Assembly (NCBI GenBank): GCA_963555825.3
Contig: CAUVXB020000002.1
Location: 480,001-544,000 of the forward strand
Reading direction: 5' to 3'
DNA: 64,000 nt
Source: Alphaproteobacteria bacterium
Lineage (GTDB): Bacteria; Pseudomonadota; Alphaproteobacteria; JAAXGF01
The notes beneath the pieces were generated by a model that did no database searches, was not told the origin of the DNA, and worked only from the letters and a program-made list of their open reading frames with translations. Below, piece by piece: positions 1 through 64,000 of this stretch. The position numbers were made by a program, and so were the translations under genes. Within the stretch, counting starts at the first letter, position 1; each line of letters begins with the position of its first letter.

Positions 1-361
1 CTATCTCGCCGGGCTCGCCAAGTCGGACGACGACGCCGACCGCCAGGTCGCCGGCAAGGTCGCGGTATTCTGGCCCAACCAGGGCGGCCGCGGCGTTCAC
101 GTCAACATCTCGGGCGCCGGCGTCACGCGCCACGCCGCCAATGTCGCCGAGGCGGTCGCGCTGATCGAGTTCCTGTCGGGCGACGCGGCGCAGCGCCTCT
201 ACGCCGAGGTGGTCAACGAGCGGCCGGTCAAACCGGGCGTGCCGGTCTCGGCCGCGGTCGCGGCCTGGGGCGCCTTCGAGGCCGATTCGCTCAACCTCAC
301 CTTGCTCGGCGAATTCAACGCCGAAGCCGTACGCCTCGCCGACCGCGTCGGCTGGCGGTAA
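1..361 (+). CDS. Fe(3+) ABC transporter substrate-binding protein, C-terminal part (cut by window edge)
   Basis: Frame 2 reads FWPNQGGRGVHVNISGAGVT...A..LIEFL...AVRLADRVGWR*, typical of the FutA/FbpA C-terminus. Confidence 0.85.
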   Translation, partial: YLAGLAKSDDDADRQVAGKVAVFWPNQGGRGVHVNISGAGVTRHAANVAEAVALIEFLSGDAAQRLYAEVVNERPVKPGVPVSAAVAAWGAFEADSLNLTLLGEFNAEAVRLADRVGWR

Positions 362-418
362 CAGCCCCGGCTGGGCTACAATCGTCGCGAAATTCGAACA
401 CGTCGTTCGGATGACTTC

Positions 419-505
419 AGCCTGCGACCGCAGGCCGCCGACCGTTCGGCGGAAGCCTGCGCGGCGACTGAGCGCAGGTCATCTTTGCGCGGCAAAGGTG
501 ACCGG
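419..505 (+). repeat. Partial copy of the ~170-bp intergenic structured repeat
   Basis: GCCGCCGACCGTTCGGC...TGCGCGGCGACTGAGCGCAGGTCA...GTGACC core shared with other copies. Confidence 0.75.
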
Positions 506-527
506 ATACCAATAACGAGACGTTAGC

Positions 528-1595
528 ATGACCGAGATCTTCGACGGCTTGATCGACCATCCGGCGGCGTGGCGGGGCTGCGACGTCGGCGGCAAGGACG
601 CCGTCGCCTTCGATCTCGCGCCGCGCCACATCGTGGCCTTCGAGGCGGCGATCGCGGTCGCGCGCGAACGCGGCCTCGAGCCCGAGCACTTCGAGCGCGC
701 CGACTTCGACCTCTCGGCCATCGCGGGCGACATCGCGGCGATCCGGGATGCGCTGATGAACGGGCGCGGCGTGGTCGTCCTGCGCGGCTTCCCGGTCGAA
801 CGTTGGGGCGTGGCCGCGACGACGCTCTTGTACTGGGGCCTCGGCGCGCATTTCGGCACCGCGGTGTCGCAGAGCCGCATGGGCGACCGGCTCGGCCATG
901 TCGTCGACGTCTCGGGCGACAATCCGCGCGAGCGCGGCTACCGCTCGTCCAAGGAGCTCGAGTTCCACACCGATTCCGACGACATCGTCGGCATGATGTG
1001 CCTGGCGGGCGCCGCAACGGGCGGCGTCAGCCGGCTGGTCAGCGCGCTCGCCATCCACAACGAGATGCGCGCCAGCCACGCCGAGCATCTGGCGGCGCTC
1101 TATGCCGGCTTCCACTACCACTGGCGCGGCGAGGAGCCGCCCGGCGAGCCGCCGATCACCGACTACCGCGTGCCGGTGTTCTCGACCCGGGACGGCGTCG
1201 TCAGCTGCTGCTATCTGCGCCACTTCATCACCATGGCGGCGGCCGAGCTGGACGCGCCGCTGGCCGCGCACGAGGCCGCCGCGCTCGACTGTTTCGACGC
1301 GATCGCCAACCGCGAGGACATGGTGCTCGCCATGACGTTGGAGCCCGGCGAGCTGATGCTGTTCAACAACTACGTGCTGCTGCATTCACGCACCGCCTTC
1401 GTCGACCACGCCGAGCCCGGGCGGCGGCGCCACATGCTCAGGCTCTGGCTCAAGGCCGACGACGGCCGGCCGGTCGCGCCGCCGCTGCGACGCTACTACG
1501 GCGCCAACGGCATCGCGGGTCAGGGCGACGGCGACACCATCTACCGCGGCGAGACGGTCATCGCCAAGCAAGCCCGCGCGCATAGCTCGGGCTAG
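528..1595 (+). CDS. TauD/TfdA family Fe(II)/2-oxoglutarate dioxygenase
   Basis: HxD motif (FHTD), FNN..LLHSRT and R..LRLWL motifs. Confidence 0.85.
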   Translation: MTEIFDGLIDHPAAWRGCDVGGKDAVAFDLAPRHIVAFEAAIAVARERGLEPEHFERADFDLSAIAGDIAAIRDALMNGRGVVVLRGFPVERWGVAATTLLYWGLGAHFGTAVSQSRMGDRLGHVVDVSGDNPRERGYRSSKELEFHTDSDDIVGMMCLAGAATGGVSRLVSALAIHNEMRASHAEHLAALYAGFHYHWRGEEPPGEPPITDYRVPVFSTRDGVVSCCYLRHFITMAAAELDAPLAAHEAAALDCFDAIANREDMVLAMTLEPGELMLFNNYVLLHSRTAFVDHAEPGRRRHMLRLWLKADDGRPVAPPLRRYYGANGIAGQGDGDTIYRGETVIAKQARAHSSG

Positions 1596-1603
1596 CCCGC
1601 GCC

Positions 1604-2281
1604 ATGTGCGGCCGCTTCACCCTGCGCACGCCGGCCCATCGCCTCGCCGAGGCGTTCGGCGTCGACGCCCTGCCCAACCTCGCGCCGCGCTACAACATCG
1701 CGCCGACCCAGGACGTCGTCGCCATCCGGCAGGGCGGCGCGGGCCGCGAGCTCACGATGCTGCGCTGGGGCCTGATCCCGGGCTGGGCCAAGGACCCGGC
1801 GATCGGCGCCCGCATGATCAACGCGCGCGCCGAGACGGTGGCCGAGAAGCCGTCGTTCCGCGCCGCCTTCCGCCAGCGCCGCTGCCTGGTCGCCGCCGAC
1901 GGCTTCTACGAATGGCGCAAGACGGCCGAGGCGCCCAAGGCGCCCAAGCAGCCCTACTACATCCGGCTCGAGAGCGGAGAGCCGTTCGCCATCGCCGGGC
2001 TGTGGGAGCGCTGGCGCGACCCGGCGGGCGAGACGGTCGAGAGCTGCACGCTGATCACCACCGAGGCCAACCCGGCGCTGGCGCCGATCCACCACCGAAT
2101 GCCTGTCATCCTGGCGTCCGCCGATTACGACGCCTGGCTAGACGCCCGGCCCGCCTCGCCCGCCGCGCTGCACGATCTGCTGCGCCCCTACCCCGGCGCC
2201 GAGATGACTGCGTTCCCGATCAACCGCCACGTCAACAACGTGCGCAACGACGACCCGGGCTGCATCGAGGCGCTCGCCTAG
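1604..2281 (+). CDS. SOS response-associated peptidase (SRAP/YedK/HMCES family)
   Basis: N-terminal MCGRF, RYNIAPTQ, NARAET, GFYEW, IHHRMP. Confidence 0.95.
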   Translation: MCGRFTLRTPAHRLAEAFGVDALPNLAPRYNIAPTQDVVAIRQGGAGRELTMLRWGLIPGWAKDPAIGARMINARAETVAEKPSFRAAFRQRRCLVAADGFYEWRKTAEAPKAPKQPYYIRLESGEPFAIAGLWERWRDPAGETVESCTLITTEANPALAPIHHRMPVILASADYDAWLDARPASPAALHDLLRPYPGAEMTAFPINRHVNNVRNDDPGCIEALA

Positions 2282-2526
2282 CAACCAATTCGATCGAACT
2301 CTTCCAGCCTGCGCCAATCTTATCCGCGTCGCCGTCGCGCGCGACCCGGGGGTGGTGGCCGGTCCGCGGATGGAGAAATATCGACCTAACTTCAAATGGT
2401 TATCAATTCTTCCCTAAACATACATGCATAAACAAACTAACTATTGACATCATAAATGAGTGTATATTTATATGCATCTTTGGGTAGGCTGCCAACGAGG
2501 ATTTCCGACACCGGGAGATCACGGCC

Positions 2527-3072
2527 ATGCCGCTGCAACGATCCATAGCGCTGATCTCCGCGCTCTTGTTATGGGGCTGCCAGCACCTCGTGTACGGTGT
2601 GCCACTCGAGCTTTGGCACGGGATGACAGAAGCCGAACGCCTCGCGGCGATGGATGCGTACACGGCAAGACAACAAGCGTCCTACGCCGTTGCCGAAGCA
2701 AATCGGCTGGAGGAGGAGCGGAAGCACGCCGAGGCGTACGCCAACTACGGTCCCATCGACTATCTGCTTTTGGGCCTCTTCCACATCGATACGAAGTACC
2801 GTCACGATTACCGTTACGTCTACGATTACGGCTACGGCCATGATTACGGCTACGGCTATGATTACGGCTACCATGGCGGCGCCGGACAGGCCTCGCGGCC
2901 CCAGGCGGCGAACCGGAGCGCCGGGTCGTCGCAGCTTGCGGCGCCGCAACGCGCGGGCCGCGAGGAGAGCCTGTCGCGCAAAGACAGGGGGCGCGAGGCG
3001 AGCCTCTCGCACAAAGAAAGAGGGCGCGAGCGCGTCGAGGCGAACGACGAAAACCGCGGCCATGAAAACTAA
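2527..3072 (+). CDS. Hypothetical lipoprotein with DYGYG repeats
   Basis: Signal peptide with lipobox-like LWGC; low-complexity C-terminal half. Confidence 0.6.
   Translation: MPLQRSIALISALLLWGCQHLVYGVPLELWHGMTEAERLAAMDAYTARQQASYAVAEANRLEEERKHAEAYANYGPIDYLLLGLFHIDTKYRHDYRYVYDYGYGHDYGYGYDYGYHGGAGQASRPQAANRSAGSSQLAAPQRAGREESLSRKDRGREASLSHKERGRERVEANDENRGHEN
2803..2874 (+). repeat. 18-bp in-frame tandem repeat x4 ((H/Y)DYGYG)
   Basis: GATTACGGCTACGGC(C/T)AT-like units. Confidence 0.85.
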
Positions 3073-3318
3073 AGAATCGTCCGATCGAATGGAATCGATC
3101 GGATGATGCCGACCCGCGTCACCTTGTCGGATACAGGGTGGCCGCCGCTCCCGCGGTAAGCGGCTAGGCATCGCGCCGCATGACGTACTAAAGGTGGGCT
3201 TCGCAGCGGTCATTTCCTGTCCTTGGTCCTGGGGCTCAACGATCGATTCTGACGGACTCGATCGGGGAACCCCTGCGGCGGACCTATAGCAACGCGCTAT
3301 CCTCATCGGCCTAAGGAG

Positions 3319-4059
3319 ATGGCGGAGAAACATCGAACAACGAGACCGATCTTGGTGTTGGCGGCTATCTTGGCGCTAAACGGGACGGCTTGCGTCGGGT
3401 TGGATGACGCTAAGAAATGCGCCGAAGGTACAGGCGACGCGGCGCTCGACATCGACTACTGCACGCGTGCGATCGATTCGGGCGTCCTGTCCAAGAAGGA
3501 CTTGGTTGCCACCTTCAATAACCGCGGCAACGCGTATGCCGACAACGGCGAGCATGACCAGGCAATCGCCAATTTCGACCGGGCGATCGACCTCAACCCC
3601 GACTATGCCCTGGCCTTCTACAACCGAGGCCGCGCATACAATTTCAAGAGCGAATACGACCGCGCGATCACCGACTACAGTCAGGCGATACAGCTCAAGT
3701 CCAACTTTGCCGAGGCCTTCACCAATCGGGGTTTCGCGCGCGCTCGTAAGGGGGAATACGACCGCGCGATCGCCGACTACAACCAGGCGATCCGACTCAA
3801 GCCCGACTATGCCCTGGCCTTCTACAACCGGGGCAACGCATACAAAAGCAAGCAAGAATGCGACCGCGCGATCCGCGACTACGACCAGGCAACTCAGCTC
3901 GATCCCGACAATGCCCAAGCGTACGGCAAAATGGGAATGGCCTGCGTACTACAAACCGTGATCTATGATGCGCTATTCAACCGCAAGAAGGATCATGATC
4001 CCGGCAGCCGCCCCCGGAGGCTTCTCGACAAACTCGAGGAACTCAGCGTGACGCCGTGA
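3319..4059 (+). CDS. Tetratricopeptide repeat protein, probable lipoprotein
   Basis: Four to five A.AFYNRG.AY...YDRAI.DY.QAI.L.P repeats; AAGGAG upstream. Confidence 0.9.
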   Translation: MAEKHRTTRPILVLAAILALNGTACVGLDDAKKCAEGTGDAALDIDYCTRAIDSGVLSKKDLVATFNNRGNAYADNGEHDQAIANFDRAIDLNPDYALAFYNRGRAYNFKSEYDRAITDYSQAIQLKSNFAEAFTNRGFARARKGEYDRAIADYNQAIRLKPDYALAFYNRGNAYKSKQECDRAIRDYDQATQLDPDNAQAYGKMGMACVLQTVIYDALFNRKKDHDPGSRPRRLLDKLEELSVTP

Positions 4060-4183
4060 GTAAGCGCGGCGCCCCGCGCGTTCGCCTCGATGAATTCGAT
4101 CCCTATTGGCACAATTGGCGGGCGCTGTGGGGCGAAGGGCCGAACAAGGCCTTCGCCTCGGTGCCCAACCCCGACTGGGAGGC

Positions 4184-5434
4184 CTAGCCGGCGCCGGCTT
4201 CGGTGCGCAGCGCCGCGGCGACGCGCGCCATGACGCCGGCCCAGTCGCCCGGCGTCTGCTGGCGGAACAGGCGCATGGTCGGGTACCACGGGCTGTCGTC
4301 GCGCCCGGTCAGCCAGCGCCAGTCGGGCGCGAACGGCAGCAGCGTCCAGACCGGCTTGGCCAACGCGCCCGCCAGATGCGCGACCGCGGTATCGACGGTG
4401 ACGACCAGATCGAGCCGATCGATGACCGCGGCAGTGTGTCCGAAACTATCGAGCGGAGGCCCAAGGGCCTCGACCGCCAGCCCGGGCGGCGGCGTCTCGG
4501 CCGTGGCCTCGCCGACCTGCAGCCCGAACAGGCGCACCCCGGGCACGCCGCCAAGCGGCGCGAAGTCGCGCAAGCGCGCGGTCCGCTGGCGGTCGTCGGG
4601 ATGGCGCGGGCTGCCGGCCCAGACCAGGCCGACCTTAAAACCGGGGCCGGCGAGCGCGTCCTCGAACGGCGCGCAGAGCGCCGGATCCGCCGCCAGGTAC
4701 GGCACGTCGCCCGGGATGGTCTCGAGCGTCGTGCCGAAACAGCCGGGCAGGCTGAGCAGCGCAGCATAGACATCGAACGGCACGTCGGGCGGCGCGCGGC
4801 CGGTCAAGGGAACCAGATCGGCGGCCGGGACGAGCGGCGCCAGCAGTGCGGCGAGGTCGCCCGGGCATTCGAAGACCACGCGGCCGCCCGCGCCGCGCAG
4901 CATCGGCAGGTAGCGGGCCGCTTGAATGACGTCGCCGTAACCCTGTTCGCAGATGACCAGCAGGGTGCGGCCGGCGAGCGGCGCGCCGTCCCAGCGCGGC
5001 GCGTTGAAATGTCGGTGCCCGAAATCGGGGATGTTGAGCCGCCACTCGTATTCCGGCCAGCCTGCCTCGAGGAGGCCGGCGAGCAACAGCGCCATGCCGC
5101 GGTGGTAATGAGCGACCGGCCCGCGCGGCTTGATCGCGATTGCGGCGTCGAAGGCGGCGATGGCGGCGTCGAGCGCGAGTCGGTCGTACTGTGCCTTGCC
5201 CAATCCGTTGTAAGCCTCGACGCCGGCGTGGCCCGCACCGATGGTGGTCTCGAACGCCTCGATGGCGTCGTCGGCACGGCCCAACGTTGTCAGCGCGAGC
5301 CCGAGCGTGACCCGCGCGCCGAGGTCATCGGGTCGCGCCTCGAGCACGCGTCTCGCCGCCGCCGCGGCCTCGGCGGGCCGGTCGGCCTCCAGATGCGCAC
5401 CGGCGGCGGCCATGTGATCGTCGACATTGGTCAT
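4184..5434 (-). CDS. TPR-containing glycosyltransferase family 9 protein
   Basis: N-terminal TPRs; GW.EYEWR, EQGYGD.IQ, DLVVTVDTAVAHLAGAL, WRW..DSPWYP. Confidence 0.9.
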   Translation of the reverse strand: MTNVDDHMAAAGAHLEADRPAEAAAAARRVLEARPDDLGARVTLGLALTTLGRADDAIEAFETTIGAGHAGVEAYNGLGKAQYDRLALDAAIAAFDAAIAIKPRGPVAHYHRGMALLLAGLLEAGWPEYEWRLNIPDFGHRHFNAPRWDGAPLAGRTLLVICEQGYGDVIQAARYLPMLRGAGGRVVFECPGDLAALLAPLVPAADLVPLTGRAPPDVPFDVYAALLSLPGCFGTTLETIPGDVPYLAADPALCAPFEDALAGPGFKVGLVWAGSPRHPDDRQRTARLRDFAPLGGVPGVRLFGLQVGEATAETPPPGLAVEALGPPLDSFGHTAAVIDRLDLVVTVDTAVAHLAGALAKPVWTLLPFAPDWRWLTGRDDSPWYPTMRLFRQQTPGDWAGVMARVAAALRTEAGAG

Positions 5435-5524
5435 CGGCGCGCCAGCATAGCCCGAATCGCGCGGCAGCGATGAACCCGTCATGAATGCGGCGCTCAGCGT
5501 GAATTCACATGGGCGGGGCTAATA

Positions 5525-6331
5525 TTGCCGCGCTGCGCTACCATAACGACCATGCGGGGTGGAATGATCGGCATTTCAAGCATCGTGCGCGCGCTTGGCC
5601 TTTTGCTGTTGGCCTTGGGGCTGGCTCTGCCGGCGCGCGCCGGTTCGCCGCCCCGGCTCGACCTCGAGTACCACGTCTACGGTCTCGGCATTCACGCCCT
5701 GACCCTACGGCTCTATTACACACGGCGCGACGATGGTTACCGCTCGCTGGTCAACGCCCGGACCGAGGGCGTCGTCGAGATGTTCTACGATTACGAACTG
5801 CACATCGACGCATCGGGACCGAGGGACGGCGTCGCGCTGCGCCCGAGCCACTACATCACGATCAGCCGGGGATCGGAGGGTGGCAAGCGCCTTAAGCTGA
5901 AGTACGCCGACGACGGCGAAATCACGATCGAAACCGACGAGAAGCTGGCGACCGACGAGCTGGCCGCGCGCGTCGCGCGCGGCCACGGCACGATCGACCC
6001 GCTGAGCGCGCTGTTGACGCTGGTCGAGACCCTCGCGGAAACCGGCTCGTGCGATGCCAAGGTCGCGGTCTTCGACGGTAAGCGGCGTTACGACATGACG
6101 GCGGCCGACGGCGACGCGACAGACGGCGTCGAGTGCCGCGTTGCGCTCGAGCAGATCGACGGGTTCCGGGCGCGCGAGAAGGATTCGCCGCGCTATCCGA
6201 AGACCATGACGATCCGGTTCGGCCCGGTCGCCGAGGGCTTTCCACCGATGCCGGTCGAGGTCACCGCCAGCAACTTCTTCGGATTGCTCACCCTGCGCTT
6301 GATCGACGCCAAGTTGGCGCCGCAGCCGTGA
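5525..6331 (+). CDS. DUF3108 domain-containing exported protein (start uncertain, perhaps 5564)
   Basis: Signal peptide; IDPLSAL and VFDGKRRYD motifs. Confidence 0.75.
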   Translation: MPRCATITTMRGGMIGISSIVRALGLLLLALGLALPARAGSPPRLDLEYHVYGLGIHALTLRLYYTRRDDGYRSLVNARTEGVVEMFYDYELHIDASGPRDGVALRPSHYITISRGSEGGKRLKLKYADDGEITIETDEKLATDELAARVARGHGTIDPLSALLTLVETLAETGSCDAKVAVFDGKRRYDMTAADGDATDGVECRVALEQIDGFRAREKDSPRYPKTMTIRFGPVAEGFPPMPVEVTASNFFGLLTLRLIDAKLAPQP

Positions 6332-6349
6332 CCGGCGACCGGCGGCCGG

Positions 6350-6514
6350 TCACCCCGCCTTCTTCACCACCAGCCACAGGGCATGGACCATGCCGGGCAG
6401 GAATCCGAGCAGCGTCAGGAGGATGTTGAGCCAGAAATGAAGCCCGAGGCCGACCGTAAGGAATGCCGCCAGGGGCGGCAGAAAAATGGCCAGGACAATG
6501 CGGATGATGTTCAT
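6350..6514 (-). CDS. YqaE/Pmp3 family small membrane protein
   Basis: 54 aa: ILAIFLPP-like start, FWLNILLTLLGFLPGMVHALW. Confidence 0.92.
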   Translation of the reverse strand: MNIIRIVLAIFLPPLAAFLTVGLGLHFWLNILLTLLGFLPGMVHALWLVVKKAG

Positions 6515-6661
6515 GACCAGACAGGCCCCCGACGTTGCGATGCTGTCCGGCGGTATCCTAGCCCGACATTCGATCTGGACGGAACCGCCACGACGGGGGC
6601 AATTTGATACCCGGCGTCGGAGCGTACGCGCCGTGCGCCGCGCAATGAAGGGAGCAGCAGT

Positions 6662-7579
6662 ATGACGGAAGACAGTGCGACCACCGCAGCTTCGGGCGAA
6701 GATCTCCCCTGGCAGTGGCCCGAGGCGAAATGGCGCGGCATCGTCGGCAAGGTGCGCGCCGGCCGCTCGCTGAAGCCGGCGCGCTGGAAGGACGGTGCGC
6801 GCTGCGCGGTTGCGCTGTCGTTCGATTCGGACCACGAGACGGGCACGCTGCGCGCCGGGCGGACCTCGCCGGGCGAGCTCAGCCGGGGCGAGTATGGCGC
6901 CCGCGCCGCCCTGCCGCGCATCCGCGCGCTGCTCGAACGCTCAGGCATCAAGGCGAGCTTCTTCGTGCCCGCCGTGGTCGCCAAGCTTTACCCCGACGAA
7001 CAGCGCGCCAACGTCGCCGAGGGCCACGAGGTCGGCATCCACGGCTGGATCCACGAGCGCAACAGCGAGCTGCCGCGCGACGCCGAGCGCGAGCTGCAGA
7101 TGCGCTCGGCCGACACCCTGGAGACGATCACTGGTGTCCGCCCGGTCGGCATCCGCACGCCGTCATGGGACTTCAGTCCGCATACGCTGGCGATCAGCCG
7201 CGAGATGGGGTTGCTCTACGATTCCTCGCTGATGGCCGACGACGACCCCTACGAAATCCTCGAGGACGGCGAGCCGACCGGCTTGGTCGAGCTGCCGGTC
7301 GAATGGATCCGCGACGACTATCCCTACTTCGGCATGGACCGCTTCTCGCCGATCCGACCCCATGTGGCGCCGTCGGCCGTGCTCGAAATCTTCAAGGCCG
7401 AATTCGACGGCGCCTACGCCGAGGGCGGCCTGTTCCTGCTGACCATGCACCCCGACATCTCGGGCCACCGATCGCGCATTCAGGTGCTCGCGGCATTGAT
7501 CGATCACATGCAGGCGCAAGAGGGCGTCTGGTTCGCGACCCACGCCGAGATCGCGCAGTACTGCCTGGACAACGCCTGA
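6662..7579 (+). CDS. Polysaccharide deacetylase family protein (PuuE/PgdA-like)
   Basis: LSFDSD, GHEVGIHGWIHE, YDSSLM, LTMHP motifs. Confidence 0.9.
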   Translation: MTEDSATTAASGEDLPWQWPEAKWRGIVGKVRAGRSLKPARWKDGARCAVALSFDSDHETGTLRAGRTSPGELSRGEYGARAALPRIRALLERSGIKASFFVPAVVAKLYPDEQRANVAEGHEVGIHGWIHERNSELPRDAERELQMRSADTLETITGVRPVGIRTPSWDFSPHTLAISREMGLLYDSSLMADDDPYEILEDGEPTGLVELPVEWIRDDYPYFGMDRFSPIRPHVAPSAVLEIFKAEFDGAYAEGGLFLLTMHPDISGHRSRIQVLAALIDHMQAQEGVWFATHAEIAQYCLDNA

Positions 7580-7740
7580 CCTCGATCGTTCAGAAACAGT
7601 CGAAGTCTACCAGGCCGCGACTGCGGCCCGCCGACCGTTCGGCCGGTCTTGATCCCATAAGATTGGCATGCGCGGCGATTGAGCGCAGGTCACCGCACGT
7701 GACCGCACAAAAATTCACCGCACAAAAGAAGACCGCAAAA
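7580..7740 (+). repeat. Intergenic structured repeat copy with expanded ACCGCACAA tail
   Basis: Conserved core followed by about four ACCGCA(C)AA-like units. Confidence 0.85.
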
Positions 7741-7748
7741 ATCAATTC

Positions 7749-8471
7749 TCAACCAGGCGTCACCTTGGCGGTGAAGACGTAGCCGACGCCGCGCACGGTT
7801 TTGATCAGCTGGGGTTTATTGGGCTCGGCCTCGATCTTGTGGCGCAGCCGGCTGATCGAATTGTCGATCGAGCGGTCGTAGGGCGACCATTCACGATTGT
7901 GCGTCATGTCGAGCAGCTGGTCACGGTTCAGCACCCGGTTGGCGTTGTCGATGAGGCTGGCGAGCAGATCGAACTCGACGGTGGTCAGGGTAACTTCCGC
8001 GCCGTCGGGTGCGAACAGGCGGCGCGCCGCGCGCATCAGGCGCCAGCCGTCGAAAATGACGACGTCGCCACCCGCCGACGCCGCACCGGCGCCGCTCGCC
8101 GCCTTGGTCCGCCTCAGAACGCTGCGCACGCGGGCGAGCAGTTGGCGCAAATCGGTCGGCTTTGAGACGTAATCGTCGGCGCCCAGCTCGAGCCCGACGA
8201 CTTGGTCGACCTCGCTCTTCGAGGCCGTCATGATGATGATGCCAACGTCGGATTGCTTGCGCAACTCGGTGACCAGGCTGAAGCCGTGCTCGCCGGGCAT
8301 CGAGAGGTCGAGAATGATCAGGTCGGCCGGGTCCGCCGCCAGCACGTCACGCATCGCCGTGCCGCCGTCCGCCTTGCTCACCCGGTAGCCCTCCGCGGCG
8401 AGATAGCTCTCGACCAGATCGCGAATCAGGGGGTCGTCGTCGACCACGACGATATGGGCGGGTTCGCTCAT
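7749..8471 (-). CDS. OmpR-family response regulator (no adjacent kinase)
   Basis: Receiver (VVDDD, LDL.MP, GADDY.SKP) plus winged HTH (DRSID..ISRLR.KIE, IKTVRGVGY). Confidence 0.93.
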   Translation of the reverse strand: MSEPAHIVVVDDDPLIRDLVESYLAAEGYRVSKADGGTAMRDVLAADPADLIILDLSMPGEHGFSLVTELRKQSDVGIIIMTASKSEVDQVVGLELGADDYVSKPTDLRQLLARVRSVLRRTKAASGAGAASAGGDVVIFDGWRLMRAARRLFAPDGAEVTLTTVEFDLLASLIDNANRVLNRDQLLDMTHNREWSPYDRSIDNSISRLRHKIEAEPNKPQLIKTVRGVGYVFTAKVTPG

Positions 8472-8517
8472 CGCCCCGACCGTCGCGGTGTGCGCACGAC
8501 CGCTGCTTCGCCGCGCC

Positions 8518-9153
8518 TCATGTCGGCCGCCAGACGGTTATGCGGATCGGCGACGGCGCGCCGTCGGCGCAGGGATTGTTGACCTGCGGGCAATTCGAGA
8601 TCGCCGTCAACGCGTCCATCTCGGCGCGCAATTCGACGAAATCGCCGGGCTTCGACGGGCCGACATCGAACACCGCTTCGCTCAACGAGCCGCCCGTCCC
8701 GACCGGCACCGCGCAGAAGAAATTGATGTTGGGCACGATGTCGCGCCAGCCGAGGCCGTGGTCGGCGAGCACCGCGAGGAAGTTCTCGCGGCAGCCCGGA
8801 CAGTCGGCGACGCCGTAGAGCAACTGGTTGCTCGGCGCGCTGCAACAGCCGGCGATCGTGTCGTGGCCGCCGCAACTGTCCTCGACGACGGTGAAAATCG
8901 GGCGGGCGCGGTCGGAATAGAGCACGTGCCCCTTGCCGAGACCGAGCGTGTGCGCCGCCTTGATCGTGTTTGGCGCGTGATAGCGTTCATCCGGGTCGGC
9001 CGCGTTGTAGCACAGAAAGTCGACGCCCTGGCGGCCCTCGAGGTCGGTGATGCGCAGCCGCTGGCCACACGCGATGATGCCGGCCCAGGCCGCGCCCGCC
9101 GCCAGGATGCGGTCGTCGACGACGGTGCCCGGAAGATCGATGTCCACAGCCAT
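8518..9153 (-). CDS. DUF1989 (urea carboxylase-associated) protein
   Basis: GGHDTIAGCC, NINFF, AISNCPQVNNPC. Confidence 0.88.
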   Translation of the reverse strand: MAVDIDLPGTVVDDRILAAGAAWAGIIACGQRLRITDLEGRQGVDFLCYNAADPDERYHAPNTIKAAHTLGLGKGHVLYSDRARPIFTVVEDSCGGHDTIAGCCSAPSNQLLYGVADCPGCRENFLAVLADHGLGWRDIVPNINFFCAVPVGTGGSLSEAVFDVGPSKPGDFVELRAEMDALTAISNCPQVNNPCADGAPSPIRITVWRPT

Positions 9154-9167
9154 GCTGGCCTCCTTCT

Positions 9168-9328
9168 ATGTGCGGTCAGCGTTGCTGACCTGCGCTCAAT
9201 CGCCGCGCATGCCAATCTTTATCCCACAAAGACTGGCCGAACGGTCGGCGGCCCGCCCCCACTTGTCCCATCTAGACTGGCGCGGGCTGGAAGACTTCGT
9301 GCGAATCCAGTCGACCGGACAATATTCT
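9168..9328 (-). repeat. Intergenic structured repeat copy
   Basis: Reverse complement of the conserved core, beginning at the TAG of the upstream gene. Confidence 0.85.
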
Positions 9329-10451
9329 ACCGCAACCGGCCGGGCGAGAGATCGGCCTCGGTCAGGCCGTGCTCGGCGACGTCGGCGGGCAGCGCGCGCG
9401 CCGTGATCAGCCCGGCCGTCGCGCGCGACATCGCCGGCGAGGTCATGATGCCGTAACCGCCCTGGCCGGTGAGCCAGAAGAAACCCTCGGCCGCCGCGTC
9501 GAAACCGGCGACCAGCGTCTTGTCGGCGACGAAGCTGCGCAGGCCGGCCCAGCTATGCGCGACGCGGCGGACCTCGAAGCACGTCGCGCGCTCGATGCGA
9601 TCGACGGTAATCGCGATATCGAGCTCTTCGGGCTGCGCGTCGCAGGGCGCACTCGGCGTCTCGTCGGCCGGCGAGGCCATGATGCGGCCGGCGTCGGGCT
9701 TGAAGTAGAATTCCTCGTCGATGTCGACGACCTGCGGCCAGGCGTCGATCTCGACGCCCGCCGGCGGATCGAAGGTGATCGCCGTGCGCCGCTTGGGCAC
9801 CAGTCCGATCGGCGCCGCGCCGGCGAGCCCCGCGACCACGTCGCACCAGGCGCCCGCCGCGTTGACGACGACCGGCGCGGCAAACTCACCGGCCGGCGTT
9901 TCGGCGACCCAGCGGCCATCGCGGCGCGTCAGGCCGCGCACCTCGGCGTCGGTCGCCAGCGTCCCGCCGCGCGCGCGGAGGCCCTTGAGAAAGCCGTTCT
10001 GGATGCCGTGTACGTCCATGTCGCGGGCAACCGGATCGTAGACCCCGCCGGCGATATAATCGGCGCGCAACGCGGGCACCAGCTCGCGGCACGCCTGGCC
10101 GTCGAGCTCCTGCGCCGGACCGCCGACCGCCGCCGCCTCGTCCATCGCGCGGCGTACCGCGTCGCGCTGATCGTGGTTGGCGATCAGCAGCAGGCCGCGC
10201 GGGCTGAGCAGCGGATTGTCGGCGAAGCCGTCGGGCGGGTCTTCGAGGAACGCGCGCGACGCGATGGTCAGCTTGCGGATCACCGCGTTGCCGTAGTTCT
10301 CGGTGAACAGCGCGGCCGAGCGGCCGGTCGTGTGGTAGCCCGGCTGACTCTCGCGCTCGAGCACGATGACACGGCCCGACGCCGCCAGTTCATAGGCCGC
10401 CGACGCGCCCGCGATGCCCGCCCCGATGACCAGAAAATCGCCGCTCTCCAT
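9327..10451 (-). CDS. FAD-dependent oxidoreductase (D-amino acid dehydrogenase, DauA-like)
   Basis: VIGAGIAGAS, GYHTTGRSAA, WAGLRSF, GQGGYGI. Confidence 0.88.
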   Translation of the reverse strand: MESGDFLVIGAGIAGASAAYELAASGRVIVLERESQPGYHTTGRSAALFTENYGNAVIRKLTIASRAFLEDPPDGFADNPLLSPRGLLLIANHDQRDAVRRAMDEAAAVGGPAQELDGQACRELVPALRADYIAGGVYDPVARDMDVHGIQNGFLKGLRARGGTLATDAEVRGLTRRDGRWVAETPAGEFAAPVVVNAAGAWCDVVAGLAGAAPIGLVPKRRTAITFDPPAGVEIDAWPQVVDIDEEFYFKPDAGRIMASPADETPSAPCDAQPEELDIAITVDRIERATCFEVRRVAHSWAGLRSFVADKTLVAGFDAAAEGFFWLTGQGGYGIMTSPAMSRATAGLITARALPADVAEHGLTEADLSPGRLR

Positions 10452-10566
10452 GCCCCTTGCCCTTCGCAATCTGCGACCGATCCGCGCGCGATGGTAATTC
10501 AGAAATTGCGCCACCGCCATTGACAAGCCGATGGCCCGCGCCCGACGCTCGGCGCGGAGAAGACGC

Positions 10567-12546
10567 ATGAACATCGTTGAGACCCTGCCGCACGCCGTCC
10601 GCGTCATCGACAACGCGTGGCTCCCGCTCGCCGACGGCACGCGGCTCGCGGCGCGGCTCTGGCGGCCCGACGACGCCGAGCGGAAACCGGTGCCGGCGAT
10701 CCTCGAATACATCCCCTACCGCAAGGCCGACCAGACGGTCTACCGCGACGCGATAAACCACGGCTATCTGGCGGGCCACGGCTATGCCTGCGTCCGCGTC
10801 GACATGCGCGACTCCGGCGATTCGGACGGCGTGCTGCCCGGCCGCCCGGCGGGCCAGCAGGAGGACGACGGCGAGCAGGTCTTGCGCTGGATCGCCGCGC
10901 AGCCCTGGTGCGACGGCCGGGTCGGCATGATGGGCCTGTCGTGGGGCGCCGCGGCAGCGCTCGCGCTCGCCGCGCGCCGCCCGGCCGAACTCGGCGCCGC
11001 GCTGGTCGTCTGCCCGCCCGGTGGCTCGACGCGCTATCACAAGAACGGCTGCCTCATTGCCGGCAATCTCGGCATCATGTCGGTGCTGGTCGCCTATCAC
11101 GCGCGGCCGCCCGACCCGGCGGTCGTCGGCGATGTCTGGCGCGAGACCTGGGCGGCCCGGCTCGACGCCGCCGAGCACGCCTTCGCCGACCCGGCGGCGC
11201 TGATGGCCGGCGGCTCGACCGTGGTCGGCGCGTTCGACGAATACCGGCGCATATCCTGCCCGCTCTACGCCATCGGCGGCTGGTGCGACACCCATCCGGA
11301 CCTCGTGCTCGACCTGCTCGGGGCGCTCGATGGACCACGGAAAGGACTGATCGGCCCCTGGGCACATGTCTACCCGCATCTCGGCGGACCCGGGCCGAAG
11401 CTCGGCTTCCTCCAAGAAGTCCGGCGCTGGTTCGACCACTGGCTCAAGGGCGTCGATGCCGGCGTCATGGACGAGCCCATGCTGCGCGTCTGGATGCCCG
11501 AGAGCGCGCCGCCCCGGCCCTACCACGAGGAACGCCCCGGCCGCTGGGTCGCCGAGACATCCTGGCCATCGCCCGATGTCGCGATCCGCGCGTTAGCGGT
11601 GACCGCCGCCGGGCTTGCCGATGCCGCTGGTGCCGACACCCATCTGACGCTGCGCTCGCCGCAAACCGTCGGCGCCGCGTCGGGGGTGTGGATGCCCTAC
11701 ATGGCTTACGGCCCGGCCGCCGAGCTGCCCGGCGACCAGCGCATCGACGACGCCGGTTCGCTGGTCTTCGACTCGGCGCCGCTCGCCGAGCCGATCGAGA
11801 TGCTGGGCATCGCCCAGGCCACGCTCGAGGTCGCCGCCGACCGGCCCCGCACACTGGTCGCCGTGCGCCTGTGCGACGTCGCGCCGGATGGTGCCTCGGC
11901 GCGTGTCGCCTGGGGCATGCAAGCGCTCGACAACGGACCAGGCCGGCGCCATCGGATCACCGTTTCGATGTCGGCGACGGCGCACGCCTTCCCGGCCGGC
12001 CACCGCATCCGCCTGGCCGTCTCGACGAGCTACTGGCCGCTCATCTGGCCGGCCCCCGAGGCGGCGACGCTCAGCCTCTACACCGGCACGAGCCGCCTCG
12101 CGCTGCCGGTCCGCGCGCCGCGCGACGACGACGCCGAGCTGCGCCCTTTCGGCCCCGCCGAGGGCGCCGCACCACCAGCCCTGAGCCAGCCGCGGCCGGC
12201 CCATCACGAGCGCAGGCTGACGCACGACATCGCGACCGGCGAACAGGTCTTGAGCGATATCGAGGAGGGCGGTGTCATCCGGCTCGACGACTCGGGCCTC
12301 GAGATCAGCGCGTACGCCTCGCAGACCCACCGCATCGCCGCCGACGACCCGGCCACGGCCTCGGTCGCGCTGGTCTGGCGCGCCGGGCTCAGGCGCGGCG
12401 ACTGGCGCACGCTGGTCGAGACCCGCACCGAGGTCCGCGCCTCGGCCGACACGCTGCGCATCGACCTCGCCTTCGAGGCCACGGAGGGCGGCCGCCCGGT
12501 GCGCCAGCGCCGTTGGGAGCACCTCGTCCCGCGCGACCCGACTTAG
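10567..12546 (+). CDS. CocE/NonD family hydrolase
   Basis: ILEYIPYRK, G.SWG nucleophile elbow, GPWAH, PepX-like C-terminal domain. Confidence 0.9.
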   Translation: MNIVETLPHAVRVIDNAWLPLADGTRLAARLWRPDDAERKPVPAILEYIPYRKADQTVYRDAINHGYLAGHGYACVRVDMRDSGDSDGVLPGRPAGQQEDDGEQVLRWIAAQPWCDGRVGMMGLSWGAAAALALAARRPAELGAALVVCPPGGSTRYHKNGCLIAGNLGIMSVLVAYHARPPDPAVVGDVWRETWAARLDAAEHAFADPAALMAGGSTVVGAFDEYRRISCPLYAIGGWCDTHPDLVLDLLGALDGPRKGLIGPWAHVYPHLGGPGPKLGFLQEVRRWFDHWLKGVDAGVMDEPMLRVWMPESAPPRPYHEERPGRWVAETSWPSPDVAIRALAVTAAGLADAAGADTHLTLRSPQTVGAASGVWMPYMAYGPAAELPGDQRIDDAGSLVFDSAPLAEPIEMLGIAQATLEVAADRPRTLVAVRLCDVAPDGASARVAWGMQALDNGPGRRHRITVSMSATAHAFPAGHRIRLAVSTSYWPLIWPAPEAATLSLYTGTSRLALPVRAPRDDDAELRPFGPAEGAAPPALSQPRPAHHERRLTHDIATGEQVLSDIEEGGVIRLDDSGLEISAYASQTHRIAADDPATASVALVWRAGLRRGDWRTLVETRTEVRASADTLRIDLAFEATEGGRPVRQRRWEHLVPRDPT

Positions 12547-12600
12547 TCCCGCGCGACCCGACCTAGTCCCGCGCGACCCGACTTGGTCCCGCGCGACCCT
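12521..12600 (+). repeat. 20-bp tandem repeat x4 spanning the CocE stop codon
   Basis: AC(C/T)T(C/A/G)GTCCCGCGCGACCC(G/T) units at 12521, 12541, 12561 and 12581. Confidence 0.95.
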
Positions 12601-12684
12601 ATGTAGGCCAACGGCGTCGAGACGTAGGCAATCGGCGTCGAGCGCCAGCGCCAGCCTCGAACCGACCAGCACTCAATCCATAAT

Positions 12685-12751
12685 GGGGTCAGACACCATT
12701 ATGGTCGCTTTATATCATTTAGAAACAACACCATAAATGGTGTCTGACACC
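12685..12751. repeat. REP-like inverted pair (GGTGTCAGACACC type)
   Basis: GGGGTCAGACACCATTATGGT ... ACCATAAATGGTGTCTGACACC; a single copy also at 29097-29109. Confidence 0.75.
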
Positions 12752-12879
12752 GCAGAACTCGACCGCACCGCAGCGCCCGACCACAGTGCGCCACCGTCGC
12801 ACCGACCCTAACACCAGCCGTATCACCGCAACATCCACCGTACTTTCACACCGCGCGTTCTGGGTGAACACTCCTTACA

Positions 12880-12909
12880 ATATTTTTAGTAAATTTTTAC
12901 TAAAAATAT
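12880..12909. promoter_or_regulatory. Perfect AT-rich palindrome, operator-like
   Basis: ATATTTTTAGTAAA-TT-TTTACTAAAAATAT (14-bp arms). Confidence 0.5.
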
Positions 12910-12944
12910 AGTTCATTTTGACACCGGGATTGGATCGGGGGTGG

Positions 12945-13085
12945 CGGCGATCGGCGATCGGCGATCGGCGACGGCGGGCGGCGGGCGGCGGGCGGCGGGC
13001 GCCTGGTCGGCGACGGCGGGCGCCTAGGCGGCGACGGCGGGCGGCGGACGGCGGGCGTCCAGTCGGCGACGGCGGGCGGCGCGCG
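12945..13085. repeat. Degenerate heptamer tandem repeat (GGCGATC/GGCGGGC)
   Basis: Visible directly downstream of the MFS stop codon. Confidence 0.8.
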
Positions 13086-13086
13086 T

Positions 13087-14304
13087 CTATTCGGCGGGCG
13101 TCGGGACCGCCGCGCCGCGCAGGCCCAGCACCACCTCGTTGCCCGGCTCGGGGCGGGCCGGCACGTTGAACGAGAGCGCCAGCGACACCGCGGCGAGCGC
13201 CGCGCCGGCAAGAAAGACGGCGGCTGGCGAGACCAGCCACAGCAGGCCGAACGACGCCGGCACGATGACCGCGGCGGTGTGGTCGATCGAGAACGAGACG
13301 CCCGCGGTCGAGGCGATGTCGGCGCGATCGGCGATCTTCTGGAAATAGGTCGTCAGCGCGATGGCAAGCGCGAAGAACAGATGGTCGACGACGTAGAGCG
13401 CCGCCGCCAGCCCGGCGTGCTCGACGAAGGCGTAGCCGGTGAACACGAACACCAATCCGCCGTACTCGAAGATCAAGGCGCGGCGCTCGCCCCAGCGCGC
13501 GATCAACCGCCCGACGCGTGGCGCGAGCCACATGTTGATCGTCGCGTTGAGCAGGAACAAGAGCGAGATCTCGCCCACGCTGTAGCCGAACTTCTCGACC
13601 ATCAGGAATCCGGCGAAGACGACGAAGATCTGCCGCCGGGCGCCCGACAGGAAGGTCAGCAGGTAATAGAGCCAGTAGCGCTTGCGCAGCACCATGCGGC
13701 GGCGCTGCTCGACCGCCGCCGGGAAGCGCGGGAAGACCAGCCAGCCGACCGCGACGACGGCCACCGTCACGCCGCCACCGATCATGTAGACCCAGCGAAA
13801 ATCCAGCCGGGCGGTGTCGAAGGCGAGCCAGATCAGCCCGAAGGCGACGATCGAGGTCGCCGAGCCGACCGCGATCAGGCGGCCGAGCATGACGGCCGTG
13901 CGGTCCGTCTCGGTCCACTGCAGCGCGAGCGACATCTCGACCGTGGCGTAGTAGTGGTAGCCGAGCGACATCACGATGGTCGTGAACCACAGCCCGAGCA
14001 CGGACGGGAACCAGCCGGTCAGCGCCGTGCCGATGCCGAGCAAGAGCAATGCAACCAAGGCCAAGGTCTGCTCGCGCAGCACGATCAGCAGGAACACCAC
14101 GGCGAAGGCGAGGAAGCCGGGCACCTCGCGCAGGCTCTGCAGCACGCCCATGTCGGCGCCCGAGAACGCCGCCCGCTCGATCGCGAAGTTGTTGAGCAAC
14201 GCCTGCCAGGTGGCGAAGCTCATCGGCACCGCGCCGGCCATCAGGAACAGCAACACCTCGGGCCGCCGCCAGCCGCCGTCGATGAATGCGCGGATTTCGG
14301 ACAT
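13087..14304 (-). CDS. MFS transporter
   Basis: About 12 hydrophobic segments; QSLREVPGFLAF, FLSGARRQIF. Confidence 0.9.
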   Translation of the reverse strand: MSEIRAFIDGGWRRPEVLLFLMAGAVPMSFATWQALLNNFAIERAAFSGADMGVLQSLREVPGFLAFAVVFLLIVLREQTLALVALLLLGIGTALTGWFPSVLGLWFTTIVMSLGYHYYATVEMSLALQWTETDRTAVMLGRLIAVGSATSIVAFGLIWLAFDTARLDFRWVYMIGGGVTVAVVAVGWLVFPRFPAAVEQRRRMVLRKRYWLYYLLTFLSGARRQIFVVFAGFLMVEKFGYSVGEISLLFLLNATINMWLAPRVGRLIARWGERRALIFEYGGLVFVFTGYAFVEHAGLAAALYVVDHLFFALAIALTTYFQKIADRADIASTAGVSFSIDHTAAVIVPASFGLLWLVSPAAVFLAGAALAAVSLALSFNVPARPEPGNEVVLGLRGAAVPTPAE

Positions 14305-14462
14305 GGGGGAGTGTTTAGCGGGCTATGCGTCGGAAGGCGAGCGAGTCGTTACGCACGAAGGCATTGTTCGCCTTCGCCAGCAGTGCCTCGGGAAAGTTCG
14401 GATCGATCGCGGGGCCAGTAAGATCGATAACGTCGGGTCCGGATTCTGAAATTCTCAATCGA

Positions 14463-16744
14463 TCACTTCATCAGCCTGAGCTTGGCAAGTGGATTGCCAA
14501 CCGCCAGTGCGCGTTCATACCAACGTTGCGCCTCGTCTTTATCGACGTCCACGCCACGTCCGTTCTCATAGGCTTCACCGAAAACACGCTATATATCCGG
14601 AGATGGAAGGAGGCAATTCTTCAAACTCGCCCATCTCGATGAGTTTCCTGAAATATCCCAACGCTTCTTCGTCGTTCTGCTCACCCAACACGCCTGTCCA
14701 CAACACGGTCCCTGCCACATGCAGACCACGTACATTGTTTTGCGCAGCCGATTTTCTGAACCAGAGCAATGCAGCCTGCGGGTCTTTCTCTCCGAACCAG
14801 CCATTCTTGAATGCGCTGCCAAGAAGGAACTGTGCATCTGAGTCTTCTGCTTCCACCGCCCTATTCAGCCAATACTGCGCCAGTTTGAAATTCTGCGCAG
14901 TGAGTCGGACCCGATTTCCTTGGACACAGAATTGGCTTAATCGAAGTGTCCAAGGAGGACCGGAACATGACCGACAATTTTGAGAACAAAGTTGCTGTTG
15001 ATGGGCCTGTGGTAAACGAGGGCGAGCTTGGCTCGTCCACGTTTTCCCCGGGCCAGGTTTCGCCGGCAGGCCCGCTGGGACTTGGCCAGCGGTGGACGGT
15101 GACGCGCAAGCGTGAGGTTGCCCTGCGGCTTTTGCGTGGCGAGCCGGTGGAACTTTTGTCGCGGCAGTTGGGCGTGGAGATTTTCCGGCTCGAGCAGTGG
15201 CGTGAGAAGGCGATCGCCGGGATCGATGCCTCGCTCAAGGAACGCAAGGGCGATCCGGTGAAGGCGGAACTGGACATCGCCATGAAGCGGATCGGGGAGT
15301 TGATCATGCAGGTGGAACTGCTGGAGGCCAAGACGGAGACGTCCGGCCCTTTGGGGCGGCGGAGGTCGCGGCGATGAGTGCCGCCACCTCTCCCGGCACG
15401 GGTTTGGCCTACGGCCTCCAGCGGGTCTGTGCGGCCTGGGGTTTTGCCCGTTCCTCGTTCTACGCCATGAAATCCCGGCAGCAGGCCACCGCTGAGCGCC
15501 CACCAGCAAAGCGCCGGGGACCGAAGCCCTCGATCTCGGACGAGGCTCTGCTGGTGGCCATCGAGGCCGACCTGGAGGCATCCCCCTGGGAGGGCGAGGG
15601 ACACCGCAAGGTCTGGGCTCGGCTTCGGGTCTGTCGTGGCATCCGTGTTTCCCGCAAGCGGGGGCTCCGGGTGATGCGCGAGAACAACCTGCTCTCGCCC
15701 CATCGCTGCCGCCGCCGTGGCGGAAATCCCCATGTCGGTGAGATCATCACCCATGCCCCCAACCTCATGTGGGGCACGGACGGCGTTCGGGTGTTCACGG
15801 TGGACGACGGCTGGGGCTGGATATTCACCGCCATCGAGCATTGGAACGCCGAGTGCGTCGGCTGGCATGTGTGCAAGCGAGGCGACCGCTTCGCCGCCCT
15901 TCAGCCGATCTCCATGGGGCTTGCGAGGCTGTATGCCTCGACCTCCGCCGGTGCGGCGCGGGGGCTGGCCTTGCGGATGGATCACGGCTCCCAGTATCTG
16001 TCGGACCACTTCACCAACCAGATCAAGTTCTGGGGCATCCAGCCGTCCTACGCCTTCGTCGAACAGCCCCAGACCAACGGCGTCGCCGAGAGGTTCAATC
16101 GCACGCTCAAGGAACAGATCATCCATGGCCGCATCTACCGCAACATCGCGGAGCTGCGGAACGCCGTCCGCGGGTTCGTCGAACAGTACAATGCCCAGTG
16201 GATCGTGGAGAAGAACGGCTACCTGAGCCCCGCTCAAGCTCGTCAGGCGTGGCACACCGCGATGTCACTCAGGCCCGCCGCATGAGACAAACTTGTGTCC
16301 AAGGAACCGGGTGCGATACATGATTATTTTCTGCTGCAGATAAGTATAATTTTCCCAGTGACAATTCGGGTCTACTGGCCTGCCCCTTTTCCAGCATTTC
16401 CGCGAGTTCGAACTCAGCTGCCGGGTAACCGTCTTGCACCGCTCTCTCAAGGAGATCTGCGGCTTGTTCGAACGAGCCTTGCGCGCGATAGATTCGGCCT
16501 AGCTGGAAAATGACCCGTGGATTCGTCACTTCGTCTTCGAGCGCCTCCTCACAAACAACTTGTGCCTGCGCTACGTCTAGCCTCGAGGTGGCCACCCCCT
16601 CGGCAGTTCTGTACGGATCGTCCGGGTGCGCCGCGAGTTTGTCGCATTTCGCAATGCCGTCAGTTCGGCAGCGAAAACGGGCTGCCCGGGGACCAAAATG
16701 AACAAGCCAATAACCAATAGGCTGAGAGATTGTAACTGTTTCAT
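14463..16744 (-). pseudogene. Secreted Sel1-repeat protein, IS-interrupted and frameshifted
   Basis: Signal peptide (MKQLQSL...), CDKLAAHPDDP motif, Sel1 repeats on both sides of the IS; frame changes near 16655 and 14580. Confidence 0.8.
14901..16320 (+). mobile_element. IS3-like insertion sequence, copy 1 (orfA ~14967-15377, orfB integrase 15374-16285)
   Basis: TG...CA ends; IRs TGAGTCGGACCCGATTTCCTTGGACACA / TGTGTCCAAGGAACCGGGTGCGATACA; DDE core (WGTD, DHGSQY, AERFNRTLKE); no TSD. Confidence 0.92.
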
Positions 16745-17008
16745 CCGACTGAACATCCGAATCGCGATAACCATTTGACTCACCCAGTAGGAGCCGGTCG
16801 CGGCGTTTCTATCCACCCGGCGCCGGCGAAAGTCGTGGTCGAAGACGCGGCCCGGCACAGGAAGTTGCGAAAGGCGTGCACGGCACGAAAGATCACCGCC
16901 AACGAAGCCAAGCACGACCGAACCGGCCCGCGCGCAGAACCGGCCCGTGGGACCACAGAGAAGAGCGCGTTCGCAGTGTTCTAAACTCGCGGTTCATCGC
17001 CGGTGCAT

Positions 17009-17311
17009 CTATTTCTTCGTGATATCCCGTCGTTGACTTCCACATGTCGGCAAACTCGAACGTCGGCCGCCACCGGTCTCTGGCAGACTCGATTTTTGCC
17101 GTGCCCGCCCTTTCTTTCTGCGATGCAAGAAAACGAACACGACGACAACGATAACCAGAACAATATAAAAAATTGCCGATGCCTCTTTCCAATATATATA
17201 ATCAGAAAAAAGATAATTAAAAATAAACAAAGGAATAAGCATCACACCTACGGCGACAACAACTAGAATCGGATAAACTGTTATCTTTACAAGCGCGATG
17301 AAAAGACTGAC
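17009..17311 (-). pseudogene. AT-rich membrane protein fragment, 5' end removed by IS
   Basis: Two hydrophobic segments; the ORF runs into the IS end. Confidence 0.55.
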
Positions 17312-18731
17312 TGAGTCGGACCCGATTTCCTTGGACACAGAATTGGCTTAATCGAAGTGTCCAAGGAGGACCGGAACATGACCGACAATTTTGAGAACAA
17401 AGTTGCTGTTGATGGGCCTGTGGTAAACGAGGGCGAGCTTGGCTCGTCCACGTTTTCCCCGGGCCAGGTTTCGCCGGCAGGCCCGCTGGGACTTGGCCAG
17501 CGGTGGACGGTGACGCGCAAGCGTGAGGTTGCCCTGCGGCTTTTGCGTGGCGAGCCGGTGGAACTTTTGTCGCGGCAGTTGGGCGTGGAGATTTTCCGGC
17601 TCGAGCAGTGGCGTGAGAAGGCGATCGCCGGGATCGATGCCTCGCTCAAGGAACGCAAGGGCGATCCGGTGAAGGCGGAACTGGACATCGCCATGAAGCG
17701 GATCGGGGAGTTGATCATGCAGGTGGAACTGCTGGAGGCCAAGACGGAGACGTCCGGCCCTTTGGGGCGGCGGAGGTCGCGGCGATGAGTGCCGCCACCT
17801 CTCCCGGCACGGGTTTGGCCTACGGCCTCCAGCGGGTCTGTGCGGCCTGGGGTTTTGCCCGTTCCTCGTTCTACGCCATGAAATCCCGGCAGCAGGCCAC
17901 CGCTGAGCGCCCACCAGCAAAGCGCCGGGGACCGAAGCCCTCGATCTCGGACGAGGCTCTGCTGGTGGCCATCGAGGCCGACCTGGAGGCATCCCCCTGG
18001 GAGGGCGAGGGACACCGCAAGGTCTGGGCTCGGCTTCGGGTCTGTCGTGGCATCCGTGTTTCCCGCAAGCGGGGGCTCCGGGTGATGCGCGAGAACAACC
18101 TGCTCTCGCCCCATCGCTGCCGCCGCCGTGGCGGAAATCCCCATGTCGGTGAGATCATCACCCATGCCCCCAACCTCATGTGGGGCACGGACGGCGTTCG
18201 GGTGTTCACGGTGGACGACGGCTGGGGCTGGATATTCACCGCCATCGAGCATTGGAACGCCGAGTGCGTCGGCTGGCATGTGTGCAAGCGAGGCGACCGC
18301 TTCGCCGCCCTTCAGCCGATCTCCATGGGGCTTGCGAGGCTGTATGCCTCGACCTCCGCCGGTGCGGCGCGGGGGCTGGCCTTGCGGATGGATCACGGCT
18401 CCCAGTATCTGTCGGACCACTTCACCAACCAGATCAAGTTCTGGGGCATCCAGCCGTCCTACGCCTTCGTCGAACAGCCCCAGACCAACGGCGTCGCCGA
18501 GAGGTTCAATCGCACGCTCAAGGAACAGATCATCCATGGCCGCATCTACCGCAACATCGCGGAGCTGCGGAACGCCGTCCGCGGGTTCGTCGAACAGTAC
18601 AATGCCCAGTGGATCGTGGAGAAGAACGGCTACCTGAGCCCCGCTCAAGCTCGTCAGGCGTGGCACACCGCGATGTCACTCAGGCCCGCCGCATGAGACA
18701 AACTTGTGTCCAAGGAACCGGGTGCGATACA
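17312..18731 (+). mobile_element. IS3-like insertion sequence, copy 2
   Basis: Same ORF translations and IRs as copy 1; no TSD. Confidence 0.92.
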
Positions 18732-19090
18732 TCGGGTACGCCGGTCGAGGGTGTCTATGTCGGGATTTGGTATATATTTTTTGTCGGCCTCCCGATCTAT
18801 GGAATTCTTTATGTCGGGCTGAAGCTGCGCGAGTATCTGCGAGAGATCGAAGCCATACTTTTGAAACAGCAGACGTGATCTCGCTGGTCCCTGCCGAATT
18901 CCAGCATCATGAATGGTGAGGTGCATACGGGTCCGCTTCGTGCTTTCAAGCCACGTCAAATTGCAAACTGGGACCCTGCCGGATCGTGGCCCGTCTTGCG
19001 TTCCGCGAGCCGATTGAGCAGGATTGGCGGCAAGACGCCATCCGCCGTGACACGTCGGCGGTCGGCATAACCGACCATGGGAGGAACGAC

Positions 19091-20238
19091 ATGGAAACCA
19101 AACGTGACGTCGAACGCTTCATCGACGACTTCAAGATGCGCCGGCTCGACCGCCGCGACTTCACAGCAAGGGACTGGCCTCTGTCGGCCTGGTGACGATC
19201 GGCTCGTCGGTCCTGCCGCACCGCGCCACCGCGTCGCCCGACGAACAGCCGGTGTGCTTCACCTGGGGCGGCTACGAGGTGCCCGAGATGCACGGCGAGT
19301 ACATCACGAAATATGGCGAATCGCCGCGCTTCGCCCTGTGGGGCGACGAGGAGGAAGCCGAGGCCAAGATGGTCGCCGGCTTCCAGCCCGACGTCGCCAT
19401 GCCGTGCTCGTACAAGGTCCAGAAGTGGAACGACTACGGCTTCCTCGACGAGATCGACACCTCGCGGCTGAGCCACTGGCCCGACATCATCGAGCCCTTG
19501 AAGGGCGTTCCCGACATGGCGATCGACGGCAAGCGCCTGATGGTCTGCGCCTGGTGGGGGCTGACCTCGGTCACCTTCCGCACCGATCTGGCGCCCGAGT
19601 ACGTCGACCCGTCGACCCACACCTGGGGCATCCTGTGGGATCCCAAGTACGAGGGCCGGCTGTCGATGATCGACAGCCTGATCGACGGCGTCATGGTGGC
19701 GGCGATCTATTCCGGCGCCAAGGACCCGTTCAACATGACCCCCGACGAGGTCGCCAGAACCAAGGAGCTGATGGCCGAGCAGCGGCCGTTGCTGCGCTTC
19801 TACACCAACAGCGTCACCGAGTGGGAGCAGGCGCTCGCCTCGGGCGAGCTGGTCGCCGCGGCGTCGTGGAACAACACCATCACGACGCTCTCGAAGGACG
19901 GCCTGCCGGTCGCCTTCATGTTCCCCAAGGAGGGTCCAATGACCTGGACCTGCGGCATCGTCTTGATGAAGAACCGCGATGCCAACATGACCGACCGCGC
20001 CTACGACCTGATCAACGCGTTCATGAGCCCCGACACGGGCGAGTACTGGGTCATGGAGAACGGCATGGGCCATGCCAACAAGAAGACCTACGAGCGCATC
20101 TCGGACGACGACCTGATCATGCGCGGCCTGACGCCGGGCAACATCGAGGAATACATCGCCTCGGGCATCTTCCAGGCGACGATCCAGAACGAGCCCGAGC
20201 TGCAGGCCATGTACGAAGAGGTCAAGGCCGGCTTCTAG
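19091..20238 (+). CDS. Polyamine (PotD/PotF-like) ABC substrate-binding protein with Tat signal; frameshift near 19165
   Basis: GGGAGG RBS, then METKR...RRDF; body continues in another frame (SKGLASVGL...FTWGGY, TWGILWDPKYEGRLSM, PKEG.MTW). Confidence 0.8.
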
Positions 20239-20241
20239 GGC

Positions 20242-20417
20242 CTAGAGCATAGTCCGATCGATTGGAATCGGTCGGACTATGCCAGCCCGCGCCAGTCTTA
20301 ATGGGACAAGCGGGGGCCGCCGATCGTTCGGCCAGTCTTGATCCCATAAGAGTGGCAAGCGCGGCGATTGAGCGCAGGTCATCTTCACGAAGTGAAGGTG
20401 ACCGCACAATGCTTAAG
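20242..20417 (+). repeat. Most complete copy of the intergenic repeat (MITE-like)
   Basis: Imperfect terminal IRs TAGAGCATAGTCCGATC / GTGACCGCACAATGCTTA; five internal hairpins. Confidence 0.88.
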
Positions 20418-20437
20418 ACGACACGCTCTAGCTCGAC

Positions 20438-20471
20438 ACCCACGCGGCCCACGCCGCGGGGGTTTTTCTTT
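20438..20471 (+). terminator. Rho-independent terminator
   Basis: CGCGGC-CCAC-GCCGCG stem followed by TTTTTCTTT. Confidence 0.65.
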
Positions 20472-20492
20472 GGGCGCGGGGCGGGCGCGCCC

Positions 20493-21398
20493 TCAGCTCC
20501 CGGTCAGCCGCACTCCCTCGCCGAGCACGCGGGCGACGGTGGCGCCCATCTCCGACGGGCTCGGCGCGATGGTGACGCCGGCGTCCTCGAGGATGCGCAG
20601 CTTCTCGTCGGCGCTCTCGCCGAACGCCGAGATGATCGCGCCGGCGTGGCCCATGGTGCGGCCCTTGGGCGCCGAGAGGCCAGCGACGTAGGCGACCACC
20701 GGCTTGGACATGTGATCGCGGATGAACGCGGCGGCCTCGGCCTCCTGGGGGCCGCCGATCTCGCCGATCATCATGACGACTTGCGTTTCGCCGTCGGCCT
20801 CGAACAGCGCGAGCACGTCCTTGAACGACGAGCCGTTGATCGGGTCGCCGCCGATGCCGACGCTGGTCGAAACACCGATGCCGAGCGCCTTCATCTGCGC
20901 GGCGGCCTCATAGCCGAGCGTGCCCGAGCGGCCGACGATGCCGACCGGGCCGCGCGCATAGATATGCCCCGGCATGATGCCGGCGAGCGCCTGGCGCGGA
21001 CTGATCACGCCGGCGCAGTTTGGCCCGAGCAAGCACATGCGCCGTTCCGCCCGGTAGCGCCGCATATAGCGCTTGACCTGGATCATGTCCTGCGCCCGGA
21101 TGCCGTCGGTGATCGCGATGCACAGCCGAATGCCGGCGTCGGCCGCCTCCATGATCGCGTCGGCCGCGAAGGGCGGCGGCACGAAGACGACGCTGGCCAC
21201 AGCACCCGTCTCGGCGACCGCCGCCTTGACCGTGTCGAACACCGGCACGCCGGCCGCCGTGGCGCCGCCCTTGCCGGGCGTCACGCCGCCGACGACGCGC
21301 GTGCCATAGTCGGCCATCTCCCGGGCGTGGAAGGCGCCGATGCGCCCGGTGATGCCCTGGACGATGACGGCGGTGTCGCGGTCGAGAAGGATGCTCAT
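20493..21398 (-). CDS. mtkB: Malate--CoA ligase alpha subunit (SucD-like)
   Basis: [26 protein letters not shown] phospho-His; follows mtkA and sga. Confidence 0.8.
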
Positions 21399-22594
21399 GA
21401 CGCGGGCCCTCCGGCGGTTGGGGTTGCACGGGCCGCCCGCCACGCCGCGACCGAGCATTCGGCCGCCTCGGCGAGTGTCGCGGCAGGCACGATGTCGAGC
21501 CCCGAGTCGGCCAGGATGCGGCGGCCCTGCTCGACGTTGGTGCCGGCCAGGCGGACCACCAGGGGCACCTCGACCGGCGATGTCTCGAGCGCCTGGACGA
21601 TGCCCTCGGCGACCCAGTCGCAGCGGTTGATGCCGGCGAAGATGTTGACCAGGATCGCCTCGACGCCTTCGTCGGCGGCGACCAGACGGACCGCCTTGGC
21701 GACGCGTTCGGGCGTCGCGCCGCCGCCGATGTCGAGGAAGTTGGCGGGCTTTCCGCCGGCCTTCTCGATCATATCCATGGTCGCCATCGCGAGGCCCGCG
21801 CCGTTGACCACGCAGCCGATCCGGCCGTCGAGCCCGACGTAGGCGAGGCCGCGGTCCGAGGCGCGGGTCTCGCGCGGGTCCTCCTGCGACTTGTCGCGCA
21901 GCTCGGAGATCTCGGGCCGGCGGTAGAGCGCGTTGTCGTCGAAGGTCATCTTGGCGTCGAGCGCGACCAGCGCGCCATCGGCGGTCAGCGTCAGCGGGTT
22001 GATCTCGACCATCGTCGCGTCGAGCTCGCGGAACGCCCGGTAGCAGCCCAGGAAGGTCTCGACCGCTTGGGGAATGACCGCCGGATCGAAGCCGAGCGCG
22101 AAGGCGATCTCGCGCGCCTGGAAGGCGGGCATGCCGACGGCGGGCTCGACCGAGGTGCGGATGATCGTCTCGGGCGCTTGCGCGGCGATCCCCTCGATCT
22201 CCATGCCACCGGCCGACGAGGCGACGACCATGACGCGCTCGGTCTTGCGGTCGAGCACGAAGGCGACGTAGACCTCGCGCACGAACGGCACGGCGGCCTC
22301 GACCGAGAGCCGGTAGACGACGCGCCCGCGCGCGCCGGTCTGCTCGTTGACCAGCCGCTTGCCGAGCAGTTCGTCGGCCGCGTCCCACACCGCGTGCTCT
22401 GACTCGCACTTGATGATGCCGCCCGCCTTGCCGCGGCCGCCGGCGTGCACCTGGGCCTTGACGACCCAGCGGTTGCCGCCGATCTCGCGCGCCCGGTAGG
22501 CGGCCTGCTCGGGGCTGTAGGCGAGGCCGCGGCGCGGCACGGCGACGCCGAAGCCGGCCAGCAAGTCCTTGGCTTGGTACTCGTGAATATCCAT
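21395..22594 (-). CDS. mtkA: Malate--CoA ligase beta subunit (SucC-like)
   Basis: [40 protein letters not shown] (Mtk-type signature). Confidence 0.85.
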
Positions 22595-22627
22595 GATTCC
22601 CCTCCTGGTCCCGCGGCCGCTTGGCCG

Positions 22628-22798
22628 CGGTGCGGACTCTTGGTTGCGCTCAATCGCCACGCAGGCCGATCTTATGGAATCAAGCCAATCTCATTGGATC
22701 AAGGTTGGCCGAACGGTCGGCGGCGCCCCTCTTGTCCCAATAAGACTGGCGCGCGCTGGTAGATTCCGATCGAGTGCGGTCGATCGAACTCCGCGCTA
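22628..22798 (-). repeat. Intergenic structured repeat copy between sga and mtkA
   Basis: Reverse complement of the core, starting at the sga TAG; short internal duplication. Confidence 0.85.
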
Positions 22799-24001
22799 CA
22801 CCGCGGCGGCTCGGGGCGAGACGAGTTCCACCGGGTGGGCGGTCGCGCGGTAGTACTCCTGGGCCGCGGCGACACCGCTGCCGGCCGCGACCTCGATGCC
22901 GAGATCGCGCATCGCCATCTCGGCGCCGGCCAGACCGCTCAAGACCATCAGCTCGTTGAGGTCGCCGAGGTGACCGATTCGGAACAGCTTGCCGGCGACC
23001 TTCGAGAGGCCGAGGCCGAGCGACAGGCCGTAGCGCAGGTAGGCGAGCCTGGCGACCGCGTTGCCGTCGAAGCCCTCGGGCACGCAGATCGCGCTGACCG
23101 TGTCGGAGTACCACTTGGGGTCCTTGGCGCAGAGCGCGAGACCCCAGGCGTCGACCGCGCGGCGCACGCCCTCGGCGAGCCGATGGTGGCGCGCGAAGAC
23201 GTTGTCGAGCCCCTCGCCGAGCAACAGATCGACCGAGGCGCGCAGACCGCGGATCAACGACATCGGCGGCGTGTAGGGGAAGAAGCCGTCGCGGTTGGTG
23301 CGGATCATGTCCTCGAAGTCGAAGTAGCAGCGCGGGCAGGTGGCCTCCTTGCGCGCCTCGAGCGCCTTGTCGCTGACGCACAGGATGGCCAGCCCGGCGG
23401 GCAGCATGAAGCCCTTCTGCGAGCCGGAGACCGCGACGTCGACGCCCCACTCGTCCATGCGGAAGTCGATCGAGGCGATCGAGCTGACGCCGTCGACGAA
23501 CAGCATCGCCGGGTGAACGGTGGCGTCGAGCGCGGCCCGCACGCCGGCGACGTCGCTGGTCACGCCGGTCGCGGTCTCGTTGTGGCAGACCAGCACGGCC
23601 TTGATCGCATGGTCGGTGTCGGCGGCCAGGCGCTCGGCGAAGATGTCGACCGGCACGCCCTCGCCCCATTCGACCTCGACCGCGTCGACCTCGATGCCGT
23701 GGCGCTGGCATAGGTCGACCCAGAGGTACGAGAACTGGCCGAAGACGGCGGCCAGCACCTTGTCGCCGGGCGACAGCGTGTTGGTGATCGCCGCCTCCCA
23801 GCCGCCGGTGCCCGACGACGGGAACAGGAACACCTGGCCCCGGTCGGTCTTGAAGATGCGCTTCAAATCGGCGAACAGCGGCAGGGTGAAGTCGGGCAGA
23901 TCGGGCGCGCGCTGGTCTTCCATCGCGACGTCGATGGCCTGGCGAATGGCGTGCGGCACGTTGGTCGGGCCGGGAATGAACAGGGCCGTGGTTCCGGGCA
24001 T
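22796..24001 (-). CDS. Serine--glyoxylate (class V PLP) aminotransferase, SgaA/BhcA-like
   Basis: FIPGPTNVP, SSGTGGWEAA, HNETATGV, SGSQKG, FRIGHLG. Confidence 0.88.
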   Translation of the reverse strand: MPGTTALFIPGPTNVPHAIRQAIDVAMEDQRAPDLPDFTLPLFADLKRIFKTDRGQVFLFPSSGTGGWEAAITNTLSPGDKVLAAVFGQFSYLWVDLCQRHGIEVDAVEVEWGEGVPVDIFAERLAADTDHAIKAVLVCHNETATGVTSDVAGVRAALDATVHPAMLFVDGVSSIASIDFRMDEWGVDVAVSGSQKGFMLPAGLAILCVSDKALEARKEATCPRCYFDFEDMIRTNRDGFFPYTPPMSLIRGLRASVDLLLGEGLDNVFARHHRLAEGVRRAVDAWGLALCAKDPKWYSDTVSAICVPEGFDGNAVARLAYLRYGLSLGLGLSKVAGKLFRIGHLGDLNELMVLSGLAGAEMAMRDLGIEVAAGSGVAAAQEYYRATAHPVELVSPRAAAV

Positions 24002-24051
24002 GGTCGTTGCTCCCCCCAAGAGATAGCGTTGCGTGTGGTCGGACGGGCGCC

Positions 24052-24228
24052 TCAGGCGATGCCGTAGACCTCCTCCTCGACGCGGCGCATGGCCGAGACG
24101 AAGTCGTGGGCGCGGCGCGCCGGCGCGCCTGTGTCGGAGATGCGCAGCGTTCGGCTGCCCGCCGTGCCGGCCGGGCCGAGCTCGAGCTGGACGACGACGC
24201 GGGTGTCGGAATCGATCAGGATGGCCAT
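24052..24228 (-). CDS. 58-aa hypothetical protein with a SucD/MtkB-like N-terminus
   Basis: MAILIDSDTRVVVQ resembles [14 protein letters not shown] of the downstream mtkB. Confidence 0.5.
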   Translation of the reverse strand: MAILIDSDTRVVVQLELGPAGTAGSRTLRISDTGAPARRAHDFVSAMRRVEEEVYGIA

Positions 24229-24453
24229 AACTGAATTCCCCACATGTTCGACGCGGTTGATCCGGGCGCCGAAGCGTCGGGGCGTCGATCGCGCCGCTTC
24301 GGAAATGCTCCAGAGCCCGCCGAGCGTCGCCGGCCGCCACGCGGCCCGAAAGGGCTCGGCAAATACGCGGGTCTCTATAACTTTTTCATAAGACAACACC
24401 CTTCGTCTTCCCGTAAACTGCACAAATTCTCATTAATGCCATAACAAAAGGTC

Positions 24454-25368
24454 ATGGTAAGCCTGCGCGCCAAACTGCCCCCGCCGAACGCCCTGGTGAC
24501 CTTCGAGGCGGCCGCCCGGCACCGCAACTTCACCCGCGCGGCGGCCGAACTCGGCGTCACCCAGGCGGCGGTGAGCCGCCAGATCCGCACGCTCGAGGAA
24601 CACCTCGGCGTGCCCGTCTTCCGCCGCGCGCCGAAGGGCCTGCAGCTGACGCGCGACGGCCAGCGCCTCTTCCAGGCGGTCACCATGGGGCTCGAGCACA
24701 TCGCGACGACGGCGGCCGATATCCGGCGCGTGCGTAGCGACGCCGAGGTCACGGTCTCGACCAGCGTGACCTTCGCGTCCTATTGGCTGATGTCGCGCGT
24801 CGCCAAGTTCCGCGCCGCCTACCCCGACGTCGAGCTGCGCCTGGTCGCCTCGGCGCCGGTCGCCAATCTGGCGGTCGCCGGCATCGACCTGGCGGTGCGC
24901 TACGGCGACGGCCGCTGGCCCGGCGTCGAGGCGACCCATCTGTTGGACAACGAAGTCTTCCCGGTCTGCGCGCCGGGCTACCTCGAGGGCCGTCCGCCGC
25001 TCGCCGGGCCCGCCGACCTGTTGGGCGAGACGCTCTTGAACCTGGTCGAATACGACCGCAACTGGGTGACCTGGGAGGCGTGGCTGCGCGAATTCGGCGT
25101 CGTCGACAGGCCGGCGCGGCGCGGGCCCCAGTTCGACAACTACCTGATCCTGATCCAGGCGGCGCTCGGCGGCCAGGGCATCGCATTGGGCGGCGGGCGC
25201 CTCGCCGACGACTTCCTGGCGGCGGGCGCCCTGGTGCGCCCGATCGCCGCGACGCTGCGCTCGGATAGCGGCTTCTACGTCCTGGTGCCACGCGAGGTAC
25301 CGCTCAGCGAACCCGCCGCCCTGTTCCGCGACTGGGTGCTCGCCGAGGCCAAGGGCGACGCGGGCTGA
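24454..25368 (+). CDS. LysR-family regulator, GcvA-like
   Basis: LPP.NAL..FEAAARH.NFTRAA.EL.VTQAAVSRQIR.LEE HTH; divergent from sga. Confidence 0.93.
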   Translation: MVSLRAKLPPPNALVTFEAAARHRNFTRAAAELGVTQAAVSRQIRTLEEHLGVPVFRRAPKGLQLTRDGQRLFQAVTMGLEHIATTAADIRRVRSDAEVTVSTSVTFASYWLMSRVAKFRAAYPDVELRLVASAPVANLAVAGIDLAVRYGDGRWPGVEATHLLDNEVFPVCAPGYLEGRPPLAGPADLLGETLLNLVEYDRNWVTWEAWLREFGVVDRPARRGPQFDNYLILIQAALGGQGIALGGGRLADDFLAAGALVRPIAATLRSDSGFYVLVPREVPLSEPAALFRDWVLAEAKGDAG

Positions 25369-25463
25369 TCACGGCGCGGCGGCGGCGCCGGCGTCGTAGA
25401 GCGCTTTGGCCTCGGTCGCGGCGACCGGCGCATGGTCGTCGCGTTCGGGCTGTCACAGGCAAA

Positions 25464-25538
25464 TGGTGGGCGCGGCTGGGATTGAACCAGCGACCCCTAC
25501 GATGTCACCGTAGTGCTCTACCGCTGAGCTACGCGCCC
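25464..25538 (-). tRNA. tRNA-Val(GAC)
   Basis: GGGCGCGTAGCTCAGCGGTAGAGC...CTACG-GTGACAT-CGTAG...GGTTCAATCC...CACCA. Confidence 0.97.
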
Positions 25539-25718
25539 TCGGTGGCGCCGCGTCTGTCAGCGGCGCCCAGAACCCCGCTTGTAATGCCAAACCCGGCGGC
25601 TTTGCAAGCCCCGCTGGACCGGGTCGGCCACGCGCGCGTGACGCGCCGGCCGCACACGCGTGACAGGATAGTCGTTATGGTCTAAGCCTGAGGGATCGAG
25701 CGCGAGGATCGGCGAGAC

Positions 25719-26624
25719 ATGAGCGGCACCCCGCAGACCCCGGCCGACCCAATGGCCCAAGCGGACGGCACGGCTTTCGAGGTCCTGCGGCCGGCCGCGC
25801 AGACCGCGCCCCTGGTGCTCGCCTCGCCGCATAGCGGGCGCGACTATTCGGCCGAATTCACCGCCATCGCCCGGCTCAAGGGCGCCGCGCTGCGCCGCTC
25901 GGAGGACAGCTTCGTCGACGAGCTGTTCGCGGCCGGGCCCGGGTGCGGCGCGCCGCTCATCCGGGCGCTGTTTCCGCGCGCCTACCTCGACGTCAACCGC
26001 GAGCCCTACGAGCTCGACCCGGCGATGTTCGAAGACGCGCTGCCGCCTTACGTCAACGCGCACTCGCCCCGGGTGCGCGGCGGGCTTGGCACGATCGCCC
26101 GTGTCGTCGCCGTCGGCGCCGAGATCTACCGCGGCAAGCTGCGCTTCGCCGACGCCGCGGCGCGTATCGAGCGCTGTTACGAGCCCTATCACGCGGCGCT
26201 CGGCGCGCTGGTCCGCGCGACCGAGGCGGCGTTCGGCTTCGCCGTGCTGCTCGACTGCCATTCGATGCCCTCGATCGGCGGACCGATCGACCGCGATCCC
26301 GGGGCGGCGCGCGCCGACATCGTGCTGGGCGACCGTTTCGCGACGTCCTGCCACCCGTCGATCGCGGCGCTGGTCGAGCGTGTGCTAACGCAAGCGGGCT
26401 ATGCGGTGCGCCGCAACGAGCCCTATGCCGGCGGCTTCACCACCCAGTACTATGGCCGGCCCCATCTCGGCGTGCATGCGTTGCAGATCGAGGTCAAGCG
26501 GTCGCTCTACATGGACGAGACGCGTTTCGAGCACGGCCCGGGCTTCGCCGGCGTCGCCGCGACCATGACCCGGGTGATCGAGGCGTTGGCGGGCATGGCG
26601 CCGATGGCGCTCGCCGCCGAATAA
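25719..26624 (+). CDS. N-formylglutamate amidohydrolase
   Basis: SPHSGR, D.NR, LLDCHSMPS, N.PYAGG, HALQIE. Confidence 0.9.
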   Translation: MSGTPQTPADPMAQADGTAFEVLRPAAQTAPLVLASPHSGRDYSAEFTAIARLKGAALRRSEDSFVDELFAAGPGCGAPLIRALFPRAYLDVNREPYELDPAMFEDALPPYVNAHSPRVRGGLGTIARVVAVGAEIYRGKLRFADAAARIERCYEPYHAALGALVRATEAAFGFAVLLDCHSMPSIGGPIDRDPGAARADIVLGDRFATSCHPSIAALVERVLTQAGYAVRRNEPYAGGFTTQYYGRPHLGVHALQIEVKRSLYMDETRFEHGPGFAGVAATMTRVIEALAGMAPMALAAE

Positions 26625-26627
26625 ACG

Positions 26628-27173
26628 ATGGCCGCGCAAGCCGCGACATCGGCTGCGCCGCGGGTTCGGCCGTCGGCGACCGGCGATCTGCCGGCGATCA
26701 CCGAGATATACGCCCATCACGTGCGCCACGGCCTCGCCTCGTTCGAGGAAACGCCGCCCGACGTCGCCGAGATGACGCGCCGCCGCGCCGCGGTGCTTGC
26801 CGCCGGCTATCGCTATCTGGTCGCCGAGCGCGACGGCCGGGTCGTCGGCTATGCCCACGCCGCGCCCTACCGGACACGCCCGGCCTACCGAAATTCGGTC
26901 GAGACCACGGTCTATGTCGCGCCCGACGGCATGCGCCGCGGGGTGGGGCGCGCGCTGCTCGCCGCGCTGATCGAGATTTGCACCGCCGAGGGCTATCGTC
27001 AGATGGTCGCGGTCGTCGGCGACACCGGCAACGACGCCTCGATCGGCCTGCACGAGGCGCTCGGCTTCGCGCGCGTCGGTCGGCTGCGGGCGATCGGCTT
27101 CAAGTTCGGCCGCTGGGTCGACAGCGTCATCTTGCAGCGCGCGCTGGGCGACGGCGACGAAACGCCGCCGTGA
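26628..27173 (+). CDS. GNAT N-acetyltransferase (phosphinothricin/YncA type)
   Basis: ASFEETPP, RPAYR.SVE.TVYV, GFKFGRWVD. Confidence 0.9.
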   Translation: MAAQAATSAAPRVRPSATGDLPAITEIYAHHVRHGLASFEETPPDVAEMTRRRAAVLAAGYRYLVAERDGRVVGYAHAAPYRTRPAYRNSVETTVYVAPDGMRRGVGRALLAALIEICTAEGYRQMVAVVGDTGNDASIGLHEALGFARVGRLRAIGFKFGRWVDSVILQRALGDGDETPP

Positions 27174-27179
27174 GTGTGC

Positions 27180-27357
27180 GAGCGCATTGTCCGATCAATT
27201 GGAATCGATCGGATTATTTCAGCCCGCGCCAACCTTATTGGGACAAGAGGGGGGCCGCCGACCGTTCGGCCAGGCTTGGTCCCATAAGACTGGCATGCGC
27301 AGCGATTGAGCGCAGGTCAGCTTTACGCGAGTCAAAGATGACCGCACAGTGCTTTAG
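27180..27357 (+). repeat. Full-length intergenic structured repeat copy
   Basis: GCATTGTCCGATC ... GATGACCGCACAGTGCTTTAG. Confidence 0.88.
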
Positions 27358-27359
27358 GC

Positions 27360-27466
27360 AAAAAAAGAGCCGTGTCGCCGGGCGGCGACACGGCCCTAGT
27401 CAGGGAGGAATGCCCAGGACGGGCAATACGGTATTCGCGCCATCGGGAGGAAAGGCTCATACCGCA
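27360..27466 (-). ncRNA. SuhB/MmgR-like alphaproteobacterial sRNA
   Basis: Two TTCCTCCC anti-SD motifs, GCCGTGTCGCC terminator stem plus T7, upstream TGC-N3-GC boxes. Confidence 0.7.
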
Positions 27467-27618
27467 ATGCAACAATAATTGCTGCGGCGCGGCTAACGCA
27501 AGGATAAACGGCGGCATACCTGACCTTGTTCTGTGACTCTGTGTCATTTTAATCACATATCGAACGACGGGACGAGCCAAATGACGCGACGCACCACAAC
27601 CCGCAGGGGCGCCCGGTC

Positions 27619-28620
27619 ATGACGCTGTTGATCACCGGCGGCGCCGGTTTCGTGATGAGCAACCTGGCGCGGCGCTGGCTGGCGCGGCGCTGGCTCGACG
27701 CCGGCCGGCCGAGCGATCTCGCCGGGCGTTTCTTCGCCGGTGTCGACGACCGGATCGAGGTGATCCGCGCCGACGTGCGTTACCCCGAGGGCTGGCACGG
27801 CTGTATCCGGGGCGGCGACATCCGCCACGTCGTGCACGGCGCGACGATCACCACGCTGCACGGCGCGGCCCGCGTGGCGCTCGCCGGCGGCGGCGAGCGC
27901 GCCGATCCGCAGGACATGCTCGACATCAACATCATGGGCACGGTGCGGCTCGTGGACTGGGCGAGCCGGCTGCCCGATCTCGAACGCTTCGTCTACGTCA
28001 GTTCCGGCTCGGTCTACGCCGACGAGGGGCCGGCGGGCGCGCCGCTGCCCGAAGACGGCACCGTCGCGCCCGACGGTTTCTATGCGATCGGCAAATATGC
28101 CTCGGAGCTGATCACGCGGCGCTTCGCCGACGAATTCGGTCTGCCCGCGCTCTCGGTGCGGCTGTCGGGCGTCTACGGGCCGATGGACCGGGTGACGGAA
28201 AGCCGTGACGTGCGTTGCGTGCCCAACCGCATCGCGCACTTGGCGCTGGCCGGCGAGACGATCCGCGTCAACGACACGGACGGTGTCGGCGACTGGATCC
28301 ACGCCGGCGACGTCGCCGAGGCGCTGCGCCTCCTGCTGAGGGCGCCGACGCCCGCGCACCCGGTCTACAACATCGCCTATGGCGAGGCCGTCACGATCGG
28401 CGCGCTGATCGAGATCGTCGCGCAGCATGTGCCGGACACGCGTTGGCGGGTGGTCGGCGACGACGACGCCAATGTCGTGCACGATGCGCAGCGCCGGCTC
28501 GGCCGCTGGGGCGCCTACGACATCGCGCGCCTTACCGACGGGCACGGTTGGCGGCCACGGCCGCTGGCCGAGGCGATGGCCGATTATATCGACTGGATCG
28601 CGGCGAACGAGAGCGCTTGA
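27619..28620 (+). CDS. NAD-dependent epimerase/dehydratase
   Basis: ITGGAGF, VSSGSVY, YxxxK (YAIGK), VYGP. Confidence 0.85.
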   Translation: MTLLITGGAGFVMSNLARRWLARRWLDAGRPSDLAGRFFAGVDDRIEVIRADVRYPEGWHGCIRGGDIRHVVHGATITTLHGAARVALAGGGERADPQDMLDINIMGTVRLVDWASRLPDLERFVYVSSGSVYADEGPAGAPLPEDGTVAPDGFYAIGKYASELITRRFADEFGLPALSVRLSGVYGPMDRVTESRDVRCVPNRIAHLALAGETIRVNDTDGVGDWIHAGDVAEALRLLLRAPTPAHPVYNIAYGEAVTIGALIEIVAQHVPDTRWRVVGDDDANVVHDAQRRLGRWGAYDIARLTDGHGWRPRPLAEAMADYIDWIAANESA

Positions 28621-28678
28621 CGGCGCGCCGGTCACGCCCCAACTGTTCACTCACGCGCGACGACGAGGAAGATGTGAC

Positions 28679-28999
28679 GTGACGGTACAAAGCCAGATCG
28701 AGACCAAGATCATCGAGGCGCTCGCGCCGGCGCATCTCGAGGTGATCAACGAGAGCCACATGCATTCGGTGCCGCCGGGCTCGGAATCGCATTTCAAGCT
28801 GGTCATCGTCTCGGACAGCTTCGACGGCGTCGCGCGCGTCAAGCGCCACCAGACGGTCAACCGCATCCTCGCCGCCGAGCTCGCCGAAAGCCTGCACGCC
28901 TTGTCGCTCAAGACGGTAACGACCGAGGAATGGACACTGAGCGGCGGCGAAGTCCCGGCCTCGCCGCCCTGCCTCGGCGGCGGCAAGGCCGGGGGCTAG
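28679..28999 (+). CDS. bolA: BolA family protein
   Basis: HLEVINESHMH, SESHFK, RVKRHQ, LHALSL, SPPCLGG. Confidence 0.92.
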   Translation: MTVQSQIETKIIEALAPAHLEVINESHMHSVPPGSESHFKLVIVSDSFDGVARVKRHQTVNRILAAELAESLHALSLKTVTTEEWTLSGGEVPASPPCLGGGKAGG

Positions 29000-29183
29000 G
29001 GCGCCGTTTCGCGCCACGCCCGGCGCGCTTCAATCGCCATTCAGGCGTCGCAAACTGTCATTTCCAGCCAAGATAGCGCCAATACGGTGCCGAAACGGTG
29101 TCAGACACCTTGTCTATAGACGACACCATTTGTTGGACAGCATTCGTTACACCGCTCGTTGACGCGATGCGTGTCGGTTCGGC

Positions 29184-29991
29184 CTAGCCCTTGCTCCACT
29201 TGGTCGCCGGCTTCGCGACCGGCGCGCCGTCGACGGTTATCTCGTCGACGCGTTCGTTGAAGAAGCACAGATAGCCCTCGATCCGCGCGCTCTCGTGGAC
29301 CGGCGCGGGGTAGCTCCAGACGACGTCCTCGAAGGTCTCGCCGCCGGCCTCGGCCGACCAATAAACCGCCTCGCCTATAGGGGCAGCGCGTGCGCGTCTC
29401 GGTGCGCGTCAGTCGCTCCATGCGCGCATCGTCGGCCGGGATGTAGTAGCGCGTCGGCTGGCCGGTCTCGAACAGGAAGCGCGCGCGCTCGGTCTCGGCC
29501 ACCGTCTCGCCGCCGAGCACGACGCGCACCGGGCGGCGGCTGTCGAGGATGTCGATCCGCACAAGGGGGTCGCGGGCATGGACGAAGACCTCTTCGTCCT
29601 CCTCGTACCAGGCGTCGACCCGGTCCCAGTAAAACGCCATGGCGTCCTTGATCTGCGCGGTCTCGGCGAACGGGTTCTGGTAGCTCCAGACGGCATTCTC
29701 GGCGGTCTTGCCGCCGGCCTCGATCGACCAATAGGACGCGTCGCCCTTGAACGGACAGAAGCTCGAATGATCGGTGCGCGTCATCGCCTCGGTGCGCACG
29801 TCGTCGCGCGGGAAGTAGTAGACCGGGATATGCCGGGTCTCGCGCATCAGCATGACGCGCGTCGAGCAGGCGATCGTCTCACCGCCGAGCATGACGCGCA
29901 CGCGCTTGGCGCAGGGCGCGAAGTCGACGCGGTAGTCGGGGTGCTCGGCGAAGCCCGGCGCGGGCTGCCGAAGCGCTGTCATGTTGCTCAT
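29184..29991 (-). pseudogene. Tandem DUF427 protein, frameshift near 29378
   Basis: Two CP(F/Y)KG.A.YW...WSY repeats; the second changes frame after CPY. Confidence 0.8.
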
Positions 29992-30142
29992 GGAATGGCG
30001 CCTCAAGGTTTCTCGTCAGCTCGATCAAAGCTTGGTGCTAAACGCGCCGAAAGCAAGTGCGAATCGACCCCGGCGGCTTGAGGACGGCGCGGCCGCTCCC
30101 TATGCTGCCCGACGACGAATTGGGCGAAGAGGGAGGCGACCG

Positions 30143-31219
30143 ATGGCGGCGCACCGCATCGCGGTAATTCCCGGCGATGGCATCGGCGGCGAGGTGACCG
30201 AGGCCGGCCTCGCCGTGCTCGAGGCGCTCGCGGCCGCGACGCCGGACCTCGAGCTCGAATTCGAGAGCTTTCCCTGGGGCTCGGACTTCTACCGCGCGAC
30301 CGGCGCCATGATGCCGGCCGACGCCCTCGCCAGGCTGGCCGGCTTCGACGCCATCTACTTCGGCGCGGTCGGCGACGTCGCGGTGCCCGACCACGTCACG
30401 CTGTGGGGACTGCGGCTCGCCATCTGCCAGGGTTTCGACCAATACGCCAACGTCCGCCCCGCGCGGCTTCTGCCCGGCATCGCGAGCCCGCTTCGGGACG
30501 TCGCGGCGGACGACCTCGACTGGGTCATCGTGCGCGAGAACTCGGAGGGCGAGTACACCGGTGCCGGTGGCCGCGCGCATGCCGGCTTCGCCGGCGAGGT
30601 CGGCGTCGAGACCGCGGTGTTCACCCGCGCCGGCATAGAACGCATCATGCGCTTCGCCTTCGTGCTGGCGCGCAAACGGCCGCGCCGCCGCCTCACCCTG
30701 GTCACCAAGTCGAACGCCCAGCGCCACGGCATGGTGCTGTGGGACGAAGTCTTCGCGGGGCTCGCGGCCGACTATGCCGACGTCGAGACCGACCGCGTGC
30801 TGGTCGACGCCGCGACGGTGCGCATGGTGCGCGACCCGGCCTCGATCGATGTCATGGTGGCGACCAACCTGCACGCCGACATCCTGAGCGATCTCGCCGC
30901 CGCGCTGGCCGGCGGGCTCGGGCTGGCGCCGAGCGCCAACCTCAATCCCGAGCGCGCCTACCCGTCGATGTTCGAGCCGGTCCACGGCTCCGCTGCCGAC
31001 ATCGCCGGCAAGGGCGTCGCCAACCCGATCGGCGCGCTTGCCAGCGCGGCGATGATGCTCGACCACCTGGGCGAAAGCGCCGCCGCCGCGCGGCTCACGG
31101 CGGCGATCGAGCGCGTCACCGGGGCCGGCGGCCCGCTGACCCCCGACCTCGGCGGCACGGCGACGACCGCGGCCCTGGCGGACGCGGTCTGCCGCGCCAT
31201 TTCCGAGGCCGACGGCTGA
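30143..31219 (+). CDS. Tartrate/D-malate dehydrogenase (decarboxylating)
   Basis: IPGDGIG.EV, FDQYANVRP, RENSEGEY, TKSNAQ, FEPVHGSA. Confidence 0.9.
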   Translation: MAAHRIAVIPGDGIGGEVTEAGLAVLEALAAATPDLELEFESFPWGSDFYRATGAMMPADALARLAGFDAIYFGAVGDVAVPDHVTLWGLRLAICQGFDQYANVRPARLLPGIASPLRDVAADDLDWVIVRENSEGEYTGAGGRAHAGFAGEVGVETAVFTRAGIERIMRFAFVLARKRPRRRLTLVTKSNAQRHGMVLWDEVFAGLAADYADVETDRVLVDAATVRMVRDPASIDVMVATNLHADILSDLAAALAGGLGLAPSANLNPERAYPSMFEPVHGSAADIAGKGVANPIGALASAAMMLDHLGESAAAARLTAAIERVTGAGGPLTPDLGGTATTAALADAVCRAISEADG

Positions 31220-31358
31220 CGCGGGCTTGACTCAGCCGTCGCGCTTGCGCCTAATTCCCGGCCGCAGGAAGACAATGACCCCGGCGCCGAAATTGGCGGT
31301 CGCAAGCGGGGCAATCTGCTATCATCGGGACGCGTCATCACTCAGGGAGGCTCAACAA

Positions 31359-32606
31359 ATGACATTCTGGCACAAAACGATGCCGAAACTCGTGATCGGC
31401 GCCGCGGCTATCGCGCTGGTCGCGGCGGCGCCGGCCAGCGCCAAGGTCGAGGGCGACACGATCACGCTGGGCGCCGCCTTGTCGTTCACCGGCAAGTACA
31501 AGACCAATGGCGAACACACCAAGCGCGGCTATGATCTCGCGGTCAAGCGGATCAACGAGATGGGCGGCATCACCGTCGGCGGTAAGGCCTATCAGCTCGC
31601 GATCACTTACTACGACGACGAATCGACGCCGGTGCGCGGCGCGCAGCTGGCCGAGAAGCTGATCAAGCAGGACGGCATCACGTTCATGCTTGGCCCGTAC
31701 AGCTCGGGCCTGACCAAGGCGATCGTGCCGGTCACCGAGAAGCACAAGATCCCGATGGTCGAGGGCAACGGCGCCTCGCGCTCGCTGTTCAACAAGGGCT
31801 ATCGCTATCTCTTCGCGGTGCTCTCGACGTCCGAGCAGTATCTCGCCGAAGCGATCAACCTGGCCGCCCAGCAGGCGCAGGCGGCGGGCAAGGACCCGGC
31901 CGACCTCAAGATCGCCATCGCGGTCGAGAACGACCCGTTCTCGCAGGATATCCGGGCCGGCATCATCAACGACGCTAGCCGCTGGGGCATGAACGTGGTG
32001 ATCGACGACAAGTTGCCGAAGGAGCTCAACGACATGTCGGCGACGCTCACCAAGGTCAAGGCGGTCAAGCCCGACGTGCTGGTCGTCTCGGGCCATTCGA
32101 AGGGCGCCGCGACGGTGATCCGCCAGGTCTCGGAGATGAAGGTCGACGTGCCGATGCTGGCCATCACGCACTGCGAGGCGGCCGACGTCATCGGCAAGTT
32201 CGGCGCCGCCGCCGACTACACGCTGTGCGCGACGCAATGGGCCGAGACGATGAGCTACGCCGACCGCTGGTTCGGCTCGGCGAGCGACTACGCGAAGCTG
32301 TACGAGTCGGAATACGGCTATGTGCCGCCCTACCAGGCGGCCGAATCGACCGCCGCGGTGCTGGTCTACGCCGACGCCCTGCAACGCGCCAACTCATTCG
32401 ACACCGAGAAGGTGCGCGACGCGCTTGCGGCAACGATGTTGAATACTTTCTACGGCAACGTCATGTTCGACGGCACCGGCAAGAACATCGCCAAGCCGAT
32501 GGCGCTGCGCCAGATCCAGGACGGCAAGTTGCACGTGGTGGCGCCGGCCGCCTGGGCCGCGGCCGACCTGATCCATCCGCGGCCGATGTGGAGCGAGCGG
32601 GAATAG
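31359..32606 (+). CDS. Amino-acid ABC transporter substrate-binding protein (Liv type)
   Basis: Signal peptide, YYDDES, LGPYSSG; AGGGAGG RBS. Confidence 0.9.
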   Translation: MTFWHKTMPKLVIGAAAIALVAAAPASAKVEGDTITLGAALSFTGKYKTNGEHTKRGYDLAVKRINEMGGITVGGKAYQLAITYYDDESTPVRGAQLAEKLIKQDGITFMLGPYSSGLTKAIVPVTEKHKIPMVEGNGASRSLFNKGYRYLFAVLSTSEQYLAEAINLAAQQAQAAGKDPADLKIAIAVENDPFSQDIRAGIINDASRWGMNVVIDDKLPKELNDMSATLTKVKAVKPDVLVVSGHSKGAATVIRQVSEMKVDVPMLAITHCEAADVIGKFGAAADYTLCATQWAETMSYADRWFGSASDYAKLYESEYGYVPPYQAAESTAAVLVYADALQRANSFDTEKVRDALAATMLNTFYGNVMFDGTGKNIAKPMALRQIQDGKLHVVAPAAWAAADLIHPRPMWSERE

Positions 32607-32674
32607 CCAAGCGACGCGTTTGGGAATAGCGCCCGTCCCCTGCGCACGGCGGGGACGGGCGCAATCCCTCGGCC

Positions 32675-43667: not shown

Positions 43668-44028
43668 CGTGGACTCCTTTCAAGAAAACATTGGTCTGGG
43701 GCCTATCGAAAGGCTAGCCCGGATTTCTCACCATAGACAGGCGCGTCATCGCGTCGGGCGGTCGCCGATCCGCCAGGAGAAGGACGCAGAGCGTGGCCTG
43801 GGCCACGGTCAAGGCCTTCGACGCCGCGGGCGGCCCGCCCGGCGCGACCCGAAGGGCGGCGGATCTCGGACGACAGGCCGCGTAAAAGCGCTTGCCCGAT
43901 GCGGCAGCATCGCGCCGCGCGCTTTTCCTAGCCTGTCGGCCGATATCCGCCGTGCCGCACCTGTCCTTGGCGAGAAAGCCGGGCTAGGCAGCAAAGGCGG
44001 GAATGTCGACCAAGATCATTACCGCTAG

Positions 44029-45390
44029 TGATGCGGTGGACGGCTCCCACCCGCAGGCATCTAGGTGCCAAAATGGTGGTTTCGATGAACCACAGGGAAA
44101 TAGGAGCCGTCCATGAACGAAGTTATCACGATCGGTGTTGATCTTGCGAAGAACGTATTTCAGGTGCATGGCGTTGACGCCGAGGGAACCGTGGTCGTCC
44201 GCCGTCAGTTGAGGCGGCGTCAGGTGCTGGCCTTCTTCGAGAAACAGCCGCCCTGCCTGGTTGGTATGGAGGCATGTGCGACCGCGCATTACTGGGCGCG
44301 GGAGATCGCGGCGCTTGGGCATGAGGTCAAGCTGATGCCGCCGCGCTATGTGAAGCCCTACGTGAAGCGGAACAAGAATGACGCTGCCGATGCGGAGGCT
44401 ATTTGCGAGGCCGTCACGCGCCCGACGATGCGCTTTGTCGCGGTGAAGAGCGTCGAGCAGCAGAGCGTTCTGATGCTGCACCGAACGCGCGAGCTTCTGG
44501 TCCGCCAGAGAACCATGCTGGTCAACGCTACGCGGGCGCACATGGCGGAGTTCGGGGTGGTGGCGCGAACCGGGTTGCCGCAGGTCAAGGAGCTGCTCGC
44601 GGTGATCAGCGATGAGGCGGATGAGCGCATTCCGCCCCTGGCGCGGACTTGCCTGGAAGGGCTGGCGCGGCAGTTGCTGTCGCTGGAGCGGGAGATCGTC
44701 GGCGCTGAGAGGCGTATCCACGCCTGGCACCGGACGAACGAAGAGAGCCTGCGTCTCGAAACCACACCCGGCATCGGACCGATCACGGCGAGCGCGCTGG
44801 CATCTTCGATTGCCAATCCGTCGATCTTCAAATCGGGCCGCTCAATGGCCGCTTGGATCGGGCTGGTGCCAAGACAGAACTCGACCGGTGGCAAGGAGCG
44901 CATGGGGCGGATCTCCAAGCAGGGCGATCAATACCTGCGCTGGCTGCTGGTCGCCGGCGCCATGACGGTCATCCGCCACGCCAAGCGACGCGGCACGACC
45001 GATCCATGGCTTGCCAACATCATCGCCGACAAGCCGACCAAGGTCGCGGCCGTGGCGCTGGCCAACAAGAACGCCCGCATTGCCTGGGCGCTTCTGAGAC
45101 ATGGCGGAACCTATCGCAGGCCCGCGACGGCCTAGGCCGACGAAAACAAGGCGTTCACGAGTTTGGCGGAGTGTAAGTGACGTAATGCAAAATCGGTCGA
45201 ACCGAGGATCGGGAAAACCCGCTATAGCCACGGCGCCTCGAGCGCGTGCTTATGACTGGGACCCGACCCCGCGGATCGCATTAGGGCCAGCGGCCATGTA
45301 CGCCGCACCAAAAGGCCGGACACATGGCAGCACCCGACCAGCTTGCATCAACGTCACAAAATCTCTTGCCAACAGGGGGCCGTCCACACA
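44029..45390 (+). mobile_element. IS110 family (IS1111-type) element B, recombinase 44113-45135, apparently intact
   Basis: IGVDLAK, MEAC, KND.ADA, GLVP.Q.STGG; subterminal IRs GTGGACGGCTCC / GGGGCCGTCCAC lying 7 and 3 nt from the ends. Confidence 0.93.
45160..45375 (+). ncRNA. Predicted bridge/seek RNA of IS110 element B
   Basis: 3' non-coding end homologous to that of element C, with flank-matching variable segments. Confidence 0.75.
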
Positions 45391-45411
45391 TGGCTATGTG
45401 TGGACGGCCCC

Positions 45412-45630
45412 GATTTGGCAAGGGTTGTTTTGACGGTCATGCAAGTTGGTCGGGTGCGGCTATGTGTCCGGCCTGTTGATGCGGTGCTCTTGACCGCTGG
45501 CCCTAATGCGATCCGCGGGATCGGGTCCCAACTAAACCCACGAGCTCGAGGCTCCCTAGCCATGACGGGTTTCTCCGATCCCCGGTATTCGACCGGTCTT
45601 GCATTACCTCACGATCACCCTGCCAAAGGG
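45412..45630 (-). ncRNA. Predicted bridge/seek RNA of IS110 element C
   Basis: Inverted homolog of 45160-45375. Confidence 0.72.
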
Positions 45631-45634
45631 TTTA

Positions 45635-46811
45635 ATACCAGTGAGCCTATGAAATCACCTTCATGATCCATGGATAGGCGCAGAGGGTTCGCATACGATC
45701 CGGTTCTGCGATGAGGTCGATCCATGCTTGGCAACAGGCGTCGATGATGGCCTCGGTGTCGTCGAGGACGCGGAGCGATAGGAAGCGTTCGCGTAGGTAG
45801 AGCCAAACCCGCTCGACGGGGTTGAGTTCGGGACTGTAAGGCGGCAACAGCGCCAAGGTGACGTTGTCGGGGACGGTGAGGGCGCGCTCGTCGTGCCAAC
45901 CGGCGCCGTCGCACATCATGACGGCGTGCGCATCCTGGTCCAGGGTATCGGCGAAGTGTGCGAGAAACAGGTCCATGACCTTGGCGTTGACGCTCGGCAT
46001 CACCAGGGTGACGTCGTCGCCGGTGTCCGGGCGCACGGCGGAGAAGATGTAGGCCCACTGGTAGCCGATTTGACGCGTCCCGGGGGCACGCTCGCCCCTG
46101 CGCCACCACCGGTGACACACCCGGCCCTTGTTGCCGACGCGCGCTTCATCCTGAAACCACAGCTGTAGGCGCTTGTCGGGATGCGCCGCGGCGGTCGCCT
46201 TCAGGATGTCGCGAAGCCCCCTTTTTTGAAGCGCTCCTGCGCTTCGGCGTCCCTTCGCGGGTGGCTCGGGCGCGCCTTCTGGCGGGAAAATCCCATCCGC
46301 CGTAGAACCCGGGTCATGCTCGAGGGGTGGTAGGTCTTGGCGAAGCGCTCCTCCAGCCAGCGGCACAGATCGGCCCGGGTCCAGGCGCAAACCCCGTCGC
46401 GCTCAGGCTCCGGCCCGGCGATGATGACCGCCGCCAGCGCCGCTTCCTCGTCTGCCGTCAGCCGCCGCGGCGAGTAGCCCTTTGGACGGTCGTGAAGCCC
46501 CTCCAATCCCTTTGCATTGTAACGAACAACCGCGTCGCGAAGCGTTTGGCGATCCATCCCCGCAAGCCGCGCGGCATCAGCCCGGGGCATCTCCTCCAAA
46601 GCATTCGCGATCCCATAGGCCCGCGCCGCCGCTCGACCGTACGATTCCACGCGAGCCCAGCGCCGAAGCTCCAAAGGCGTCAAATCATCCCGTATCTTGA
46701 GTGCTGATCCCATGACATCCCCCACATCTGGTGGGAGACCATAGAATCACAATCCGCCATCATCCGCCATCAATGAATATCCCGAGAGTCAATTCAGGCG
46801 CTCACTGGTAT
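45635..46811 (-). mobile_element. IS630 family element (two ORFs joined at an A6G slippery site)
   Basis: IRs ATACCAGTGAGC/GCTCACTGGTAT; WFQDEAR, DGAGWH, PYSPELNPVE. Confidence 0.92.
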
Positions 46812-47857
46812 CAGGCGTCTGTCTCAAGCGGCGGTGACTGCTGGCTGACGGTAGGTTCCACCGTTGGCGAGCAGCGCCCAGGCGGTTCGTGCGTTCTTGT
46901 TGGCCAGCGCCACGGCGGCGAGCTTGGTCGGTTTGCGCGCCATGAGATCGCCCAGCCAGGGGTTCTTCTCGAAGTTTGATCTTCGCCCGTGGCGTATCAC
47001 CGTCATGGCGCCGGCGACGAGCAGCCACCGGAGGTAGTGGTCACCCGCCTTGGAGATGCGGCCGAGCCGCTGCTTGCCGCCGGTCGAGGTCTGTCTGGGC
47101 ACCAGACCGATCCAAGCCGCCAGTTCACGCCCCGATCTGAACACCGAAGGGTCGGCGATCGAGGCCGCCAGCGCACTCGCCGTGAGCGGTCCGATGCCGG
47201 GAATGGTCGCCAGACGTTGGCTGACCTCGGTCGCTCGATGCCAGGCATGAATGCGCTGCTCGGTGGTGGTGATCTCACGCTCCAGCGATAACAACTGCCG
47301 CGCCAGTCCTTCCAGGCATGTCCGTGCCAGTGGCGGGATGCGTTCATCGCCCTCATCAGCGATGACCGCGAGGAGTTCCTTCACCTGCGGCAGCCCGACC
47401 CGGGCGACAACCCCGAACTCCGCCATGTGCGCGCGGATCGCATTGACCAGCATGGTCCGCTGCCGGACCAGGAGTTCGCGCGTCCGGTGGTCCATCAACA
47501 CGCTCTGCTGCGCGGCCGTCTTGACCGCCACGAAACGCATCGATGGCCGCGTTACCGCTTCGCAGATCGCTTCGGCATCCGCCGCGTCGTTCTTGTTGCG
47601 CTTGACGTAGGGCTTCACGTAAGCCGCCGGCATGATGCGCACCTCATGGCCAAGCGCCCCGAGTTCCCGCGCCCAATGGTGCGACGTCGCGCAGGCCTCG
47701 ATACCGACCAGACAAGCCGGCTGCTTGCTGAAGAACGGCACAACCTGGCGGCGCCTCAGTTGCCGGCGGATCACGGTCTCGCCTGAGACATCGACCCCGT
47801 GAACCTGGAAAACGTTCTTCGCAAGATCAAGTCCGATCGTGTTAACCTCGGTCATAG

Positions 47858-48962
47858 CTTGCCTATCCGGTTAACGCCCATGACCGCTACATGTAGGGTG
47901 CCGCCACTCTCCCGAGTAAAGCTCGGCATAGGTTGGAGCAGAGGTGTCGCCCGCGATGCCGAGCAATGAGCGGAAGGCGTTGAACGGGTAGAACCGCCTG
48001 TTGAAGCGGAAGGTGAACTCGTTGAGGTAGGCTTGTAGGTGCTGGTGGCTAACGCCGTGGTGGATACCGATCAGCCACGTCTTCAGGTTGGCGAAAACCA
48101 GATGGATGATCGGCAGGTATTGCTCGGCAACCTCTGGATCACCACACTCGGCAACAGCGAAGTGCTCATAGCCGCGCTTACCGAGGCCAGCATAGCCGCT
48201 CCAATCGTCAGTAACGATCAGCGATCCCGGCGCGACGGTGCTCTCGACGAACCCACAGAGCGACTCGGCGCTACGGTCGAGCACGACGGCGAGCCGAACG
48301 CGTCCGGCATAGCGTCCGTCTTTCCGGTTGTCGAGCTTGGTGCCCGGCTTTCGATGACGCACCTCGATGGCACAGGAGACGAGAACCTTGTGGTGAACAC
48401 CACGGCCTTCCCCACGCGTTCGCCCGCCAACCCAGGTTTCGTCCACCTCAACATGGTTCTTGGGCTGTCCACCGATCCTGTCTTGGTTGGGCCGCACCAT
48501 GCCCGAGCGGAGCTTGTGGAGAATTTGAAAGGCCGTCTCGTAGCGCGAAAGACCAAGTTGCCGCTGAAACTGCACGGCGGACATGCCGGGCGTCTGACTG
48601 GCGACCAGATAAGCGGCCCAGAACCAGACGTTCAGCGGAGTGTGGCTACGCTCCATCACTGTTCCCACCGTCAGCCCGGTGTTCTGGCGGCACTTGCGGC
48701 AGCGCAGGACGCCAGGGCGGTTTTCAAAGTGGAACGGCTCTCCCGCCGTGCCGCAGTGCGGGCAGGCAAAGCCGTCTCCCCAGCGGGCTTTCTCCAGGTA
48801 GGCGGCGCAGGCCGCATCATCGGGGAAAAGTCGCTGGAACTCGGGTAGCGAATGCGGGAATGGGAGATCGGCGCGGTCGAGAACATCCATGGCGCGCTCC
48901 CCTATATCCGGTTTGCGCCCATTCTAGCCCTAGTGGGTGTGGGTGTAAACCGGATAGGCAAG
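47858..48962 (-). mobile_element. IS1595 family element (transposase 47871-48890)
   Basis: IRs CTTGCCTATCCGGTT; 8-bp TSD GGTCATAG; Zn ribbon CPHC..CRKC, VEVDET, TDDW, YLNEF.FRFNRR. Confidence 0.94.
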
Positions 48963-49020
48963 GGTCATAGGACGGCTCCTTTGTAAGTGATCAGCCAACA
49001 GCTACCACTTCTGGCACTTA

Positions 49021-50183
49021 TACCAACGGCACTAATTATTGACCTGAAATCGCCCAATCTCTCATTCCGATGGACATGATCGTCTCGGGCTGGTCGATTA
49101 GTTTGTTCCAGGCTTGGCAACCGGCCTCGATGATGGCGTCGTAATCTTCGAAGACGCGGTTAGAGAGCCAATTCTGGCGGAGGTATTGCCAGATGTTCTC
49201 GACCGGGTTCAGCTCGGGCGAGCGCGATGGCAGCAGGATGATGGTGAGGTTCTTGGGGACCTTGAGCTGGTCGGTGCTGTGCCACCCGGCGCGGTCCATC
49301 AGGACGACGCCATGGGCCTTGGCGGCGACGTTGCAGCTGATCTCGTCGAGATGCATCTGCATGGCGGCTGTGTTGGCGAAGGGGAGCATGAGAGCGGCAC
49401 CCTTGGCTCCCATGGGACAGATTGCGCCAAAGAGGTAGGCGTTCGTGTAGCGCTGATCGGCGGGCAGGCGTGGCCTTGTTCCCTTCTTCGCCCAAATGCG
49501 CACACGCCCGTTCTTCTGTCCCAGCCTGGCCTCGTCTTGGAACCAGATCTCGACCCGCTTGGTCTTGGGCAGACCGGCTAGGTGGGCAGCGAGCGTGCGG
49601 GGGAAGTTTTTTTGAACGCCTCGATCACCCGCTGGTCCTGCTTGGGGTGCTGCGGCCGGGCGCTGATGTGGGAGAAGGACAGCGCGACGAGAAGGTCGGA
49701 GATCGCCCGCTCGCTATAGATCACGCCAAAGCGTTCTTCGATCACCCGTTTCAGGCGCAACCCGCCGCCAGCGAACCACACCGTCAATCTCTGGATCGGG
49801 GCCCGTTTCGACGATCACCGACAGTTCGCCCATCTGCTCGTCGGTCAAGAGCCGGGGGCGGCCCGCACCGGGACGGTTCTTCAAGCCGTCTGCCCCTTCA
49901 TCGTTGAAGCGGTGCGCCCAGTCTCTCAGCGTCTGGCGATCCATGCCGCCGACCTTAGCGGCTTCCGCTCGGCTCATGCCGTCGTAAACCGCCGCCAAGG
50001 CCAAAAGCCGGCGAACTTGGCGGGGATCGCGACTGTGCTTGGCCAAACACCGGAGCTCAATGCTGTCGTAGTCGTCCCGAAGAGCAATGCATACTGACAT
50101 GGCGAATCTCCTTCGCCAGCCTTGAATCACATCCAGCCCAAAAAGGGAATCCCTTGCGAGTCAGAATTTTGCGCCGTTGGTAT
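49021..50183 (-). mobile_element. IS630 family element with an extra frameshift near 49760
   Basis: IRs TACCAACGGC; TA flanks; WFQDEAR, DRAGWH, SPELNPVE. Confidence 0.9.
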
Positions 50184-50337
50184 TAGATGCCGTGTGGGGC
50201 CGTCCACCCCATTATACCCGGACTCGATGGCCGCACCGGAACGATGACCGCTTTCGGACGAATAGCCGACATACGGCGCCGTTTCCTGCTTTCGAGCCCC
50301 GTCAAATTTCAAACTGAAGCACTACCGGCGCCGTCTC

Positions 50338-51513
50338 ATACCGACTCCGCCTGAATGATTCGGTTGCGACGGATTCCCGTTGGAATCGGAAAGGGTTAGG
50401 ATCCGTAGTCATGATTCGCGGAGGGGCGGGACATGGCGCATGTCGAGGAACATTTGCAGCTTTCTGAGTTGGAGGGACGGTATCGCTCGGCGTCGGAGGC
50501 GACGGAGGCGCGGCACTTCCAGGTGATCTGGCTTTTGGCCAAAGGCCATACGGTTCGCGAAGTGTCGGAGATGACGAGTTTCGGCCAACGCTGGCTCGAA
50601 CAATTGCTTTCTCGCTACAACAAGCTCGGCCCGTCGTCGCTGGGCGATCGTCGACGCTCGAACGGCTCCGAGGCGACGATCCTGAAGCCGGAAGTCCTGG
50701 CGGTGTTGAAAGAGCGCCTGAAAAAGCCGCCGGCGGACGGCGGCTTGTGGTCTGGGCCGAAGGTGGCGGCTTGGATGGCGGGCGAACTGGGCTTGGAGAC
50801 GGTGGCGCCGCAACGGGGCTGGGAGGCGCTGAAGGCAGTCGAGTGGAGTTTGCAGGTGCCCAGGCCGAACAACCCCGGGGCGGCGAGCGAGGAAGAACGC
50901 CAGGCGTTTAAAAAAAACTTCACCGCCTGGTCGCGGAAGAAGCCGAGCGCCACCCCGGCACGCCGATCGAAGTCTTCGCCAGCGACGAACACCGGCTCGG
51001 TCTGAAGCCATTGGCCCGGCGCTGCTGGGCGCCGCGCGGGATGCGCCCGGTGGCGCTCGGCCACCACCGCTTCAAATGGCTCTACGTCACCGCCCTCGTC
51101 TCGCCGACCAGCGGAGAGACCTTTTGGTACATCTCCAATTGTGTCTCCAAGCCATTCTTCGAGAAGCTGCTCGCCCTCTTCGCCCGCGAGGCCGGCGCTG
51201 GGCAGAGCCGCATCATCATCCTGGTGATCGACGGCGCCGGGTGGCACACGGCGCCGAACCTCACGGTGCCGGAAGGCCTCCACCTCGTCTACTTGCCGCC
51301 CTATACGCCCCAGCTGCAACCGGCCGAATGTCTCTGGCCCGTACTCGACGAGCCGGTCGCAAACAGACACTTCGAGACCATCGAGGAACTCGACGCCGTC
51401 GTCGCCCGGCGCTGCCTCACTCTCGATGCCAATCCCGAACTCTTCAAGGGGCGTATCGACTTCCACTGGTGGCCCAAAACCATCTATCCGAACTGATCAG
51501 CCGGATGCGGTAT
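50338..51513 (+). mobile_element. IS630 family element (orfA from 50433, orfB to 51496)
   Basis: Imperfect IRs ATACCGACTCCG/CGGATGCGGTAT; TTTAAAAAAAAC slippery site; DEHR, DGAGWH, PYTPQLQPAE. Confidence 0.9.
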
Positions 51514-51615
51514 CACGGCCTTTCACAAGCGCGTGTCGGCACGCCCCGCCGGCTTCCCTCGCGCGCGTCGGATGCGCTAGGCTGTGCCCGACGCGAAAAC
51601 AACGAGGTTGCCGCG

Positions 51616-51984
51616 ATGAAACGGCTCATGCTCGCCGCGCTGGTGGCGCTCGGCCTCTCGGGCCCGGCGGTGGCCGATTACTGGTCGGAATTCGAGGCCG
51701 GCGTCGACGCCTTCGCCGCGGGCCGCCACGACGCCGCGCTGGGCCATTTCCGGCCGCTCGCCGAGCGCGGCGACAACCGCTCGCAATACTGGCTCGGCAT
51801 CATGTTTTTCGAGGGCAAGGGCGTGCCCGAGGACTTCGTGCGCGCCCATATGTGGCTCAGCTTCGCGGCCCGGGGCGGCAACCGCGGCGCGCGCATCGGC
51901 CGCGACGGCATCGCCGACCGCATGAGCGCGGCCGAGATCGCCGAGGCGGAGCGCCTCGCGGCGTCCTGGCAGCCCAGCGAATAG
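51616..51984 (+). CDS. Small secreted Sel1-repeat protein
   Basis: Signal peptide; LAERGD..SQY.LG.MF.EG.GVP.D.VRA.MW. Confidence 0.88.
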   Translation: MKRLMLAALVALGLSGPAVADYWSEFEAGVDAFAAGRHDAALGHFRPLAERGDNRSQYWLGIMFFEGKGVPEDFVRAHMWLSFAARGGNRGARIGRDGIADRMSAAEIAEAERLAASWQPSE

Positions 51985-52002
51985 GCCAGGTCGCGCGACC
52001 GT

Positions 52003-53223
52003 TCAAGCGATGGCGGCGAGGTACCAGTCGACGAACCAGGCGCAGGGGTTCTCCATCGGCGCGTAAGGGCCGGGGACGTAGTAGCGCGAGTTGACGCCCT
52101 GCTGGTTGCGCTCGACGATCGCCTTGTCGGCCTCGGTAGTGACGCGCCACAGCCAGGTCACCCGTTCGACGTCGTAGTCGCGGCCCTCGACCGCGTCGTC
52201 CCTGACCAGCCAGACGACCTCGCATTCGGTCTCGTGCAAGCCGCGCGGCGTGAAGCGATAGACGACGGCGTGGTCGGCGTAGATCAGGAAATGGCTGATC
52301 GGGCCGAGCTGCAGGTCCGAGGCGCCGCCGTCGTGGCCTGTCAGATCGCCGAGCGGCGGCGCCGCCGGCTTGCCGTCCTCGGTGCCGGTCTGATAGCCAT
52401 CGAACAGCGCGTAGCGGCCGTAGTAGTACTGCAGGCGCGACGGGTCGTCGGGGCTCCAGGTAAAGTCGACGGTGCCAGGCGTCGCGCCGATCTCGCAGGC
52501 GCGCACGGCCATCGCCGCGTGCAGCTTGGCGGCGCGCGATTCGGGCAGCTTGATGCTGTGCGAATCGGAAAATTCAGGGTGCGACGGCGCGCAGTGGTAA
52601 CACTCCATGTAGTTTTCCAGCATCAGCTTCCAGTTGGCGTCGATCGTATAGGTCTCGCTCGCGACCACCTTGGTGTTCTCGAGACGGTAGGGCGCGAGGT
52701 GTTCGTCGAGCGCGCCATGCGCCGCGTCCAGGCTGCCCGCGTCGTCGGCGAAGTTGATGAAAATCAGGCCGTGAAACACGGCGGCGTGAATCGATCTCAG
52801 GCCGTGCGTCGACTTGTCGAAGTCCTTGGGCATCAGGCGCGCCGTCTGCAGGCTGCCGTCGAGGTCGTAGGTCCAGCCGTGGTAGGGGCATATGAGCCAG
52901 CGCGCGTTGCCGCAGGGCGCGTCGCAGATGCGCGAGCCGCGATGGCGGCAGACGTTGATTAGCGCGCGCACCGCGCCGTCGGTGCCGCGCACGACGATGA
53001 CCGACTCGCCGGCGATTTCGTATGTCAGATAGTCGCCCGGCTCGGGCATTTCGCTGACGTGACCGACGTAGAGCCAGTTGCGCAGGAAGATGCGTTCGAG
53101 ATCGCGCTCGTAGACCTCGGCGTCGTTGTAGAACGCCCGCCCCAGCGCGTGGCCCGGGCGGCGCTCGCCGATGAGCGAGGCGACCAACGCGCTCGATCCG
53201 GGTTTCGTCGCTGCCGCATGCAT
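52003..53223 (-). CDS. Rieske non-heme iron oxygenase alpha subunit (glycine betaine monooxygenase-like)
   Basis: CRHRG...CPYHGW, NWKL..EN..ECYHC..SHP, WLW.VT...D, GPY. Confidence 0.88.
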   Translation of the reverse strand: MHAAATKPGSSALVASLIGERRPGHALGRAFYNDAEVYERDLERIFLRNWLYVGHVSEMPEPGDYLTYEIAGESVIVVRGTDGAVRALINVCRHRGSRICDAPCGNARWLICPYHGWTYDLDGSLQTARLMPKDFDKSTHGLRSIHAAVFHGLIFINFADDAGSLDAAHGALDEHLAPYRLENTKVVASETYTIDANWKLMLENYMECYHCAPSHPEFSDSHSIKLPESRAAKLHAAMAVRACEIGATPGTVDFTWSPDDPSRLQYYYGRYALFDGYQTGTEDGKPAAPPLGDLTGHDGGASDLQLGPISHFLIYADHAVVYRFTPRGLHETECEVVWLVRDDAVEGRDYDVERVTWLWRVTTEADKAIVERNQQGVNSRYYVPGPYAPMENPCAWFVDWYLAAIA

Positions 53224-53460
53224 GGACACCACTCCTCTCGTCGCCACGCCGCAACCGCTGGCGTCCTCAGCTATCGATGAGACGATGGCGATGGCCGCGT
53301 CGCACGCGTGCCTAGTGCGGCCGGTCTGCGTCTTGCAGCGCCGCGCTTCGCCCCGTCGCGCGCCAGCATAGCCGAACCAATTTCGGCGCGCCAGCGCCGC
53401 GTGACGCGTCGCGGCTTGGGCTATCCCGGGCGCGCGAATCGGGGTAGAAATCGGGTCGTC

Positions 53461-53838
53461 ATGGAGAACCCGAAACAACGCTCGCCGCGCGTCACGGCGC
53501 TCGCCTGGGGCCGCGTCGAGGTCGAGGGTGGCGCAAGCTTCAAGGATGCCAAGCTCTACCCGGGCGGCGCGCGCGAATGGGACTGGCGCGAGACCGGCAC
53601 GCGTCATGCGCCCGGCATCCAGCCGGCCGACGTCGAGGAGCTGATCGCGCGCGGCGCCGAGGTCGTGGTGCTCAGCCAAGGTATCTGGGAACGCTTGCGG
53701 ATCATGCCCGAAACGCTCCAGGCGCTGCGCCGGCACGGCATCGCGGCCCACGTGCTCGAAACCGAAGAGGCGGTGACGCTCTACAACGAGCTGTGCGAGA
53801 CATCGCCGGTCGGCGGCCTCATCCACTCGACTTGCTGA
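53461..53838 (+). CDS. Mth938-like (AAMDC) domain protein
   Basis: KDAKL.PGG..EWDW.ETGT.H.PGIQ, C-terminal HSTC. Confidence 0.88.
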   Translation: MENPKQRSPRVTALAWGRVEVEGGASFKDAKLYPGGAREWDWRETGTRHAPGIQPADVEELIARGAEVVVLSQGIWERLRIMPETLQALRRHGIAAHVLETEEAVTLYNELCETSPVGGLIHSTC

Positions 53839-53845
53839 GCAGGGC

Positions 53846-54358
53846 ATGCAGCGCCGCACCCCGGCCAGACGACAGCCGCGCCGCGGCCCGATCATCGTTT
53901 CGGGCGGCCAGACCGGCGTCGACCGCGCCGCGCTCGACGTCTCGCTTGCGCTGGCCCTGCCGTGCGGCGGCTGGTGCCCGCGCGGCCGGCGCGCCGAAGA
54001 CGGCGTCATCGCCGCCCGGTATCCCCTGACCGAAACGCCGCGCACCGCCTATCTGCAGCGCACCGCCTGGAACGTCCGTGATGCCGACGCAACGCTGGTG
54101 CTGCTGCGCCGCGGCCCGACCGGCGGCACGCGGGCGACGATCCGCCTCGCCCGGCGCCGCGGACGGCGCTGCCGCGTCGTCGTCTTGGGTCCGAGCGCTC
54201 GGCCGGGGCCTGTAGTCGGCTGGCTGCGCGCCGCGCGCCCGCGCGTGCTCAACGTCGCCGGGCCGCGCGAGAGCGAGGCGCCGGGCGTCTACCGGGCGGC
54301 GTTCGCCTTCCTGCGAACGGTCCTCGCGGCGACACCGACGAACCGGTCGCGCCGCTGA
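53846..54358 (+). CDS. Putative molybdenum carrier protein (cpYpsA-like SLOG fold)
   Basis: SGGQTGVDRAALD, GGWCPRGR.AEDG, RT..NV.DADATL, LNVAGPRES. Confidence 0.88.
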   Translation: MQRRTPARRQPRRGPIIVSGGQTGVDRAALDVSLALALPCGGWCPRGRRAEDGVIAARYPLTETPRTAYLQRTAWNVRDADATLVLLRRGPTGGTRATIRLARRRGRRCRVVVLGPSARPGPVVGWLRAARPRVLNVAGPRESEAPGVYRAAFAFLRTVLAATPTNRSRR

Positions 54359-54418
54359 TTTCGCTGGCCAAGCCGAGGCGGCCAGATGCTATGGTGCCGC
54401 CCACGAAAGGAAATCAGA

Positions 54419-54640
54419 ATGCGCTGGATCGCCGCCGCCACCCTTGTGCTGCTGGTCGCCTGCGAAAATCGCATCGTCGAGTCGAGCCCGGCCGGTGTCT
54501 TGATCGAAGGCGGCGAGTTCGCACGCGAAGCCGAAGCGATGGCCAAGGCGCATTGCGCGAAGTACAGCAAGAACTACCAGCTCATGGCGGTCGAGCCGAT
54601 GACGTTTGTCACCTGGATCCACCACTACGATTGCATCTAG
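54419..54640 (+). CDS. Small lipoprotein
   Basis: AAAGGA RBS, lipobox LVAC, A..HC...C pattern. Confidence 0.7.
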   Translation: MRWIAAATLVLLVACENRIVESSPAGVLIEGGEFAREAEAMAKAHCAKYSKNYQLMAVEPMTFVTWIHHYDCI

Positions 54641-54678
54641 ACGACGGCATTCAGGGGCCAGGCCGCGGCCCGGAAACC

Positions 54679-54747
54679 GGTGGATAAGTGCATAGGCCTG
54701 TGGATAAATCCGCAAGCACCTGAAATCGCTTCAGAATTAAATCCACA
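54679..54747. promoter_or_regulatory. DnaA-box-like cluster
   Basis: GGTGGATAA (54679), TGTGGATAA (54699, perfect), AAATCCACA (54739). Confidence 0.5.

Positions 54748-64000: not shown

Follow-up and report, generated by a model that had tools for sequence, protein, structure and literature searches.

IS4321 and IS5075, members of the IS1111 family, insert into the end of another repeated element at one fixed position, their targets being the terminal repeats of Tn21-family transposons. In the locus described here an uncharacterised ~120-bp repeat supplies the target, at its end, and two family members, B and C, use it from opposite strands. The core dinucleotide of IS621 is CT, in place of which B and C have TG or TA. 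ISEc11, ISPa11, ISKpn4 and ISPst6 are IS1111 elements with a seekRNA; according to the available sections of Siddiquee et al. (2024, PMC11187229), they have a DEDD transposase of 330-350 aa, a long non-coding region downstream of its gene, subterminal inverted repeats, and close relatives with different targets. In IS1111 seekRNAs, the segment complementary to the top strand lies 5' of the one complementary to the bottom strand (PMC11187229, section 9). The bridge RNA of IS621, a member of the IS110 group, has an internal loop for the target and another for the donor, each of them reading top and bottom strand around a 2-nt core, and guides covary with targets across orthologs (available text of Durrant et al. 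2024, PMC11208160, which also gives a predicted right-end bridge RNA for 93% of IS1111 elements). ISPpu9 of Pseudomonas putida, of the IS110 family, targets palindromic repeats, forms several kinds of circle from alternative ends, and has an end module that is also present in tandem or on its own (PMC12288879, in the portion available).

B and C lie in the window, a 64,000-nucleotide stretch of DNA from a sponge-associated alphaproteobacterium, and resemble the seekRNA elements, IS621 and ISPpu9 in the features just listed for each. The targets of B and C, characterised here from sequence alone, differ from those of the four seekRNA elements (PMC11187229, as available) in their TGGCTA-type loops and their position at the end of the ~120-bp repeat. 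Unlike in IS621 (PMC11208160, as available), the predicted RNA is in the right end and not the left, the order of the top- and bottom-strand guides is reversed, and the subterminal repeats are longer. The extra module of ISPpu9 is a separate small-RNA gene with look-alike ends (PMC12288879, same portion), whereas the extra units here are nested right-end fragments starting at an internal TG. The available part of PMC11187229 makes no mention of two paralogs on opposite strands of one site, and no match for tail-to-tail IS110 elements was found in the literature collection searched. The elements and their surroundings are as follows.

44029-45390, plus strand: element B, an IS1111-type insertion sequence of 1362 bp including one copy of the TG core (44029-44030)
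44036-44044, plus strand: left subterminal inverted repeat of B, GTGGACGGC, the reverse complement of 45379-45387
44113-45135, plus strand: B transposase gene, 340 aa (PF01548, PF02371, NF033542)
45379-45390, plus strand: right subterminal repeat of B, GCCGTCCAC (45379-45387), with the terminal ACA, as read from the sequence
45391-45396, no strand: spacer TGGCTA, consisting of B core TG, GC and C core TA; natural end of the ~120-bp repeat that continues at 50215
45397-50214, minus strand: element C, IS1111-type, ~1.36 kb long once the three insertion sequences that interrupt it are left out, with one TA core copy at 50213-50214
45638-46808, minus strand: first nested IS630-type element, between the C transposase gene and RNA gene (PF13358 and HTH domains), with a TA duplication at 45636-37 and 46809-10
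46824-47855, minus strand: intact C transposase gene, whose 343-aa product shares 79% identity with that of B
47858-48962, minus strand: nested IS1595 (ISXO2-like) element (PF12762, PF12760), with an 8-bp duplication, CTATGACC (C strand), spanning the C start codon
49021-50183, minus strand: second nested IS630-type element, in the 5' untranslated region of C, its ends placed to within about 2 bp; contig joint 49017 to 50184
50215-50330, plus strand: remainder of the ~120-bp repeat with the shared target at its end (~12 copies, 80-86% identity)

The sequences assign B and C to the IS1111 group of the IS110 family, a known RNA-guided kind, and the locus presents no new kind of system. Both proteins have a DEDD (RuvC-like) N-terminal domain and an IS116/IS110/IS902 C-terminal domain, and both lie within the 330-350 aa range. 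Their scores against NF033542, the model for IS110 family RNA-guided transposases, are 350.6 bits for B and 339.6 bits for C (cut-off 140), and PF01548 and PF02371 are found in C as well as in B. The C-terminal motif GL-P----S/T-G, given for the group in section 6 of PMC11187229, is present in the protein alignment as IGLVPRQNSTGG in B and IGLVPRQTSTGG in C. The non-coding region is longer downstream of the gene for the transposase (for B, 255 nt as against 84 nt before it). The subterminal inverted repeats, shared by C, are 9 bp long, within the expected 7-17 bp, and lie 7 and 3 nt from the ends of B. Insertion is site-specific, with a shared core dinucleotide and without a conventional target duplication, and the putative right-end seekRNA/bridge RNA has the group's guide order and donor guides matching both ends. 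The IS110 group proper, of the IS621 type with a long left end carrying the bridge RNA and very short subterminal repeats, was rejected: the 84-nt left end of B gave no match to the RNA model, and the RNA lies in the right end.

The boundaries of B are fixed by a further copy in the genome (G000:C1:170054-171415) for which an uninterrupted paralogous site exists at C1:2008559/2008560. TG occurs once in the uninterrupted paralog and twice, at either end, in the occupied site. The genome contains five more copies of B, four of them 99.9-100% identical and one a 97% variant. For C there are four further full copies and one fragment. The three insertion sequences nested in C, two IS630-type and one IS1595, are an addition to the preliminary description. 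The first IS630-type element has 67 full-length copies in the genome, 41 of them identical. Of 5 C copies, 3 carry an insertion at the TA that it uses, and both orientations are represented. The IS1595 element is skipped by a contig joint from 47849 to 48963 with 8 shared letters. Joints of this kind, found for each nested insertion sequence among contigs from four runs, come from C-type sequence lacking that insertion.

The 3' non-coding ends of B and C are each predicted to encode a bridge/seek RNA with two loops. An RNAalifold consensus of 47 sequences consists of two stem-loops with internal loops, and 11 of its 24 pairs show compensatory changes. A right-end nhmmer model found the homologous region at 78 of 80 homolog loci, with no match at the remaining two, L046 and L105. 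The minimum-energy fold of C is the two-loop consensus. Single-sequence folds were no better than shuffles (z = -0.45 and -0.80), a search for a promoter-like site found none, and Rfam gave no curated family at the gathering score, only three sub-threshold matches of microRNA models on the hairpin formed by the facing right ends. The RNAs of B and C are presumably made and used. Their predicted cores and guides, those of C being read from the sequence, are arranged as follows.

45207-45331, plus strand: B bridge/seek RNA core from the RNAalifold consensus, target-binding then donor-binding stem-loop; the limits given are those of the core
45223-45230, plus strand: B right-target guide TATAGCCA, pairing with top-strand TGGCTATA and covarying with the right flank
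45248-45254, plus strand: B left-target guide GCTTATG, in the same sense as the left flank and core, with covariation
45277-45283, plus strand: B left-donor guide CGCATTA, the complement of left end TGATGCG but for one mismatch, agreeing with left ends position by position
45320-45326, plus strand: B right-donor guide ACACATG, equal to the last five bases of the right end and core TG
45456-45580, minus strand: C bridge/seek RNA core, from the consensus fold and guide placement
45461-45467, minus strand: C right-donor guide ACACATA
45504-45510, minus strand: C left-donor guide CGCATTA
45533-45539, minus strand: C left-target guide GGGTTTA
45557-45564, minus strand: C right-target guide CATGGCTA

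The guide assignment is supported by covariation with the flanks, assessed against 10,000 permutations for each side. Among 58 distinct pairs from other genomes, the right guide matches the right flank at 7.31 of 11 positions, compared to 5.44 +/- 0.17 upon permutation, and positions 3-11 alone give 5.48 against 3.79; for 62 homolog pairs the left guide matches the left flank at 6.06 of 9 positions, against 4.89 +/- 0.10. In none of the three comparisons was the observed value reached by any of the 10,000 permutations. The 5' target segment thus covaries with the right flank and the 3' segment with the left flank, and in both B and C the top-strand-complementary segment is 5' of the bottom-strand one. 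In 73 of 73 homolog rows the right end is identical to the five bases of the donor guide, with core agreement in 69 of 73, and the TG or TA core is followed in three segments across elements B, C and D. Differences between B and C fall on 7 of 15 target-guide positions, as against 17 of 96 positions elsewhere in the RNA (Fisher p = 0.019) and 1 of 14 in the donor guides. The preliminary description had proposed the IS1111-type identity, the placement of four guide segments in each element, the divergence of the non-coding ends where guides are expected, the donor segments ACACATG and ACACATA that follow the cores, and the shared CGCATTA with one mismatch to each left end. All of these are borne out, the guide placement by the covariation analysis that it had suggested as a check.

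Pairing in nature is of variable length. Positions 1-6 are almost always matched and positions 7-9 about half the time; six contiguous matches are the commonest class (17 of the 58 homolog pairs), seven occur in 13 and eight or more in 13. The remaining 15 have five or fewer, partly through alignment slippage in loops of unequal length. In this genome, the left flanks before TG in B copies are GCTAG, GCTCA, GCTTA and TGTA, and the right flanks of the other B copies begin TGGCT or TGGCA. The flanks of three copies (C_1013, C_2450 and B_C2b) mismatch their own guides, so an element was not in every case placed by its own RNA, which suggests that guide RNAs act in trans between copies. In a quick tree, closely related transposases fall into three guide classes.

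B and C lie tail to tail, 6 bp apart, on opposite strands of one short site. The right end of B, ...CCGTCCACACA, has its last base at 45390 and that of C (reverse complement TGTGTGGACGG...) begins at 45397. The top strand is read by B as TG+GCTATA, the bottom strand by C as TA+GCCA. Over their first six bases the readings of the two right guides are reverse complements of each other, and the crossover dinucleotides lie 4 bp apart. Uninterrupted copies of the ~120-bp repeat terminate in ...GGGTG/TA/GCCA, and the left flank of C joined to TGGCTA matches such copies, ending ...GAGTCCGGGTG/TA/GCCA, with a single TA. The right guide of B matches TGGCTATA at 8/8 positions on the reconstructed empty site and at 7/8 with C present; that of C matches TAGCCATG at 8/8 with B present and at 6/8 on the empty site. 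The left segments match their flanks at 5/7 (B, GCTAGTG) and 6/7 (C, GGGTATA). The arrangement, the flank matches and the use of opposite strands of an overlapping site are as first reported, with every string found in its place.

The same spacer was found twice more. At G000:C2:1017027-1017032 the C copy C_1017 adjoins an 11-nt remnant of a right end, and on an unrelated metagenome contig, L129, a TA-core element faces a TG-core element that is only 72.6% identical to B. Thus 3 of the 9 TA-core copies seen (C, C_1017 and that on L129) adjoin the right end of a TG-core relative across an identical 6-bp spacer. Since the junction exists at a second locus and on an unrelated contig, it is a recurrent result of overlapping targets.

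B and C are very probably two paralogous IS1111-group elements that were separately inserted into one short site by RNA-guided recombination. Each would encode a DEDD recombinase and a right-end RNA with target-binding and donor-binding loops, and a circular copy of each would have recombined, guided by the RNA, into ...CCGCTAG-TG-GC-TA-TACCCGGAC... at the end of the ~120-bp repeat. B would have used the top strand, with left guide GCTTA+TG, core TG and a right guide pairing with TGGCTATA; C would have used the bottom strand, with left guide GGGTT+TA, core TA and a right guide pairing with TAGCCA and at most two more bases. With crossover dinucleotides 4 bp apart, the right ends come to face each other across TGGCTA, and because the right guides read reverse-complementary sequence over their first six bases, any TGGCTA with suitable left half-sites on either side forms a double target, at which the pairing recurs. 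The two insertions would be independent events. It is very improbable that the junction arose instead by rearrangement, through homologous or recombinase-mediated exchange of right ends between loci, or by misassembly of the 230-bp imperfect palindrome. The genome is repeat-rich, an identical 28-nt junction occurs at two loci, and positions 45390-45397 are bridged by none of the listed contigs of the public runs, the longest of which ends at 45394, so the adjacency of B and C rests on the assembly and on the recurrence elsewhere. However, once B and C are removed the right part lines up, at just the position expected, with copies of the ~120-bp repeat that are uninterrupted, the left flanks of B and C each fit their own left guide, and the unrelated metagenome contig has the same arrangement with diverged elements.

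Under the preferred reading of two separate insertions, the order of events is probably close to an even bet. The preliminary description had favoured B then C, which is not established: C_1067, whose right end and RNA gene are identical to those of C, is located at TAGCCATG with no B adjoining, so the 8/8 match is independent of B, and C looks older. Its suggested search for empty or singly occupied alleles of the locus found none. Since six and seven contiguous matches are frequent among homologs, neither the insertion of C into the empty site nor that of B into the C-occupied site would be out of the ordinary. As estimated from per-position frequencies, guide complementarity gives odds of roughly 7-10 to 1 for B first; covariation exceeds background at position 7 (0.53 against 0.32) and position 8 (0.45 against 0.33). 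That B came first, the right guide of C then reading the new junction (TAGCCA and the first TG of B's right end) as C-types home to sites occupied by a TG-core element, is nevertheless unlikely. The 3 of 9 adjoining copies would fit it, as would C_1017, which has no private substitution and only a remnant as neighbour, suggesting that a TG-core element was there earlier; the complementarity, however, ends at base 8 and extends no further into B's end. C has about 7-9 private substitutions besides its three nested insertion sequences, and B has one and none, although this is a weak clock, given the mosaic similarity among copies and the possibility of conservative movement of the elements.

The opposite order, in which C entered the empty site with six contiguous matches and a recently active B followed by pairing seven bases, can be entertained tentatively. 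The B copies are identical but for one base, which points to a recent burst of B, and C is the more diverged. Guide complementarity argues against it, the nested insertion sequences match many copies at 99.8-100% identity and hence are recent too, and one of them sits at the hotspot shared by C copies. It is decidedly doubtful that the TA-core lineage, to which C and related elements belong, arose from the TG-core lineage by a flip of strand and homes preferentially beside a resident relative's right end, although the 3 of 9 TA-core copies that adjoin such an end across the identical spacer speak for it. The TA-core right guide would then read TAGCCA and the first bases of the relative's end, with recruitment of the recombinase perhaps aided by the subterminal repeat nearby. 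If true, this would be element-to-element recognition among RNA-guided transposons, through a guide whose target junction comes into being only by a paralog's insertion.

The locus opens no new mechanism. The B and C pair is a natural example of guide reprogramming, and recombinases with bridge/seek RNAs are under development as programmable tools for genome insertion. Together with the other copies in the genome, the locus provides a naturally occurring set of recombinases that are closely related (identity of 79% or higher). Their predicted RNAs have scaffold and donor guides in common but differ in target guides and in core dinucleotide (TG, TA), and so reach both strands of one site. The set offers ready-made, evolution-tested guide variants for one scaffold.

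The right ends of two insertion elements, B and C, are opposed across TGGCTA at 45391-45396, exactly as stated in the preliminary description. Their genome (G000) is 6.04 Mb long, in contigs C1 and C2, the window corresponding to C2:480001-544000, and the habitat label in the public runs is sponge metagenome. The elements, their genes and the insertions nested in C are arranged as follows.

44029-45390, plus strand: element B, with 84 nt before the transposase gene and 255 nt after it
44113-45135, plus strand: B transposase gene, 340 aa
45397-50214, minus strand: element C, split by three nested insertion sequences
46824-47855, minus strand: C transposase gene, 343 aa
45638-46808: nested IS630-type element between the C gene and the C 3' non-coding end, with a TA duplication
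47858-48962: nested IS1595 element, whose 8-bp duplication includes the C start codon
about 49021-50183: second nested IS630-type element, in the C 5' untranslated region

The two transposases are 79% identical. Both contain PF01548 and PF02371, and the B and C proteins score 350.6 and 339.6 bits, respectively, with NF033542 ("IS110 family RNA-guided transposase"; cut-off 140). All defining features of the IS1111 group that are open to test by sequence were found, and on this footing B and C are members of the group with predicted guide RNAs.

The IS630-type element at 45636-46810 has 67 full-length copies in the genome, 41 of them identical. The same TA between the C gene and the RNA gene has been struck by this element in three of five C copies, in both orientations (further hits of this element are at G000:C2:1068137-1069312 and C2:2450682-2451863). 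This TA is an insertion hotspot, at which the C gene is parted from its guide RNA. Each of the two nested IS630-type elements encodes its transposase in two overlapping frames, and the frames meet in a slippery, A-rich stretch (46221-46228 and 49607-49613 on the minus strand). This looks like programmed frameshifting rather than decay.

Five more copies of B are present in the genome, four equal to the window copy except for one base and one a 97% variant; C has four more full copies and one fragment. The site at C1:2008559/2008560 is an uninterrupted paralog of the one occupied by the B copy at C1:170054-171415. It has a single TG, the occupied site having TG at both ends, so that B is 1362 bp long including one copy of the core. 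The left flank of C is part of a ~120-bp repeat found in about 12 copies of 80-86% identity. Uninterrupted copies of the repeat end in ...GAGTCCGGGTG-TA-GCCA, and TGGCTA is therefore the natural continuation of the C flank. Upon deleting B and C in silico, a coherent site is left. An Rfam scan of 43000-51500 gave only three sub-threshold microRNA matches, all within the hairpin that the facing right ends form, and nothing on the ~120-bp repeat.

A third IS630-type element (50336-51516; 14 full-length copies, nine identical) is situated just inside the ~120-bp repeat bearing the B/C target. At 43712-43990 lies a 275-bp repeat that resembles a miniature mobile element; about 38 bp separate its end from B. 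The repeat is covered by 50-57 copies in this genome, with ~93% identity among the best matches listed, and has copies in one related genome (G004) too.

The preliminary description had assigned four guide segments (right-target, left-target, left-donor and right-donor) to the right end of each element. A right-end profile built from eight copies of this genome was run on 80 loci retrieved with the B transposase; a homologous region was found in 78, the exceptions being L046 and L105. Of the 78, three stop before the element end, and the remaining 75 were aligned with the eight rows from this genome; removing L057 and L060, whose ends were misaligned, left 73 rows. The reverse complement of the 5' loop segment agrees with the core and right flank at 7.31 of 11 positions over 58 distinct pairs, against 5.44 +/- 0.17 when permuted. 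Positions 3-11 alone give 5.48 over 58 pairs, against 3.79. The 3' loop segment agrees with the left flank and core at 6.06 of 9 positions over 62 distinct pairs, against 4.89 +/- 0.10. Each observed value was reached in 0/10,000 permutations, showing that the target guides track the flanks across homologs, a check that the preliminary description had proposed.

In all 73 rows the 3' donor segment is the same as the five terminal bases of the right end, and in 69 of the 73 its core is also that of the flank. The right guide matches its own flank with a frequency of 0.86-0.95 per position at positions 1-6; at positions 7, 8 and 9 the values are 0.53, 0.45 and 0.40, versus 0.32, 0.33 and 0.29 in cross pairs. 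RNAalifold was applied to 47 of the 65 distinct sequences, omitting forms of 186-191 nt that carry an extra insertion, four own-genome variants and a few near-duplicates. The consensus has two stem-loops, both opened by a large internal loop, and 11 of its 24 pairs show compensatory changes. Single sequences folded no better than shuffles, and a promoter scan found none. Section 9 of an account of IS1111 seekRNAs (PMC11187229) places the segment complementary to the top strand first, the same order as in the B and C RNAs, and in the analysis of Durrant et al. (PMC11208160) 93% of IS1111 elements were predicted to have a bridge RNA in the right end. From the covariation, the structure and the segment order it follows that all four segments of each element had been placed correctly.

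On the top strand TGGCTATA is the pairing partner of the B right guide, and on the bottom strand TAGCCATG is that of the C right guide; over their first six bases the two targets are mutually reverse complementary. In B, C and a third family, D, the TG or TA core is mirrored in three segments: right-target, left-target and right-donor. B and C differ at 7/15 positions of the target guides, 17/96 of the other RNA (p = 0.019) and 1/14 of the donor guides. A quick transposase tree places B, C and D with seven homologs in a single clade containing three guide classes. The TA core requires two changes on this tree, which does not show a single origin; one change may suffice. Contigs from two other samples (public runs X5 and X8) follow the B scaffold to 45221 and there switch to the D-type right-target guide, TTTGGGTCA. 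Natural variants thus differ exactly at the guide.

The preliminary description had proposed that B was inserted before C, on the basis of an 8/8 match of the C right guide with B in place and 6/8 on the empty site. In favour of this order, positions 7 and 8 of the right guide bear signal above the cross pairs, and by our own estimate, inferred from homolog match frequencies, B first is favoured 7-10-fold. However, six contiguous matches form the commonest homolog class (17/58; the classes of seven and of at least eight matches have 13 pairs each), and C_1067, another C-type copy with a right end identical to that of C, has an 8/8 flank and no B. Furthermore, private substitutions number about 7-9 in C and one in B, and C holds three nested insertion sequences where B holds none. 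The nested sequences cannot order the events, because they match many other copies at 99.8-100% identity and one is at the hotspot; dating by private substitutions is no more than suggestive, since the C copies are mosaics and the elements may transpose conservatively. The proposed order is not established, and the chances that B went in before C are about even.

Empty or singly occupied alleles, which the preliminary description had recommended seeking, were found neither in relatives nor in the contigs of four runs nor in metagenome contigs. The unique left flank occurs in 0/40 related genomes (no same-genus genome among them), the sole match being the 275-bp repeat, and a 22-nt piece of the flank gave no match in a metagenome scan. 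The 24 public runs take the form of contigs, which cannot show absence; in the four compared (X1, X3, X5 and X8) no joint omits the whole of B or of C. The joints bypass nested insertion sequences alone, which fits an origin from C-type copies without them, such as C_1013 and C_1017 in this genome. The 45390-45397 junction is spanned by none of the contigs listed from these four runs.

An identical 28-nt junction occurs at C2:1017016-1017043, where C_1017 lies opposite an 11-nt right-end remnant across TGGCTA. On a 1060-bp metagenome contig, L129, a TA-core element is opposed to a TG-core element across the same six-base spacer, the latter being only 72.6% identical to B. With window C, C_1017 and L129, a TG-core right end adjoins three of the nine TA-core copies seen, and there is a modest chance that TA-core elements truly home to occupied sites. 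Among 401 genomes of the class, facing right ends occur in this genome alone, in two places, and are absent from the other 400. A metagenome scan for facing right ends returned eight contigs with one true pair (L129), the other seven being unrelated perfect palindromes. Apparent tail-to-tail pairs in L033 and L110 consist of short right-end-like strings in the flank; these are not second elements, because no right-end RNA region follows them.

Several copies are situated at sites unlike their own guides. C_1013 (C2:1013043-1014403) has the left guide GGGTTTA, yet follows GCTCA-TA, and C_2450 (C2:2450450-2452989) has GCTTATA, yet follows AGGTG-TA. The C fragment (C2:594727-594898) follows GCTTA-TA, in agreement with a C_2450-type guide. 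The 97% B variant (C2:1504945-1506302) combines a D-like 5' end and the D-type target TGACCCAG with the guides of B. Such copies suggest trans guiding between copies, or recombination among family members.

Four of the six B copies are trailed head-to-tail by arrays of right-end fragments (G000:C1:169598-170053, C1:2233731-2234568, C2:1402805-1403874 and C2:2097960-2099652, all outside the window); the window copy has no array. Arrays occur also in the homolog loci L068, L101 and L104. In the arrays that trail the B copies the units measure 71, 96, 134, 139, 296 and 872 bp, and every one extends from an internal TG to the genuine right end. For the 139-bp unit this TG is that of the DNA encoding the left-target guide, and for the 71-bp unit that of the right-donor guide; it therefore seems that the DNA coding for the element's own guides acts as a pseudo-site.

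Many homolog targets are hairpin-like, consisting of ATGTCCGCTT, a loop with TGGC... and AAGCGGACAT, so that both strands can supply the left half-site. An exact inverted repeat of at least 7 nt links the left and right flanks in 14/73 rows. In many unrelated genomes the left flanks of loci L031-L110 are close to ATGTCCGCTTn, a conservation far beyond what a 5-nt guide accounts for. These elements appear to target a hairpin-type repeat that is widespread in Alphaproteobacteria.

A literature search found no paper mentioning "IS110" together with "tail-to-tail". The guide-RNA mechanism of such elements is already known, having been described in 2024; particular to this locus is that two such elements have naturally come to occupy opposite strands of a single site.
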